Assembly (NCBI GenBank): GCA_011109175.1
Contig: RDEW01000024.1
Span: 241,199 to 305,198 of the forward strand
Source: Dicyema japonicum
Lineage: Eukaryota; Animalia; Dicyemida
Length of the DNA: 64,000 nucleotides
Reading direction: 5' to 3'
The notes below the pieces were generated by a model. It made no database searches and was not told the DNA's origin. It was given only the letters and a program-made list of their open reading frames with translations. Within the stretch, counting starts at the first letter, position 1. Each line of letters begins with the position of its first letter. A program made the position numbers and the translations under genes. Positions 1-64,000 of this stretch are shown piece by piece.

Positions 1-289
1 TTCTAATATATCGGGGGTTATTAATCAGTTAATTAGTTAAATGCAATCTCCCGTTACCCATAAGCACATGAATATGTAAGGCTCGTGCCGCGCTCTTCAC
101 AATCCGTTCAACCTGTTTTCTCCATGTAGCTTTCCTTCTCGATCCATGTATTAGTGTTCGAAGCGCGTCCTCAGACTTTAAGGTTGCAATTGTAAAAGGG
201 GTAGAATAGACAGACTGAGAAACCTATAAGACATTATTAGAGAGCAGACAGCCCAACATGGGGGTTATTTTTTTATTTTTTTAACCCAA

Positions 290-400
290 GAACACCAATA
301 GTTAATTTAATTGTATTAAACTAATTAGGTGATCCCGGCCGCCTCCATCAGGTCTCTCATCTTTTTCCGGTGGACCTTCCGAGATCCAACACAGCTTCTC
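290..400 (-). mobile_element. 3' terminal fragment of an Ingi/Vingi-like LINE
   Basis: GGTGATCCCGGC...CATCTTTTTCCG closely resembles the 3' end of the adjacent LINE (461-520). Confidence 0.5.
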
Positions 401-408
401 TGAGGGTT

Positions 409-2360
409 ATTATTATTATTTAAGCCAAAAAATCACGTCTTAACCAATAACTAATATTCAGGTGATCCCGGCATCTCTCAATTATCGGGCCATTTTTTCT
501 CGATGCTCCGACCGTGATCCCACGCATTTTCTTTCGGACGGGGGTCTTTTCCTTTCCTCTTCTCTGAAATTGCCTCCAGTTGCCTTTATGATAGACTCGA
601 GTGCTCTGGGGGCAATTTCTTTATCTGTATATTTTTCTAGTAATTTTTTTGCTCTTGACTGGATCTCTTGAATTTTTGTTAGGTTCGTTGCCGACAGGTT
701 AGATTCCCATGCAGCACATTGTTGGCTCGACATACTGCTTGTAGAGGGTTCCGATACTTGGCGGATAAATTCCTGCACCGTTCCAAAGGAAGGCCTTTAC
801 AAAATTGATCTTCTTTGCACAGGTTGATATGATAGATTCCACATGAGATGAGAAGCAGAGGAAAGTATCAAAAATTACTCCCAGTATCTTCTGCGATTTC
901 TTTTGTGGTATAGGTATTCTATTTAACGTGACATCAATTGTTTGCGTTCCCATCTTTCTATTCTTAGTAAATAAAGTGACTACTGACTTTTCGGAACATG
1001 CATTTAATCGATTTTCGCACAACCATCCATTTATGTTATTTAGTATTCCTTGTAGTCTTTCTTTAGCATGTTCGACATTTACGTTCCTAGATGCGTCAAC
1101 TATGTCATCGGCATAAGAAAGTAGCATGTCATTATTATTCATAGGTACGGGGAGATCACTCAAAAACAAATTAAAAAGGATTGGTGACAGAGGAGATCCT
1201 TGGGGTACACCATTGGGTAATAATCCCGATCTGGAACACTTGGTTCCGACGGACACTTTTCCTCGGCGTCCACTTACGAAATTTGCTAACCATAACATTA
1301 ATGGTGAATCAATTTTTGTCAAAAATATTTTTCGTATGAGGATCTTCTTTGGGACAGAATTGAAAGCTTTTTGAATGTCGATCGTACATATGACCGATTT
1401 TTCCTGTTTTGGCTTGTTCTTGTGTCCTTCAGTTACGAACTTCATTAATGTCGTTAGGAAGGAGGTTGTTGATAATCCTTCCTTGAAGCCATGTTGGAAT
1501 GTATGTTGTGGGAGAGAAGGGCGAATAACTTTTAGGACCAGTTTCTCCAGGATCCTCGACAAAACACATATAAGGGAAACTGGTCTGTAAGAGCCGGGAT
1601 CGTTCATCGGTCTTCCCGGCTTCAATATTGGACGAATTTTTGATAGTTTCCATAAAGTCGGTATGGTATTTATGTTCAGCGATGTGTTGTAGATGATTGT
1701 TAATGCATTTATTGATGATGGGCCCAAGTGTTTCAGCAGAATAAGAGAATTCCGTCTGGGCCACATGAGTTTGTTTTTTTTCTGATTTGATATTGCTTTG
1801 GATACATCTTTAGAGAGAAAATAAATCAGCGGGGCAAATTTGGATGGCTTTCTCTTTATTTTCGTTGTGTGTTAATCTTTTTATAAGGAATGTGACTGAT
1901 TCGAATACAATGTTTCGTATATTTATTCAGATTGAGCTGGCATTGTTCTTTGTTATCTTCGTATTCTGGGTTCTTCAGACGCCTCAACATCTTCCACATG
2001 TTGGAAAATTGAGGTCTGATTAATCATGGCAGCAGAGATTCGTATGAGTTTCTTTCTTTGGGTGTTGTTTGTGCTTTTTGTGATAAGAATGTTTAGTGAC
2101 CTGATTCGATTTATAACCTCTCATGAACGATGTATCATTCTCTTAAGGTTGTTTCTTTCCAAAATTATTTTCTTTGTTTTTGAGTCGTATTTCAATTTTT
2201 CGTTTTTTATATATGCTTTTCTGATAAAAATATTTCTCCCGTCAATGATTGTTTTGTCGAAATAGTATACAGCTTTGTCTATGGAGGAGAAATTTTCAGG
2301 TTGGAAATGTTGCAGTTTTGAATCAACGAAATTTGTAAAGCCAGTCCAATTTGTCCAATT
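409..2360 (-). mobile_element. 5'-truncated Ingi/Vingi-like (I-group) non-LTR retrotransposon with near-intact RT
   Basis: ORF 699-1766 has QHGF, DIQKAF, GVPQGSPLSPILFNLF, YADD and KILGVIFD. ORF 482-778 continues the C-terminus after a frameshift. (AAT)n tail at ~409-421. A close sister copy lies at 60520-61928. Confidence 0.92.
699..1766 (-). CDS. Reverse transcriptase domain of the LINE
   Basis: 355-aa ORF with the non-LTR RT motifs in the expected order. Confidence 0.9.
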   Translation of the reverse strand: MWPRRNSLILLKHLGPSSINALTIIYNTSLNINTIPTLWKLSKIRPILKPGRPMNDPGSYRPVSLICVLSRILEKLVLKVIRPSLPQHTFQHGFKEGLSTTSFLTTLMKFVTEGHKNKPKQEKSVICTIDIQKAFNSVPKKILIRKIFLTKIDSPLMLWLANFVSGRRGKVSVGTKCSRSGLLPNGVPQGSPLSPILFNLFLSDLPVPMNNNDMLLSYADDIVDASRNVNVEHAKERLQGILNNINGWLCENRLNACSEKSVVTLFTKNRKMGTQTIDVTLNRIPIPQKKSQKILGVIFDTFLCFSSHVESIISTCAKKINFVKAFLWNGAGIYPPSIGTLYKQYVEPTMCCMGI

Positions 2361-2498
2361 AAATAAACAAATAAATAAATACGTTTTTTATTGAGAGTAA
2401 GTGGATGAGTAAAGTTGTATTTAATTTATTAATAAAATATTTTATTTTATTTTCTAATTAAATTTAAATTAAGAAATTAAACGTTATTTGAAACCAAA

Positions 2499-5400
2499 AT
2501 GGTCATTGTAATGAATCAAGATACGCTGAAAGATATATTAATAATGATTGATCTATTCAATGTATCGAACAACGAGGCTCAAATGAATGCACTAAAAGTA
2601 CCAAGAGATTAATAAAATAGATGTCTACTGAATTTGAACAAGATACTGAATATATTTATTATTTATCCCACATATTATGTGATATGGATACTTTAGGTAA
2701 TAATAATTTTAATTAAATTTCAATTATAATTAAAAAAAATTTATTTTTAGAATCAAATGTAAGAGCTTTAGCGGCATTTTTGCTCAAAGGACAGATTTGT
2801 AGTGGGAAATTACACGACGATTCAGTTCTTGAATATACACTGGAGCTTCTCTCCAAAAATTTGGCTATTAAACCTAACAATCTTCAAATAGCAATTTCCG
2901 GAATAATTTCCAAGTTTATCAAGATTAATGGGCTCCAAAAATTACCTGGAATCATGGAACTGCTCTGTAATTGTTTAAATTCCCAAAAAGCGAGGAAGAA
3001 TTGGTTTCCATTTTCAATGTGGTCGCTAATCTCTGCGAAGACTCTATAAATCAGCTATGCATACCTGAAAACTCCCAATTTGTAGACTTTATAGTCAAAA
3101 AGTGCATTTCCGAATTCCAATCGCCATGTGAGGAAATTCGGTAACAAATTTAAGTATGTTTAGTCTAAAAGCCTTATTTTGTACTGAGAAGCTACTCTAC
3201 TCCAAAACGAGGTTATTTTCACAAACATTGACGAATTTGCACGTGTATCCCTCCCGGTTATTCCAGATTGTGTTCTCAATGTTCTCAGATGACTCTTTAA
3301 GAGTACGGAAAAGTCTCTGTTCGATGATCGTGGCTCTCCAGTGTTGTCACATGTCCATCATAGTGCAGTACATTAGGCCTATTGTTGAGGTATTGGATTG
3401 GTTATTGTAGTTTCTTCTGAGTTGTCTGAACTGTGAGATTGGTGTGGACTCATGTGAGTTCTGGGGGAGTGTTTATCTGTGGAATGAGACTGCTAGGAGT
3501 GCTTTATGGCCGTTTGTTAGTGGGATCTGCTGTGCTCTTTTGGATTACATGTGTTACTCTGAGGCTGAATTGAAAAGTATTCTGGTTTGTTGAGTTTTTT
3601 ATATCATTATTTATTTATCATATTTTCCACTAAATAATTTGTGTCTTAAATTTTAATTTTTGCCGGTATTTAATTTTGCTTTATCGCTCTATGTAGTACA
3701 TTATTATAATTAATAAGCAAAAGAATTATAAAATTTAATAAAAGTAATTCTAATAGGAATATATAAGCTTTCTGGTATATTGGAGTTTTTATGTCCAATT
3801 TGTTGTGAGTTACTGGTATTTGAGTTATTACATAGCTGACTACATTTTATTTTTAGTGCTTTCTTGTGGCTTAAATATCTTCAATTTAATTGTTTGATAT
3901 ATGTAGCAAATCTGAGAATATTTTGAGTTGCTTATTCGTTATGCTTATTAAAGGGTTTTCTCCACTATTTGAATTTTGTCGGTTTATATTGCAATTTATC
4001 TTCCTTTGTTGTACACTCCGTATTATTGGTTGTAGATATAATTATATACGTTTTTTATTATTCTTCGTTATGCTGTTTATTACTTTAACTTAAAAAAATA
4101 ATTAAAGACTTGATTATTTTTGTAGAATGCAGAACGGGACGATGACGACGAAGTAGCTCCAAAGTTTGGTGACTTGAGTGATGAGGATAATTATGAAAGT
4201 GTGTATTATGACGACGAAACTGACTGGACTATAAGTTTTCTAATAACTGCATTTCACAGGAAAAGCTGCATCACGATCACTGGATTGCATTTCTGTGGTA
4301 TTCCCTGGACAAATACTACCAATAATTCTCCCCAAAATACAACCCATGCTTTCAAGCAATAATTTCATCACCAAGAAGCAGCTATTCTGGCAATTGGCGC
4401 AATTTCTGAGGGTTAACCATTTTTTAATTCCTCAAGGTTCATCTGACAGCATCATTGGTCACTTCCCAATAATCTTACCTTATCTGTTAAACTGTTTAAC
4501 GCACGACAACTTCACAGTCCGCTCAATCTCTTGCTGGACTATCAGCCGTTACGTTCCATCGATTTTCTTATTCTGCCCCAAGGAGTTCTTAGCCTCTTTA
4601 ATTGAACAGGTCTTTGATTTTTAAAATTTAGACTTTGTCAAATATCCTCGACTCCCACTATCGTGTGCAGTTTGCTGCCTGTTCTCTCTTTGCTATAATC
4701 TTGGAGAATGCTGGCAATCAAATATCCCCTTTTATTGATAGAATAATGAATGTGTGTTGTGTGGCTTTACAGCATTATAAGGTCTTTCGTTTTATTACTT
4801 CAGAAAAAAAGTATTGTCCACCTTTATGATGTTATCATTGTGCTCATTGACGTCATTGGGTATACAATTAGAAAGCAGGTAGATTATGTCTGTAGCTAGG
4901 TTTATGTTGATGCCTTATTTCCGCTGTTGCTTACTAGATTTAACTCGAGGATTAGGGACGAATTGTTGATTCCGTTATTTGACGTTTATGGTGTTGTTAG
5001 CTTGTAGTGTGCCACTAGAGTTCTTAGTTGTGTTGGATCTCTAGCAGAGACGTACTGCGGCTCAGTCATCCTATCTGTTTACCAAATACTTTTATTTAGA
5101 ATGGAGGTCTGAGGATTTCTAAGTTTTAGGTGTATTCTGCTGAAGGGGAGGTTAACTGGGATTTAGTATGTGGTGCAATTGACCTCACAACTATTTCTGT
5201 TTCATCTATGAGGGCTCCGTGTGAGTTGTTTGCCGATTCTTCTGTCCTAAACCTCCTTTTTAACTTTTTTAACGTGGAAGAGGTTTATGGTTAAGTCACG
5301 CATCTAGGAATCCGGCATGACTATTTTCGCACCTGGAAGTTATTTAATATCCCTTATTGGAGAGTTGTCTGTGCGTAATTCCTCGTCCATAATTCCAATT

Positions 5401-6076
5401 TACGGTTTTATGGTAGAATCATTAGAAAGGCAAAATTATGGAGTTTCTGTTGCCTAGTGTTGCTAATGGGTCACTGAATTTGAGGAATAATGCTGTGTGC
5501 GCCCTGGGAAGACTGGCTGTTGGTTGTGGTATAGGTTTGGTGGTCACATAGGCGGATTTCCAGGAGAGTACATGTCCTCGTGTCTGTCTGGCCTTTTGGA
5601 CTGCTTCTCTGATGAACGTCAGGTATTGCGGCAGAATGTGGGTATTGGTGCGATGATATTCAGCTGCTACGATAGGACAGATTGCCCTGGTTTACCCGGT
5701 TGAGATTTCAGAGCACATGGAGTCTTATTTGGGGCAATGGTGGTAGATGATGTTATTTGTAGGTGTTTGCTGCTCTGTTGGTTGACGGATCTGCAGAGGA
5801 AGGAAGACGCTTTGAATGGAATGATTTTGGCTCTCAAAGTGAGACCTCGTGTGCTGTTGGGGTGTTTTATGACGTTTTGTGAGGCAGTATGTTTTGAGGG
5901 TAGCAACGGATTTGTAAGAACTGTTATTTTGGTAATGGGTTTTGTGAGTCTAGTTCTTTGGTGAGTATAAAGAGTTTGTTGGAGAGGAGATGTGGGGAGT
6001 TTTGATGGATCAGCTATCTGAGGGATTGATTGTGAGACTTACCCGTTTATTAGGAACGGGGATATTTGTGAAATGA
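2499..6076 (+). CDS. TNPO1: Transportin-1 / karyopherin beta-2 (multi-exon)
   Basis: Spliced peptides match TNPO1 hallmarks: ESNVRALAAFLLK, LCEDS, DSCEFW, acidic H8 loop followed by DWTIRKAASRSLD, TVRSISCWTISRY, RVQFAACSLFA, LYDVIIVLIDVIG, NNAVCALGRL, KEDALNGM..FCEAV. TGA at 6074-6076. Introns 2598-2620 (23 nt), 3141-3163 (23), 3243-3266 (24), 3390-3410 (21) and a long intron ~3586-4126. A few single-base indels. Confidence 0.93.
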
Positions 6077-6249
6077 CTTGTATATATATTTTATGTTTCC
6101 CTGTGTTGTATTTCCCTTTATATTTTTGAATCCCTTTTGTGTTAGTTATCTTTTACTTATTAGTTTATTTACTTTTATCATTATCCCTCTGATTTTTGTT
6201 TTATTAATATTGTCTCTGATTTTATGATAATACGTCCATTTTACTTTAT

Positions 6250-6900
6250 TGATAACCAAAATTTAACTGAACGACGTGGTTAGTTAGCCCAGCCTAATTG
6301 ATAAACAGAAGGAATCCAGGAACCGTTGGAATTTCAGGCAGAATTGTCAAGCATAAAGAAATTCCTAAAAGAAAGTCAGAGATTGTCTTAGTATTTGTCC
6401 GCTGTTTTTACAAGTCATGATGGACGGAGAACATACCATTTTGCTTGAACTAGTTAATTTTTTTAAAGGAGCTAGTAAAATATATTTTTCTCCAGTAATC
6501 AATTGATTCATCATTCTCTAGACCTTTTTCTGGATTGCTGCGATCTTTTCCGCATTAATCCTGAAGATCAATGGGCCTTATGAGGCTCATGTGTAAGAAA
6601 TTCTTGCCTCGATATATTTGTTTATACAACGTTTTTACTATGATATCGTGTTTTTGATGTGCTGTTATAAGCACATGTGTATATCAAAGGTTACCTTCAA
6701 AATTTGTCATGACTTGTCAAAGAATGAAGTGATGTCCGCGACAATAAGACGTGTGATGAGAGTGGGAGAGGGTGGACCTACTGAACACCTCTCTTCGGAA
6801 GCGGAAGCCTGTATTGGAGGGTGGAATTGTCAACACAAGCATACATTCTCCCTCGTGTTCCGTCTTTGGATAAATTAGTTGTAAATTGTATTTGTTTGTG
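6250..6900 (-). mobile_element. Degenerate Ingi/Vingi-like LINE, RT C-terminal part
   Basis: Broken frames read ILKVTFDIHMCL.QHIKN and TLYKQ..., homologous to ORF 699-1766. Confidence 0.6.
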
Positions 6901-7118
6901 ATGGACTTACCAAAGATTGTATGCCTGGGGTTAAAAATATAAAAATTCTTCCTCACTAAAAATAGTAAATAAATCAATCCCCATTGCCTTATAATAAATC
7001 ATTTTTTCGAGACCCAAAATATTTATAACTCACATAGACATGACACACACAATTTGAATAAATTACAGTCATACTTACTTATCGTTGAAAGGGAGGAGAG
7101 ACCCAAAAAATCTTCTTT

Positions 7119-7252
7119 TTTTTTTTGTTTGAGTCTTTTGTAGATGATCCGCTTCCGCAGTGATGTATTAACTGATGGCGGCGTAGCTTGTCATACCCAA
7201 ACCATCATAGATTCGATGAACCTTCAGTGGAACATAAAAAGATTCGAACCCG
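7119..7252 (-). mobile_element. SINE-A copy (B-box head and central domain)
   Basis: Minus strand GGTTCGAATC (7241-7250) followed by GCCGCCATCAG..CACTGCGGAA; homologous to 10585-10865, 20358-20560 and 45215-45365. Confidence 0.7.
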
Positions 7253-7439
7253 CCATTTATTTTGTACTATAACTATTATCCTTTTTCTTGTTGTTACTAA
7301 GTTAATTGATTAATTTTTTTATAAAAACAATTTATTATAGCCAAAAAGTAACAGTTAACTACTGCTGGCTGCGCTCATAATTAAATTATTATTATACTGC
7401 TTGAATAGGTTTCAAACGAAAAATTCTCATTTGAAAATA

Positions 7440-8430
7440 GCCAACGAAAGATCTGGCTTGCCCTGCTTATCAATCCTCTTTGGGCTCCAGCCGACTGCTG
7501 GTGAGGATGATTCTCCAACTCCAAACAGAATCATCTGAAATCACAGAGATGGAGCATTTGAAGGGGATGATGCCTGAGCAGAAAGATCGTTACAGGACCA
7601 TCTGCGAGGATAAATATGAGAGGCTTCTGAACCAATCAAACCAACACAGAAGTGCCTGTCTAGTCACTGGAAGATGCGAATCGAGTGGCGCATGGATCAA
7701 TGCACTCCCAGTTGGCAGTGTCGGGACCCACCTTGACGACGATACTGTCCGCATCGGCATCAACCACCAGACTTGGACTGGAGATTTGCCGGACCCACAA
7801 ATGCCGATGTGGCGCAACCGTCGATTGTTATGGACTCCATGCCCTCTCTTGTCGAAGGAGTGCAGGACGATTCCCAAGACACAAGGCGATCAACGGAATT
7901 GTCAAGCGAGCCCTGGAGTCTGCGGGATAACCAGCCATACTAGAACCTGTTGGTCTGGACAGAGGAGACGGAAAACGTTTCGACGGGATCACAATTTTCC
8001 CATTCGAAGAGGGGAAACCTTTGGTCTGGGATCAAACGCTACTTGCGTCGACACGCTTTGCCCGTCCAACATTGTCGGGAGCGCGGTAGACACACTGTAT
8101 TCCGCGGAAAAAACGATGAGGGCAAAGGAGAAGAAATACGAAGCGCTACGCGACCGATTCGCGTTTTATCCGATAGTGGTCGAGACAACTGGAGGAATAA
8201 GTGGAAAATCGCTTCGCTTCCTAAAGAAACTTGGACGCTTAGCCACAATAAAAAGCCACGACGCACGTGAGACCCGGTGGCTATTCCAGTTGATCTCTGT
8301 TGCAATCGTGAGAGGCAACGCAACGTCGATAATGTCGGCGGGGTCCACTTTGGATGGATGGCAGTTTTAAATATGATTTACTGTAAATATGGTTTTCTGA
8401 TTTAAATAAATTGTTGATTAAAAAAAATAG
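7440..8430 (+). mobile_element. CRE-clade (RLE) non-LTR retrotransposon, 3' part
   Basis: A mosaic of frames gives [18 protein letters not shown] (CCHC knuckle), RFPRH, DGITIFPF..GKPLVWD, VETTGG and LISVAIVRGN: a restriction-like endonuclease. A-rich tail ~8420. Confidence 0.88.
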
Positions 8431-8499
8431 CCAAGTAATAATCATAGAAAAATAATGGATCAAATTTTATTTTTTCATTAGCGACCGTTTAATTTTTGT

Positions 8500-9020
8500 A
8501 TAATTTCGTTGAAAAAATTTATTTCGGTCACGTAGTGCAAATTTTCTAGTTGATTGAAAATTTATGTTTGTTTATTTTGTTCTCTTATTAACTTTCCTAC
8601 TAGTGTAGCGTCATGTGATTTACCTCGTGGGCAGTAAATATATTGAACCAGACGTCTAGGAAATTTAAGGAATCATGGGAAGCATGTCACTGATTTTGGT
8701 AAAAAGAATCGGATCGTTATGGTTACTAATATTAATTAGTAAGTGTATTGGTTAAGTTGTAGTGCTTAATGACCCGAGTTTCTCTCACTCGTCATTTGAT
8801 AGAGAGTTTCTCACATCTATCAAATTTTTTTTCGTACTTGTACCGGAGCGTCATGTGATCCAACTACCCCAGAAGGCATCCAGTGATGGATTAAAGGAAG
8901 TATTTGATCTCCCCACATCAATGATCAGTTGACAACAGAGGTTCTGGATGAATTCTTGTAACTGGAAAATGGATACAGATTAGCTGTGGTTAGTTAGTTA
9001 GTTAATTAAGTAACCCCAGC
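8500..9020 (+). mobile_element. Two diverged SINE-B-related copies
   Basis: GCGTCATGTGAT core at ~8608 and ~8867; the second is followed by GAAAATGGATACA and a (TTAG)n tail. Confidence 0.5.
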
Positions 9021-9194
9021 CTCACTAACTTGTAGGAGTCCAGCATCAATTAAGTAGTACGCAGCAGATGTTGGTCGCTCCCATAGATCGGTCAGTTCCG
9101 GAATTGTGGAGAGCTGTAGTAATTCACGCTTCAAGACTCATTGATTAATATGCAGAAAATGTTCAATTTAAAAAAATTTTAAAAATTTTAATAA

Positions 9195-10193
9195 ATGACT
9201 TTTCTACTTTTTTGTCTATTTTATGCCTTCATTGGTAATTTATCCTAAATATTATAGAAAACGGCTCCTTCAAGCGAAAATTAGAAGTTAACGTTGTTGT
9301 CGATGCTGATATTGTTTCCACCTTATATTCAAACATAGCTACAATTTACAATTCTGATGAAAAAGAGCCAAGAAAGACGTCAGCAATTTGATCTCTTTGT
9401 CTCAAAAGGTATCTCTTAGCAAGATTTGGTTTTTCGATAAAATCAAGATCGAATTACGACTTGTGAAAGTATACTCCACCAAAACGAATATTTCTACAAA
9501 TCCCTACGTGGCAGCCGAATACGCACAGAAACAAAATCTATTCGATTCAGCAGACGCCGTCGTATTCTTCAAGTTTTATTACGACTTCCTTTCAGAGATT
9601 CTCAATCCGACTCAAAGCGGGTGGGTATAAGTCTGTTGAAGAAGGTTTGCGGGAGACTAGCCGTAGGAATAGTCCTGATAAGATCCAGCGATCAAATAAT
9701 GTCAGAAATCTTAGCCCACGAGTTGTTCCACGTGCTAGGATTCGAGCACGTGGATGAATATGATAGTGGTTGCCAAAAGAACTGTCTGATGAACAGAAAA
9801 ATAGAAAAACACGAGTTCTGGTTTTTTTTGTAATTTAAGGCACGTGTCTCAGAAAACTATCGACCAGGTAAAATCACTGAAAAAGTACTGGGATTGCTTG
9901 TACACGACGAATGCTCGTATAATTCCAATTTAATTATTTAGCAACAACAAGTAAAGTGTATTATTAATTACTCAAGCAACAATGACCACAACGACCACAA
10001 CGACCACAACGACTACAACTAGTATTCTCTGTACTCATTTGTAGCGACTACCACGACCACATCAACCACGAGTGTTGAGTCATTTAAATTCCAGCGACCA
10101 AGAGTAAGTCAGTTGAGACCACTTTTTTCAATTTCTGGATTTATATCATTCTTTCATTCTGGTGGAGTTCATCAGTTTATCCTAGGGAGTTAA
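9195..10193 (+). CDS. Secreted M12B (reprolysin/ADAM-like) zinc metalloprotease with Thr-rich stalk
   Basis: Signal peptide MTFLLFCLFYAFI, KLEVNVVVDAD, DAVVFF..RVGISLLKKVC..AVGIV, zinc motif AHELFHVLGFEH, Met-turn CLMN. Introns of 23-26 nt. One probable indel near 9360. Confidence 0.85.
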
Positions 10194-10249
10194 CTAAGTT
10201 AACTTTCTAACGACTACTAACCATTTTTAACGCCTTTATTTTTAATTAC

Positions 10250-10370
10250 AGGAAACCGGATCACCTCATGCACTGGAAATCTCCGCGAACGCCGCTGGCT
10301 ATTTGAGCGAATTTCGCTCGCAATTTTGAGAGGGAACAGCCACGCGGTGAGAGCGGCAACTACCTGACTT
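10250..10370 (+). mobile_element. CRE-like 3' fragment
   Basis: RERRWLFERISLAILRGNSHAV* matches the C-terminus of the 7440-8430 element. Confidence 0.7.
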
Positions 10371-10584
10371 CTATTGTTTAAATTAACCTTAAAAATATAA
10401 CTTTAAATTACAGGTTACGTGAGCGTACCAGTTGAAATGTCTATCGGTGCAGAGTGGATAAAAGATCTAGTTTTGTTTCTCCTCGAGGTGGTAAAAGTGG
10501 CGGATTCGAAAGACATTGGAAACATAAAGTTCTGAACATAGAAAGCGTAGAATCTGGAGAGTCTTGTCGATATGACAAAGGCTA

Positions 10585-10865
10585 ATAATTCAAGCCACTG
10601 TTCGCGAGAGCAATAATAATGTAGATACGTCCAGGCAGGACACGTACTTTATTAAAGTAACGAACAGTCATGATGACGAATCGTGGAAAGGGAACCGAGT
10701 ACTTCTTTTTAATTTTTTGAGTGTCAGTCCTCGTAGACGATTCATTTCCGCTGTGAAGTACACACTGAGTAACGGCGTCACTCATCAAACCCATGGAATC
10801 ATAGATGCTGTAACCTTAAACAGCCACTGGATTTAAACCAGGGACTAGATTCGAACTACTATTAT
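10585..10865 (-). mobile_element. Near full-length diverged SINE-A
   Basis: Minus strand: GTTCGAATC head, TTTGATGAGTGACGCCG core, A-rich linker and GTGTCCTGCCT..CTCTCGCGAA tail. Confidence 0.72.
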
Positions 10866-11276
10866 GATTTCGCTTGGAGTACGAAAATATACGTTGGCTT
10901 ATATTTTTTGTAAATAATTTAATTTTTATTACCCTAGAATACACGGAGAAGAAAGTTAACTGTATACAACTAATTAATCGTATCTAGTTAACATGGTTGC
11001 ATTCGCAAAGAAATAAATTTTTCAAAGCACAAGGCATCCAAATTACAGTTATGGAAAATCCTCTATTGATTGTCTAGTTTACACGGTCGCGTTTGCAGAA
11101 GAATAAGGTTTTTATGCACAAAACCAGTTTTTAATCATTATCAATAAAAAGTAAGAAAAAGTAAAAATATAAAAAGTTTTAGTACTTTTTTGTAATTTAT
11201 ATTTTTTTATTAAAATAAATTAAAATTAATATTTTATTCAAATTATAATAACTTGTACACGTATAAAACATCAGCA

Positions 11277-12155
11277 ATGTGGTGTCTTGTGATGATTATT
11301 TTGTCACTTATTGCCAGCCATTCCTCAATAATAGACATACTAGAACTGTCTGAAAACAAGTCTAGTAATTCAACAAATCAACCAAAATTCAGGACGTTAG
11401 ATGAATTAAAGGAAGACCTGGGATCTCTTGATCTGTTTATGAAGAGCGAGATTGAACACTTGAACGAAATATTCCACGTGTTTGTAAATCAAACAAATAG
11501 GTCCGAACTGTTGGACGAAATAAACTATCTCGTTCACCAAGTAAACATTTTTCTAACTCAGATTGACAACGGAATTGAGTTCGCTAGGATTGGGGGAATT
11601 GAAGAAATGGTTAAATTAATCAACGGAGGTGATCCTATTCTAGCAGAGAAGGCCATGAAAGTCATCAGTTCAGCATCCCAACAGTATTCTTTACCTGTAT
11701 TTAGCAATCCCGTCGTCCAGAAGAGGGTTTTGGAGTCCGGAACTCTTTCTCTGTTGGTTGACAATTTAGGGGACCCCGAACTGAGTATCAAAGCAATGTC
11801 GGCAATTTCCGCGGCGGTCCGTGGATCTGAAGATTCACGTAATTACTTTATATTGGAGGGAGGTCTCCGAGTGGTGGTAGCGATGATGAATGAACAGAAT
11901 GAGTCGTCAGTTTTTGTGCAGAAGGGAGTGAATTTGCTGATGAGTATAATTAATGAAGAGGATGAAGCGGGAGATGCTTATAATATAAGAAGTCATTTGC
12001 AAGAGACATTGTGTGGAGTTGCTGGTAGATTGGTGAAGTATGATGATGAATTGCTGGTAGAGAAGGCCAACACATTAGACAGTTTGTTAAATTGTTCGAA
12101 TTCGCACGTACCTAACCAAGACCACCTCCTTAATACTGAAATCGAAATTACATAA
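11277..12155 (+). CDS. SIL1: ER nucleotide exchange factor SIL1
   Basis: Signal peptide MWCLVMIILSLIASHS; FRTLDELKEDL resembles animal FRPIEELKKDF. YLVHQ|IDNG and SASQH|NPVVQ appear only after removing 21-nt introns 11541-11561 and 11684-11704. AISAAVRG..FILEGGL also fits. Confidence 0.88.
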   Translation: MWCLVMIILSLIASHSSIIDILELSENKSSNSTNQPKFRTLDELKEDLGSLDLFMKSEIEHLNEIFHVFVNQTNRSELLDEINYLVHQVNIFLTQIDNGIEFARIGGIEEMVKLINGGDPILAEKAMKVISSASQQYSLPVFSNPVVQKRVLESGTLSLLVDNLGDPELSIKAMSAISAAVRGSEDSRNYFILEGGLRVVVAMMNEQNESSVFVQKGVNLLMSIINEEDEAGDAYNIRSHLQETLCGVAGRLVKYDDELLVEKANTLDSLLNCSNSHVPNQDHLLNTEIEIT

Positions 12156-12159
12156 AGAA

Positions 12160-12440
12160 TGTTTAAAAAAAATTTTCTTAAAATATTAACATTATTAATC
12201 ACTGTGCCGGGTGGCGCTGTGTAACGAGTGCTTGATAAAAGGTTTGATGGTCCTAGCTCGAATCTAGCTTCTGTACATTTCGGTTGTGGGTTCCACGCAT
12301 CCACTGATTTGACGATTGCCATCAGTGAACATTTTATTTCGTCTCATAAGGACTTACATACATTGAGAAAAAAAAGCTTTTCTAAGTTTTGATATCTTTT
12401 CTTTACCTAAAATAAATTACGTGTCCTTCCTGGGAGGCAT
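12160..12440 (-). CDS. NDUFA7: Divergent complex I accessory subunit B14.5a-like
   Basis: Model MPPRKDT|KISKLRKAFFSQ|YEIKCSLMAIVKSVDAWNPQP...GPSNLLSSTRYTAPPGTV, using 20- and 19-nt introns and one homopolymer correction. AF-(21 aa)-PQP spacing and GPSxLLS match insect NDUFA7 as I recall it. 3' end uncertain. Confidence 0.55.
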
Positions 12441-13745
12441 AGCTAATATGGCTCTTCGTAAAATGCAGTCTTATAAATCACTAGGGCGGAAATAATAAGA
12501 AAAATTTTTAGGTATTTTAAAAATAAAATATTATAAGTACCACATTTTAAGAAAAAGATAGGATAATTATAAAGTTTTATTTTTTACATTATTTTAAATA
12601 TTGTTCCACTGCTATTATTGATGTAGCGGGGCATTTTAAAAAGTTGTAGTATATTCATTGAATTTGCTGACTTTAGTCATTTTAACAACGTTTATTCTTC
12701 TCATATCATTCAATAAAATAATTTTAAATCCCCTTTTAAAAAATATAACTGATTTTTCAAAATCTGCATAACTTTCTTTGGTTGAATACCGTGAGTTTTG
12801 CAATTTTTCAAAATAGATGTTAGCCATCGATATTTCGTAAGTTCAAAAAATTCATTAAACAAATTTCATTAATTATTGATTACTTCACATTGGTAACAAT
12901 AACCCTATCGTTTTCAAATTGTTCACTTTGTTTTTATTGCAAAATAATTTCGGAGTAATAAAATGCCGCTTCTAAGAAACTCCCCCATTTTGTGATAATT
13001 ACATCTGGGGGTATCTAATCTCATCGAACCTAGCTCTGCGTTTTATATTTTCTGAAGAAAATTTGTCATTTTTTTCAATTAGGTATATTTTGATATTATT
13101 TTCACAAAAACATAGGTAATGAAAAAAAACAAATAACATGAAACATTTTATTATTATAATTTTTTCAAAATCTTTTCTAATGGAATTCGAATGTTTTGAA
13201 TTTATAGCTGATTGTACAATGTATAGAGTCTATGGTTTACATATTGTCCCGACGATTGATGGATGCAGACGATCTAGACGAAATCAGGAGGCAAACTAGA
13301 CGATGAAAGGTATAGAGAACGCTGACAGCAAGAATAGTCGAAAAACAAGCGAAACCATAAACAGTGTTTATTGGTAACGCGGATGTGCTTAGACTAACTA
13401 ACCTATTTTAAGACAATTTCATGGTTGAAAGAAATAGGAAAATATCCTTTTTTTCATAAATAGGACAATTATTGCAATTAGTGCCGATTAGTCCGCTTTA
13501 ATAATCAACCATCCAGAGGAGTTCCACCTGGAGGAAGCAGAGATTATTTGAATTTTTTAATTCTGCCTGCTGAGGGAAGCAGAGATTATTTGAATTTTTT
13601 AATTCTGCCTATGATGTGTTTTTCTGGTTCAATAAATTTAATTTAATAAATTAACGGCATAGAATTATACCCCCTGGCCATTTTCATCAGCAGGTTGTAC
13701 CACCACATCATCGCTCTGACGATAAAATGTTTGTTTCGCTTAGAG

Positions 13746-15535
13746 CAGAGGTTGTCAAACGGTGTGCCGCGAGACAATTTCTAGTGTGCTGCCTGACAAA
13801 TACAAATTTGAATAAATTTATATACATTTTTTGACCTAATTAATTTAAAAAGATAAAAAATTAAAATAATTACTAAAATTAAAATAATCATTTTTTTATT
13901 ATATATTAAATGACATTTTCATTGGTTAACCATTATTTATTAATTTTTTAATAACGTGCGCATCAACGTGCTTATGGGTAAATCAGTTCGTCGTTTTTAT
14001 AAAGATTCTTATTTGTCATTTGGATTTATATGCAAAAATAAAAATGAACTACCTCAATGTCTAATTTGCATGTAAGTATTGGCAAATGATCCTAGAAAAC
14101 TAAAGAGACATTTTACTTCCAAGCATCCGGACTATTCCGAAAAATCTGTGGATTATTTTATCCATTTGAAAAAACAACACAAGTATTATTTAGTTTTTAC
14201 TATGAATCGTAAATCTAGTCAAATGATGTTCAGTGAAACTTTTGTAAACACAAAGGAATCATTGAAATGTTCATACCTGATCTCAGAATCGATAGCAAAA
14301 CAACTAAAACCTCACACTATTAACGAAACCTTGATAATCCCTGCTTGTCGTATTATTGCTCGGACTATGATTGGTCATAAATATGAACAAAAAATAATAA
14401 AGACACCTTTGTCAGATAACACTGTTTCTTGTCGGATTTGTGCTTTGTCGGAGAATATTGAAAATAATGTCTCATTTTCTATTAAAGAAACTCGGTTTTC
14501 ATTACAACTTGATGAATCCACGGATATTTCGAGAATGGCACATTTGTTGGCATATTTACGATTTGTTTATTCTGGAAAAATTACAGAACAATTCTTGCTT
14601 TGTAAGCCTCTTTTAACTACTACTCGACCAATTGACATGTTCACGATGCTTATTTTCCAGACTTAAAAATTGAAAAATTCGATTGGGTCATTATTTTTTA
14701 AATATTTTTTTAGATACGAATTCCTTTTCTTGTGTCAGAATCAAAACACTTATTTGTTAAAAAAATGAAGAATTTATTGCACTGTTTAATGATCGATTTT
14801 TAAAATTAATGATGACTGAGTTATTATTATTATTATATAAGCAACTACATAGAATCATATAAACTATAATTCTATTCGTGCCGCGTCTGAACAATCCTCT
14901 TAATTAGCCTTTCCCATCCCCTCCTGTCCGATGCCAAGTGCCGCAGACTGCTAAGGTCTTCACCGTCCTTTAGTAGTCTGGTTACTGATCTCAGGTCACC
15001 ATTAAGGACTTCCGGAAGAGTTATTCTTGGACGACCTCTGAACTTCTCCCCTGACGTATCAAAGTATTCTTCCATGACGACGTTTGCTGGCGTGTCTTGT
15101 TCCAATCTGAGAATATGGCCAAACAATGACGGAGTTATACATTGGAGAATTCTGGATATATATTCGAAACATATATCCCAGTTTATCAAAACAAGCACTG
15201 ACCATAATTTTACAGTTTTCAACGACCTATTTATGCGAAACAGGTTTTTCTACGCTGCATAATATGAAGAATAACAAACGGTGAAAGTTTGAAAAACATT
15301 GATGCTGAAATGCGGGTGGCATTGTCAACCATTCGACCTGATATTGATGATATATGCAAAAACAATAATAATAAAGATTTCATTTTTTTATTAATAAAAA
15401 TTTGGTCATTAAATTACCAATTCTTGTACTTAGTTTTACACATCTTAAAAAATTAATTTTTTATTTTTTAATGTGTGCCGTGGATTATTTTTTTACGATT
15501 AGTGTGCCGCGAGAATTATTTTTTGAAAACCTCTG
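13746..15535 (+). mobile_element. Internally deleted hAT (Buster/ZBED5-type) DNA transposon
   Basis: TIRs CAGAGGTTGTCAAAC / CAGAGGTTTTCAAAA. TSD GCTTAGAG (nnnTAnnn; the right copy shares one G). ORF 14079-14666 has BED-finger remnant, LSDNTV, FSLQLDESTDIS. Dimerisation motif FSTTYLCETGFS at ~15210. Confidence 0.9.
14825..15125 (-). mobile_element. 5'-truncated RTE LINE inserted in the hAT
   Basis: LFGHILRL...FRGRPRITLPEVL..WERLIKRI, (AAT)n tail, and 13-bp TSD ATGAC(T/G)GAGTTAT at 14812-14824 and 15126-15138. Confidence 0.88.
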
Positions 15536-15599
15536 CTTAGAGGTTTGCCCTCCTCTTAGGGGATGGAGAAAATCTACTCAATCCGAAGAAATTTTGAGT

Positions 15600-15880
15600 T
15601 TTTTTTTATATGAGAGTCCATCAAGAAAAAACAGAGTTTATCCAATGTCACACAAGTCCATCCATAAGATAAAATATAGAAGAAATGTGCTGTGATAACA
15701 CCCCCAGCGGAGTGGGAGAGAGTAAATGATCCTTTCGCGTACCATCGTAACACTAGGCACCACGTGAGAAATCAAATGACACTACTCTATTGGAAAAAGG
15801 AAGAGGAGGGACAGAAGAAACAAACAATCAAATCTTTAATCAAGTAGACACATGTTAACAAACTAACGTACCACGTGTGT
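15600..15880 (-). mobile_element. Old SINE-B copy
   Basis: Minus strand AATAGAGTAGTGTCATTTGATT...GCGAAAGGATCATTTAC..CCCACTCC aligns with the SINE-B core. Confidence 0.65.
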
Positions 15881-15899
15881 AGCTTACAACACTACCAAA

Positions 15900-16640
15900 A
15901 GTCACTAATCATCTCCATTAACATATAGAAGGTTTGTCACTCCCAAGGAAGTTACAAAAGGAAGATCTTTCTCTTGAACATACAAGCAAATTGAAAATTT
16001 TGATAGCAAATTTCCCTAACGAGTGAAGAAGGGGAGTTACCAAGAAAAGTCATGCAAAATGATTTTACTTCAATTAGAAGACTAACAAACTGTGCAACTC
16101 TCTTGACCCTTAAGTGAGATTTAAGCTCCTACACAAACTCTGTCAAGTTACTAGGCATCACTTACGACCCCTCGTGACTTTCAGTAACATGCTAGTAATG
16201 TCATCTCCTCGTCTCACCGATACTAAACTATGTAAAAGCACTTATTAGACACTACAAAGGCTGTTTCAACTCAACGTTAAGCTCACTCTATAATACTCTA
16301 TATCTATATACATATACAACCTAACATCAGTATCGGATGATGGGGAACAAACCTTTCCGATATGAATTTGAAAAAGATTAATGTCTTTCAAACAACAGTC
16401 ACCTGGTTCCTACAAATGTTCTCCTCGTATCTAATGGAAACTCCTTTCAAGCTACTTATGAGGAGAACAGGAGCTCTATTGACACATCAGAAGTTGCCAA
16501 AAGTGTTTCGTACATACAGTAAGTGCGTCGGTTTTCAGGACGAACACCGAGCAAAGATGAGAGGTTTTCTTAAGTAGGCCGGGATCAACTGACACCCACA
16601 TTTTTCTTTTTAATTTGTTGGTGATTCTTGGCTTTGAATT
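15900..16640 (+). mobile_element. Degenerate Ingi/Vingi-like LINE 3' half
   Basis: GITYDP, WGTNLSDMNLKKINVFQ, and terminal CCGGGATCAACTGA...GGTGATTCTTGG hairpin. Confidence 0.7.
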
Positions 16641-18549
16641 AATAAATTTGTTTGAGAATCAACCATGACATCTCCTTTTGATGATTTATGTCAATTTATG
16701 CACTTCTCGGTTGAATTGTTGATTGACGGAGTTCCCATAACTCAAGGCTGGATGTTTTATTCCATTTTATTGGTTCTGGGTGGACTTAACTCCGATATTC
16801 GTATGTCCTAAATGGAGTAAAGCTAGTTAAATATCATTATTATTTATTAACTCATGGACCACCGAGAAGAAAGACAAAAAAATGTTAACTAGTTAGGTGA
16901 TCTCAGTTCCCGCAACCACTGCCGAATGGAAGTGCCTACTTTGATCCTTGTAGAGGAAACCGATTGGGGACGGAAATTTCTGGGCAAGTCCCCAAATTAG
17001 TAAAAGTGAAATTTTGATTTTTATATAAATGTTCAAATAAAATTTTGGTGATCGATTTGACATTAGGTATCAGTAATTAATGTTAAGTGATCGAAAAATT
17101 CAATTATCTAAAATAGTGTTTAACTGAGATTTTTATAGTTCGAATAAGTAATATGCACCATATGGACAGGTCTTTGAGTGAAGGTGGTCGATTTTGTTCT
17201 TTAAGTCATTGAGATCACATTATTCATCTTTCATCTTGATATGCTAATATCTCTTTGAAGTGAATTTCATATATTATTTTGATAATTCTACTATTGTTAA
17301 CCAATTTTGACATTTAATAAATAAGTTTTTTTAATGAAGAAAACAGACGAATTTGGGACACTTAACTGTAAGATTACACTGTATTTTGCAACATAAATAA
17401 TAATACTTCATTCCTAGAGACAGTGTACTTTCCTCCGAACAATGTCAATTCTATGTACCTGAGAGAATTAAATCTGTTTATTTCAATTATTTTAATAACA
17501 TTTAAGTAGCAGAATGGATATATAATGAGTGTCTCTGAGTCAGATGGATCTGATGTCGCCACTTAAGGGAAGAGAAATCATCAATCAAGTAGCCACATGA
17601 CACCACGTGGTCAAATAATAATGTAATCTAATAAGTAATATAAAGAGAAATTATCAAAGTTCCGATTATCACTTTATTCTTTAGAACAAGATTCAAGGAC
17701 TCACGTAGCGAACTTAAAAGTGCCGAAACTAACTTAAATGACTTGTAGAACCATCCATTATTACAATTATCAAAAAACTGAGAATCCTATGATCTCTATT
17801 GAAGAAAGCATACAATCTATATTCAGAATTCACTGATTAATTAGATGAAATCAGTGCTTTTCGAATGAGATCAGCCATATATCTAAAAGACATAGTGGGA
17901 GATCTTAGAAAGAAGATTTTTTATTCTGAAAACTAATTTAATGACTTTTAACATTTTCATCCAAACTACCAGTATATATAAAAATCTATTTGTATTTTAC
18001 TTGAAGAATTAACATTTTGAGAAATAAAGACAGTAATGGATTATGAATGTACAATTAAAAATTGCGAATTAAGGAAAAGTCATTGATTTTGTGTTAACCC
18101 TGGATTTTATAGAGGGACCATAATCACATCGGAAGAAGTAACTTTGCGATTCAAGCTTTTGATAAGCCACATTCCTATTTAAAAAAATAGTGCAGCCTTA
18201 ATTTACACAGCCGAAATTTTAGTTTACGATATAATTTTGACAAATCCTGTATTACTTTGCTGGGAGAAAGAAAGAAATACCTCTATCAAATGCTGATTAA
18301 TTCAGCTTCTGAATATTTTATTCTTAGTGAAAGATTACCTCTCCCTAATAAACCTAATTTCAAAGTGAGAATTAAAGTTGTACATTTTAAAGATTATAAA
18401 TCTAGAAATTTACAGATTTTTATCGAAAATAAAAATCCTTGAGGACTATCATCATATATTAGCAAACATTAATGAAGAATATGAGACGTCTTCTTGCATA
18501 ATAGCCGGGAGTAAGCGGTTTTTTTTATCTAAAATTTAGTTATTTTTAT

Positions 18550-18830
18550 ATTATTGAACCAAAAAACCACTGCCATATCCAAAATAACAAAATTCAGTTG
18601 ATCCCAGCCTCCTTCTACAGTCTCCGCATCTTTTCTCGGTGTTCCGACTGCGTTCCTGTGCATTTCCGATATGGACGGGGTCCGCATACTTGAGTCCTTC
18701 GCAGGAGCACTGTTTCAGTCGCCTCTATCATATTTTCTAGGTTTCTTGGCAGAATTTCCACTCGGGAATATTTCCTTAGTAGGTTTGCTGTTTTCACTTG
18801 AATATCGCATATCTTGTCCAAATTCGTTGC
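18550..18830 (-). mobile_element. Ingi/Vingi-like LINE 3' fragment
   Basis: ORF 18615-18821 aligns with ORF 482-778 (RKCTGTQSEHREKMRR). Confidence 0.75.
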
Positions 18831-18889
18831 AGAAATCTAGAATTTATGTAATAGAAATAAATTACATTGCATAATTATAACAGAAAGTT

Positions 18890-19200
18890 TATATCTGTGG
18901 ATCAAAGATGAAGATCATTATTGAATTCGAAAGGGCACTTCAATTGAAATGCAAACATTAGTCGATGTTTCCCTGATAAAAAGTTACGGACGCTAGTAGA
19001 ATAATTATGGAATAACATTGAGAAAAAACATTACAAATATGTCTCTAACTAATACAACTTTTTTTAAGCGACACAAGGATGTGCGTAAAGCGGATTTCTA
19101 ACGAAAAAAATTAATGAAATTGTTGAGAAAAATAATGAATCGCTTTGATGAAAACGGCAGAATTTCACATAAACGATTAAATAAGGAGGTTAACCCACGA
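18890..19200 (+). mobile_element. Possible degenerate MULE transposase fragment
   Basis: IIIEFERAL...SMFP..KVTD resembles the MULE motif DFE.A...FP....GC.FH; many stops. Confidence 0.35.
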
Positions 19201-19979
19201 AAGTCTGAGGTTCCTCAATAATTGGAATTGTCTACATTAGTATTTTTTGATTATTGATGAAGCAAATTCATTGTAATAAGAAATTTCAAAATACATCCAT
19301 TTTAAATCGATTCGTGGAGACTTTGTATCAGCAAGGTGAATAGACTCGATTTCCTCGAGTCAGGAATTTTGGCCATCAATCAGCCATTAAACACGTTTCA
19401 ATAGCTGACGGAAAGATTCATGACGAGATGACTACTTAAATCGGTTATTCACAAAGATATTTGAGTAACCAGTAAACTCCAATTCGAGTGCTTAATTTTA
19501 ATCACGAATCCCTTAGATCTTTACTGTGAGTCAAAAAAATCAAACAAAAAGTTCTTATGGAATATAGGTACTTCTCAGCATTGATTCACTCAACTTATAA
19601 TCCAAGTCATTACAATATCATTGACTCGTATTTTCTGAGATTTATAGCTGCGTATGTTCTTTTAATACTTCCTATAATCCAACGAAGATACTTTTTTGGA
19701 GACATCAAAAATAGGATCCTTTTTTTATTCAGAAATGTAGTTGTGAATTTTCTAATCTCCAATAAAGAAATTTGAAAGTCTTATGTCTTTCGTTCGAGAC
19801 ACATCAATTTTTTTGGAATCTGTGATTTAAATAAATTTGTCCAAAACTATAATAACATCCTTTGATAGTAATCAACGATTTTTAGTTTTTTATCAGAACG
19901 TCCGCAGTATCAAGCTATCGCGACAGATTTGTACTCAAAACTATCGCAACAGGAATGATTACCATACTTTTATTAAAAA

Positions 19980-20720
19980 CTTTTTTTTAATTAAATTAAA
20001 ATTATTAACCAAAAGCCTACGCAGCCTAAAGGAAAACTGGCTAAAGAGTAAAAGATTGAGTACACAAACATAGACACGTTTATACAATTCACTGATGAAG
20101 CCTATTCTCCTCTACAATGCCGGAACATGGGGACTTTCTGATAGGACAATCACAATCTAGACTCGTTTTATAGAGATCACTTCGACATGGTATTCAAAGC
20201 TCGGAAGCAAAATAGTTTATACCTGGACATCAAGCAAACCTATTTCACTACAAATAGCGGCATGCAGGTGGAGACTATTCGACACATTTTAAGAATGGAT
20301 TTGGAGGCACCAGCAAATACTACCAAGGAGGACTATTTCGAAGCTGATGGATCTCGTGACGAGTGACGCCGTCATCAGTGGATACTCACTGTGGAACTAG
20401 ATTGTCTAGAAAGAACCCACACACAAGAAAAAGAAAAAAAAGTGAAGATCATTCCTACGATTAGTTAAAATTAACTGTTCTTTACTTTAATAAAGTGTGT
20501 GTCCTGCCTATGCGGAGCTATAAATATTATGGCTCTCGTGAAAAGGCTGTTATTATTATTTGATGGATCTCGTTTCAGGGGGCGCCCGAAAAATACTCGC
20601 CCGGTTACGCTGGATAGAGACCTTCGGAGAGTGGGGAAACAATTAAAGACGGGAACGACCTTGACGCCTTACGGGACGTTGCCCAGAACAGGGGAAAATG
20701 GAAGAAATTAATAACTCTTA
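19980..20720 (+). mobile_element. RTE LINE 3' part, interrupted by SINE-A
   Basis: LYNSLMKPILLYNAGTWG, WRLF.HILRMD, then after the insert GSRFRGRPKNT..LDRDL. Confidence 0.8.
20358..20560 (+). mobile_element. 5'-truncated SINE-A with TSD
   Basis: Perfect 13-bp TSD TGATGGATCTCGT (20345-20357, 20561-20573) and (TTA)n tail. Confidence 0.9.
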
Positions 20721-20739
20721 TTGTTTCCTGTACTGCACA

Positions 20740-21400
20740 AGCTTTGTCATGACCAATGGCTTCGCGCTTAATAATAATAACCAAAAGCCACAGTTTTTGT
20801 CAGAATGAGAAAATTAAGGTGATTCCGGACTCCCTCAGCATTCTTCGTATCTGTTTATCATATTCAGATTTGTTCCGCCACATTTGCGATAAAAGTGGGG
20901 TTTACGTAAACGTATCCTCCGCCAGAAAATTGCCCCAGTTGGAGAAGGTAGCAAATCCACGTCGTGGCTGTGTATTGTTGAGAGTTCCACTGCCTGCACA
21001 GGGTAGCAAATCCCTTTAACCATATTTTCAAAACTTCTGGGCCGGAATTCATTGCAGAACGACTTCTTCAGTACTTTTGCCGCCTTTGACTGAATTTTAT
21101 GGATCTTGGTTAGGTTCGTCAGCCAAGGCTTGTTTCTCAAGTAGCACATGCATAACTAATTGTACGTTCAGTGTACTGCTTGTAGGGGTATCCAATCCAT
21201 TTAGTCTTTAGTCTCGATGCAGAATATCAAATACCCTGGAGTACTCTCCCACACCGATCGCTCAAGTAATTCGCCAACCATAACTTCAGATTTGCGTCAA
21301 TGTTCGATGAATAAATTTTGTGGGTGATGATCTTCTTTGGAACAGAGTCAAATATTGTTCAACCATTATTGTTCATGGCAGTAGATATGAAGCCAAGTTG
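20740..21400 (-). mobile_element. Rearranged Ingi/Vingi-like LINE fragments
   Basis: TNLTKIHKIQSKAAK (ORF 20835-21149); FDSVPKKIIT near 21330. Confidence 0.7.
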
Positions 21401-21520
21401 CCTTCTTTGTAAACGTTTCAATTTTATTCGTTGAATTAAGACATATTAAATATTTTTATAATAAAAAATCCTTTTTTAAAAACAAACAATAAATAAAATT
21501 TTAAATAAAAATAAACCAAC

Positions 21521-22877
21521 ATGGTGTTGTGTGATATTCCGCCTGATGATTGGAGACCAGCGACTGTAACGTTTGAAACAAAGTTTCTTTTTAAATATTA
21601 ATGAAACAGCTTAGGAAATATAACGTTTGAGCTATATTGGGAATACGCCCTCAAGACTTGCAAAAACTTTGCACAGCTAACAAAAATTGGTTATTACAAC
21701 GGAGTCACATTCCACCGAGTCGTCAACAACTTCATCATCCAAAGTGGAGACCCATCTGGTACTGGACGAGGTGGAGAATCCATTTATGGGGAGCCTTTTG
21801 AGGATGAGATCACTGGAGACCTGAAGCATACCGGAGCAGGCATTCTTTCAATGGCGAACGCTGGGAAGGACACAAATGGGTCTCAGTTTTTTGTGACCCT
21901 TTCTCCTTCTCAGCGCCAGCGCCCATCCTGAAGGATGGTGGAGAACACATTTTGAACTCATAAAACGTTGGAAAGAGAAACCAGGTCGTATAGTTTCAGT
22001 AAAATAGAGATTCAAGTAATCATCTGAGGCCCAAAAAAGGATTCCCTCCACAAAAACAGTTGAAGGATATAGGAAGGAAGTATAAAAACATGTCTATCAA
22101 TACCTAATGAGGCTCAAGCCATAATCATCTACACAATCGTCCATATCCTCTTTTGAGGCAATTTCAAGCGTAAACAAGCCTTATTTCCTTAATGAAATTC
22201 GTTCCTTACTGGCAGTCGCTGATAGTATGTTGAAACGTTTAATCCATCCCAAAGCCATGTTTTTATTTTCATAGTTATAGAATCGTTATGGAATCGTCTC
22301 AATTCTAACAGTTATCAATTAAAAAAATTTGAAAGAACGTAACGAAAGATTACCTATTGCAAAACTAAAAATAGAAAACCGTGGAGAAGCTCAGTCTTTA
22401 ATTAGACTTGGTTTTAATATTAGTTTCTCACAAGTCACAGTGAATGGTTTAAAAAACCTGAAATCCAATGCTAATGCTTTCAGTTATTTGGTCATATTGC
22501 GCGTTTCTGCAAAAACGTTTAAAGATATTTGATTTGCTCAGGAAACCACAGGAAGTCGGATAGTCAACCTGACTTAAGAACTGTAAAAATTGCATAATTT
22601 GTGGATTAACTAACAACATGGCTAACTACGGAGGTTGCTCTTGTGCAAAGCAGCTAATAAACTCGAGATGGATAAATTCTTAAATCAAGGTAAACCTCGC
22701 AATGAAAATGTTGCTACTATTAAAGACTCCTGGCGGAGATTTTCGCACTTGGATGGACGACACACTATCTTTGGGAGGGTGGACTCGGGAATGTCAGTGG
22801 TGAAGAGAATTGGTTTGGTGGAGACAGATCATAACAACAAACCAATAGAACCAATTGTTATTAATAAAGCTTACTGA
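21521..22877 (+). CDS. PPIL1: Spliceosomal cyclophilin PPIL1, split by an 832-bp insert
   Basis: MVLCDIPPDDWRP..ET|NLGNITFELYW..KTCKNFA..GYYNG..FHR..GDPSGTGRGG.SIYG..FEDE..MANAGKDTNGSQFFVTLSPSQ // HLDGRHTIFGRV..VETD..KAY*. 27-nt intron at 21583-21609. Confidence 0.93.
21914..22745. other. Unclassified 832-bp insertion inside PPIL1
   Basis: Removing it gives in-frame ...SQ|HLDG.... Ends are CG..CG (or GC..GC); no GT-AG, no TSD. Confidence 0.8.
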
Positions 22878-22999
22878 TTTTGATTTGTTGATAATTTTCG
22901 TTTTTATATTTTTTTAATTTTACAAATTTAAAAAATTGATAAAATATATAATTAAGTGCCAGCAGTTAGCTGATAGATTCTTAAACATGCTTCGAAAGA

Positions 23000-23155
23000 C
23001 AATACCTAGAAAAACAATAAATAATCTTTTACTAAGAAGTACACTATTTTGAAAGATTCAAAAATTGTCAACCGTCTTTTAAAGGTGCACATAAAATAAA
23101 TTTCCAATGCTTGAAGAGAAGTTGGTTGAATGGATAGAGAAAGTAAATTCTAAAG
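23000..23155 (+). mobile_element. pogo/Tigger-like CENP-B HTH fragment abutting a hAT-type end (CAGTGCTTCTCA)
   Basis: FPMLEEKLVEWIEK. Confidence 0.45.
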
Positions 23156-23238
23156 CAGTGCTTCTCAGACTTTTTTTCATGCCGCACACTTGGCGTAAAA
23201 AACCTTAAATTTATTTTTCAGGAAGTTAATTAGAAGTA

Positions 23239-23375
23239 CTGGAGACGATCTTGAGGATATTCGTAAACGCAGAAACAGAGCTAGATGTCGACTGGGAGGA
23301 TAGTCGAGTGTAGGCACGAGCGAAACCCTAGGCATTTTACGTGCTTATGGCAACGCGGGAGTGCTATTAACTAAC
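23239..23375 (+). mobile_element. Short 5'-truncated retroposon (RTE-like 3' end)
   Basis: 12-bp TSD TAATTAGAAGTA (23227-23238, 23376-23387) and (TAAC)n tail. Confidence 0.7.
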
Positions 23376-25084
23376 TAATTAGAAGTATTTAAAATACACC
23401 TTATTTATCGTTATTTTTTAATTATGTTACGGCAAAGATTATCAATGTTAGGTAAATAAGACAAATAAGATAGCTTTAAAAAATAACTTATCCATTAAAA
23501 AATTGGAATACTCGGAATATCCATAACATAAAAACAATACATACATTTCATGTCAAAATTATAGATAGTTTTTGAAAAAAAGCGAACAATGGTGAAAAAA
23601 GGTCTGGCTCTGATAATCAATGGATTTAGTCCCCTTGGCACTGAGCTCCACAAAAATGAGTAAACCACAAGACGCCATGCTAATTAAACGTCATAGTGAG
23701 ATTTTTAGCGTAACGCTTTAGAATTTTTTTGAATGATTCGCCAGCGATCCAATCGTATTCCGGAAATGCTCTTATGGAATTCTAATTTGTTTAACATTTT
23801 TTCATCTTCAAGGGTGATCCGGATGAGCAACCTTGTTTCCATTGTAATTCCCGGTTATTTACAAAACGCTGTGTCTTCAAGTTAAATAAAATGATCAAAA
23901 TAGTTGAAATCTTTTAAAAGCAAATTTTTCTCAACGAAAATTTTTAACTTTAAATATGCCAACGAAAATTAGTTAGCAATAGTCAAATTCAATATCTCAA
24001 TATTCTGTTGGGCCTCGTAGCACCATGCTTCTCGTGACGTCTACTCATGAGACGCTGAATGCTTGGCCGATATTCAAGAGGATATATCTCAACAACGCAC
24101 TGAGAGACTATTTCGCTCGTTGGAGAGAAAACAAACAAATTTACTTCGAAGGCTTGCTTCAAAGAAATGCGAGCCCCGAGAAGGATTCTGGTTGAGGTAG
24201 AGGCTCGAAATTGTGGTGATCAGAGAAACACCTTCGCTATCCTGGCATCTAACTGGCATCTTGACGTCATATATAATATTTTATTCCAAAAAATAAATAT
24301 TGAGTAATGGCAAGACCATTCGCTTCCTGGCTAATATTAGTAGAGTGTGCAGAAATACCTAATCCTTTATTACTGATATATTCAATTTTTCGTTTTTTTC
24401 TATTTTATATGGTATATCTAGGACTAGGAAGCATAGGATTGGAAAAGAGGATGTTGTCTGACACCAAGTTAAACGTGGACCAAGAGAAATTACTGAATAC
24501 TGAAAGCTAATTTGAAGGAGAGAATAACTACCTTTGAAAGGGCTTACTTGGAATGACCAGTTGTTGATTGACCCAATTGAAGAGTTCAGGCATTTCGAGG
24601 CAAGTCCATATTACTTTAACTCCCCTCACTATGAGTCTTCTACTTATGCGATGGATTAACAATCACACAATGATGCCCACAAAAATTAAACATTAAAGTC
24701 TATAAATGAAATTTTAATATCGAAGATAAATTAGCATTTTCCCCGTTTTGCTAAATGTACGGCAAAACCGAATACTTATATACCATAAAAACGGTATTTA
24801 ACAAAAATGAAACCAAAATTGGGTGGATATTCGCAAGGAGGTAGTAATATTGATGACCTTGTACTGTAAGGAGCCAAACGAAGAGTTTGTCTAGGTTTCA
24901 TCCATCATGAAACGAATAGATATTTCATTCAATAAGGTTACAATCTCAACTTTCAAAACAATAAACCACTTAACTAACAAATTTATTAGCTAAATACAGT
25001 GAAGTCTCTCTAATTGGCCAATTTTTAAAAAAACTAATCTTTTTCAATAATTTTATTTAAAAATCAAAATTTCAAACTAAAAAT

Positions 25085-26290
25085 ATTACCTAAAACATAG
25101 ACGCTCGAAGGACTCACCAGCTTCGTACAGACAATATCCATCTTGTGTGCCACCTTTAAAATCCTGGATAAACTCATTCTCAATCAGATTAAACCTTACC
25201 TCGAAACGTATCCTTCCAACATGGTTTTAAGAAGGCTCGTTCCACAACTACCCACCTTACCTGCCTCACAAAATTCATCAAAGAAGGCCTTCAACACAAA
25301 CCTCGGCATCAAAAGACCATTATGTGTTCCATTGACATGTAGAAGGCTTTCGACTCAAACCGAAGAAACTGTTCACTAGGAAGATCTATGGCTCTAAGAT
25401 TCCCAACTACCTGAGAATTTGAGTCGCTAACTTCTTTAACAGACGAAGAGGAAAAGTAATCTCCCATTCCACATCTTGAATCATTAAATTTCTACCGAAC
25501 GGGGTTCCGCAAAAATCCCCCTTCTCTACTATTTTATTTAACCTATTCATGACCGACATGCCTTCTTACAGCTGCGACGATACCCTATCCTTGCTTACAC
25601 CGACGACTTAATCCTGGGAACAAGAGACCAGTGCATCCACACAGCGGGTACCCGCTTACAAGATTCACTGGATAACCTAAACTATTGGCTTGCGAGGAAC
25701 CAACTACACACAAGTCCTGAAAACTCGTGCTCAATGATCTTGATATCCAATAGAAGAATGACTAACTCGGGGCCTCCATTGACCCTAAATGGAATAACAA
25801 TCCCCTCCACAAATTCAACCAAAATACTGGGGGTCACATATGATTCACTAATGACTTTCAGCAAACATGTGAGCAACATAATCTCCTCTTCCAGAGAAAA
25901 TTAAACTTTGTAAAAACGCTATTTGATACTACAAGAGATGGTTCCACCCAACAATAGATCACCTCTACTACCAATACATACTTCACGGCATGGGGTACTA
26001 ACATATCCTACACCAACCTAAAGAAATTAAACTCCTTCCAAGAGACAGTAACAAAAACCCTACAAAGATCCTTCTCGTCGTCATTAAAACCAACCCCATT
26101 CGAAACTTGTGAGGAGAACGGGAGCTCAGCCAAAACCCTTAAACTCCGAAAAGTGATTCGTCCATACAGGAGTGTGTCGGCACTTGGGAGGAACACAGAG
26201 GAAAGATAAGGCGGCTGCTCAAGGGGCCGGGATCATCTGACGGCCCCTACCTTCCTTTGATTTGTCGGTGATTCTCGGTTTTTAAATTAA
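25085..26290 (+). mobile_element. Degenerate Ingi/Vingi-like LINE (RT to 3' end)
   Basis: ATFKILDKLIL, IDM.KAFD, GVPQKSP, YTDD, KILGVTYDSLMTF, and terminal CCGGGATCATC...GGTGATTCTCGG hairpin. Confidence 0.8.
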
Positions 26291-27199
26291 AATTAAAAAA
26301 AGTACCCAAATGTTTCAAATTCCCAAATTGGCCACAAATAGTTCAGAACAATTTGGGCAATTTAATGGACTTTACTGTATACGGTTACCCGACCATTAGC
26401 GTCACTATATTTTTAAGGGTAAAAAAAAAACAAAAACAAACTTTCTTAAATTTTCTCATTTTCAGCACCTCCTCTGAAGACTTGGATTGAGAAATGTCGT
26501 GTTAGAGGTAATGGAACATGGAGATTGTCCGTATAATGATAAATGTAGGTATTATCAAAGATATCGGGTCTTCAATTCCTTCTTCATAACAAAGAGTTTT
26601 TAAAGATTTCAGAAAAAATCGTCATTGAAGTAATTACCGACATCATTCATTGATGTAATTTCAGGTTCTGATGACCCCTACTGGAATATGGGTAGAAAAT
26701 CCTGAATCAGCTCTTCCATCTTGGTCTTTAGGATAATGAAAATCCAATTTCATTGTGAGTTTCAGAATGTTTTTTTTATCCAAAATTATATTCACCCTTA
26801 TCCGAATATTAATAAACAGAAAGTGACGTTATCGATCAGGAAAGTACGCTATATTATTTTTAAAAATTCATAACAATTAAAATAATAACAAACCGTTCAA
26901 AACTTCTAAATATTTCTTTCAGAAAAAGTGGTCGCTCATTGAGAAAACGCATTTCTCGTGAAGATTTGTAAGGAAATGCACTCTATAAACCACTCCTTTC
27001 CCCTTTATCCTTTTTTGCTCAACGCGAAAAGCGATCCAATGTACTACGCAATGTTCAATAACTCTTGATGTTTCAACGGCTACTGGCGAAAAAAGTGAAC
27101 TACTCACCGTGACATTTGTGTTTATTTTTCTTATTTATAATTTAAGTAAAAATAATTTAATTAATTTATTAACCACATATACACGAGAAAGAAGTTAAC

Positions 27200-27528
27200 C
27201 GTATTTTGCCGCGTAGAGCCATGTGGTGCTGCGTGGTTAATTGGTTTAAATTTTCTGTCTGCTTGTCTGTACCTCCTCTCTCTTCCTAATAGAGTGGCGT
27301 CATGTGATCCACCTGTCTAGGTGACGTCCAGTGCCAGGCCGGCATGAAAAAGGATCATTTGCTCTTCCCCACTCCACTGGAGGGGCTTCCACAACTGCAT
27401 GTAATGGACGACCTACCCTTTATGCTGATTCCGGATGGACTCTGTTTCTGTAGAAGTGGATACTGGATACACTTAATTAGTTCTTTACTTTAACTTCTTT
27501 CTCGGTGTATCCGGGGTTAATAAAGAAA
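27200..27528 (+). mobile_element. Young full-length SINE-B
   Basis: Highly similar by eye to 44219-44557 and 49496-49828; 12-bp TSD AAAGAAGTTAAC (27188-27199, 27529-27540). Confidence 0.88.
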
Positions 27529-27850
27529 AAAGAAGTTAACAGTGAACAACTAGTTAAGTTAATCCAGTTTCCACTGTTACGAAAACTGTGTCCTTCAACG
27601 TCACAAAGTCCATCCGGAACCAGCATAAAAGGTGAAAACGTCCATTCCTTGCAGTTGTGGAAACCCCTCCAGTGAGTGGGGGAGTATATAATCCTTTTTC
27701 GTGCCAGCCTGGAATTGGGCGCCACCAGAGACTGGTTAATCACATAACGCCACTATAGTAGGAGAGGAAAAGGAGGAACAAACAAAACATACAAAAACTT
27801 AAACCAATTAGCCACGTAGCAAAACATGGCCAAACACGCAACGAGGCGAA
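27529..27850 (-). mobile_element. Older SINE-B, whose tail was interrupted by the young copy
   Basis: Aligns along its length in reverse. The remaining tail piece TACACGAGAAAG lies at ~27180-27192. Confidence 0.8.
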
Positions 27851-28032
27851 AATTATTTTTTACTTTAAAAAATATTTCTTCGATTTTTTAATTAAAGATA
27901 AAATTTTAAAATAATTAATTTAAATCTACAAATTAATAAATAAAACAAAAATTAGATAGAAAAAAATAATTAATTTTAAAATTTAAATAAAATCAAATAC
28001 TACAACTCAACATTCATTGTGGTGGACTATTA

Positions 28033-30532
28033 ATGAGCAGACAAAACAAGCACAAATCTATATATAAAAGACAGAAAGGTAGTAATCCCCATTAATCATA
28101 GACGCACTACTAAAAATGATGAACTTCAACACTATCGTCGATAATATTACTTCTATTCATCCGCAATGGAAGATTCTCATATACGACGATTTTTCCAGAC
28201 AAATAATTGCTCCCCACGTGTCCCTTAAAGAACTGCGAAGATTAGGAGTGACTTTACACCTGTACTTGTCATTCAAAAAAAATTTAGTGGCCTGTATGAG
28301 AACAGAGAAGCGGTCCCTGAGGTGTTGGCCATCTACTTCGTACAGCCTACTGAGGAGAATATAACGAAAATCTGCAACGTTCTCCTTATAAATTAAACCA
28401 TTCTAGGATATGAAAAAGGGAATGTATCAGAAATATTATCTTCATTTCACATCTTCCATTTCTCGCAAAAATTTAGAATTCCTTGCTGACTCGACCATCC
28501 GATCATCAACCGACCACCTTGTCTCAAAGGTAATTATTTTATTCAAAAATTAAAAAAATTATTTTTAATTTTATATTTTTGTTTTTTTTCAGGTTTTTGA
28601 CCAATATTTGAATTTCATGGCCAAAAGTTCAGATTTGTTTACTTTGGCTGAAGCGCAGACGTCCAACATGTCCCTGTTCACTCTCAACAATCCTACTACC
28701 TCTGACACTGTCATAGAAAGTTCGCTAAAATCAATTGTTGAGGGACTACTTTCATTCTTTGTGACTTCTGGTTGTTTTTCGTTGTATTTTAGCCTCTATT
28801 CCTATCATTCGTTGTTACTCTTCGTCAGAAATTTCCGCCAAATTTCGACCTTGTTGGACGAGAAGTTTAGAGATTCCTTAAGTGATACTCGTAGCTGTGT
28901 TTTTGCGTGTGATCCTGTATATGGAACTCCCATAAGGTTACTTTATATTTATTTTTTCAGTTTCCAACGTCCTTTATTGCTCATAGTGGACAGAGCTACA
29001 GATGTTGTTAGTCCTCTTCTCCATTCTCCACCTATGAGGCCTTACTTCACGATGCCTTGGTACGTCGAACTTTTGACTGATTAGGAGTACAACAATAACT
29101 CTGTCAGACTCCGTGACGTTAACGGAAAGAACACATCGACGCACGTGCTTGATGAGGACGACGCTTTTTGGTGTGAAAGCCGACATTTGTAGAGATCTGT
29201 TGGAATTTGTAGGAAAATTGACTCTGTGGCTGGAAAAATGAACGAAAGACTGTCACAAATCAAATTAGAGGAGGAACGACTTAGGGAATTTACTGTATTT
29301 GCTTGATTCATCTCTTAGAAGCAAAATTCAGAAAAGCAGGGTGATCTGGTGGGTGACAACATGTCCACAGTAAAGTATTACTGTCTGTTTATTGTGGGGA
29401 TCTGACTGATTTGCTTGGAAGGAAGAAGCTGGTTGAAATGCACACTGAAATTGGTTCATGCCTGTTAAAGCATATTGAGGTTTCTATTTGCTTTTGCTTG
29501 TGAACCTGTTGCAACATCTAACGCGGCGAATTCTGGATTTTTAATTGTTTTCAATTTTATTTATTTTTATCTGCTACATATCAACATGACTAAATTATAA
29601 TATGGTGGCGAACCTTTTAAATACATTATTTTAATTTAATTTTACTTGTGTTTACTAATCTTATTAAATACACTAATTTTAATTATTTTTTGTCAGCCGT
29701 AATAAATAAACTTTCTGTGTAATTAAAGCTTTTTTTTCTACTAGCGAATCATATTAAATACATTATTTTAAATTAATTTACATTTAGGCGCGAAAATTGA
29801 ATGTTTTCTATGATACGGAAAAAAATTACAAAGATTGCGTTCATTCAAAAGTAATTCAATAATTTATTTTATAGGAAAAGTCCCTGTTGGCTTTAATGGA
29901 GTCAATCGATGGTGGCAATCAGGCTGACTTGCACAGATTCTTAGCTATCTGTTCTCTGTGCGACGACTCTATCACTCAATCAGAGATACAAGAAGCTGCT
30001 GAAAAGTTTAATATTCCGCAGAACCAATCAATCGCCTACATTCGTAAATTTAAGTCACATGCCCGCCTATCATCCATGTCCTCCACTTCGCAGTTTGACA
30101 TCAAAAGTGTAGCTGGAAACGTACTCGATAAACTCATCACCGAGGGGGCTCGGTTTTTGGGGGATCAAAAGAAAGTATAATTTATCGAAAAATCTTTAGG
30201 GAGTTCCTTTGATTGATATGATTGACAAGTTGATCGACCCCCCTCCTCAGAACTCTGTTTTGCAGTTTGACCCCAAATCGACGAAGGTTTCGAACGAAAA
30301 GTATTTTGGAATTTTTATTTTTTAGAAATCTTCTCAAGAAAGTGAATTTTAGTGAGGTTAACCTAATTTGAATTTTTTAATAGATTGTCGTTTTTGTGAT
30401 TGGCGGGGGATGCTATGTTGAATATGAGGCTATTTCTCGCTATAAAATCAGACGGAATAAAAATATTATTTATGGATCCACTGTCTTGTATCCCCCAATG
30501 AATTTCTTGAACAGGTGAGGGAGTTGGCTTAA
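28033..30532 (+). CDS. SCFD1: Sec1/Munc18 protein Sly1/SCFD1 (multi-exon)
   Basis: IYKRQK|DALLKMMNFN, WKILIYD, LKELRRLGVTLHL, YFVQPTEENI, VFDQYLNF, PLLLIVDR..D..SPLLH, FVIGGGCYVEY, IIYGST. Introns of 22-28 nt plus longer ones. Several indels. Confidence 0.93.
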
Positions 30533-30899
30533 TTTAGCTTAATAAATTGGGAGAGGCCTACTCTGCAAGTAAATGAATGATTATATTTATTAACAATAAA
30601 TTTTTGATGTTATTTGATTTATTGGAGATGACGATTTGTTGAAGGGAGTGAGAGTCTATGAGGACAGAGTATACCAAGTGACTTGTGAGTTTCCTGAGAA
30701 GGGTTTATTCAGTGTAAGATGGTTATTTATTGAATTATCTATTGTTTTTTATTTTTGACAAATTTTGGTTTAAATAACAATTAGTTAATGTTTCTAGTTA
30801 TGAAGACTTTTGAATTTTCTATAAGTGATCTTTATTCAACATTTATAAACATTCATAAATGAAGTTATTTTTATAAATATTTTGATTATATTAATAACA

Positions 30900-31270
30900 T
30901 ATATTTATTTAATATTTTTGATATTATGGGTCAAAATTAAAATTCATATTGGGCGAGTATTACGGTAGAGATATAAACTGTGCAGCATTACATACATTAT
31001 TTGAAAATATTACTGATGTTAAATATTTTTGTGTAGAATTGCTCATGTTATATCTGGGCTTGATATGGAAACGTGTATATCGTTTACAATCTATATTTCT
31101 GTAGCGGTTGTTATTAGGACAGATATCAGTTATAGATATGCCATTGCAGAATTGCCAACAGAAACAAATGCCGCTGATTTATTAGAGAGACGTATGTTAA
31201 ACTACAAATATCATTCAAAAACAGACATGTGACTTTTAATCATGCGCAAAGAAACTTAGAATTCTGCTGT
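30900..31270 (+). pseudogene. Divergent RRM-domain gene or pseudogene
   Basis: IKIHIGR..., RYAIAELPTETNAADLLER and SFKNRHVTFNHAQR align with the RRM at 31846. Confidence 0.5.
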
Positions 31271-31559
31271 TACAATAGGCGCCTTTGACTATTTTGTTTT
31301 GTATAAATTTTAATAAACAGTTCATTAAATACACAAAAATAGCAGGCAAGGAATATTTACATTGATCAGTCAGAAATGTGAAAAAATATGTTGCGTAACT
31401 TTGGTTATATCTTTGTAAAATAATTTGAGTCAGATTCCCCATATTTAAATATAAGAATCCAAAATAGGGATTCATTTAAATTAACAGTGCCTAAATAGAT
31501 CTTTGATACTTGCTTGGTAAGAAGAATTCATAAAGATGCATTTAAGTGAAGCTAGTTAA

Positions 31560-32640
31560 ATAGTTTTGATTTTATATTTTCGATATTCTTTGTAAAATTT
31601 TAATTGAGACGGTATTATGTTGAAGATATGCATTTTCTATGATTGCAATTAAAACGTTATTAAGGATGGAATGAAGTAAATCAAATTCATTAAAAAATAG
31701 TTTTGACATTAATGACATATTTATCATATTTTCGGTAAATTTTAAAATTCACATTTGACAAGCATTTTGTTTAAAATATAAACTTTTAAAGAGTAATTGT
31801 ATTTTGGTAAACTACTCAATATTTGGCCTCGCATATCGAAATATAGATCAAGCTCTACGTAGGGAACCTTAACGGTTTGAACATTGTATTAATTTATTAA
31901 ATATATTAAAGGAGGCATTGGAGGAAGATCTGCTACGATTCTTCGATTTTTACGTTCATCGACCAGTTATTCGCCTAATGATGGAAACATATTATACTTT
32001 TGTGGGTTTATTTTAGATATGCCTTTGCCGAATTTCCGACGGAAAATGATGCGGGCGAAGTAATAAGGAAACATGGAGTTATTAATAATTTATTAATCTT
32101 AGGATTGTAAAATTGATTTCAAAGGGAGACAGATCATTATTAACTATGCAAAAAGATATGGTTTTCTTGAATTTATTAGATTTTTAGCTCCAAGAATAGC
32201 ACATAATAAATATTATGCATGGAACTTTTACTGTTTATTAGTTTTGATTCTATATTTTCGATATTCTAATAAAAATTCTAATTGAGACGGTATTATGTTG
32301 AGGATATGCACTTCATAAGATTGCAATTAGAACGTTATTAAGGATGGAATGAAGTAAATCAAATTCATAAAAATATTAGTTTTGACTACATTAATGACAT
32401 ATTTATCATATTTTCGGTAAATTTTAAAACTCACATTTGACAAGCATTTTGTTTAAAATATAAACTTTTAAAGAGTAATTGTATTTTGGTCATCTACTCA
32501 ATATTTGCACTCGCATATCGAATTATAGAACAAACTCTACATAGGAACCTTAACGGTTTGAACACTGTATTAATTTATTAAATATATTGAAGGAGACATT
32601 GGAGGAAGATTTGATACAATTCTTCGATTTTACGGTCATC
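31560..32640 (+). repeat. Direct duplication of ~410 bp (31560-31970 and 32235-32640) including the RRM first exons
   Basis: Long near-identical blocks, e.g. AATTGAGACGGTATTATGTTGA and GGAACCTTAACGGTTTGAACA. Confidence 0.9.
31846..32220 (+). CDS. RRM-domain RNA-binding protein (possibly a pseudogene)
   Basis: RNP2 KLYVGNL, EALEEDLLRFF, RNP1 YAFAEF, DFKGRQIIINYAKR; several short GT-AG introns; start not resolved. Confidence 0.7.
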
Positions 32641-32918
32641 GACAGGTTGGAAACTTTATTCACTCACAGAATTTATTAAAGAGGAAGAAGACCCATTTTT
32701 TGATTTATATAATCATTAACTAGCAATTCGTCATTTGAAAAAGGCTGGTAATTCGTATACTGAATTAGCAACAGACATATATTCCATCTATTCGCTGGTA
32801 AAAAAACGAGGTTTGTAAAAATTTATTAATTTTAGATTTTTCAAATTACCGATTATTTTTAAGGTTTTCTCATTTCTTGTAAATAACAGGTTTTCTTATA
32901 TATGTTATGTTTTTAGGT

Positions 32919-35620
32919 TGATTAAACAAATGCTGATGTTAGTGAATTTTATATGACAAAGTTCTTATCAATGCATGAATAAACAAATGCTGATGTTAGT
33001 GAAAATTTTATATGACAAAGTTCTTATCAATGCATGATTAAACAAATGCTGATGTTAGTGAAAATTTTATATGACAAAGTTCTTATCAATGCATGATTAA
33101 ACAAATGCTGGTGTTAGTGAAAATTTTATATGACAAAGTTCTTATCAATGCATGATTAAACAAATGCTGATGTTAGTGAAAATTTTATATGACAAAGTTC
33201 TTATCAATGCATGATTAAACAAATGCTGATGTTAGTGAAAATTTTATATGACAAAGTTCTTATCAATGCATGATTAAACAAATGCTGATGTTAGTGAAAA
33301 TTTTATATGACAAAGTTCTTATCAATGCATGATTAAATAAATGCTGGTGTTAGTGAAATTTTATATGACAAAGTTCTTATCAATGCATGATTAAACAAAT
33401 GCTGGTGTTAGTGAAAATTTTATATGACAAAGTTCTTATCAATGCATGATTAAACAAATGCTGATGTTAGTGAAAATTTTATATGACAAAGTTCTTATCA
33501 ATGCATGATTAAACAAATGCTGATGTTAGTGAAAATTTTATATGACAAAGTTCTTATCAATGCATGATTAAACAAATGCTGATGTTAGTGAAATTTTATA
33601 TGACAAAGTTCTTATCAATGCATGATTAAACAAATGCTGGTGTTAGTGAAAATTTTATATGACAAAGTTCTTATCAATGCATGATTAAACAAATGCTGAT
33701 GTTAGTGAAATTTTATATGACAAAGTTCTTATCAATGCATGATTAAACAAATGCTGATGTTAGTGAAAATTTTATATGACAAAGTTCTTATCAATGCATG
33801 ATTAAACAAATGCTGATGTTAGTGAAAATTTTATATGACAAAGTTTCTTATCAATGCATGATTAAACAAATGCTGATGTTAGTGAAAATTTTATATGACA
33901 AAGTTCTTATCAATGCATGATTAAACAAATGCTGATGTTAGTGAAAATTTTATATGACAAAGTTCTTATCAATGCATGATTAAACAAATGCTGATGTTAG
34001 TGAAAATTTTATATGACAAGTTCTTTATCAATGCATGATTAAACAAATGCTGGTGTTATGAAAATTTTATATGACAAAGTTCTTATCAATGCATGATTAA
34101 ACAAATGCTGATGTTAGTTGAAAATTTTATATGACAAAGTTTTATCAATGCATGATTAAATAAATGCTGGTGTTAGTGAAAATTTTATATGACAAAGTTC
34201 TTATCAATGCATGATTAAACAAATGCTGATGTTAGTGAAATTTTATATGACAAAGTTCTTATCAATGCATGATTAAACAAATGCTGATGTTAGTGAAAAT
34301 TTTATATGACAAAAGTTCTTATCAATGCATGATTAAACAAATGCTGATGTTAGTGAAAATTTTATATGACAAAGTTCTTATCAATGCATGATTAAACAAA
34401 TGCTGTGTTAGTGAAAATTTTATATGACAAAGTTCTTATCAATGCATGATTAAACAACATGCTGATGTTAGTGAAAATTTTATATGACAAAGTTCTTATC
34501 AATGCATGATTAAACAAATGCTGATGTTAGCTGAAAATTTTATATGACCAAAGTTCTTATCAATGCATGATTAAACAAATGCTGATGTTAGTGAAATTTT
34601 ATATTGACCAAAGTTCTTATCAATGCATGATTAAACAATGCTGATGTTAGTGAAAATTTTATATGACCAAAGTTCTTATCAATGCATGATTAAACAAATG
34701 CCTGATGTTAGCTGAAAATTTTATATGACAAAGTTCTTATCAATGCATGATTAAACAAATGCTGGTGTTAGTGAAAATTATATGACAAAGTTCTTATCAA
34801 TGCCATGATTAAACAAATGCTGATGTTAGTGAAAATTTTATATGACAAAGTTCTTATCAATGCATGATTAAACAAATGCTGATGTTAGTGAAAATTTTAT
34901 ATGACAAAGTTCTTATCAATGCATGATTAAAAAATGCTGGTGTTAGTGAAAATTTTATATGACAACAGTTCTTATCAATGCATGATAAACAAATGCTGAT
35001 GTTAGTTGAAAATTTTATATGACAAAGTTCTTATCAATGCATGATTAAACAAATGCTGGTGTTAGTGAAAATTTATATGACAAAAGTTCTTATCAATGCA
35101 TGATTAAACAAATGCTGCATGTTAGTGAAAATTTTATATGACAAAGTTCTTATCAATGCATGATTAAACAAATGCTGATGTTAGTGAAAATTTTATATGA
35201 CAAAGTTCTTATCAATGCATGATTAAACAAATGCTGGTGTTAGTGAAAAATTTTATTATGACAAAGTTCTTATCAATGCATGATTAAACAAATGCTGTTT
35301 AGCTGAAATTTTATATGACAAAGTTTCTTATCAATGCATGATTAACAAATGCTGATGTTATTGAAAATTTTATATGTCAAAGTTCTTATCAATGCATGAT
35401 TAAACAAATGCTGATGTTAGTGAAAATTTTATATGAACAAAGTTCTTATCAATGCATGATTAAACAAATGCTGATGTTAGTGAAAATTTTATATGACAAA
35501 GTTCTTATCAATGCATGATTAAACAAATGCTGATGTTAGTGAAAATTTTATATGACAAAGTTCTTATCAATGCATGATTAAACAAATGCTGGTGTTAGTG
35601 AAAATTTATATGAAAAAGTT
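32919..35620 (+). repeat. 59-bp tandem satellite, ~46 copies
   Basis: Unit TGATTAAACAAATGCTGATGTTAGTGAAAATTTTATATGACAAAGTTCTTATCAATGCA. The register shifts by one base per 60-nt line. CTGATG/CTGGTG variants and scattered indels. Confidence 0.98.
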
Positions 35621-36989
35621 CTAAGGTTTTGGATTTATATGTGAAAAATGTCCTATTGAGGATAAATGATAAACTTTTCTATTGAAAGTGTAAATATGAG
35701 TTTGACTATCTTTTTTAATACATTGAATTAAAACAAATTGTTTATATTACTGTCACTAAGCGAAAATGAAAAAGAATTTTGACATAATTCTCTGTGTACT
35801 GATGATTTCAAATTTTAAGAAATTTAGATTTTAAGACTTTTTCAAAATTTAATGTATTTTATAAACTGTTTTTGATTTTCGCAGTTGTTTTTAAATTTTT
35901 AGATTTATGTATTATTTATTACCACATTATTATTAAATTTGTTATATTAAAAAAATTACATAATTTAGTGAAAAATTATATTTTTATCCTCTGATATATT
36001 AAAGAAACATGAAAATAGCTAAGTTTTAATTTCTTGTCAAATTAATTTTACTGTAAAATTAGAATGTAGCAACATTTGGACGAAAATTGAATGAAAATTG
36101 TCCAATTGTGAAAATGATTGTTAATAAGTTTTACTTTCTAGTGAAAGTGTACACATGAATTAATTTTTGTTTTAATTTATATAGAAATATATTGTTACGA
36201 TGTCAAACTGAGATCTACTTTTTCGAAATTTGAAGTATTTTAATATATAAACTGTTTTTTTTAATTTTTGCAATTTTTTAAAATTATTCGATTTATATAT
36301 TGTTTGTTACCACATTATTACAATATTGTTATATTCAAACAATTGCATAATTTATTGTAAAATTATATAATTTTAATTTTTAAACTAATAAATTTCTTTT
36401 TTAAACTACTTCAGACAAAGGCTTCCTTCAATGAGACTCGAGCAATGCGAAGGACTGGTTGAGACAGAGGCTCGAAATTGGGGAGATTTACTAAAAGACT
36501 TTACTTGTTTTTTTTAAATTAATTTTAAATTCACTTAGAAAGAAGTGTACGAAATTCTAAGCCAGACCATGTTAACACATTCACGTGGACTTAATGAGAT
36601 TCTTATCAAACTCTTAAAAAATCTGGACAAGGTGCACTGACCAAAGTTTATAATTCGTCTATAAACCGCAAAAACTTGAGAGCATCCGGCCAACATAAGT
36701 TAAAAAAGAAGCCTACATCATTCAGTTTACTTTTTCTTTTGTGTTCAATGTACAAATCGTGGAAAGCTCGTCATTGTGAAAGTCAACGAAATTCTCTCTG
36801 ATAAACTTTTCGCCACATATTTAAAAATGATAGATAAATTGAAAGTCATCTCATCCCCATGACTGATTTCATTTGCTCTGGCTTCTTTTAAAAGCCAAGA
36901 GATAAAAAGACCGTTTTGTGGTCAGTTTACATCTGTAAGCATTCAATATCCAGTTCCCAAGTAGAATCTTACTTTGACTATTTTTTCAA

Positions 36990-37570
36990 ACGGATATTCC
37001 TGGATATTTTTAACTTTTGCTTAATTTTTTGCACGACCCATCGATGTAGATGCGGAGGAATGGTCGACGCCAAAGATCATCACGCTCTTTCCTGTCAGAG
37101 AAGTGCTGGAAGGAGTCCTAGACACGCCGCAATCAAAAGAATTATTGCTTAAGGACATGAGGCTGCCGGATTACGTTTCCAATTGATGCTGCTTAGACGT
37201 GCTCAAGCCAACCGAAGACGGGACGGAACCAATCTTCACATGAGAGAGTACTAAATACCTCGCCTATGCCACCTGCATCGATAGCTTTCAAGGACAGCAA
37301 CTGACCCATGTTCTGCTTCGGAGAAGGCTGAGACTTTAAAGATAAAAACATACGAATGTCATGGAGGACAATTCATCTTCTACCAGTGGCAGTCGAACGA
37401 CAGAATCAAAGAAAGCAGGTCACTGACCCTGCTAAACAGGATCGGCTTGTTCATCGCGAAGAAGAAAACAACAGGAGAGAAAAGAACTGGCTCATTGAGC
37501 GCATTTCCTTGCATATAGTCATGGGAAATGTGTTTTCAATTATGAAAGTATCCATCAGTTGTTATTGTTA
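36990..37570 (+). mobile_element. Degenerate CRE-like endonuclease region
   Basis: CRCGGMVDAKDHHALSCQRSAGRSPRH; WLIERISLHIVMGN. Confidence 0.8.
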
Positions 37571-38715
37571 GATTTTGCGTTTAAATAAAATTGGTTTTTG
37601 ATAAAAATTTTCTTAATAGCCAGCAGATAGGACTAATTTGCCCCGTAGCATTTTATCAGTCTTCTGGCTATTTCATAATTTGTTACCCCATAGTTTACCA
37701 ATTCCGGTTACTCTTCATGATATGTGATATTTTGATACCGAGAAGGGACAACGATGTTCTCTTGGCTTATGCAGATGACATTTTACCATCGCATGCCGTT
37801 GAAGACAAAATACATACTTGTGTGGTTAAACATGAATTGACTACAATTAGCCATGAGAAACTCATTACATTTCTGGAAATGTCAAAAGTCAAATGAAATT
37901 GAAACGGATTCTAAAACATCATCATATAAAAATCAAGGGAGTCATCTATGATAAACATATATGTTTTGCCCGGCTTGTCGGAAATTTGCTAATAATTGCT
38001 AAAAAAAGTGTAAATTTTGTGTTCAAATTTAACTAATTTTTCGTTTTTACTGCAAAACTTTACTATAAGCGATTATCATTCAATTAATGGAGGACCATAA
38101 TGGCAGAGCCTGACTGTTTGCGCAGACTGAGATACCGAATAGTTTGAGTTTTTTGTATTTATTTCTCGTGCCGCGGGGTTCTTAAATGGGAAATCTATTT
38201 AAAAATCATTCTAGCTCAAAGCAAACCCTGGAAAATAAAAATTGTTTAACTGACTGATTTGCTTAGAACAAAGTTGATTGAAATAAGCATTGGATCTGGT
38301 TGTTAACCAATAAGATATGAATTCTTGGGGTTCCGCTTGTGCTGTGTTCTTATAATATCCGTTCTAACATTATTCTCCATTTAACTTTCCGCCTTGCACG
38401 TCTCTGCAAGTCATAGAAGAAATCCATGCATAAGCTATCGTGTCTAGTGTTCGAAGCGAGTCCTCTAAAGTTGAAAGCTGAAATTGAAATCGGGGTAAAT
38501 AGACAGACTGAGAGTACAATAAAGACAGGCATTATTAGAGAAGGTTAACCACTCAACCAACAAATAATTTTTTAAATAATGTTTAATTAACCTTGTTAAA
38601 AAATTATTTCTAGTAAGACATGCTAAATAAATTACTTAAATTTTTCCGTATTTTAAATAAATTTTAATGTATCCTGGCGAAACTTATCAAAATATAGCAA
38701 AAAGTTTGCATAAAT

Positions 38716-39144
38716 CAGAGGTGTGAGATATGCGGCCGCGAGCCTCATGCGCAACAGTAATGTTTAGTGGAGTTCGTTAAATGCAACAGTACCGTGCAAA
38801 CCCGATTTTATGGCTATAAACAAAATATTTTAATAATTTAATTAATTTTAATTATTTTTTTAACAGAATTTGTGAATCTTGTTTGTCAATGGCACGTGTT
38901 TTTTCTGGAACTATAAAACGGTGTTTGAAAGATACAAAGAGTGTTTCAAAAAATGGGAACTTCTCTATTTTTGTACAACGATTGATGGAAAAATACATTG
39001 TTTGATATGTAACCAGTTTATCGCTATATTGATAGAATACAGCTAAAAAAGGCTTATTTTTGGTTTTTCATTAAAAAAAATCTTTCCTTGATGAAAAATT
39101 ATTATAAATGCGGCCTTCGAAGCTAAATGAGTTTGACACCCCTG
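38716..39144 (+). mobile_element. Non-autonomous hAT (Buster/SPIN-type) element
   Basis: TIRs CAGAGGTGTGAGA / CAGGGGTGTCAAA; perfect 8-bp TSD GCATAAAT; internal BED-finger remnant (GKIHCLICN). Confidence 0.9.
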
Positions 39145-39179
39145 GCATAAATAGTATTTGAATACATATTTTTGTAGAA

Positions 39180-41590
39180 ATTCGCTGATTGTCGTGCTTT
39201 TATTATCGGGGATAGTATATTTAATATGAGGCTATTTCTCGCTATGAAACTGGACTAAATTTACTGTCATGTATTTTTCCAAAGAAATTCTTAAGTAGTT
39301 AAGGGAGTTGGTTTATTTTAGCTGACTAAATTGGGCGAGGCCTATAAGCAAGTAAAAGAATGACTATTTTTATTTATAATAAATTTTTGATGTTATTTGA
39401 TTTAGTGGAGATGACTACTAGTTCTTGAGGAATGGAGAGTTTGAGGTCGATCATCAGCACGTAAATTTATATTTTTTCAATACTTAGTAAGGAAGACGGA
39501 TTTAAATTTAGCAAATTTAGAAATTTTAGTTTAGATGATATTTCATTTAAATCCAAATATATTAAATTTAAACTGGTTTATTGGAATATGCCTGTGGGCT
39601 TTAAAGTCAAGAAGAAAAAGAAAAATAAGAATCCTTAGTTGAAATGAAGTAATTCACATAATATATTGAAGAAATAGATTATAATAATATTTCCTAAAGT
39701 TTCGGCGGTTTGTCTAATAAAGAATGTTGCTGTAACTTTCTCAGGTTTACTATTTTTCAATAATACTTTAGGAATGCTTAGCTGACATATTCATATTAAT
39801 GGATGATGCCGATTTATTGGAGAAATAGGAAAAATGAATTAATTTTACACTTTTAAAATAATGTTCAAATGCAGACAGATTATTTTGAACCACGGAGATC
39901 AGGTTTTTTGTGTTTATTATGTTGTAAGCCTCAAGAAGTTTAAATGGAGTTTTGCTTCGAAAATAATCCCTTTTAGCAATTTTAATAAAATTATTTTAAA
40001 TTCATTGAAATTTCATGTTTTTACAGGAAAATCTTAAAGTGAAATGGAAAATGTTGATTCTAATTTATATATGAATTTTTGATATTACAATAGTATTAGT
40101 AATCCAATGTTTATTTCTAATCAAACTGTAATATTGTTTTTATGTATTGAATCCAAATATTAATGATATATTGTGAATGTGCTCCATTCATAAACACAAT
40201 TTTCGATGTTTTCATTCACAAGTTAAATTCTAAAAGTAATATGTGAAGATGTGTATCTTCTATGAATGATTACTATCACGGCGTGTATAAGGATGACATG
40301 GAAAGCTGTATTATAGAAATTCTAGTTTTGAATTTAGGGATAGTTTGTCATGTTCAAAATTATTAATGTAATATTATATATTGCTTTACATTTTTGGGGA
40401 TTTATGATATATTTACTTTTATAAAAAAGGAATATAGTCAAAGATGTGAGATTTTTATAGTGATTGTTATTTAAAAGTTCATAAATTATTTTTGACGATA
40501 TGACGATATATTTATATTTCAATATAATTTTGGATATTATTGCACAAAACTGGAAATTGTACTGCAACTATATTAGAGTTTATTGATGATACCTGAGAGC
40601 ATTGAAGTCAAAGCTCTAAACAAGTAAATTTTTATGATTTGGAGACTTTCTTCACTTACATATATTATCGAAGCATTTAAAAATCTATTTTAGATTTTTA
40701 TAATCATTCATTCTATAAAGATATGGTATTTTGTCAGGTTAACTTTCAAAAATAAGATAGATATGCCTTTAATGAATTAGCGACAGATTGATATGCTCTT
40801 GATTTGCTGGAAATAGAAAAGATTTGTAAAAATTTATTAATTTTAGACTTTTCAAACTATGTTCAATAATAAACAAATTATCTTCAACCACCATACAATA
40901 TCACGTTTTTTTCGTAGATTTATTATTAGATTCAAGAAGAGCTGTCTTGAAAATTTACTGATACACAAATCGCCTTTGACATTTTCGTTTGTTGTATAAA
41001 TTCTATGAACCGTTTATTAAATTGTTAAATTAAAGAACAAGAATATTGACATGAAAGATCAAAAAAATTTAAAATCCAAAATAAAGATTTATATAAATTC
41101 TTCAAACCTAAATTAATATTCCTTAATTGTAAGAAAAATGCATATCCTGATTTATCAAAGCGTGATTAAACAGACGCTGATGTTGCTGAAAATTATTTCA
41201 GACAATGTTCTAACGTTTTGGATTTATATATGAAAAATGTAAAATTGTGAGGATAAATGATAATTTTTTAGTGAAAGTTTAAAATATGAGTTTGAAAACT
41301 GTTTTAATACATTGGATCTGAATAAAGTGTTAATATTACTGTCATTAAGCAAAAGTGAAGGATAATTTGACTTAACTCTGTGTGCAATTGATGAATTCAA
41401 ATTTAAATAAATTTAGTAAGATTTTTTGAAATGTAAAGTAATTTTATTTTTGTTGATTTTCGCTCTTGTTTCAAAATTCTTGATTTAATATTATTTATTA
41501 CCAAATTATTATTAAATTGTTATATTAAAACGTTACATAATTGAGTGAAAAAAAATATATAATTTGGAAAATTAAATGCAAGAAAATTTG
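39180..41590 (+). repeat. Segmental duplication unit 2 (SCFD1 last-exon copy, RRM-like pseudogene, single satellite monomer)
   Basis: AATATGAGGCTATTTCTCGCTAT (SCFD1 exon), TATGCCTTT..GAATTAGCGACAGA (RNP1 exon), and monomer at ~41160. Confidence 0.8.
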
Positions 41591-41599
41591 ATCCTCCAT

Positions 41600-41850
41600 T
41601 GTTCAAATATAGACGAATGTGTTGCTATGTGGCTAGTTGGTCAAAAATTTATTTTCTTTCTTTCTGATGTTGTCATTGGATCCATCTTACTGAGGAGACG
41701 CCCAATGTCTAGCCGGTATCGAAAGGATTAACTACTCTTTCCACGGGGGACAATTTCGTTACCTGAAGACAAGTTCTGCAACGCTGGAACAAGTCAGGAT
41801 ATGGAGTTTGTTAGTTTGGTTACCCTTGGTCTTTGGAATAATTTAATTTA
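41600..41850 (+). mobile_element. Diverged SINE-B-related element
   Basis: Core TGTCATTGGATCC..GACGCCCAATGTCTAGCCGGTATCGAAAGGATTA; tail CCCTTGGTCTTTGGAATAATTTAATT shared with 45560-45845. Confidence 0.65.
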
Positions 41851-42559
41851 ATCGTAAAAACGAATAAATTTATTTATTTAATACAATTTCATGAAGTTAC
41901 ATACCCAGTTTAAATACCCTTAGTTTAAAGAATGTATGATTTTACACTTTTTATCAGAACCCTCAGTTTAGCTTGGTGTTCCTTGACCCAACACAATCCG
42001 TGATATACGACTACTGGGTGGTCGCTATGTAACATGTACTCTACGTTGTTAAGACGAATATGTTTTTCGTGTGTTTGGTAATAGTCGTTTCCTTCCTTCG
42101 ATCAAGTAATGCCAAAATATGTAGCCAAGTTGTTGAGTAGAATATAGGTTTTACGCTATAATATTTTTTGCATGTTGAAAAAAATCGCAAAATATTCTTT
42201 GTGCGCTCGAAAATCGTTCCAAAATCTGCGTATGAGAAAACAAAATATTTCTCTACAATTTAATTTTTCGGCGGCATGGCAGTATGTACAGATTAAAGAG
42301 TGTTGGTCAAAGTGAAAAACCTCATTAGATGGAGGACATGTCTTAAATATATGCTGTAACCTCTAAAGCTTTCACATGACTCCTCATTGTCGTGACATTG
42401 GAGAAAAATTTATACTTTCTATTCTTCTAAAGGGATGGACTTTCAAGGGAGGCCTAATCTTAAACTGTTTTGTGGCAATCGCAATATTTTGACCTATAAA
42501 GCTTCAATTTACGACATTAAATAATCTAGTTTAGAAAAGGAATCGGTTATTAGAGAAAA

Positions 42560-44040
42560 AGTAGAGCGCCGTAACCCTAGCAGCACGGATGGTCCCTCTC
42601 GAAAAATCATTAAAATGTTTCAGTTTAGATAATCTCTCCAGTTCTCCCTGAAGATATTCCATTATGAATACTCTCCTGCTAAAGAATGAAGTGAAATCCG
42701 CGACGGTAGGTCATGCGATGAAACTGGAAAGGGTTTACATACTTCTCCGCCTCTCTTCTGAAGCGGTAGCCTGTAATGGAAATCGGAGGATCGATTTGGT
42801 CGCCACAAATATAGGTTCTCTCTTGGGTTCCTTCTTGGATTAATTGGTTGTAACTGATGTGCTGTGCTTATCAACTTTGTAAAACTGGGGTTAATAAATA
42901 AAATAAACGACTGTGCTGGCTATCATTGTTGTTTTCTTTAATCATCTGATTTTGTCAGAATGCTTGGAATTCTGTGCATAAATATAAGATTACTGAATTC
43001 GAGCAATCTTTTATTTGGTAGGGAAATAGTCCGACATTGATCTCCAAATAGTCCACAAAAGATATTGCGATAATAAACTCTTTATAATAAATGATAAATA
43101 ATTTAAGTCAAAATAACCTTATTAAGGAGAGAGCTGATAATTAAGAAAAATACCACAAGACTTAACACTTCCAGAGATCCTCTCTTGTTAGTCTTCAAGG
43201 CAGATTGACCCAGTTACTCATATTTGACCAGATAGAGTTTTAAGCCACCGATGCTTTCTTATTTTCGAGTGTTCGCGGATAACATATATTTTGAGTGGCT
43301 ATCCTCTTTAGATCTCTATGTACATTTAACATTCTATGTCTCAGACTTTTCTTAAGCACTTATGCTTTTTTCATTCACGAACGGAGCTGATTTTTCGTTT
43401 TTGAGAAAAAAAGAACGATCCTCGAGCTCTTGTATTTTCAACCCTTTTCACGCTTAATTGCTTTATTGACTTAAAATAATTTTTTTGTTTTTTGAGGGAA
43501 AAAGACTGCAAAATATAAGATTGTTATTTTTCAAATGATAAACGTGTATTATAAGCCGGTCAGTATCAACATCCAAGATGTTGTGACACACGACAATAAA
43601 TTGTGTTCGAGAATTAGCAAGGCACAATTAGCCAACAAAAGGAATGCCTGAGGCTCTTGTACAAATTATCCATCAGAAGGACGATGATTACTCTTTCCTC
43701 AAACCCCATTCTAACAAAAACTATGGAAGGTGAAAATCAAGTATTGAGAACTATAACGGGCTGTCTAAAGTCATTTCCTGTTGACAACTTAGACTTGGAG
43801 TAGAAGATCCTGCCGTCATATAACATCACTTAAATAAGAACTTTAAAATACATCCAACAATCAGTCGACCCAAATAACCAACTTTTCATTACTAGAATCC
43901 ACTAACCCTATAAACATTCGGGAACCATCACTGACCTCTAATGCACACTTGAGAAAATCCACATTCCGAAAAAACACCAACCTTAATTTTGACTTTGATC
44001 AGTTCCCCAAGTTAGAAAAACTGGGGTTAATAATTTAATT
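42560..44040 (+). mobile_element. Two degenerate LINE 3' ends (~42560-42900 and ~43530-44040)
   Basis: Both end AAAACTGGGGTTAATAA(A); broken C-terminal frames. Confidence 0.5.
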
Positions 44041-44218
44041 TAACGAATAATTCTATTCCATTATGAAACTGGGATTTTCAAGTGTTAATTTCATGTAGTT
44101 CTAGACAGACATCCCATTCCATCTGTATTTTCAATCTCGTCTTACAAGGAATCTCACTAGGAATGCCCGTAGTATGTGTTTCATTAAGCTCGCTAGAAAT
44201 ACACCAGCACGAAACAAT

Positions 44219-44557
44219 TTATTTATTTATAACCCCGGATACACCGAGAAAGAAGTTAAAGTAAACAACTAAATAAGTGTATCCAGTTTCCACTTCTACA
44301 GAAACAGAGTCCATCCGGAATTAGACGCACAAAGGGTAAGACGTCCATTACATGCAGTTGTGGAAACCCTTCCAGTGGAGTGGGGAAAGAGCAAATAATC
44401 CTTTTTCGTGCCGGCCTGGCACTGGGCGTCACCTAGACAGGTGGATCACATGACGCCACTCTATTAGGAAGAGAGAGGAGGTACAGACAAGCAAGCAGAA
44501 AACTTCAACCGATTAACCACGCAGCACCACATGGCGCCACGCGGAGATTATTATTAT
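44219..44557 (-). mobile_element. Young full-length SINE-B
   Basis: 10-bp TSD ACGAAACAAT (44209-44218, 44558-44567) and (TAAA)n tail. Confidence 0.9.
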
Positions 44558-45214
44558 ACGAAACAATAAAAGATTTTATAAATTTGTATTAATAAATACA
44601 CGTAATTATTATTTATTTTTGAATATGTGAGTAATTGTAGCAAAACAATCAAAGTAATCTAGCTGAAGTAATTGGCTGATTGTTTCGCCTGACAATTGCC
44701 AGAGAAATCCTTTGGAACAGCCACTCGTTTCCCGACGTTCGTTACTCGCTTTTGTTATCATGGATCCCAACGATCTTATTATTAACTGTATTTTTTTCTC
44801 GGTGTATCCAAACTTAATAAATTAATTATTTTTATCAGAAAACGAGTAACATCGTCATCAGTGCGCAGTGGGTTGAGATTGAAACCACAACAGCAACTAA
44901 GGCATAATTTTTAGATAATAGATTTTAGTTAATGTTCCATTTCCAGAACTGAAAACGCATAGAAAATTAACTTCGAGTACTTTCACTGCCGTTGACAACG
45001 AAAAATAAAAATGCTAGAATATCCCCTATTTCCATGTCTTATATTCTGCATGGAATAGTCAGAATGAATCTCGACTGCAAGCACGTCTTTAATCGTGAAC
45101 ATCGCTGTTTTTTAGTTTTATAAAATGAGCAGCCTAATCATGTGGATTAAAGATGAAAAGTTTGAGAACCAACTATGATCATTTTACCAGTTTCGTCTTC
45201 AATCGGGCTAAAGT

Positions 45215-45365
45215 GGCATAGGTCACGGGTTCGAATCTCGCTGCTGTTCACCTGGTGGAAGGTTCCACGCATCTAGATGCTAAAAGGGCTTGACGAGTGA
45301 TGCTGTCAACAGTGGAATTCACTGCGGAACTGGATAGTCTAGAAAGGACCCACACACAAGAAAAC
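45215..45365 (+). mobile_element. SINE-A head and core
   Basis: GGTTCGAATC at 45228-45237, then TTGACGAGTGATGCTGTCAACAGTGGAATTCACTGCGGAAC. Confidence 0.75.
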
Positions 45366-45559
45366 GTGGTGTGTCTTGTCGAAGTAATTTCTGCTATCCT
45401 CAGCTTATTGAAAATTCTCTGTTTACAAAATATACTTTAAGCATAAAGCGATTTTTATAATACGTGCTGCCAAAAATGTCGCGTGGCTTACCAATGACGT
45501 GATGGCATTGACATTGAATGTGAAAAAGAGTCGCAAATCCTATTTCCGGAACGTGGAGG

Positions 45560-45845
45560 TGTCATGCCATGCGGCTAATTGATTGAAAATTTCTCAAGCT
45601 TCTTTCTGATACGTCATGGATTCACCTTACTCAGAAAACGCCTAATACGGGCCGGCATTCAAAGGATCCATATTCATTCCAATGAGAAACAATTTCGTTC
45701 CATGGCGACGAGTTCTGGTAACGACTAGCTCCCCGGTAATGTCCTCTGGATCACTGTGCTTGTGTGAGGGTTCTGATGGAAGCGTCAGAATTAAGGAATT
45801 AGTTAATTTTGTTTTCCCCTGGTCTTTGGAATAATTTAATTAATT
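45560..45845 (+). mobile_element. Diverged SINE-B-related element
   Basis: CGTCATGGATTCACC..AACGCC..GGCCGGCATTCAAAGGATCC core. Confidence 0.65.
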
Positions 45846-45854
45846 TATTACTCC

Positions 45855-48330
45855 TTATTTGTGATTGGTGGGGAATACTATGTTGAATATGAGGCTATTT
45901 CTTGTGATAAAATCCGTAAGAATAAAAATGAGTTATGGATCCACTGTCCTGTACTCTCCAATGAATTTCACGAGTAGGTGGCTTTATTTAGCTTAATAAA
46001 TTAGGAGAGGCCTACTCTGCAAGTAAATGAATGATTATATTTATTAATAATAATTTTTTGATGTTATTTGATTTATTGGAAGTGAGGATTTGTTTTAAGG
46101 GAATTGAGAGTTTTTGAGGATGGGCCATGTCAAATTTGCTTGTGAGTCTTCTGAGAAAGGTTTATTAGTTTAAGATGAGTTACATTTAGTTATTTGTTGA
46201 ACGATCGTTAATAATCGCCATTTTATTTTTTATAATATTTTGTTCAAAAAATTCTAGATGAAGACTTTGAATTTTGTACAAGTAATCGTTATTTCAACAT
46301 GCATCAATATTCATGAAATTAACTTATTTTATATGAATATTAGTTTCGATGACATATTTATATTTTTGGTCATAACTAAAATTTATATTTGACATGTATA
46401 TGTTAAATATAAACTTTTAAAAGGTGATGGTATTTTAGAGAACACTCATTATTTGAAAATAATGTTTATTATTTCTATATTTCCGTACATTTTTGGTATT
46501 TCGAGTATAAGTGAATTTATTTGTTATTATTAAATTAATGATATTGAGGACGGTTTACTTTAATTTTTTAGTTTTGCTGCCTTAATGAAATATTGTGATT
46601 TTGCTTAATTCATTATACAAGTTTCGATATTTTCAGCCAAAAGCGATTTTCTAATAACTTGTATTTCTATGAGTGAATGTTATCACGGCATGAATAAGAT
46701 AGCATGTAGTCCTTTATTGTAGAATATCAAAATTCTTATAGTTTGAGTAATTTGTAATATACTAATGTTATATTATTAAATTTGACTTTTATAAAGACTA
46801 GTATAAAGATATGAGACTTGAAATTTATACTCGATTTAAACTAAAATTTATTGGATGATGTCCGCGGGCATTCATGTCAAGAGCGCACTAAACAATAAAT
46901 GGTATTTTGGCAGGTGCAAATTTTTAAAATACATTACTGAAATAGACAGATGGATATGCTCCTGATTTACTGTAAAACACGAGGTTTTAAAATTTATTAA
47001 TTTTTAAGACTTTGCAAACTAAGTTCAGTAATAAATAATTATCTTCATCGACCATTCAATATTTTTTTTCTCGATTTTTATTAGGTTCAAGAAGAGCCGC
47101 ATTGAAAATTTTACTGAACAAAAGACGTCTTTTCAATTTCGTTTTGTCGTTTAAATTTCAATGAACGTTGATTAAATTCATTAAATCGGAGAACATGGAA
47201 TATTTATATTGAAGGATTCACAAGATATTTAGAATCAAAAAAAGATTTATGCATATTCTCCACATCTATATTATATTTCTTGATTGTTAGGAAAATTCAT
47301 ATTCTGATATTTATCAATGCATGATTAAACAAATGCTGATGCTACTGAAAATTCTACATGACAATATTCTAGCGTTTTGGATTTACACATAAAATGTCGA
47401 ATTGTGAAAATAAATGTAAATCTTTTCTAATGAATATTTAAATATAGAGTTTGAATGTTGTTTTTGATATATAAATTGTTTATATTACTGTCACTGAGCA
47501 AAGGTGATCAATATTCCGACATACTCCTCTATGTACTTAATGATTTCAAATTTTAATAAATTTAGTTTTAAGATTTTTGATTTTTAATCTGTTTGTTGAT
47601 TTAAGCGTTGTTTTAAAATTCTTTAATTTATTTATTACATTATTATATCATTGAAAATTACATAATTTAGAGAAAAATTATATATATTTTATTTTATATA
47701 GAGATAATGTTACTAATATGTTAAAGAAACACAATGAGAATTGAAATTTAAAATTTTAAAATATCGTTTAAAAGCAAAAATGTATTTTTGAAACATGCAA
47801 GAAGATCAGAATTTCATTATCATATTTTAGACTCAAGAAGACACAATAACTATTACAATTGGAATTTGTACGCCAAAAAATAACTTTTTATTATTTTAAT
47901 AAAATTTTCTTCAAATTCATTAAAATATAATTTTTTTTGAATAACGTTGATTTTAATGTCTATATGACTTTTTAATGACAATAGATAGAAATCAAATGTT
48001 AATGTTTTTACTGAAAGTGGAAGTATGAATTCAACTATTGTTTTTATATATTGAATCCAAATAAACCGGTAATATTAACCAAAAATAAAAATGAGAGATA
48101 TTTTTGAGATATGCAATATTTAATGATTTCAAATTTTAATAAATTATGTTTACACGGACTTTTCGAAATTTGAAATATTTTCAATTATATAAACTGTTTG
48201 TTGATTTTAGCCGTTGTTTAAAAATTCTTCAATTTATATATTATTTATTATCACATATATTATTGCAATAATTACATAATTTAGTGCGAAAGTATTAAAA
48301 ATAAATAAAATTATTATTATTCTTATAATA
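45855..48330 (+). repeat. Segmental duplication unit 3
   Basis: SCFD1 last-exon copy (TTGTGATTGG...TATGGATCCACTGTC), GAGAGGCCTACTCTGCAAG, monomer at ~47320, and a shared AT-rich tail. Confidence 0.85.
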
Positions 48331-48789
48331 GTATTATTACTAAAAGACTTCACTTGTCAAAAAAGTTATCATAAACGTAAGAAATCAATCAATTTGTTGA
48401 TCAACCTTACGGCAGGCGTGGCCAACCTTTTTCGCTCGCGACTATACATTATTTGTATTTTAATAACAATTTTTTTAAATATTAGAATTTGATTACCAAA
48501 AATGTAAACAAGGTTCAAATGTAAAACGGAGAGAATTTTTATTATATAATAAAAAATTTAATGCTATTTTGTCATTGTAGTTCTCCTGCAATTATTTCGA
48601 ATTCTGGCTTATATAAGGGGATAGTTGGTAACTCTTTTCGTTTTTTTTCGGAATGGGTGACACTTTTTCGAGTGATCCATAAGTCATCACGTTAAGCACA
48701 CGTCCAAAGACTAAGCTCCACAAAATCAATTCTATATACCGAAAAACTATATTTATGGGGGTCTCATTCTAGATCATGGTTAATTCTTT

Positions 48790-49085
48790 ACTCGCGGAAG
48801 CTACGACTCGTAGTCGCGGAACCGGATTCCTTCGGGTCTGTAAGGAGGAAAAATCCGCTTAGCTTGTCCTTTTCCAATGCAAAAGAAAGTCGATTGGTCA
48901 GGAAGTTCTCCTCCACAATCGGATTTCTCTGCAAGGATGAGATAAGGCTCTTTCGCACGGTAGTGGGAACAATAGGAGACCACTGACGTTGGATGCTCAT
49001 TCATTCGATTGCGGGAACTTAGATTACCAACTTTCTGACGTTTTTCTGTCTTTTTTTCTCGGTGATCCCGGGGTTCTAAACAAAC
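48790..49085 (+). mobile_element. Ingi/Vingi-like LINE 3' fragment
   Basis: Ends GATTACC...TTCTCGGTGATCCCGGGGTT(CTAAA), the same tail type as SINE-B. Confidence 0.6.
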
Positions 49086-49414
49086 AAAGATATCTTTGTA
49101 AAACTACAAAAATTCTCTTTGACTATGGGTTTTATTTTAAGAAGTTTGTTTTTGCATCGATGTTGATCCGAAAATGGTTGGACAACATGCTGGTGTTGCT
49201 ACCAAATACGAGGTGAAATAGATAAAAATCATTGCTTGTTTAGGTTCGAAATATGTGTGAACAGCTTTTTTCAATTATGAAATTAAAAAAACTGCTCAAA
49301 TAACAATCCTCACTAATAAAAAATTTACCCACTTTAATAAAAATTGGAACTACAAAAATAGCTGAGCCCAAAATATCAAAAATTGTGTCCAAAAGATGTC
49401 ACCTAGCTACACTA

Positions 49415-49880
49415 AAAAGCCACACGCACGTGAAACCCGGTGGCTTTTCAGATGATATCTGTTGCAATTGTGAGAGGCAGCGCTACGTCGGTAATTTATT
49501 TATTTATTTATTAACCCCGGATACACCGAGAAAGAAGTTAAAGTAAACAACTAATTAAGTGTATCCAGTTTCCACTTCTACAGAAACGAATCCATCCGGA
49601 ATCAGCATAAAAGGTAAGACGTCCATTACATGCAGCTGTGGAAACCCCACCAGTGGAGTGGGGGAGAGCAAATGATCCTTTTTTCGTGCCGGCCTGGCAC
49701 TGGGCGTTACCTAGACAGGTGGATCACATGACGCCACTCTATTAGGAACAGACAAGAAAGCAGAAAGCTTCAACCAATTAACCACGCAACACCACATGGC
49801 TCCACGCGGCTAATTCAGAATTTTTTTCTCGGTAATGTCGGCTGGGACCACGTTTGATGGATTTTTGTATTAATTAAATT
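49415..49880 (+). mobile_element. CRE-like 3' fragment interrupted by SINE-B
   Basis: Nucleotide match to 8245-8365 on both sides of the insert. Confidence 0.8.
49496..49828 (-). mobile_element. Young full-length SINE-B
   Basis: 8-bp TSD TCGGTAAT (49488-49495, 49829-49836) and (TAAA)n tail. Confidence 0.9.
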
Positions 49881-50246
49881 ATTAATTTTGTAATTTCCTT
49901 TGTTAACGGTAATAAATCGAATAATAACAAAAGAATTAAGATATTTTTGTTAGTTGTTTTTTCTTTCATAGGTATAATAGCAAATAATTCTTCCATGACA
50001 GTTATATCATGGAAAATAAACGGGAAAATACACATAGTTTCGCGATATCAATCGTATCTTTTGTTAAAACTCAATCAATTGCGATCGACCAAGAAACCCC
50101 CCGCGATCGACCGGTTGGCTACCCCTGTTTTCGGGATATAGAAAATCGGAAACCACCCGGTGATAAAAGCGATTTTTTCTCAATACATTGAACCATGCAA
50201 TTCCTATGCATGTGCCTCGTGGGACCATCCTAAATTACTTGGACTA

Positions 50247-50445
50247 ATAATAATAATAACAGCCTTTTCACGAGAGCCATAATATTTATAGCTCCTCATA
50301 GGCAGGACACACACTTTATTTAAGTAAAGAATAGTTAATTTTAACTAATCGTAGAACCAAAAAAATGATCTTCACTTCTTTTTTCTTTTTTTTTGTGTGT
50401 GAGACTTTTCTAGACATGTTCCACATTGAGTATCCACTGAACATC
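50247..50445 (-). mobile_element. 5'-truncated SINE-A
   Basis: Close reverse match to 20370-20560 including the (TTA)n tail. Confidence 0.88.
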
Positions 50446-53400
50446 GGAAACCACACATAATAAAGACGCTTTTTACTCAATACATTGAATCATGCATTTT
50501 CTATGCATGTGCCTCGTGGGGCCATCCTAAATTATTAGACTAATGCTCAGATAATCGATTCTGCACAAAAAGACTTTTGCAGTGACAGATAAGTGGTTTA
50601 CTGACAAAAAGAACATGTTCCGACAGCCTTGGAGATTCGTATCCGAGGAATAATGGGATAGGCCTGATCAACTTGAACAGGAAAACCCGATCACAGCGAC
50701 TTTTGTAGATTCTATGTAGGAGCATCGAGTAGAGTCAAGAGCCTGGATTAATTTGTGGGATCACTTAGTTTGTTCCAGGTTGGTTCTTGTTAATGAAGTA
50801 GATAGCCAATAAGATAATACCATTAAGATGAAAATTGGAGGTATTGAGATGGAAACCTTGATCCTATACTCATTTATTTAAATAAAAAATGAATCGAGAG
50901 ATGTGCACAACGAGAATTCTAGGCCCTAAGATAGGACTCAGTGACATTTACTTTATTGTAACCTTTTTTAATTTCTTGTTTAATAAAGTTCTTTATTTTG
51001 AAAAAAAGATAGTTATGTGAACTCAATAGATCTCAACCGACTCTTCAGTTTGGTGTTCATTTCTTCAGCCCACACGGGCGAGGAACCACGAGGTCACAAC
51101 GTAACAAACATACTCCAAATTTTAATCGAATTAGGGTTTTCAAAGTAGTTTGCAACAGTCTCTTTTTCAAGTACGTACAGTCACTTCCGTCTATGCATTT
51201 TTTTCTTGATATTAGTAAACTAAAGACATTTTGCCAAAGTTATCCCATGGATTTTTTGATTTGTAGAAAAAAATTTTGGTATTATTTGCTTTGATATTGA
51301 CTATTCAATTAGAGTCTTGTCTGAAATGACCTTTCTGGGCTAATCAATAGTCGGTTGTCTTTTGGAAGCATTTAGTTCTATCTTGTTAGGACGAACTTGA
51401 TTTCCAGATCAATTGATGTTGAATGATGTTGGCTTCAATGCAGTAATTTCTTGCATATGAAAAAAATTCAAAATATTCTCTGTGTATGACCCAAGTGTCG
51501 CTCAAAAGTCTACATCTCTGTTGGCAAGGACGACATTATTATTAATGCCATGTTTTAAAGAACAATAATTAATTAGAATTGTCTTTTTTGCCGCATGTTT
51601 CTTTACCGTTGAAAAGAATCTGGAGGCTAGCTAACAGAAGAAACTTGTCACAAGGCATACCTAGGAAGAATTACTATGAAATGTCGTGTCCTTCCTATTG
51701 ACGAGGGAAACAATTTTCTGGAACTTGCTAAACTCAATTTTCAAGAAATTTAAGAAAAAATGCGTAATTTTGATTTAAGCTTGCTTACGCAATAAATCAT
51801 CGTATGCTGATTCACCTGTAGTTAGAAAGGAAAATGTGTAAAGTTGGCGAAATCTTATTCGAGGTTTCAAAAACCGCATAAATGTATCTGGGGTTATCAA
51901 GCTATAGTTCAATTAATAATTAAATTTGTTAGGGGGCGATGGCAGAAAAAGTTTGGAAACCCTGGTCTACAAAGACTTAACACATCCAAAATTAAAAAGA
52001 AGTTAAGAATATGCCTCGGACTACTTTCAACAATTAGCAAGCATAATTGTTCTTAATTTAAAAATAACGTGTGCCCTGCACATGTGGGCCATAAATATCA
52101 TGGCACTCATGAAAGAGCTTTTATTTTTAAGAGGTCATCTCAAATATAAAAGAAATATATACAATTCTTCAATGGGTTAGTTGATTTTTATTGATTTATT
52201 TAAAATCAAGAATCACCACGAAATTAAGATGGAATACAAAACTGTCAAGCGATTCCAGTTTCTTTAAGAAGCTATTTCATCTATGCTGAGTGTTCATCCT
52301 GAGATCGACGAATTTCATTTACGCTCGAGTTACTTGTGGAAACTTTAGAGATTACATTAGAGATTTTGCATCCTTGTCAAGACCCTCAAGTGTAGTTGTT
52401 CTCAACAATAAGTTTAATACCTTTTAGTGTCCTAGTGACTGTTGCTTGGAAATTCATTAACATCATCAGGTCCTTAAACATAAATTCTTGCACTATTGAT
52501 TATTATTGCAAGGAGTTTCATGAGAGTCATAAAAAGAGACAATTTTGCATTCAATCTCTTCCATTGGTAGATGGTTAACGAGAAATATCAATGAGTTCAG
52601 GTCATCTGCGAATTTCAACTTTTTTCTGATGTGTTAGTAGGAAAACCGGCAGATTTACTTATGGTCTTCTACTAAAACAGCCTTATCGGCAAATGTAATA
52701 CTTTTCGTGGCTTTGTTTGGTGGGGAACTAGACACCATCCTAAGTATATGTGAGGACAGTCTAAGCAAGACTATTATTTTATGCTTATTGGCTTGCAACC
52801 AAATTTCTCGTAGATTGCTTTACTCGAAATCATTTCGGCCAGCCTGTTCATGTTATCTTTCGCAGGTGGTGCCTACAAAAATTAAATAAATCAGAATTTT
52901 TTTAAATAACATTTAAAATATAATTTTATTATTTTAAAATAAATTTAACTAATAAAAATTTGAGTAATAAAACGTCCCTAGTGAATTCATATGGTTGTTA
53001 TGATAACTGACTCGAATTATTATTCTCTCGTAATTTGTGAAAAATTCCAGCATCTAATTCGATTGTGTAACTCCACATTAAAGGGAGTTGAAATATTTTC
53101 CATCGTCTTACAGAAATTAAGGTTAAGTATAAAAACTCATTTTAAGTGGATTGGGTTTCGTTTTTCCCTTGTAGTTTGTAAGACAGCAAAAATAGATACG
53201 ACAAAGAACTAGAGAACTTTCTCAGGATGTACGAGTTTTATTTAAATACTCAGTTTGACAAAATAAATGAGATCATCAACCAATTATGGTGAGGGAGTTA
53301 CAATGCAGGTCGTTGCCGATCGTTGATGTGAAATTTCATTGGACATAGAAATCGGTCTTTGATGTTGCAGACTTCAAATGAGAGGACAGGAAACTTGAAC

Positions 53401-54854
53401 AACCAAAGGAGAGGACGNTACTTTTGAAATTCGTTCCTTATTTTTGCCTATGGGTTCTAATAGTTTTAATAACTTAGAAAATAAAATCTGTCATAATAAT
53501 AACACTAGAGAAATTGGTTAAACAAACTAAATAATCACGTGATCCCACCACGATCTTGCAGAATGACGACTGCTAATACACAACAAAAAACAATTTATAA
53601 CGTGTAATTTAAAAAAAAACGAAAAAATAATAACAAAATTAAAAAATAATTAAAATAATTATACTGGAATTGATTTTAATTTTGATTTTTTTAAACAGGA
53701 CAATTTCCGCCCAATTGATCAGTATTGATTCTATAAAGGGGGATATATTATTTACAAGTGGATAGCTATTTAGTCCAATGACATTGGAAGATAAAATCTA
53801 TGGATTTCATCTGTCATGAAGTGAGTGGGACATTTCTTGCAATATAGGTGAGCAATAATATTTAAATTCCGCATAGCAAAGCACACACTGCGCCATCCTG
53901 CAATAATCTATCAAGTGGATATATAATTTTGAATTCCAATTCCTCTCTTGGAACTGGCCTTAAAATTAGGTAAAAGCTCTCCAGCAATTCTCATAAGCAT
54001 ATGGATATTTTTGCATTTGCCGTACTCCAAACTATCTATTCTACTATTTTATTCAATCCAAAATTTGATTAAACAGCCTGAGAGCAAGTTAAAGACAAAG
54101 ATAATACTTCAAAGGGGTCAACCACTCAAACGACAAAAAGATGTTAGTTAGTTAAATTCACTCCCAAGTTTACATAAGCTTATGAATACATAGTATTTCC
54201 GATGTGTCGAAATACTACCAACTATCCATTCTACAAATTTCTTCAATCCAACAATTAACAGACAGATTATTATAAAGGCATTACTAAGCAAGCGTCAATC
54301 ATTCATCAAACGAGTCAGTAAAATCAATGTAGAGAATACTATAATTACTAGGGTTTTTGTGATTTGGTACATAGCAGGTCGTATCAGGCTGATTTAAATA
54401 TAATTTAGTGTTATTCGAAGAATTTTGGTGGTATATTTAACATAGGTTGTTAACAACATAAATTCCTCTATGCATAATTTGTAGCGACTAGACTTTGTGC
54501 CATGGCATACGCCTAGTAGGATTAATGTCGTCATCCAATCAAAGTAGACATGACCTCTCGACCTCCGCTTGATGGAGATAGGAGATACAAGGAGACATCG
54601 ATACACCAATATCTTCAAAATTGGGGGAACTTGTGTAAGTCAGACATGAAGAGGAAATTGGATTCCTCTCCAAGATTAGAGAAGAAACCCTCTCCTATTG
54701 GAAAATAATCCAGAGTCAAGACAAACAGTAAGAAAAGTCAAGACATGAACCTCAGAATTATACGATAACTCAATCCTTTATCAAGTCCCCACAAACATAA
54801 ACCACACAAAAAATTCACATTACAACAAAAAAGCTACAAATCGTAATAAAAAAA

Positions 54855-55341
54855 TTATCCGCTGAAGGAATGACTCCTCCGATTGTCCCCCAAATTGTTG
54901 CGAAGTAGAACATTGCCATCCTATAATAAAACGCCATAATTCACGTCATCACTGGTCATTGAGAAGAGGGACAAAACTCGGTTAATTCGTTCGCGGAATC
55001 TAAATCAGTAACGTGGACTTACTGTAACTCGTAGAAAAAATTGCTGAAGCCCACGTTGATTACTGAAAGGAAAAAAATCGAAGACAAAATGAAGGGCCAG
55101 TATAATTTTAAATAATCTAAAAACGTCTCCTTTGATAAAGATTGAAGTTACTTGTTTGTCGGGCAAAGGTGGCAGTTTATAAAATGTGGATAAAAGTAAT
55201 ACTGACGAGAGTGTAAACATTACTAGTTGTATAAATATAAGTACATCTCCACATAAACTCGACGTGTTTAGAGTAGGATTTCATTTCGATAATTCGATTT
55301 TGAAATGCTTTCAGATCTGACATTGTATTTGCATAATCCAT
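54855..55341 (-). CDS. CNEP1R1: Nuclear envelope phosphatase-regulatory subunit 1 (TMEM188)
   Basis: Spliced MDYANTMSDLKAFQNRIIE...FMWRLMF...FRERINRVLSLFSMTSDDDGNVLLR matches DLKAFERR..WRM / RCRTVL..NMSCDDTGKLILK. Two hydrophobic segments. Introns 55223-55244 (22 nt), 55130-55151 (22), 55000-55022 (23), 54921-54944 (24). No frameshift needed. Confidence 0.85.
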
Positions 55342-55679
55342 AACAAACAAATTAAATTCAAATTTTAAATATATTTATTTAAATTAGATTTTATTTTTAC
55401 AGGAAACACAATAAAATCAAAATTAATTCAAGTTTCATAATAATAATGTTCGCTTTCAGCGTGGCGTCTTGAGGTTCACAAGTAACAACAATTCTGTTGG
55501 CGCTCAGAATGCTCCTAAAGGATCTCGAAAAAAAACAATTAGCTCTTTTCCACCGGGGTTTATGTCCCCTGGTCGATGGATTACTGGTTTCTCAGATTTG
55601 TGATCTACACAAGTTAAAGGATCGGATCTCTGTTATCAACTAAATGTGAACAGAATTAAAAGCAAAATTATTAAACTTA

Positions 55680-56085
55680 GAACTCTGATTGTTATACTCA
55701 AAGTTGACATCGTGCTCATCCCAGAATCCACTCTATCAGCAAAAGATTTTACGCCCATTTATCCCGGATACAATATAATACCGATTCTACTAAGAAACGT
55801 GGAGAAGGACTACTTGCATTAATCAGAAATGGCCTAAAGTATGAAGACTATACATTCGAAATGAGAAATTCTTGGAAGGTGATGAAACCACAGTAATAAT
55901 CAGAATACCTTAACGTTTCTCAATGCCAGACTTATCAGCATTGGAGAGTTGGAACGAAGTTTTGATATGCGGCGATTTAATTGCTAAACACCATATCTGG
56001 CTGTTAAATTAATCTGCAGATTCAAGAGGAAATTTACTGTTGTCGCAGTCTGGCAATTTTACAATCATCAATGACCAATCAAAAA
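55680..56085 (+). mobile_element. Degenerate APE endonuclease fragment of a LINE
   Basis: KVDIVLIPES, PGYNII, VLICGDL.AKHHIW. Confidence 0.65.
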
Positions 56086-56960
56086 ACTAAATTGACACAT
56101 GGATTGATGTTAAAAATGCTTTCGACTCAGTAAACCATAATATTCTTTTTGATGTCCTTGAAAACTCTGACAACCCAACATCGATTGATAATGTAATTAA
56201 AATACTTATTCAAAAATGGATAGTCAAGCTTTTTTAGTATAAAAAAAATATACGCACTATCAAACTACAAAGAGGGATATTACAGAGAAATAGTTTGCCT
56301 CCTATGTTATTTGTGCTAGTGTTAGATCCAATTAGCCGGTTCCTCGATAACAGATACACTAAAGTTTCGATTACCATTAATGATCACTCAATTTCATCTT
56401 TTTCAACTAGTCATACTTTATTTATATACAATCTAAAACTTATTTCGAACGAAAAATATATTGTCAAGATGATGGAAGAAGTCTATTTATGTTTCAAATC
56501 TGTTAGTCTCGTAAAGAACTTGGATAAATCGGCAACTAATTTTTTGTTGTTTTCAAATGAAGCTGAAATATTTGATGGAATAGATGCATACAAATATTTG
56601 AGTGTATCGGACGGCCCATCTTGGCATATTAACAAGGGATATATGCACAAAACAATTTTTTCTTAAGTATGTCAAAGAATAAAAAAATTAGTAAATACTA
56701 AATTAGTCCTGGATAAAAATCTCTTCTTTGGAGAACTGAACAAAATTTGCTCTTTGAGTAATAAATGGAGTCGATGATTGTTTCATATTGGAATAAGACG
56801 GGTTTTGTCGAAAGAATTCAGGAGCTAAAGATGGAAATAAATAATATCTATACGTGGATGGATAACAAACTCTCTCAGTAAGGCGGAACAAGTAACCTGG
56901 ATTGTTCAGAAACCGTAATTTGTGGATGATCTAGAGTGTGTTGGAGAACTTCAAACACTA
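56085..56960 (+). mobile_element. Degenerate R4/NeSL-type (RLE) LINE RT
   Basis: WIDVKNAFDSVNH, RGILQ.NSLPPMLFVLVLDPISR, SHTLFI..LKL, DKSATN, YKYL. Confidence 0.7.
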
Positions 56961-57470
56961 AATTGCTAGTAAAAAAGGCGTCTTTGCTAAAAAAACATTT
57001 CTAGCAAAGTTATGAACATTAATTTTATAAAATAAAGTGGCCTAACATACATTATATATACAATCTTGCAAATTGGATTATTAAGGTCAGTTAAGGGACG
57101 ACTATGAGTGGAGGAATAACGAGTTAAAGGAGTCTTTATCTTCTACTATACAACAAGAATGGTATTCGCCACACCAGAAAGTTGCGGACTCAAATTGTGG
57201 AATCTGTAAATGTAACTAGCAATGGATGGGTGATGCGAGTGGAACGCGAAATATGTGCAGAAGTACACAACAAGTAATATCTGGCCTGATTTAAATATAA
57301 TTTAGTGTTATTTAAATTCCTTGATATTTGATTAGAAACCAATTAATATTGATTGAATGAAAAGTGACATGCCGATTGACAGGTGAAATGTAACCAGCAA
57401 TTGATGGGTAACCCGGAGGGGACGCGACATAAGATAATAAAAACCCAAGTTAACTATTTTAAAGGTAAAA

Positions 57471-58632
57471 TTATTCTATTATAGGATAAATTCCCTTCAT
57501 AGGAAAATTGCAGTTATTCTTCCCACGTGCCAGTTTCATGTATCCATTTATTCCCCATAAATTTCCATATCCATTTTTTAAGAGCCAATACTTTTCACCC
57601 TTCGAAACTCCATAACCAATAACGGACAAAACATGATTAAGTTTAATATCGAAACAATTTTGATATGGAATATTCCTTAAATGTTTCACTAATATTTACC
57701 TCGAAGATAATTTTGAAAGCGAAAGGAAGAAGAATAGAAATAAACAGCAACAGGACCGAAATTCACAATAACGTGCATAAGCATTTTTTCATCACCATTT
57801 TTAATGATTTTATAACCAGTCAAATTAAATTTAATATTTGGTTGTCCATCATACTTGCATTTACCTACCTATTTAATTATTTGAGGATAAAAACCTTAGC
57901 ATTATACGGATATCGTTTTTCAGAATTAATTCCTCCGTTTATCATTACGTAAATATACACATCTAGTGTATCTCCCCCATCGCATCCACTAGCTGCACAA
58001 TCAATCATGTTTTGTTCGCTCATAGATACAAGAATATTGTGTTTTATTGCCAAATGCGACTCCAACGTAGCCAACTAAATACATTAAACAATCGTTAACA
58101 GCCCCAAATGCATAGCACGACCCGCATAAAGACCCCTGCGTTTTTATTCCAGTTACACAGTTTAGCTTTCTCCAATTAAAAGATGATCGATATCGTTTTT
58201 CATTTACGTGTGCTGTGTAATCTCCAAGATTCATTCTCGTATGAATCAAGAGATATATGGACCAGATAATTTTGTCGGTTTGATAATCTCTTTTCTTGTC
58301 TAAAGCAAATACATTGTAAGTAAACCATGTCAGCAAATTGATTAATTCCTAATTCATATGTAAACTTGCCTTGCTCTGAAAAAAATTATGGTTGTTAATG
58401 AATTTAGATTTTCTGAAAAGATAGCCTTTCTGACTTGGAGTTCCAGCCCAGAATATGATTTATCTTACTGAAAAAAAATTTAACTATATTTTTTTATAAA
58501 ATTATTTCATTCGATTTCATAATATTTATCCTCTCTGTTGAAATCTTTGATTGATTCATATTTAAAATTGATTGAAGACGAAGTAAAGTAAGTAAAAAAT
58601 AAAGGGCAAGTAAAGATAATCAGGCAAGGCAT
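57471..58632 (-). CDS. Cathepsin L-like C1A cysteine protease with signal peptide and I29 prodomain
   Basis: RKAIFSENL.FINNHN (ERFNIN), GINQFADM, QGSLCGSCYAF, SEQNMIDC, GCDGG, YPY, GPVAV, LNHVLSVIGYG, YWLLKNGYG.LWG.NGY.KLARGKNNC. Introns of 24-26 nt. A few indels or one stop that look like errors. Confidence 0.92.
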
Positions 58633-59019
58633 TTTAATTAATTTTGTATAATTTTATTTAAAATTATTTTTCAAGTATTAATATAATAAAATTATATATA
58701 TAAAAAAAAATTATCGAATCAGTTACTTTCATGTTTATTAATATTTGAAATGTGTGAAGATGTTAATAATATTCATCAGGATCACGTCTTGTAATTTGGT
58801 TTCTATCCTGGTTTTGGGATGTTAAATATATGATAAATAACTATTGAATTTGCCTAGTGGTGTCGATTTACCATTTGTATAAGATTTTTTACAATAGTCA
58901 TTTTTGAAATTAACTGTTCACATAAAAATGCAGTTCCAATATAGAAAGATTTTTTATTCATTGTCACTTTTAAATGTAAACGGTATTTCTGAAATATGAA
59001 GCATCATAATTCTCTTTCT

Positions 59020-59460
59020 CAACAAAAAGTTATGACATCATGTATATGAATTAGTCTCTTGTGTAGTGACCCTCTGCTACGCAATCTGACATTACAAAAT
59101 ATAAGAGATCTTCATATTCTGCTTTACCATCCATTGAAAATTGTCTAAACTGCATGTGTATTACTCCTCGTGATAAAATAAAATTTACTTCATTAACAGC
59201 AGTATCCATTGTCTTGTGTAATTTGACTGATTTGCCAACTAACATTTCTTGATCGATTGCTAAAATTTTGCAGAAATTTCAATATTTTCCATTTTAAGTA
59301 ATTTAATAATTTCCTTTTTGTTATCAACTAAAATGACCCGCTTCTGTCGTATTCCGACAATTTTCGATAAGGAAATTTCATTCTGTAAAAGTTGCACTAA
59401 ATATCCAAGAGGTTAGTTTGTGCCAATACCCATCATTGTACGACTCTTAAAAAATTCTTC
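59020..59460 (-). mobile_element. hAT (SPIN/GTF2IRD2-like) transposase fragment
   Basis: MDTAVNEVNFILSRGVIHMQFRQF...EYEDLLY. Confidence 0.75.
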
Positions 59461-59479
59461 AAAAATTTTAATGTTTCAA

Positions 59480-60480
59480 TTCGCTCGCGGAATATAAATA
59501 AGTAACGTGGGCTTACTGTAACTCGTAGAAAAATTGCTGAAGCCCACGTTGATCACTGAAAGGAAGAAAATCGAAGACAAAATGAATGGCCAGTATAATT
59601 TTAAATAATCTAAAATCGTCTCCATGTTAAAGATTGAAATATACTTGTTTGGCAGGCAAAGGTGGCAGTTTATAAAATGTGGATATATTTATACTGAGGA
59701 GAGTGTTAACATACTAGTTGTATAAATCTAAGTACATCTCCATAAACTCGACGTGTTTTAGAGTATGATTTCATTTCGACAATTCAATTTAAAATGCTTT
59801 CAGATCTGACATTGTATTTTCATATCCATAACAAACAAATTAAATTCAAAATTTAAAATATATTATTTAATCAGATTTTTATTTTTACAGGAACACAATA
59901 AAATCAAAATTAATTCAAGTTTTATAAAGTTTTATAAACAATAAAATCAAAATTAATTCAAGAGGATATCTTATTTTATTTACGTTCACTGTGTAATCTC
60001 CAAGTAATTCATTTTCATATGAATCAAGAGATATATATGGACCAGATATTTTGTCGGTTTTATAATCTCTTTTTTCTTAAGAAAATACATTGTAAGTTAA
60101 CCATGTCAGCAAATTGATTAATTCTAATTCATATGTAAATTTGCTTTCTCTGAAAATATATTATGGTTGTTAATAAATCTTAGATTTTCTGTAAAGATAC
60201 CCTTTCTGACTTGGATCTCCAGCACAGAATATGATTTTTCTAAAGTGAAAAATAATTTGACTATATTTTTTCAATAATATTATTCCATTGGATTTCATAA
60301 ATATTTATCTTCTCTGTTGAAATCATTGATTGATTCATATTTGAAATTGATTGAACACGAAATAAAGTAAGTAAAAAATAAAGGGCTTGTTAGATAATCA
60401 GGCCAAGCATTTTAATTAATTCTGTATACTTTTTTATTTAAAAATTTTTCAAATATTAAAATAAAATTATATTAAAAAAT
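59480..60480 (-). pseudogene. Chimeric duplicate: cathepsin 5' exons joined to a truncated CNEP1R1 copy
   Basis: 59480-59960 copies 54985-55440 with an in-frame TAA; 59965-60480 copies 58185-58700. Confidence 0.88.
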
Positions 60481-60519
60481 TACTTATCACTCGTCCACTG
60501 TTGTGTGTGTTGGAACTAT

Positions 60520-61928
60520 ATTTCCCCCCGCTGATTATTTTCTCCTTAAAGATGTATCAAAGCAATATCAAATCTGAAAAAAAAAACTCATGTGGCCTAG
60601 AATTCCTCTATTCTACTGAAACCTTGGGCCACCATCAATAAATACATTAACAATCATCTACAAACACATCGCTGAACATAAATACCATACCGCTTTATGG
60701 AAACTATCAAAAATTCATCCAATATTGAACCGGAAGACCGAATAAACGATCCCGGCTCTTTCAGACAGTTTCTTTTATATGTGTTTTGTCGAGGATCCTG
60801 GAGAAACTGGTCCTAAAAGTTATTCGCCCTCTCTCTCCAATTTACATTCCAACATGGCTTTCAAGGAAGGATTATCACAACTCATTCCTAACGACATTAA
60901 TGAAGTTCATAACTGAAAAACACAAGAACAAGCCAAAACAAGAAAAATCGGTCATATGTAGGATCGACATTCAAAAAGTTTTCGACTCTGTCCCAAGGAA
61001 GATCCTCATTACGAAATATATTTTTGATAAAAATTGATGCACCATTAAAGTTATGGTTAGCAAATTTCGTAAGTGGACGCCGAGGGAAAGTGTCCGTAGG
61101 AAACAAGAGTTCCAGATCGGGATTATTACCCAATGGTGTACCTCAAGGATCCCTCTGTCACCAATCATCTTTAATTTATTTTTGAATGATCTCCCCGTAC
61201 CTATGAATAATATTGAACATGCTACTTTCATATGCCGATGACATAGTTGTGGCATCTAGGAACGTAAATATAGAACATGCCAAAGAAAGACTACAAGGAA
61301 TACTAAATAACATATATGGATGTTGTGCGAAAATTGATTATATGCATGTTCCGATAAGTCAGCAGTACTCTATTTCCTAAGAATAGAAAGATGGAACGCA
61401 AACAATTGATGTCACGTTAAATGGAGTACCTATACCACAAAAGAAATCGCAGAAAATACTGGGATTAACTTTTGATACTTTCCTCTGTTTCTCAGCCATG
61501 TGGAATCATCATATCAATCTGTGCAAAGAAGATCAATTTTGTAAAGGCCTTCTTTTAAAGGCCGCCAGGTATCGGGACCCTGTACAAGTAGTATGTCGAG
61601 TTAACAATAGGCTATGCATGTGCTGCATGGGGATCTAACCTGTCGGCAACGAACCAAACAAAATTCAAGAGATCCAGTCAAGAGCAAAAAAATTACTGGA
61701 AAAATATACAGATAAAGAAATTGCCCCAGAGCACTCGATCTATCATAGAAGCAACTGAAGGCAATTTCAGAAGAGGAAAGGAAAAAGACCCCTTCTGTAT
61801 AGAAAATGCGTGGGATCACGGTCGGAGCATCGAGAAAAAATGGCCCGATTATTGAGAGATGCCGGGATCACCTGAATATTATTTATTGGTTAAGACGGTT
61901 TTTCTTTGGCTTAAAATAATAATAATAT
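60520..61928 (+). mobile_element. Sister copy of the 409-2360 LINE, frameshifted
   Basis: Colinear high nucleotide similarity through the RT and 3' UTR; (AAT)n tail. Confidence 0.92.
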
Positions 61929-61977
61929 TGAATTTGTCCGGGATCACATAATTTCTTGTTTTTATTTTTAACTGTGG

Positions 61978-62115
61978 TCTAATAATAATAATAATAAAGC
62001 CTTTTCACGAGAGCCATAGTATTTTATAGCTCCGCATAGGCAGGACACACACTTTATTTAATAAAGAACAGTTAATTTTAACTAATCTTAGAACCAAGGA
62101 ATGATCTTAACTTCT
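61978..62115 (-). mobile_element. SINE-A 3' fragment
   Basis: GCCTTTTCACGAGAGCCATA..GCAGGACACACAC with (TAA)n on the plus strand. Confidence 0.88.
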
Positions 62116-62277
62116 TATGTACTACATTGGATCACGTGATAGTTAGTTTAGTATTTACCTTGATCTTAGAATGTTAAATAATAATAAATAACCATATAAT
62201 TGGTTTTTTGGTGTCGTATGTAGTTATGTGACTATTTTTATTAAAAGTCTCTCTAACTTCTAGTTGCATCCACCTTA

Positions 62278-62828
62278 CACTCAATCCCATAAATGATGTC
62301 CAAGTTATATATATATAAATAATACACAAGTAAATCTATATTTTAAAATTTTAATTTTATAGACCGTTATTATTTTTAGATGAAACCGGGTTTAATTTGC
62401 ATACATCAATTAATTATGGGTATTCCCAATTAGATTTCATCATTGTGATGAAATTAAAGATTTCTTTATTACGAATAGTGTTACAACATTTTATTTACCC
62501 CCATATTCAACTGACTTGAACCCTAATTGAAAACTTTTTTTCTTGTGTGAAATCTCGTCTGAATGTAATTAGACCAAGAGCAACTGTAAAAGAGAATTAG
62601 TAACAACTATCGGATTTGTTTTGAGTGGTCTCGAAACCGAGAATTTGTCCTCATATTACAGTTTTTGGGAAAGGGTAAATAGAATACAACAGTTTTTGGG
62701 AAAAGGTAAATGGAATTAATAACAGATTAATTGAATAAAATACTTTTTTCCTAAATTATTTATTAGTATAATATATATAACTTGGACATAATTTATGGGA
62801 ATTGGGTCAACATTTATGGGATTGAGTG
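62278..62828 (+). mobile_element. Internally deleted IS630/Tc1-mariner element
   Basis: TA-flanked TIRs CACTCAATCCCATAAAT...; LDETGFN and LPPYSTDLNPIENFF catalytic motifs. Confidence 0.9.
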
Positions 62829-64000
62829 TATTCAGAAGACACCCAATCCAGGAATAATTTCAAGAGTCGACATTTTCATACTACCAGAAGGCTATCAATG
62901 TTTTTTTATGAGAGTTCTACGGAACGAGTTTTGATCACGCAATTTGTTAGTGTGAATTTACTCTTAACTTTCATTTTATAGCATTATGTCTCTACCCATT
63001 TTTATGCAATTATATACTATAGAATGTTTAGTTTTGTCCACAAGTATATTTAATATCTTTATCGTCTCAATGCAGATAGAATGAGCAAACTTCGGTATTA
63101 CGAAGGCATATCTTATTAAAATCCACCAGTCAGAAATTAGTGGAATTTGGACAAGCCCCAGTGAGGAGATACGGAAATCATTACCTCCTGCTATTTTCAC
63201 AGCTCCTAACCATGATATGATTCTTCAAAAACCATCCTTACTGTCTTTTAGAAAATAATTACTCGACCTCTTATAAATGGTCCAAAAGACAGGGACTCTA
63301 TTTTTGACATTGGAAATTACATGAATTCCGCATTTTAGATTAATAATTTATGACCAGCTCTATGTCTGTATCGAAAATCATTAATTTCGAATACTACGTT
63401 TTATTAAATGCGTCGGATCCAGGAACGTACACTGAAAAAAGTAATGATGACTGATTAAGGAGTCCTAGTTAACATGATTGTTTACAACTTTTTTAATTTC
63501 CTCTCAAAAAAACATTTCGTTGCAGGGTATCCGTTTAATTCGTAATAGTAAGTTGATCTATATTTTAATTTTTGTTCAATTATGCACATTCATTATTTTT
63601 GTTGAATTACGTAAAATATTTCTTTACTTCCGTAGGATCTCTACAAAAACCAAATATTTCATACTTTTATAAGCTTTATGTAATGCAGATTTTTATGATA
63701 TTACTCTTTGAGCAACAATTCAATCTAGAATAGTTCCAATTATTGTTCTTAATGAGTGAGATGTTGATAATTGAATTGATTGCGTTCATAGAATTCACTC
63801 ATTCAAAAGAACTAATTATATAACATACGACGTCATAATTTTTGAAAAATATTTTACTAAAACATGCCAACTACCCCATATATAATCATCTGATAAATAG
63901 TGATAACAATATCTGAGAACAACCTAAATCTCTGAAAAGATTTCTCGATTTATTATTTGTTGTAGCATTTTTAAATTTCTTTTGAAAATTAAAATAATTC

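Follow-up and report, generated by a model that had tools for sequence, protein, structure and literature searches.

HDV-like ribozymes have been described at the 5′ ends of the R2, RTE and L1Tc/Ingi retroelements (PMC3185411, PMC4035085, PMC3774820). In L1Tc/Ingi the first 77 nt make up an active HDV-like ribozyme, which is common to NARTc and SIDER (PMC3185411, PMC4035085). This module of the trypanosomatids, L1TcRz/Pr77, is a HDV-type double pseudoknot of ~77 nt standing at the 5′ end of a LINE and followed, within a single ORF, by a 2A sequence and an endonuclease; it is shared with short non-autonomous elements, and SIDER2 has an internal copy (PMC3185411, PMC4035085, PMC3708506). L1TcRz cleaves in vitro at +1 and the elements begin at the cleavage site. 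N-terminal 2A sequences are found in single-ORF LINEs of six clades, Ingi/L1Tc among them (PMC3708506). R2 also has a 5′ double pseudoknot, in which P1 and P4 are variable and change in a compensatory manner, while P1.1, P3 and L3 are, as in the HDV ribozymes, the most conserved part (PMC3774820); its cleavage sets the RNA's 5′ end, and the element is site-specific. Another pseudoknotted module at a LINE 5′ end is the twister T-variant of Perere-3 from the parasitic spiralian Schistosoma mansoni, which cuts in vivo and whose target-site duplications abut the cleavage site (PMC8501958). SINEs, for their part, habitually carry pieces of LINE 5′ regions (PMC5786205). In the bipartite RTE-derived and Ceph-domain SINEs such a piece lies in the middle of the element, joined to another head and to a tail of LINE type, and modules are swapped; the extreme 5′ end of the LINE is usually avoided, possibly because of a ribozyme there, since SINEs would be shortened by one that is active downstream of their head (Kojima 2018, PMC5786205).

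In this work, we present a HDV-architecture RNA fold carried by LINEs and SINEs of the dicyemid Dicyema japonicum, studied in a stretch of 64,000 nucleotides of contig RDEW01000024.1 (the window) and in further loci of the same genome. Like L1TcRz, it stands at the 5′ end of single-ORF LINEs ahead of a 2A-like site and an endonuclease, and it is shared with short non-autonomous elements; the likeness is one of layout, and it occurs in a dicyemid animal instead of a kinetoplastid. Unlike in L1TcRz, 8–13 conserved bases in the LINEs, or 50–95 bases in the SINEs, lie upstream of the predicted cut, and L3/P1.1 is not conserved. With R2 it has the helix order in common; here, however, the P1.1/P3/L3 part is the least conserved one, copies extend upstream, and the elements are not site-specific. 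The twister of Perere-3 differs from it in class and fold, and here target-site duplications do not abut the predicted cut. While the SINEs surveyed by Kojima usually spare the extreme LINE 5′ end, it is this very head that was captured here, together with its leader and its ribozyme-shaped fold. HDV-like ribozymes at LINE 5′ ends and LINE 5′ fragments in SINEs were both already known. As far as the sequences tell, what is new here is a 5′ module of HDV architecture that has a start codon inside and a 2A site behind, is carried mid-SINE in several families and is transmitted uncut. To our knowledge, no secondary structure had been assigned before to SINE central domains of LINE 5′ origin.

The element in which the fold was noticed, SINE-B, is ~320 bp long. 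Its window copy (27208–27524, forward strand) is composed, according to the copy alignment, of a head, a pyrimidine-rich linker, the 62-nt core, a body, a 3′ hairpin and a TTAATAAA tail, and extra 5′ bases (27200–27207) lie ahead of it. By direct reading, the upstream target-site duplication GAGAAAGAAGTTAAC occupies 27185–27199 and its downstream partner 27525–27540. The element landed in an older SINE-B of opposite orientation (27165–27198 and 27529–27850, minus strand), about 76% identical to the young copy, and hit it in its 3′ part. Thirty aligned genomic copies, that is the window copy and 29 others, are 93–96% identical, and the first pass of the genome search gave at least 1,800 candidate copies (1,820 candidates). 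SINE-B copies have (TAAA)n or (TAA)n tails, variable 5′ truncation and flanking target-site duplications (e.g. at loci L015, L023, L024, L027 and L030), all of which define SINE-B as a SINE-type retroposon, not a MITE. The look of terminal inverted repeats at the window copy results from the landing of the young element, with a 15-nt duplication, in the older SINE-B of the opposite strand, and a MITE or terminal-inverted-repeat element was ruled out.

ARAGORN detected in SINE-B no tRNA-like head or core that would point to Pol III. As nothing relevant was obtained from Rfam either, a tRNA, 5S or 7SL origin of core or head was rejected. The head reads GCCGCGT(G/A)G(C/A)GCCATGTGGTGCTGCGTGGTTAATTGG in SINE-B (27208–27250), whereas C-type SINEs have …TATGTGGCTAGTTGGTCA… in its place; both resemble the tRNA D-arm/A-box only loosely. 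A literature search with sequence words of the element returned unrelated primers only.

The core itself spans 62 nt (27296–27357, forward strand) with the helix order P1-J1/2-P2-P3-L3-P3′-P1′-J1/4-P4-J4/2-P2′. It opens with the P1 5′ strand GGCGTC (27296–27301), paired in 90–91% of the cells of the alignments; a HDV-type ribozyme would cut just before its first base, G27296 (G1). J1/2 is ATG (27302–27304), with TGA immediately after it; its A is invariant in the core alignments and its counterpart in LINE copies is the start codon. The P2 5′ strand TGATCC (27305–27310) forms the pseudoknot with the P2 3′ strand GGATCA (27352–27357). Between them lie the P3 hairpin ACCT/GTCT/AGGT (27311–27322), assigned from sequence and pairing counts, the P1 3′ strand GACGTC (27323–27328), in which T27327 makes a G-U pair here and is C in most copies, the nearly invariant J1/4 CA (27329–27330), the P4 hairpin GTGCC/AGGCC/GGCAT (27331–27345), whose closing pair covaries as G-C, A-T and G-U, and J4/2 GAAAAA (27346–27351), the first base of which is G, in contrast to the C of C-type SINEs and LINE families. 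On direct reading this sequence agrees with the layout of SINE-B given in the initial annotation. The opening 15-mer of the core occurs 10 times in the window at up to 3 mismatches, against 0.43 occurrences expected, and so the pattern goes beyond chance. We know of no other RNA class with the same topology.

By eye, an extra hairpin, CCC-A-CTCC/ACT/GGAG-GGG (27367–27385, forward strand), adjoins the core on its 3′ side. LINE copies have a hairpin of other sequence directly after the core (L037, ~1895–1930; L086, minus strand, ~150–190); the stems are CTCC/GGAG in SINE-B, and CCACCCTTCT/AGAAGGGTGG and CCATCCAG/CTGGATGG in the LINE copies. This post-core hairpin is a candidate for a fifth conserved helix, or else for an attenuator comparable to that described downstream of L1TcRz.

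Further cores are present in the window. The second and third young SINE-B copies have theirs on the minus strand, at 44396–44457 (89.2 bits) and 49673–49735 (78.5 bits), where the initial annotation had placed them (the latter at ~49675–49740). Its three compensatory changes were likewise recovered: P3 ACCA/TGGT instead of ACCT/AGGT in the old, ~76% identical SINE-B core that hosts the young insertion (27689–27751, minus strand, 71.2 bits), P4 ATGTC/GGTAT in a C-type SINE core (41669–41730, forward strand), which has a P2 of the GGATCC type, and P2 GGATTC/GGATCC in a decayed C-type core (45608–45675, forward strand). The C-type core at 41669–41730 has the linker CGAAA, and a decayed B-like core that has lost some of P2/P3 (15727–15783, minus strand) has GCGAAA, as had been annotated, but the contrast drawn there between old and young copies is in fact one between families: the linker begins with C in C-type SINEs and LINEs and with G in B-type SINEs, old B copies having G or T. 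Another core (55463–55538, forward strand) is of LINE type and belongs to the 5′ end of a decayed LINE; its AUG is now UUG and an endonuclease frame follows from ~55630. The decayed LINE 5′ end extends over 55441–55900, with the endonuclease frame reading …NLNVNRIKSKI…, and a sequence similar to its upstream flank (55350–55440) is met again at 59837–59927.

Some repeats of other kinds were also noticed in the window. A 59-bp unit forms a long array of more than 38 tandem copies at 32903–35600, and single diverged units are found at 41150–41235 and 47309–47394. Inverted repeats of ~1.1 kb, 88–99% complementary, lie near the window ends, ~59 kb apart (427–1582 and 60766–61906). Three diverged direct repeats (35601–35939, 41190–41518 and 47349–47566, with 30393–30640, 39195–39423 and 45858–46094 as another set) are spaced by ~5.6–6.7 kb, which suggests a tandemly triplicated segment of several kb, the units of which carry different SINE insertions.

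Cores were collected by an iterated nhmmer search of the window and 85 genomic loci (335 kb), which yielded 108 of them. A covariance model built from P1, P3 and P4 alone, with P2 left out, retrieved 93 cores, of which 79 distinct rows were tested. MAFFT alignments A2 and A3 were set aside, as they had the P2 3′ strand of the C-type cores off by one column, and the nhmmer and covariance-model alignments were used instead. In alignment A5 the shift persists in about half of the C-type rows; the counts for P2 are lower as a result, and the test of P2 is a conservative one. With P2 added to the 79 rows, 84.9% of cells were paired (80.4 ± 0.4 after column shuffling), and 83 cells were changed on both sides (35.6 ± 4.8 shuffled); neither value was reached in any of 500 shuffles. 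The covariation score was 0.230, compared with 0.158 ± 0.006 for shuffled columns and 0.037–0.083 when partners were slid by 1–3 columns. In the nhmmer alignment P2 was paired in 92% (z = 8.1), P4 in 86% (z = 3.7), P3 in 73% (z = 3.5) and P1 in 90% of cells, the last one lacking a covariation signal there because it is almost invariant in this set. The helices thus follow the nested double pseudoknot order P1-P2-P3-P3′-P1′-P4-P4′-P2′, all four being 73–92% paired and all showing compensating changes. There are 126 G-U pairs against 92 A-C mismatches (p = 0.025), an excess that favours the sense RNA as the folding strand.

The 62-nt segment is a genuine RNA fold maintained by selection. The covarying nested pseudoknot of HDV-like topology, which the initial annotation had read from a few copies, exceeds every shuffle and slid control in the alignments of collected copies. 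That the complementary stretches arose by chance in a repeat and were passively copied could be argued, as the fold was picked by eye and copies of the young family share it by descent. However, the covariation is between families, and the same architecture persists despite unrelated P4 and P3 sequences, so that we regard this explanation as hardly credible and effectively refuted.

Whole-genome pattern searches that print the matched sequence added more distant families, and the helices vary considerably among them. P2 was found in four versions, all perfectly complementary (TGATCC/GGATCA, GGATCC/GGATCC, TGGTTC/GAACCA and TGGCTC/GAGCCA), and P4 in at least six unrelated ones (GTGCC/GGCAC, ATGCC/GGCAT, GTGTA/TACAC, ATATAG/CTATAT, AAATGCT/AGCATTT and TTCC/GGAA), the P4 of LINE families being wholly different from that of SINE-B. 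P3 occurs as ACCT/AGGT, ACCA/TGGT, ACC/GGT, CCT/AGG or CCGGA/TCTGG, and P1 as GGCG/CGCC or, in LINE type 1, GGTG/CACC. L3 is 4–9 nt long (4 nt in SINE-B) and has no shared sequence (GTCT, TACTG, AGAAAC, TTTTGT, GTTTCT, TGCAACAAC). J4/2 reads CGAAAA, CAAAAA, CTAAAAA, CCAAAAA or CAAGA in the four LINE types and C-type SINEs. A J1/4 of AG or GG tends to accompany an L3 that ends in CT, at inconsistent positions and with two families as exceptions; for J1/4 CA, a matching UG in L3 is present in some families only, at shifting positions.

This variation also bears on the view that conservation acts mainly on DNA or on coding, that is on an internal promoter (B-box-like GGTTCA or of the L1Tc Pr77 type) and/or on the LINE ORF's N-terminal codons, so that the helices would be incidental. 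The block GTCATGTGG(T/C)TCACC is indeed highly conserved with the start codon inside, and the first 77 nt of L1Tc are promoter and ribozyme at once (PMC3383444). Single-sequence minimum free energies are no better than those of shuffles (z from −1.6 to +1.0), although this is expected when a nested algorithm is applied to a pseudoknot. Yet such a view predicts neither complementary double changes in P2, P3 and P4 nor the replacement of P4 by other perfect hairpins, and non-coding SINE versions, with ATG-TGA or ATT, still keep the helices. We consider it very improbable as an explanation; a promoter role may coexist with the fold, not replace it.

The same fold was encountered at the 5′ ends of LINEs. 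In the single-ORF LINEs of this genome the core begins 8–13 nt from the 5′ end. At L037, L055, L086, L005 and window positions 55463–55538 it has no SINE head in front and lies 100–200 nt upstream of …LNVNGI(K/R)(G/N)K… frames, the start of the AP-endonuclease domain; in L055 the endonuclease frames are followed by a region ending in GPDGIP with a weak RVT_1 match. The ATG of J1/2 opens the coding frame: in L055 an ATG-initiated ORF starts at the J1/2 position, in L037 (1828–2040) the frame is open through NVEPNLGP into LQLNVNGIRNK, and the four abundant LINE core types, read by hand, are all open in the AUG frame (MW(L/F)T…). In L005 (2140–2331) a canonical GDVEANPGP stands directly ahead of the endonuclease. 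These LINEs are thus laid out as a short leader, the pseudoknot, whose J1/2 holds the AUG, a disposable leader peptide, a 2A-like skip site, the endonuclease and the reverse transcriptase. Placed between RNA module and endonuclease within one ORF, the 2A-like peptide, of the D(V/I)ExNPGP type, would split off the peptide encoded by the fold.

Three kinds of SINEs, B-type, C-type and GGCTCCAGGGAGC-headed, have the core inside, forming a body derived from a LINE 5′ end. In SINE-B J1/2 is ATG-TGA and in the C-type it is ATT, both non-coding, which marks the SINE versions as non-coding copies of the LINE head. The occurrence of an identical fold at LINE 5′ ends means that the SINE-B core is a captured LINE head; the tie to retroelement 5′ ends, cited from other systems in the initial annotation, thus holds within the genome of D. 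japonicum itself. The fold is the 5′ head of single-ORF LINEs and not a SINE invention; several SINE families, SINE-B included, took it over as a central module. Taken jointly, the claims that the fold is real, that it is under selection and that it comes from a LINE head are held with high confidence.

Whether the fold cleaves itself was approached through the 5′ ends of the copies. None of 65 C-type cores, collected with a core-anchored pattern that left the upstream sequence free, starts at G1, linker being present upstream in all of them. About 92 of 100 LINE-type cores have a family-specific leader of 8–13 nt before G1 (TGTTAGCGT, TTTAGCGT, TTTTCTCGT or GAAACGT), upstream of which lie unrelated flanks; the other ~8 mostly show truncation inside P1 or a divergent leader, with no more than one that may start at G1. 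The GGCTCCAGGGAGC-headed SINE, whose head is tRNA-like, keeps the LINE leader between head and core, and hence the start of the leader was the RNA's 5′ end when the fusion took place. SINE-B copies starting at G1 were likewise not found (0 of 30), ~90 nt being kept upstream. The conservation of leaders upstream of G1 indicates that the retroposed RNA templates were uncut. An efficient cis-cleaver would give many copies starting at G1 and could not pass on a conserved leader. Cleaved RNAs might, however, be unstable or barred from retrotransposition, which makes genomic 5′ ends indirect evidence.

These counts weigh on the most serious competing explanation, a working family of HDV-like ribozymes, in which the LINE versions, and perhaps the C-type SINEs, would cut 5′ of G1, and SINE-B, with G for C in J4/2, would be an inactivated relic. 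The cut would release or reshape the 5′ end and leave the AUG exposed, six bases from the new terminus. Helices are ordered as in HDV and all of them show compensating changes. A C followed by an A-rich J4/2, as the equivalent of the catalytic C75 would look, is found in LINE types 1–4 and in C-type SINEs despite their unrelated P4. LINE types 2–4 have a G1-U wobble at the base of P1 (GGCGTC/GGCGCT, GCGTC/GGCGT) and U at −1. The location at LINE 5′ ends with a downstream 2A is as in L1Tc/Ingi (PMC3185411, PMC4035085), and strong deviations in P1, P3 and L3 occur in some of the accepted HDV-like ribozymes (PMC3774820).

Set against this are, besides the nearly complete lack of G1 starts and the conserved leaders, several features of the cores. 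At the start of J4/2, C is missing from the window copy as from all B-type copies, old and young; as the closing pair of P4 covaries, the G after the 5-bp P4 is in firm register and no artefact. L3 is hypervariable and no consistent 2-bp P1.1 is formed. The base of P1 is G-C, not a wobble, in SINE-B, C-type SINEs and LINE type 1. Furthermore, an active ribozyme behind a SINE head should yield truncated SINEs (PMC5786205). The HDV-type models of Rfam, namely HDV, CPEB3 and drz, gave no match: there was none at gathering score in the window, which is weak evidence with such narrow models, and none of the Rfam ribozyme families matched at E ≤ 10 around SINE-B or three LINE-type cores, the same narrowness applying. 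Hammerhead, twister, pistol and hatchet ribozymes were ruled out by the lack of Rfam matches at E ≤ 10.

Consequently, only a part of the annotation of SINE-B as a HDV-like ribozyme or its relic is retained. Helix order, covariation and the missing C of SINE-B speak for it, while nothing indicates self-cleavage. The proposal that inactivation took place in the young subfamily does not stand, since old B-type copies lack the C as well, and the two reservations expressed there, a short, non-canonical L3 and the upstream sequence retained before P1, proved justified. The window SINE-B copy is almost certainly not a working self-cleaver. Today the fold appears to have no role as a 5′-processing self-cleaver in SINE-B, nor, probably, in the rest of the group. 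Efficient in vivo cleavage at G1 looks doubtful when all members are taken together, and the working ribozyme family is, in our opinion, an unlikely explanation, if one to be taken seriously.

The reading that we favour, with some reserve, is that of a pseudoknot of HDV architecture which probably was a ribozyme and today acts as a structural cis-element without cleaving. It is plausible, as the HDV architecture suggests, that a true HDV-like ribozyme was the ancestor and that its active-site loop drifted later. The putative role would be that of a cis-element recognised by the LINE machinery or by the ribosome, as is the case for the R2 5′ pseudoknot, which, according to work of Christensen et al. 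from 2006, is reportedly also the RNA motif bound by the R2 protein. Recognition of this kind would explain why non-coding SINEs retain the fold. Alternatively, it could control initiation at the AUG that it contains, perhaps alongside a promoter activity such as that of L1Tc Pr77. A more specific version, in which the former ribozyme is reused as a handle, so that the LINE machinery, or the initiating ribosome in view of the AUG in J1/2, can recognise the template's 5′ end, and in which SINEs need this handle for being efficiently copied, is put forward as a speculation that we think rather improbable in this full form. If true, it would give the first structural and mechanistic reason for the presence of LINE 5′ pieces, or ‘central domains’, in SINEs.

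Obtained results indicate that one small genome holds thousands of natural variants of a single HDV-shaped fold, distributed between coding LINE heads and non-coding SINEs. These variants bear on whether a HDV fold can be kept for a non-catalytic job, and on whether SINE mobilisation needs a LINE 5′ structure in cis. Should some of them cleave, they would constitute, as far as we know, the first ribozyme family reported from a mesozoan.
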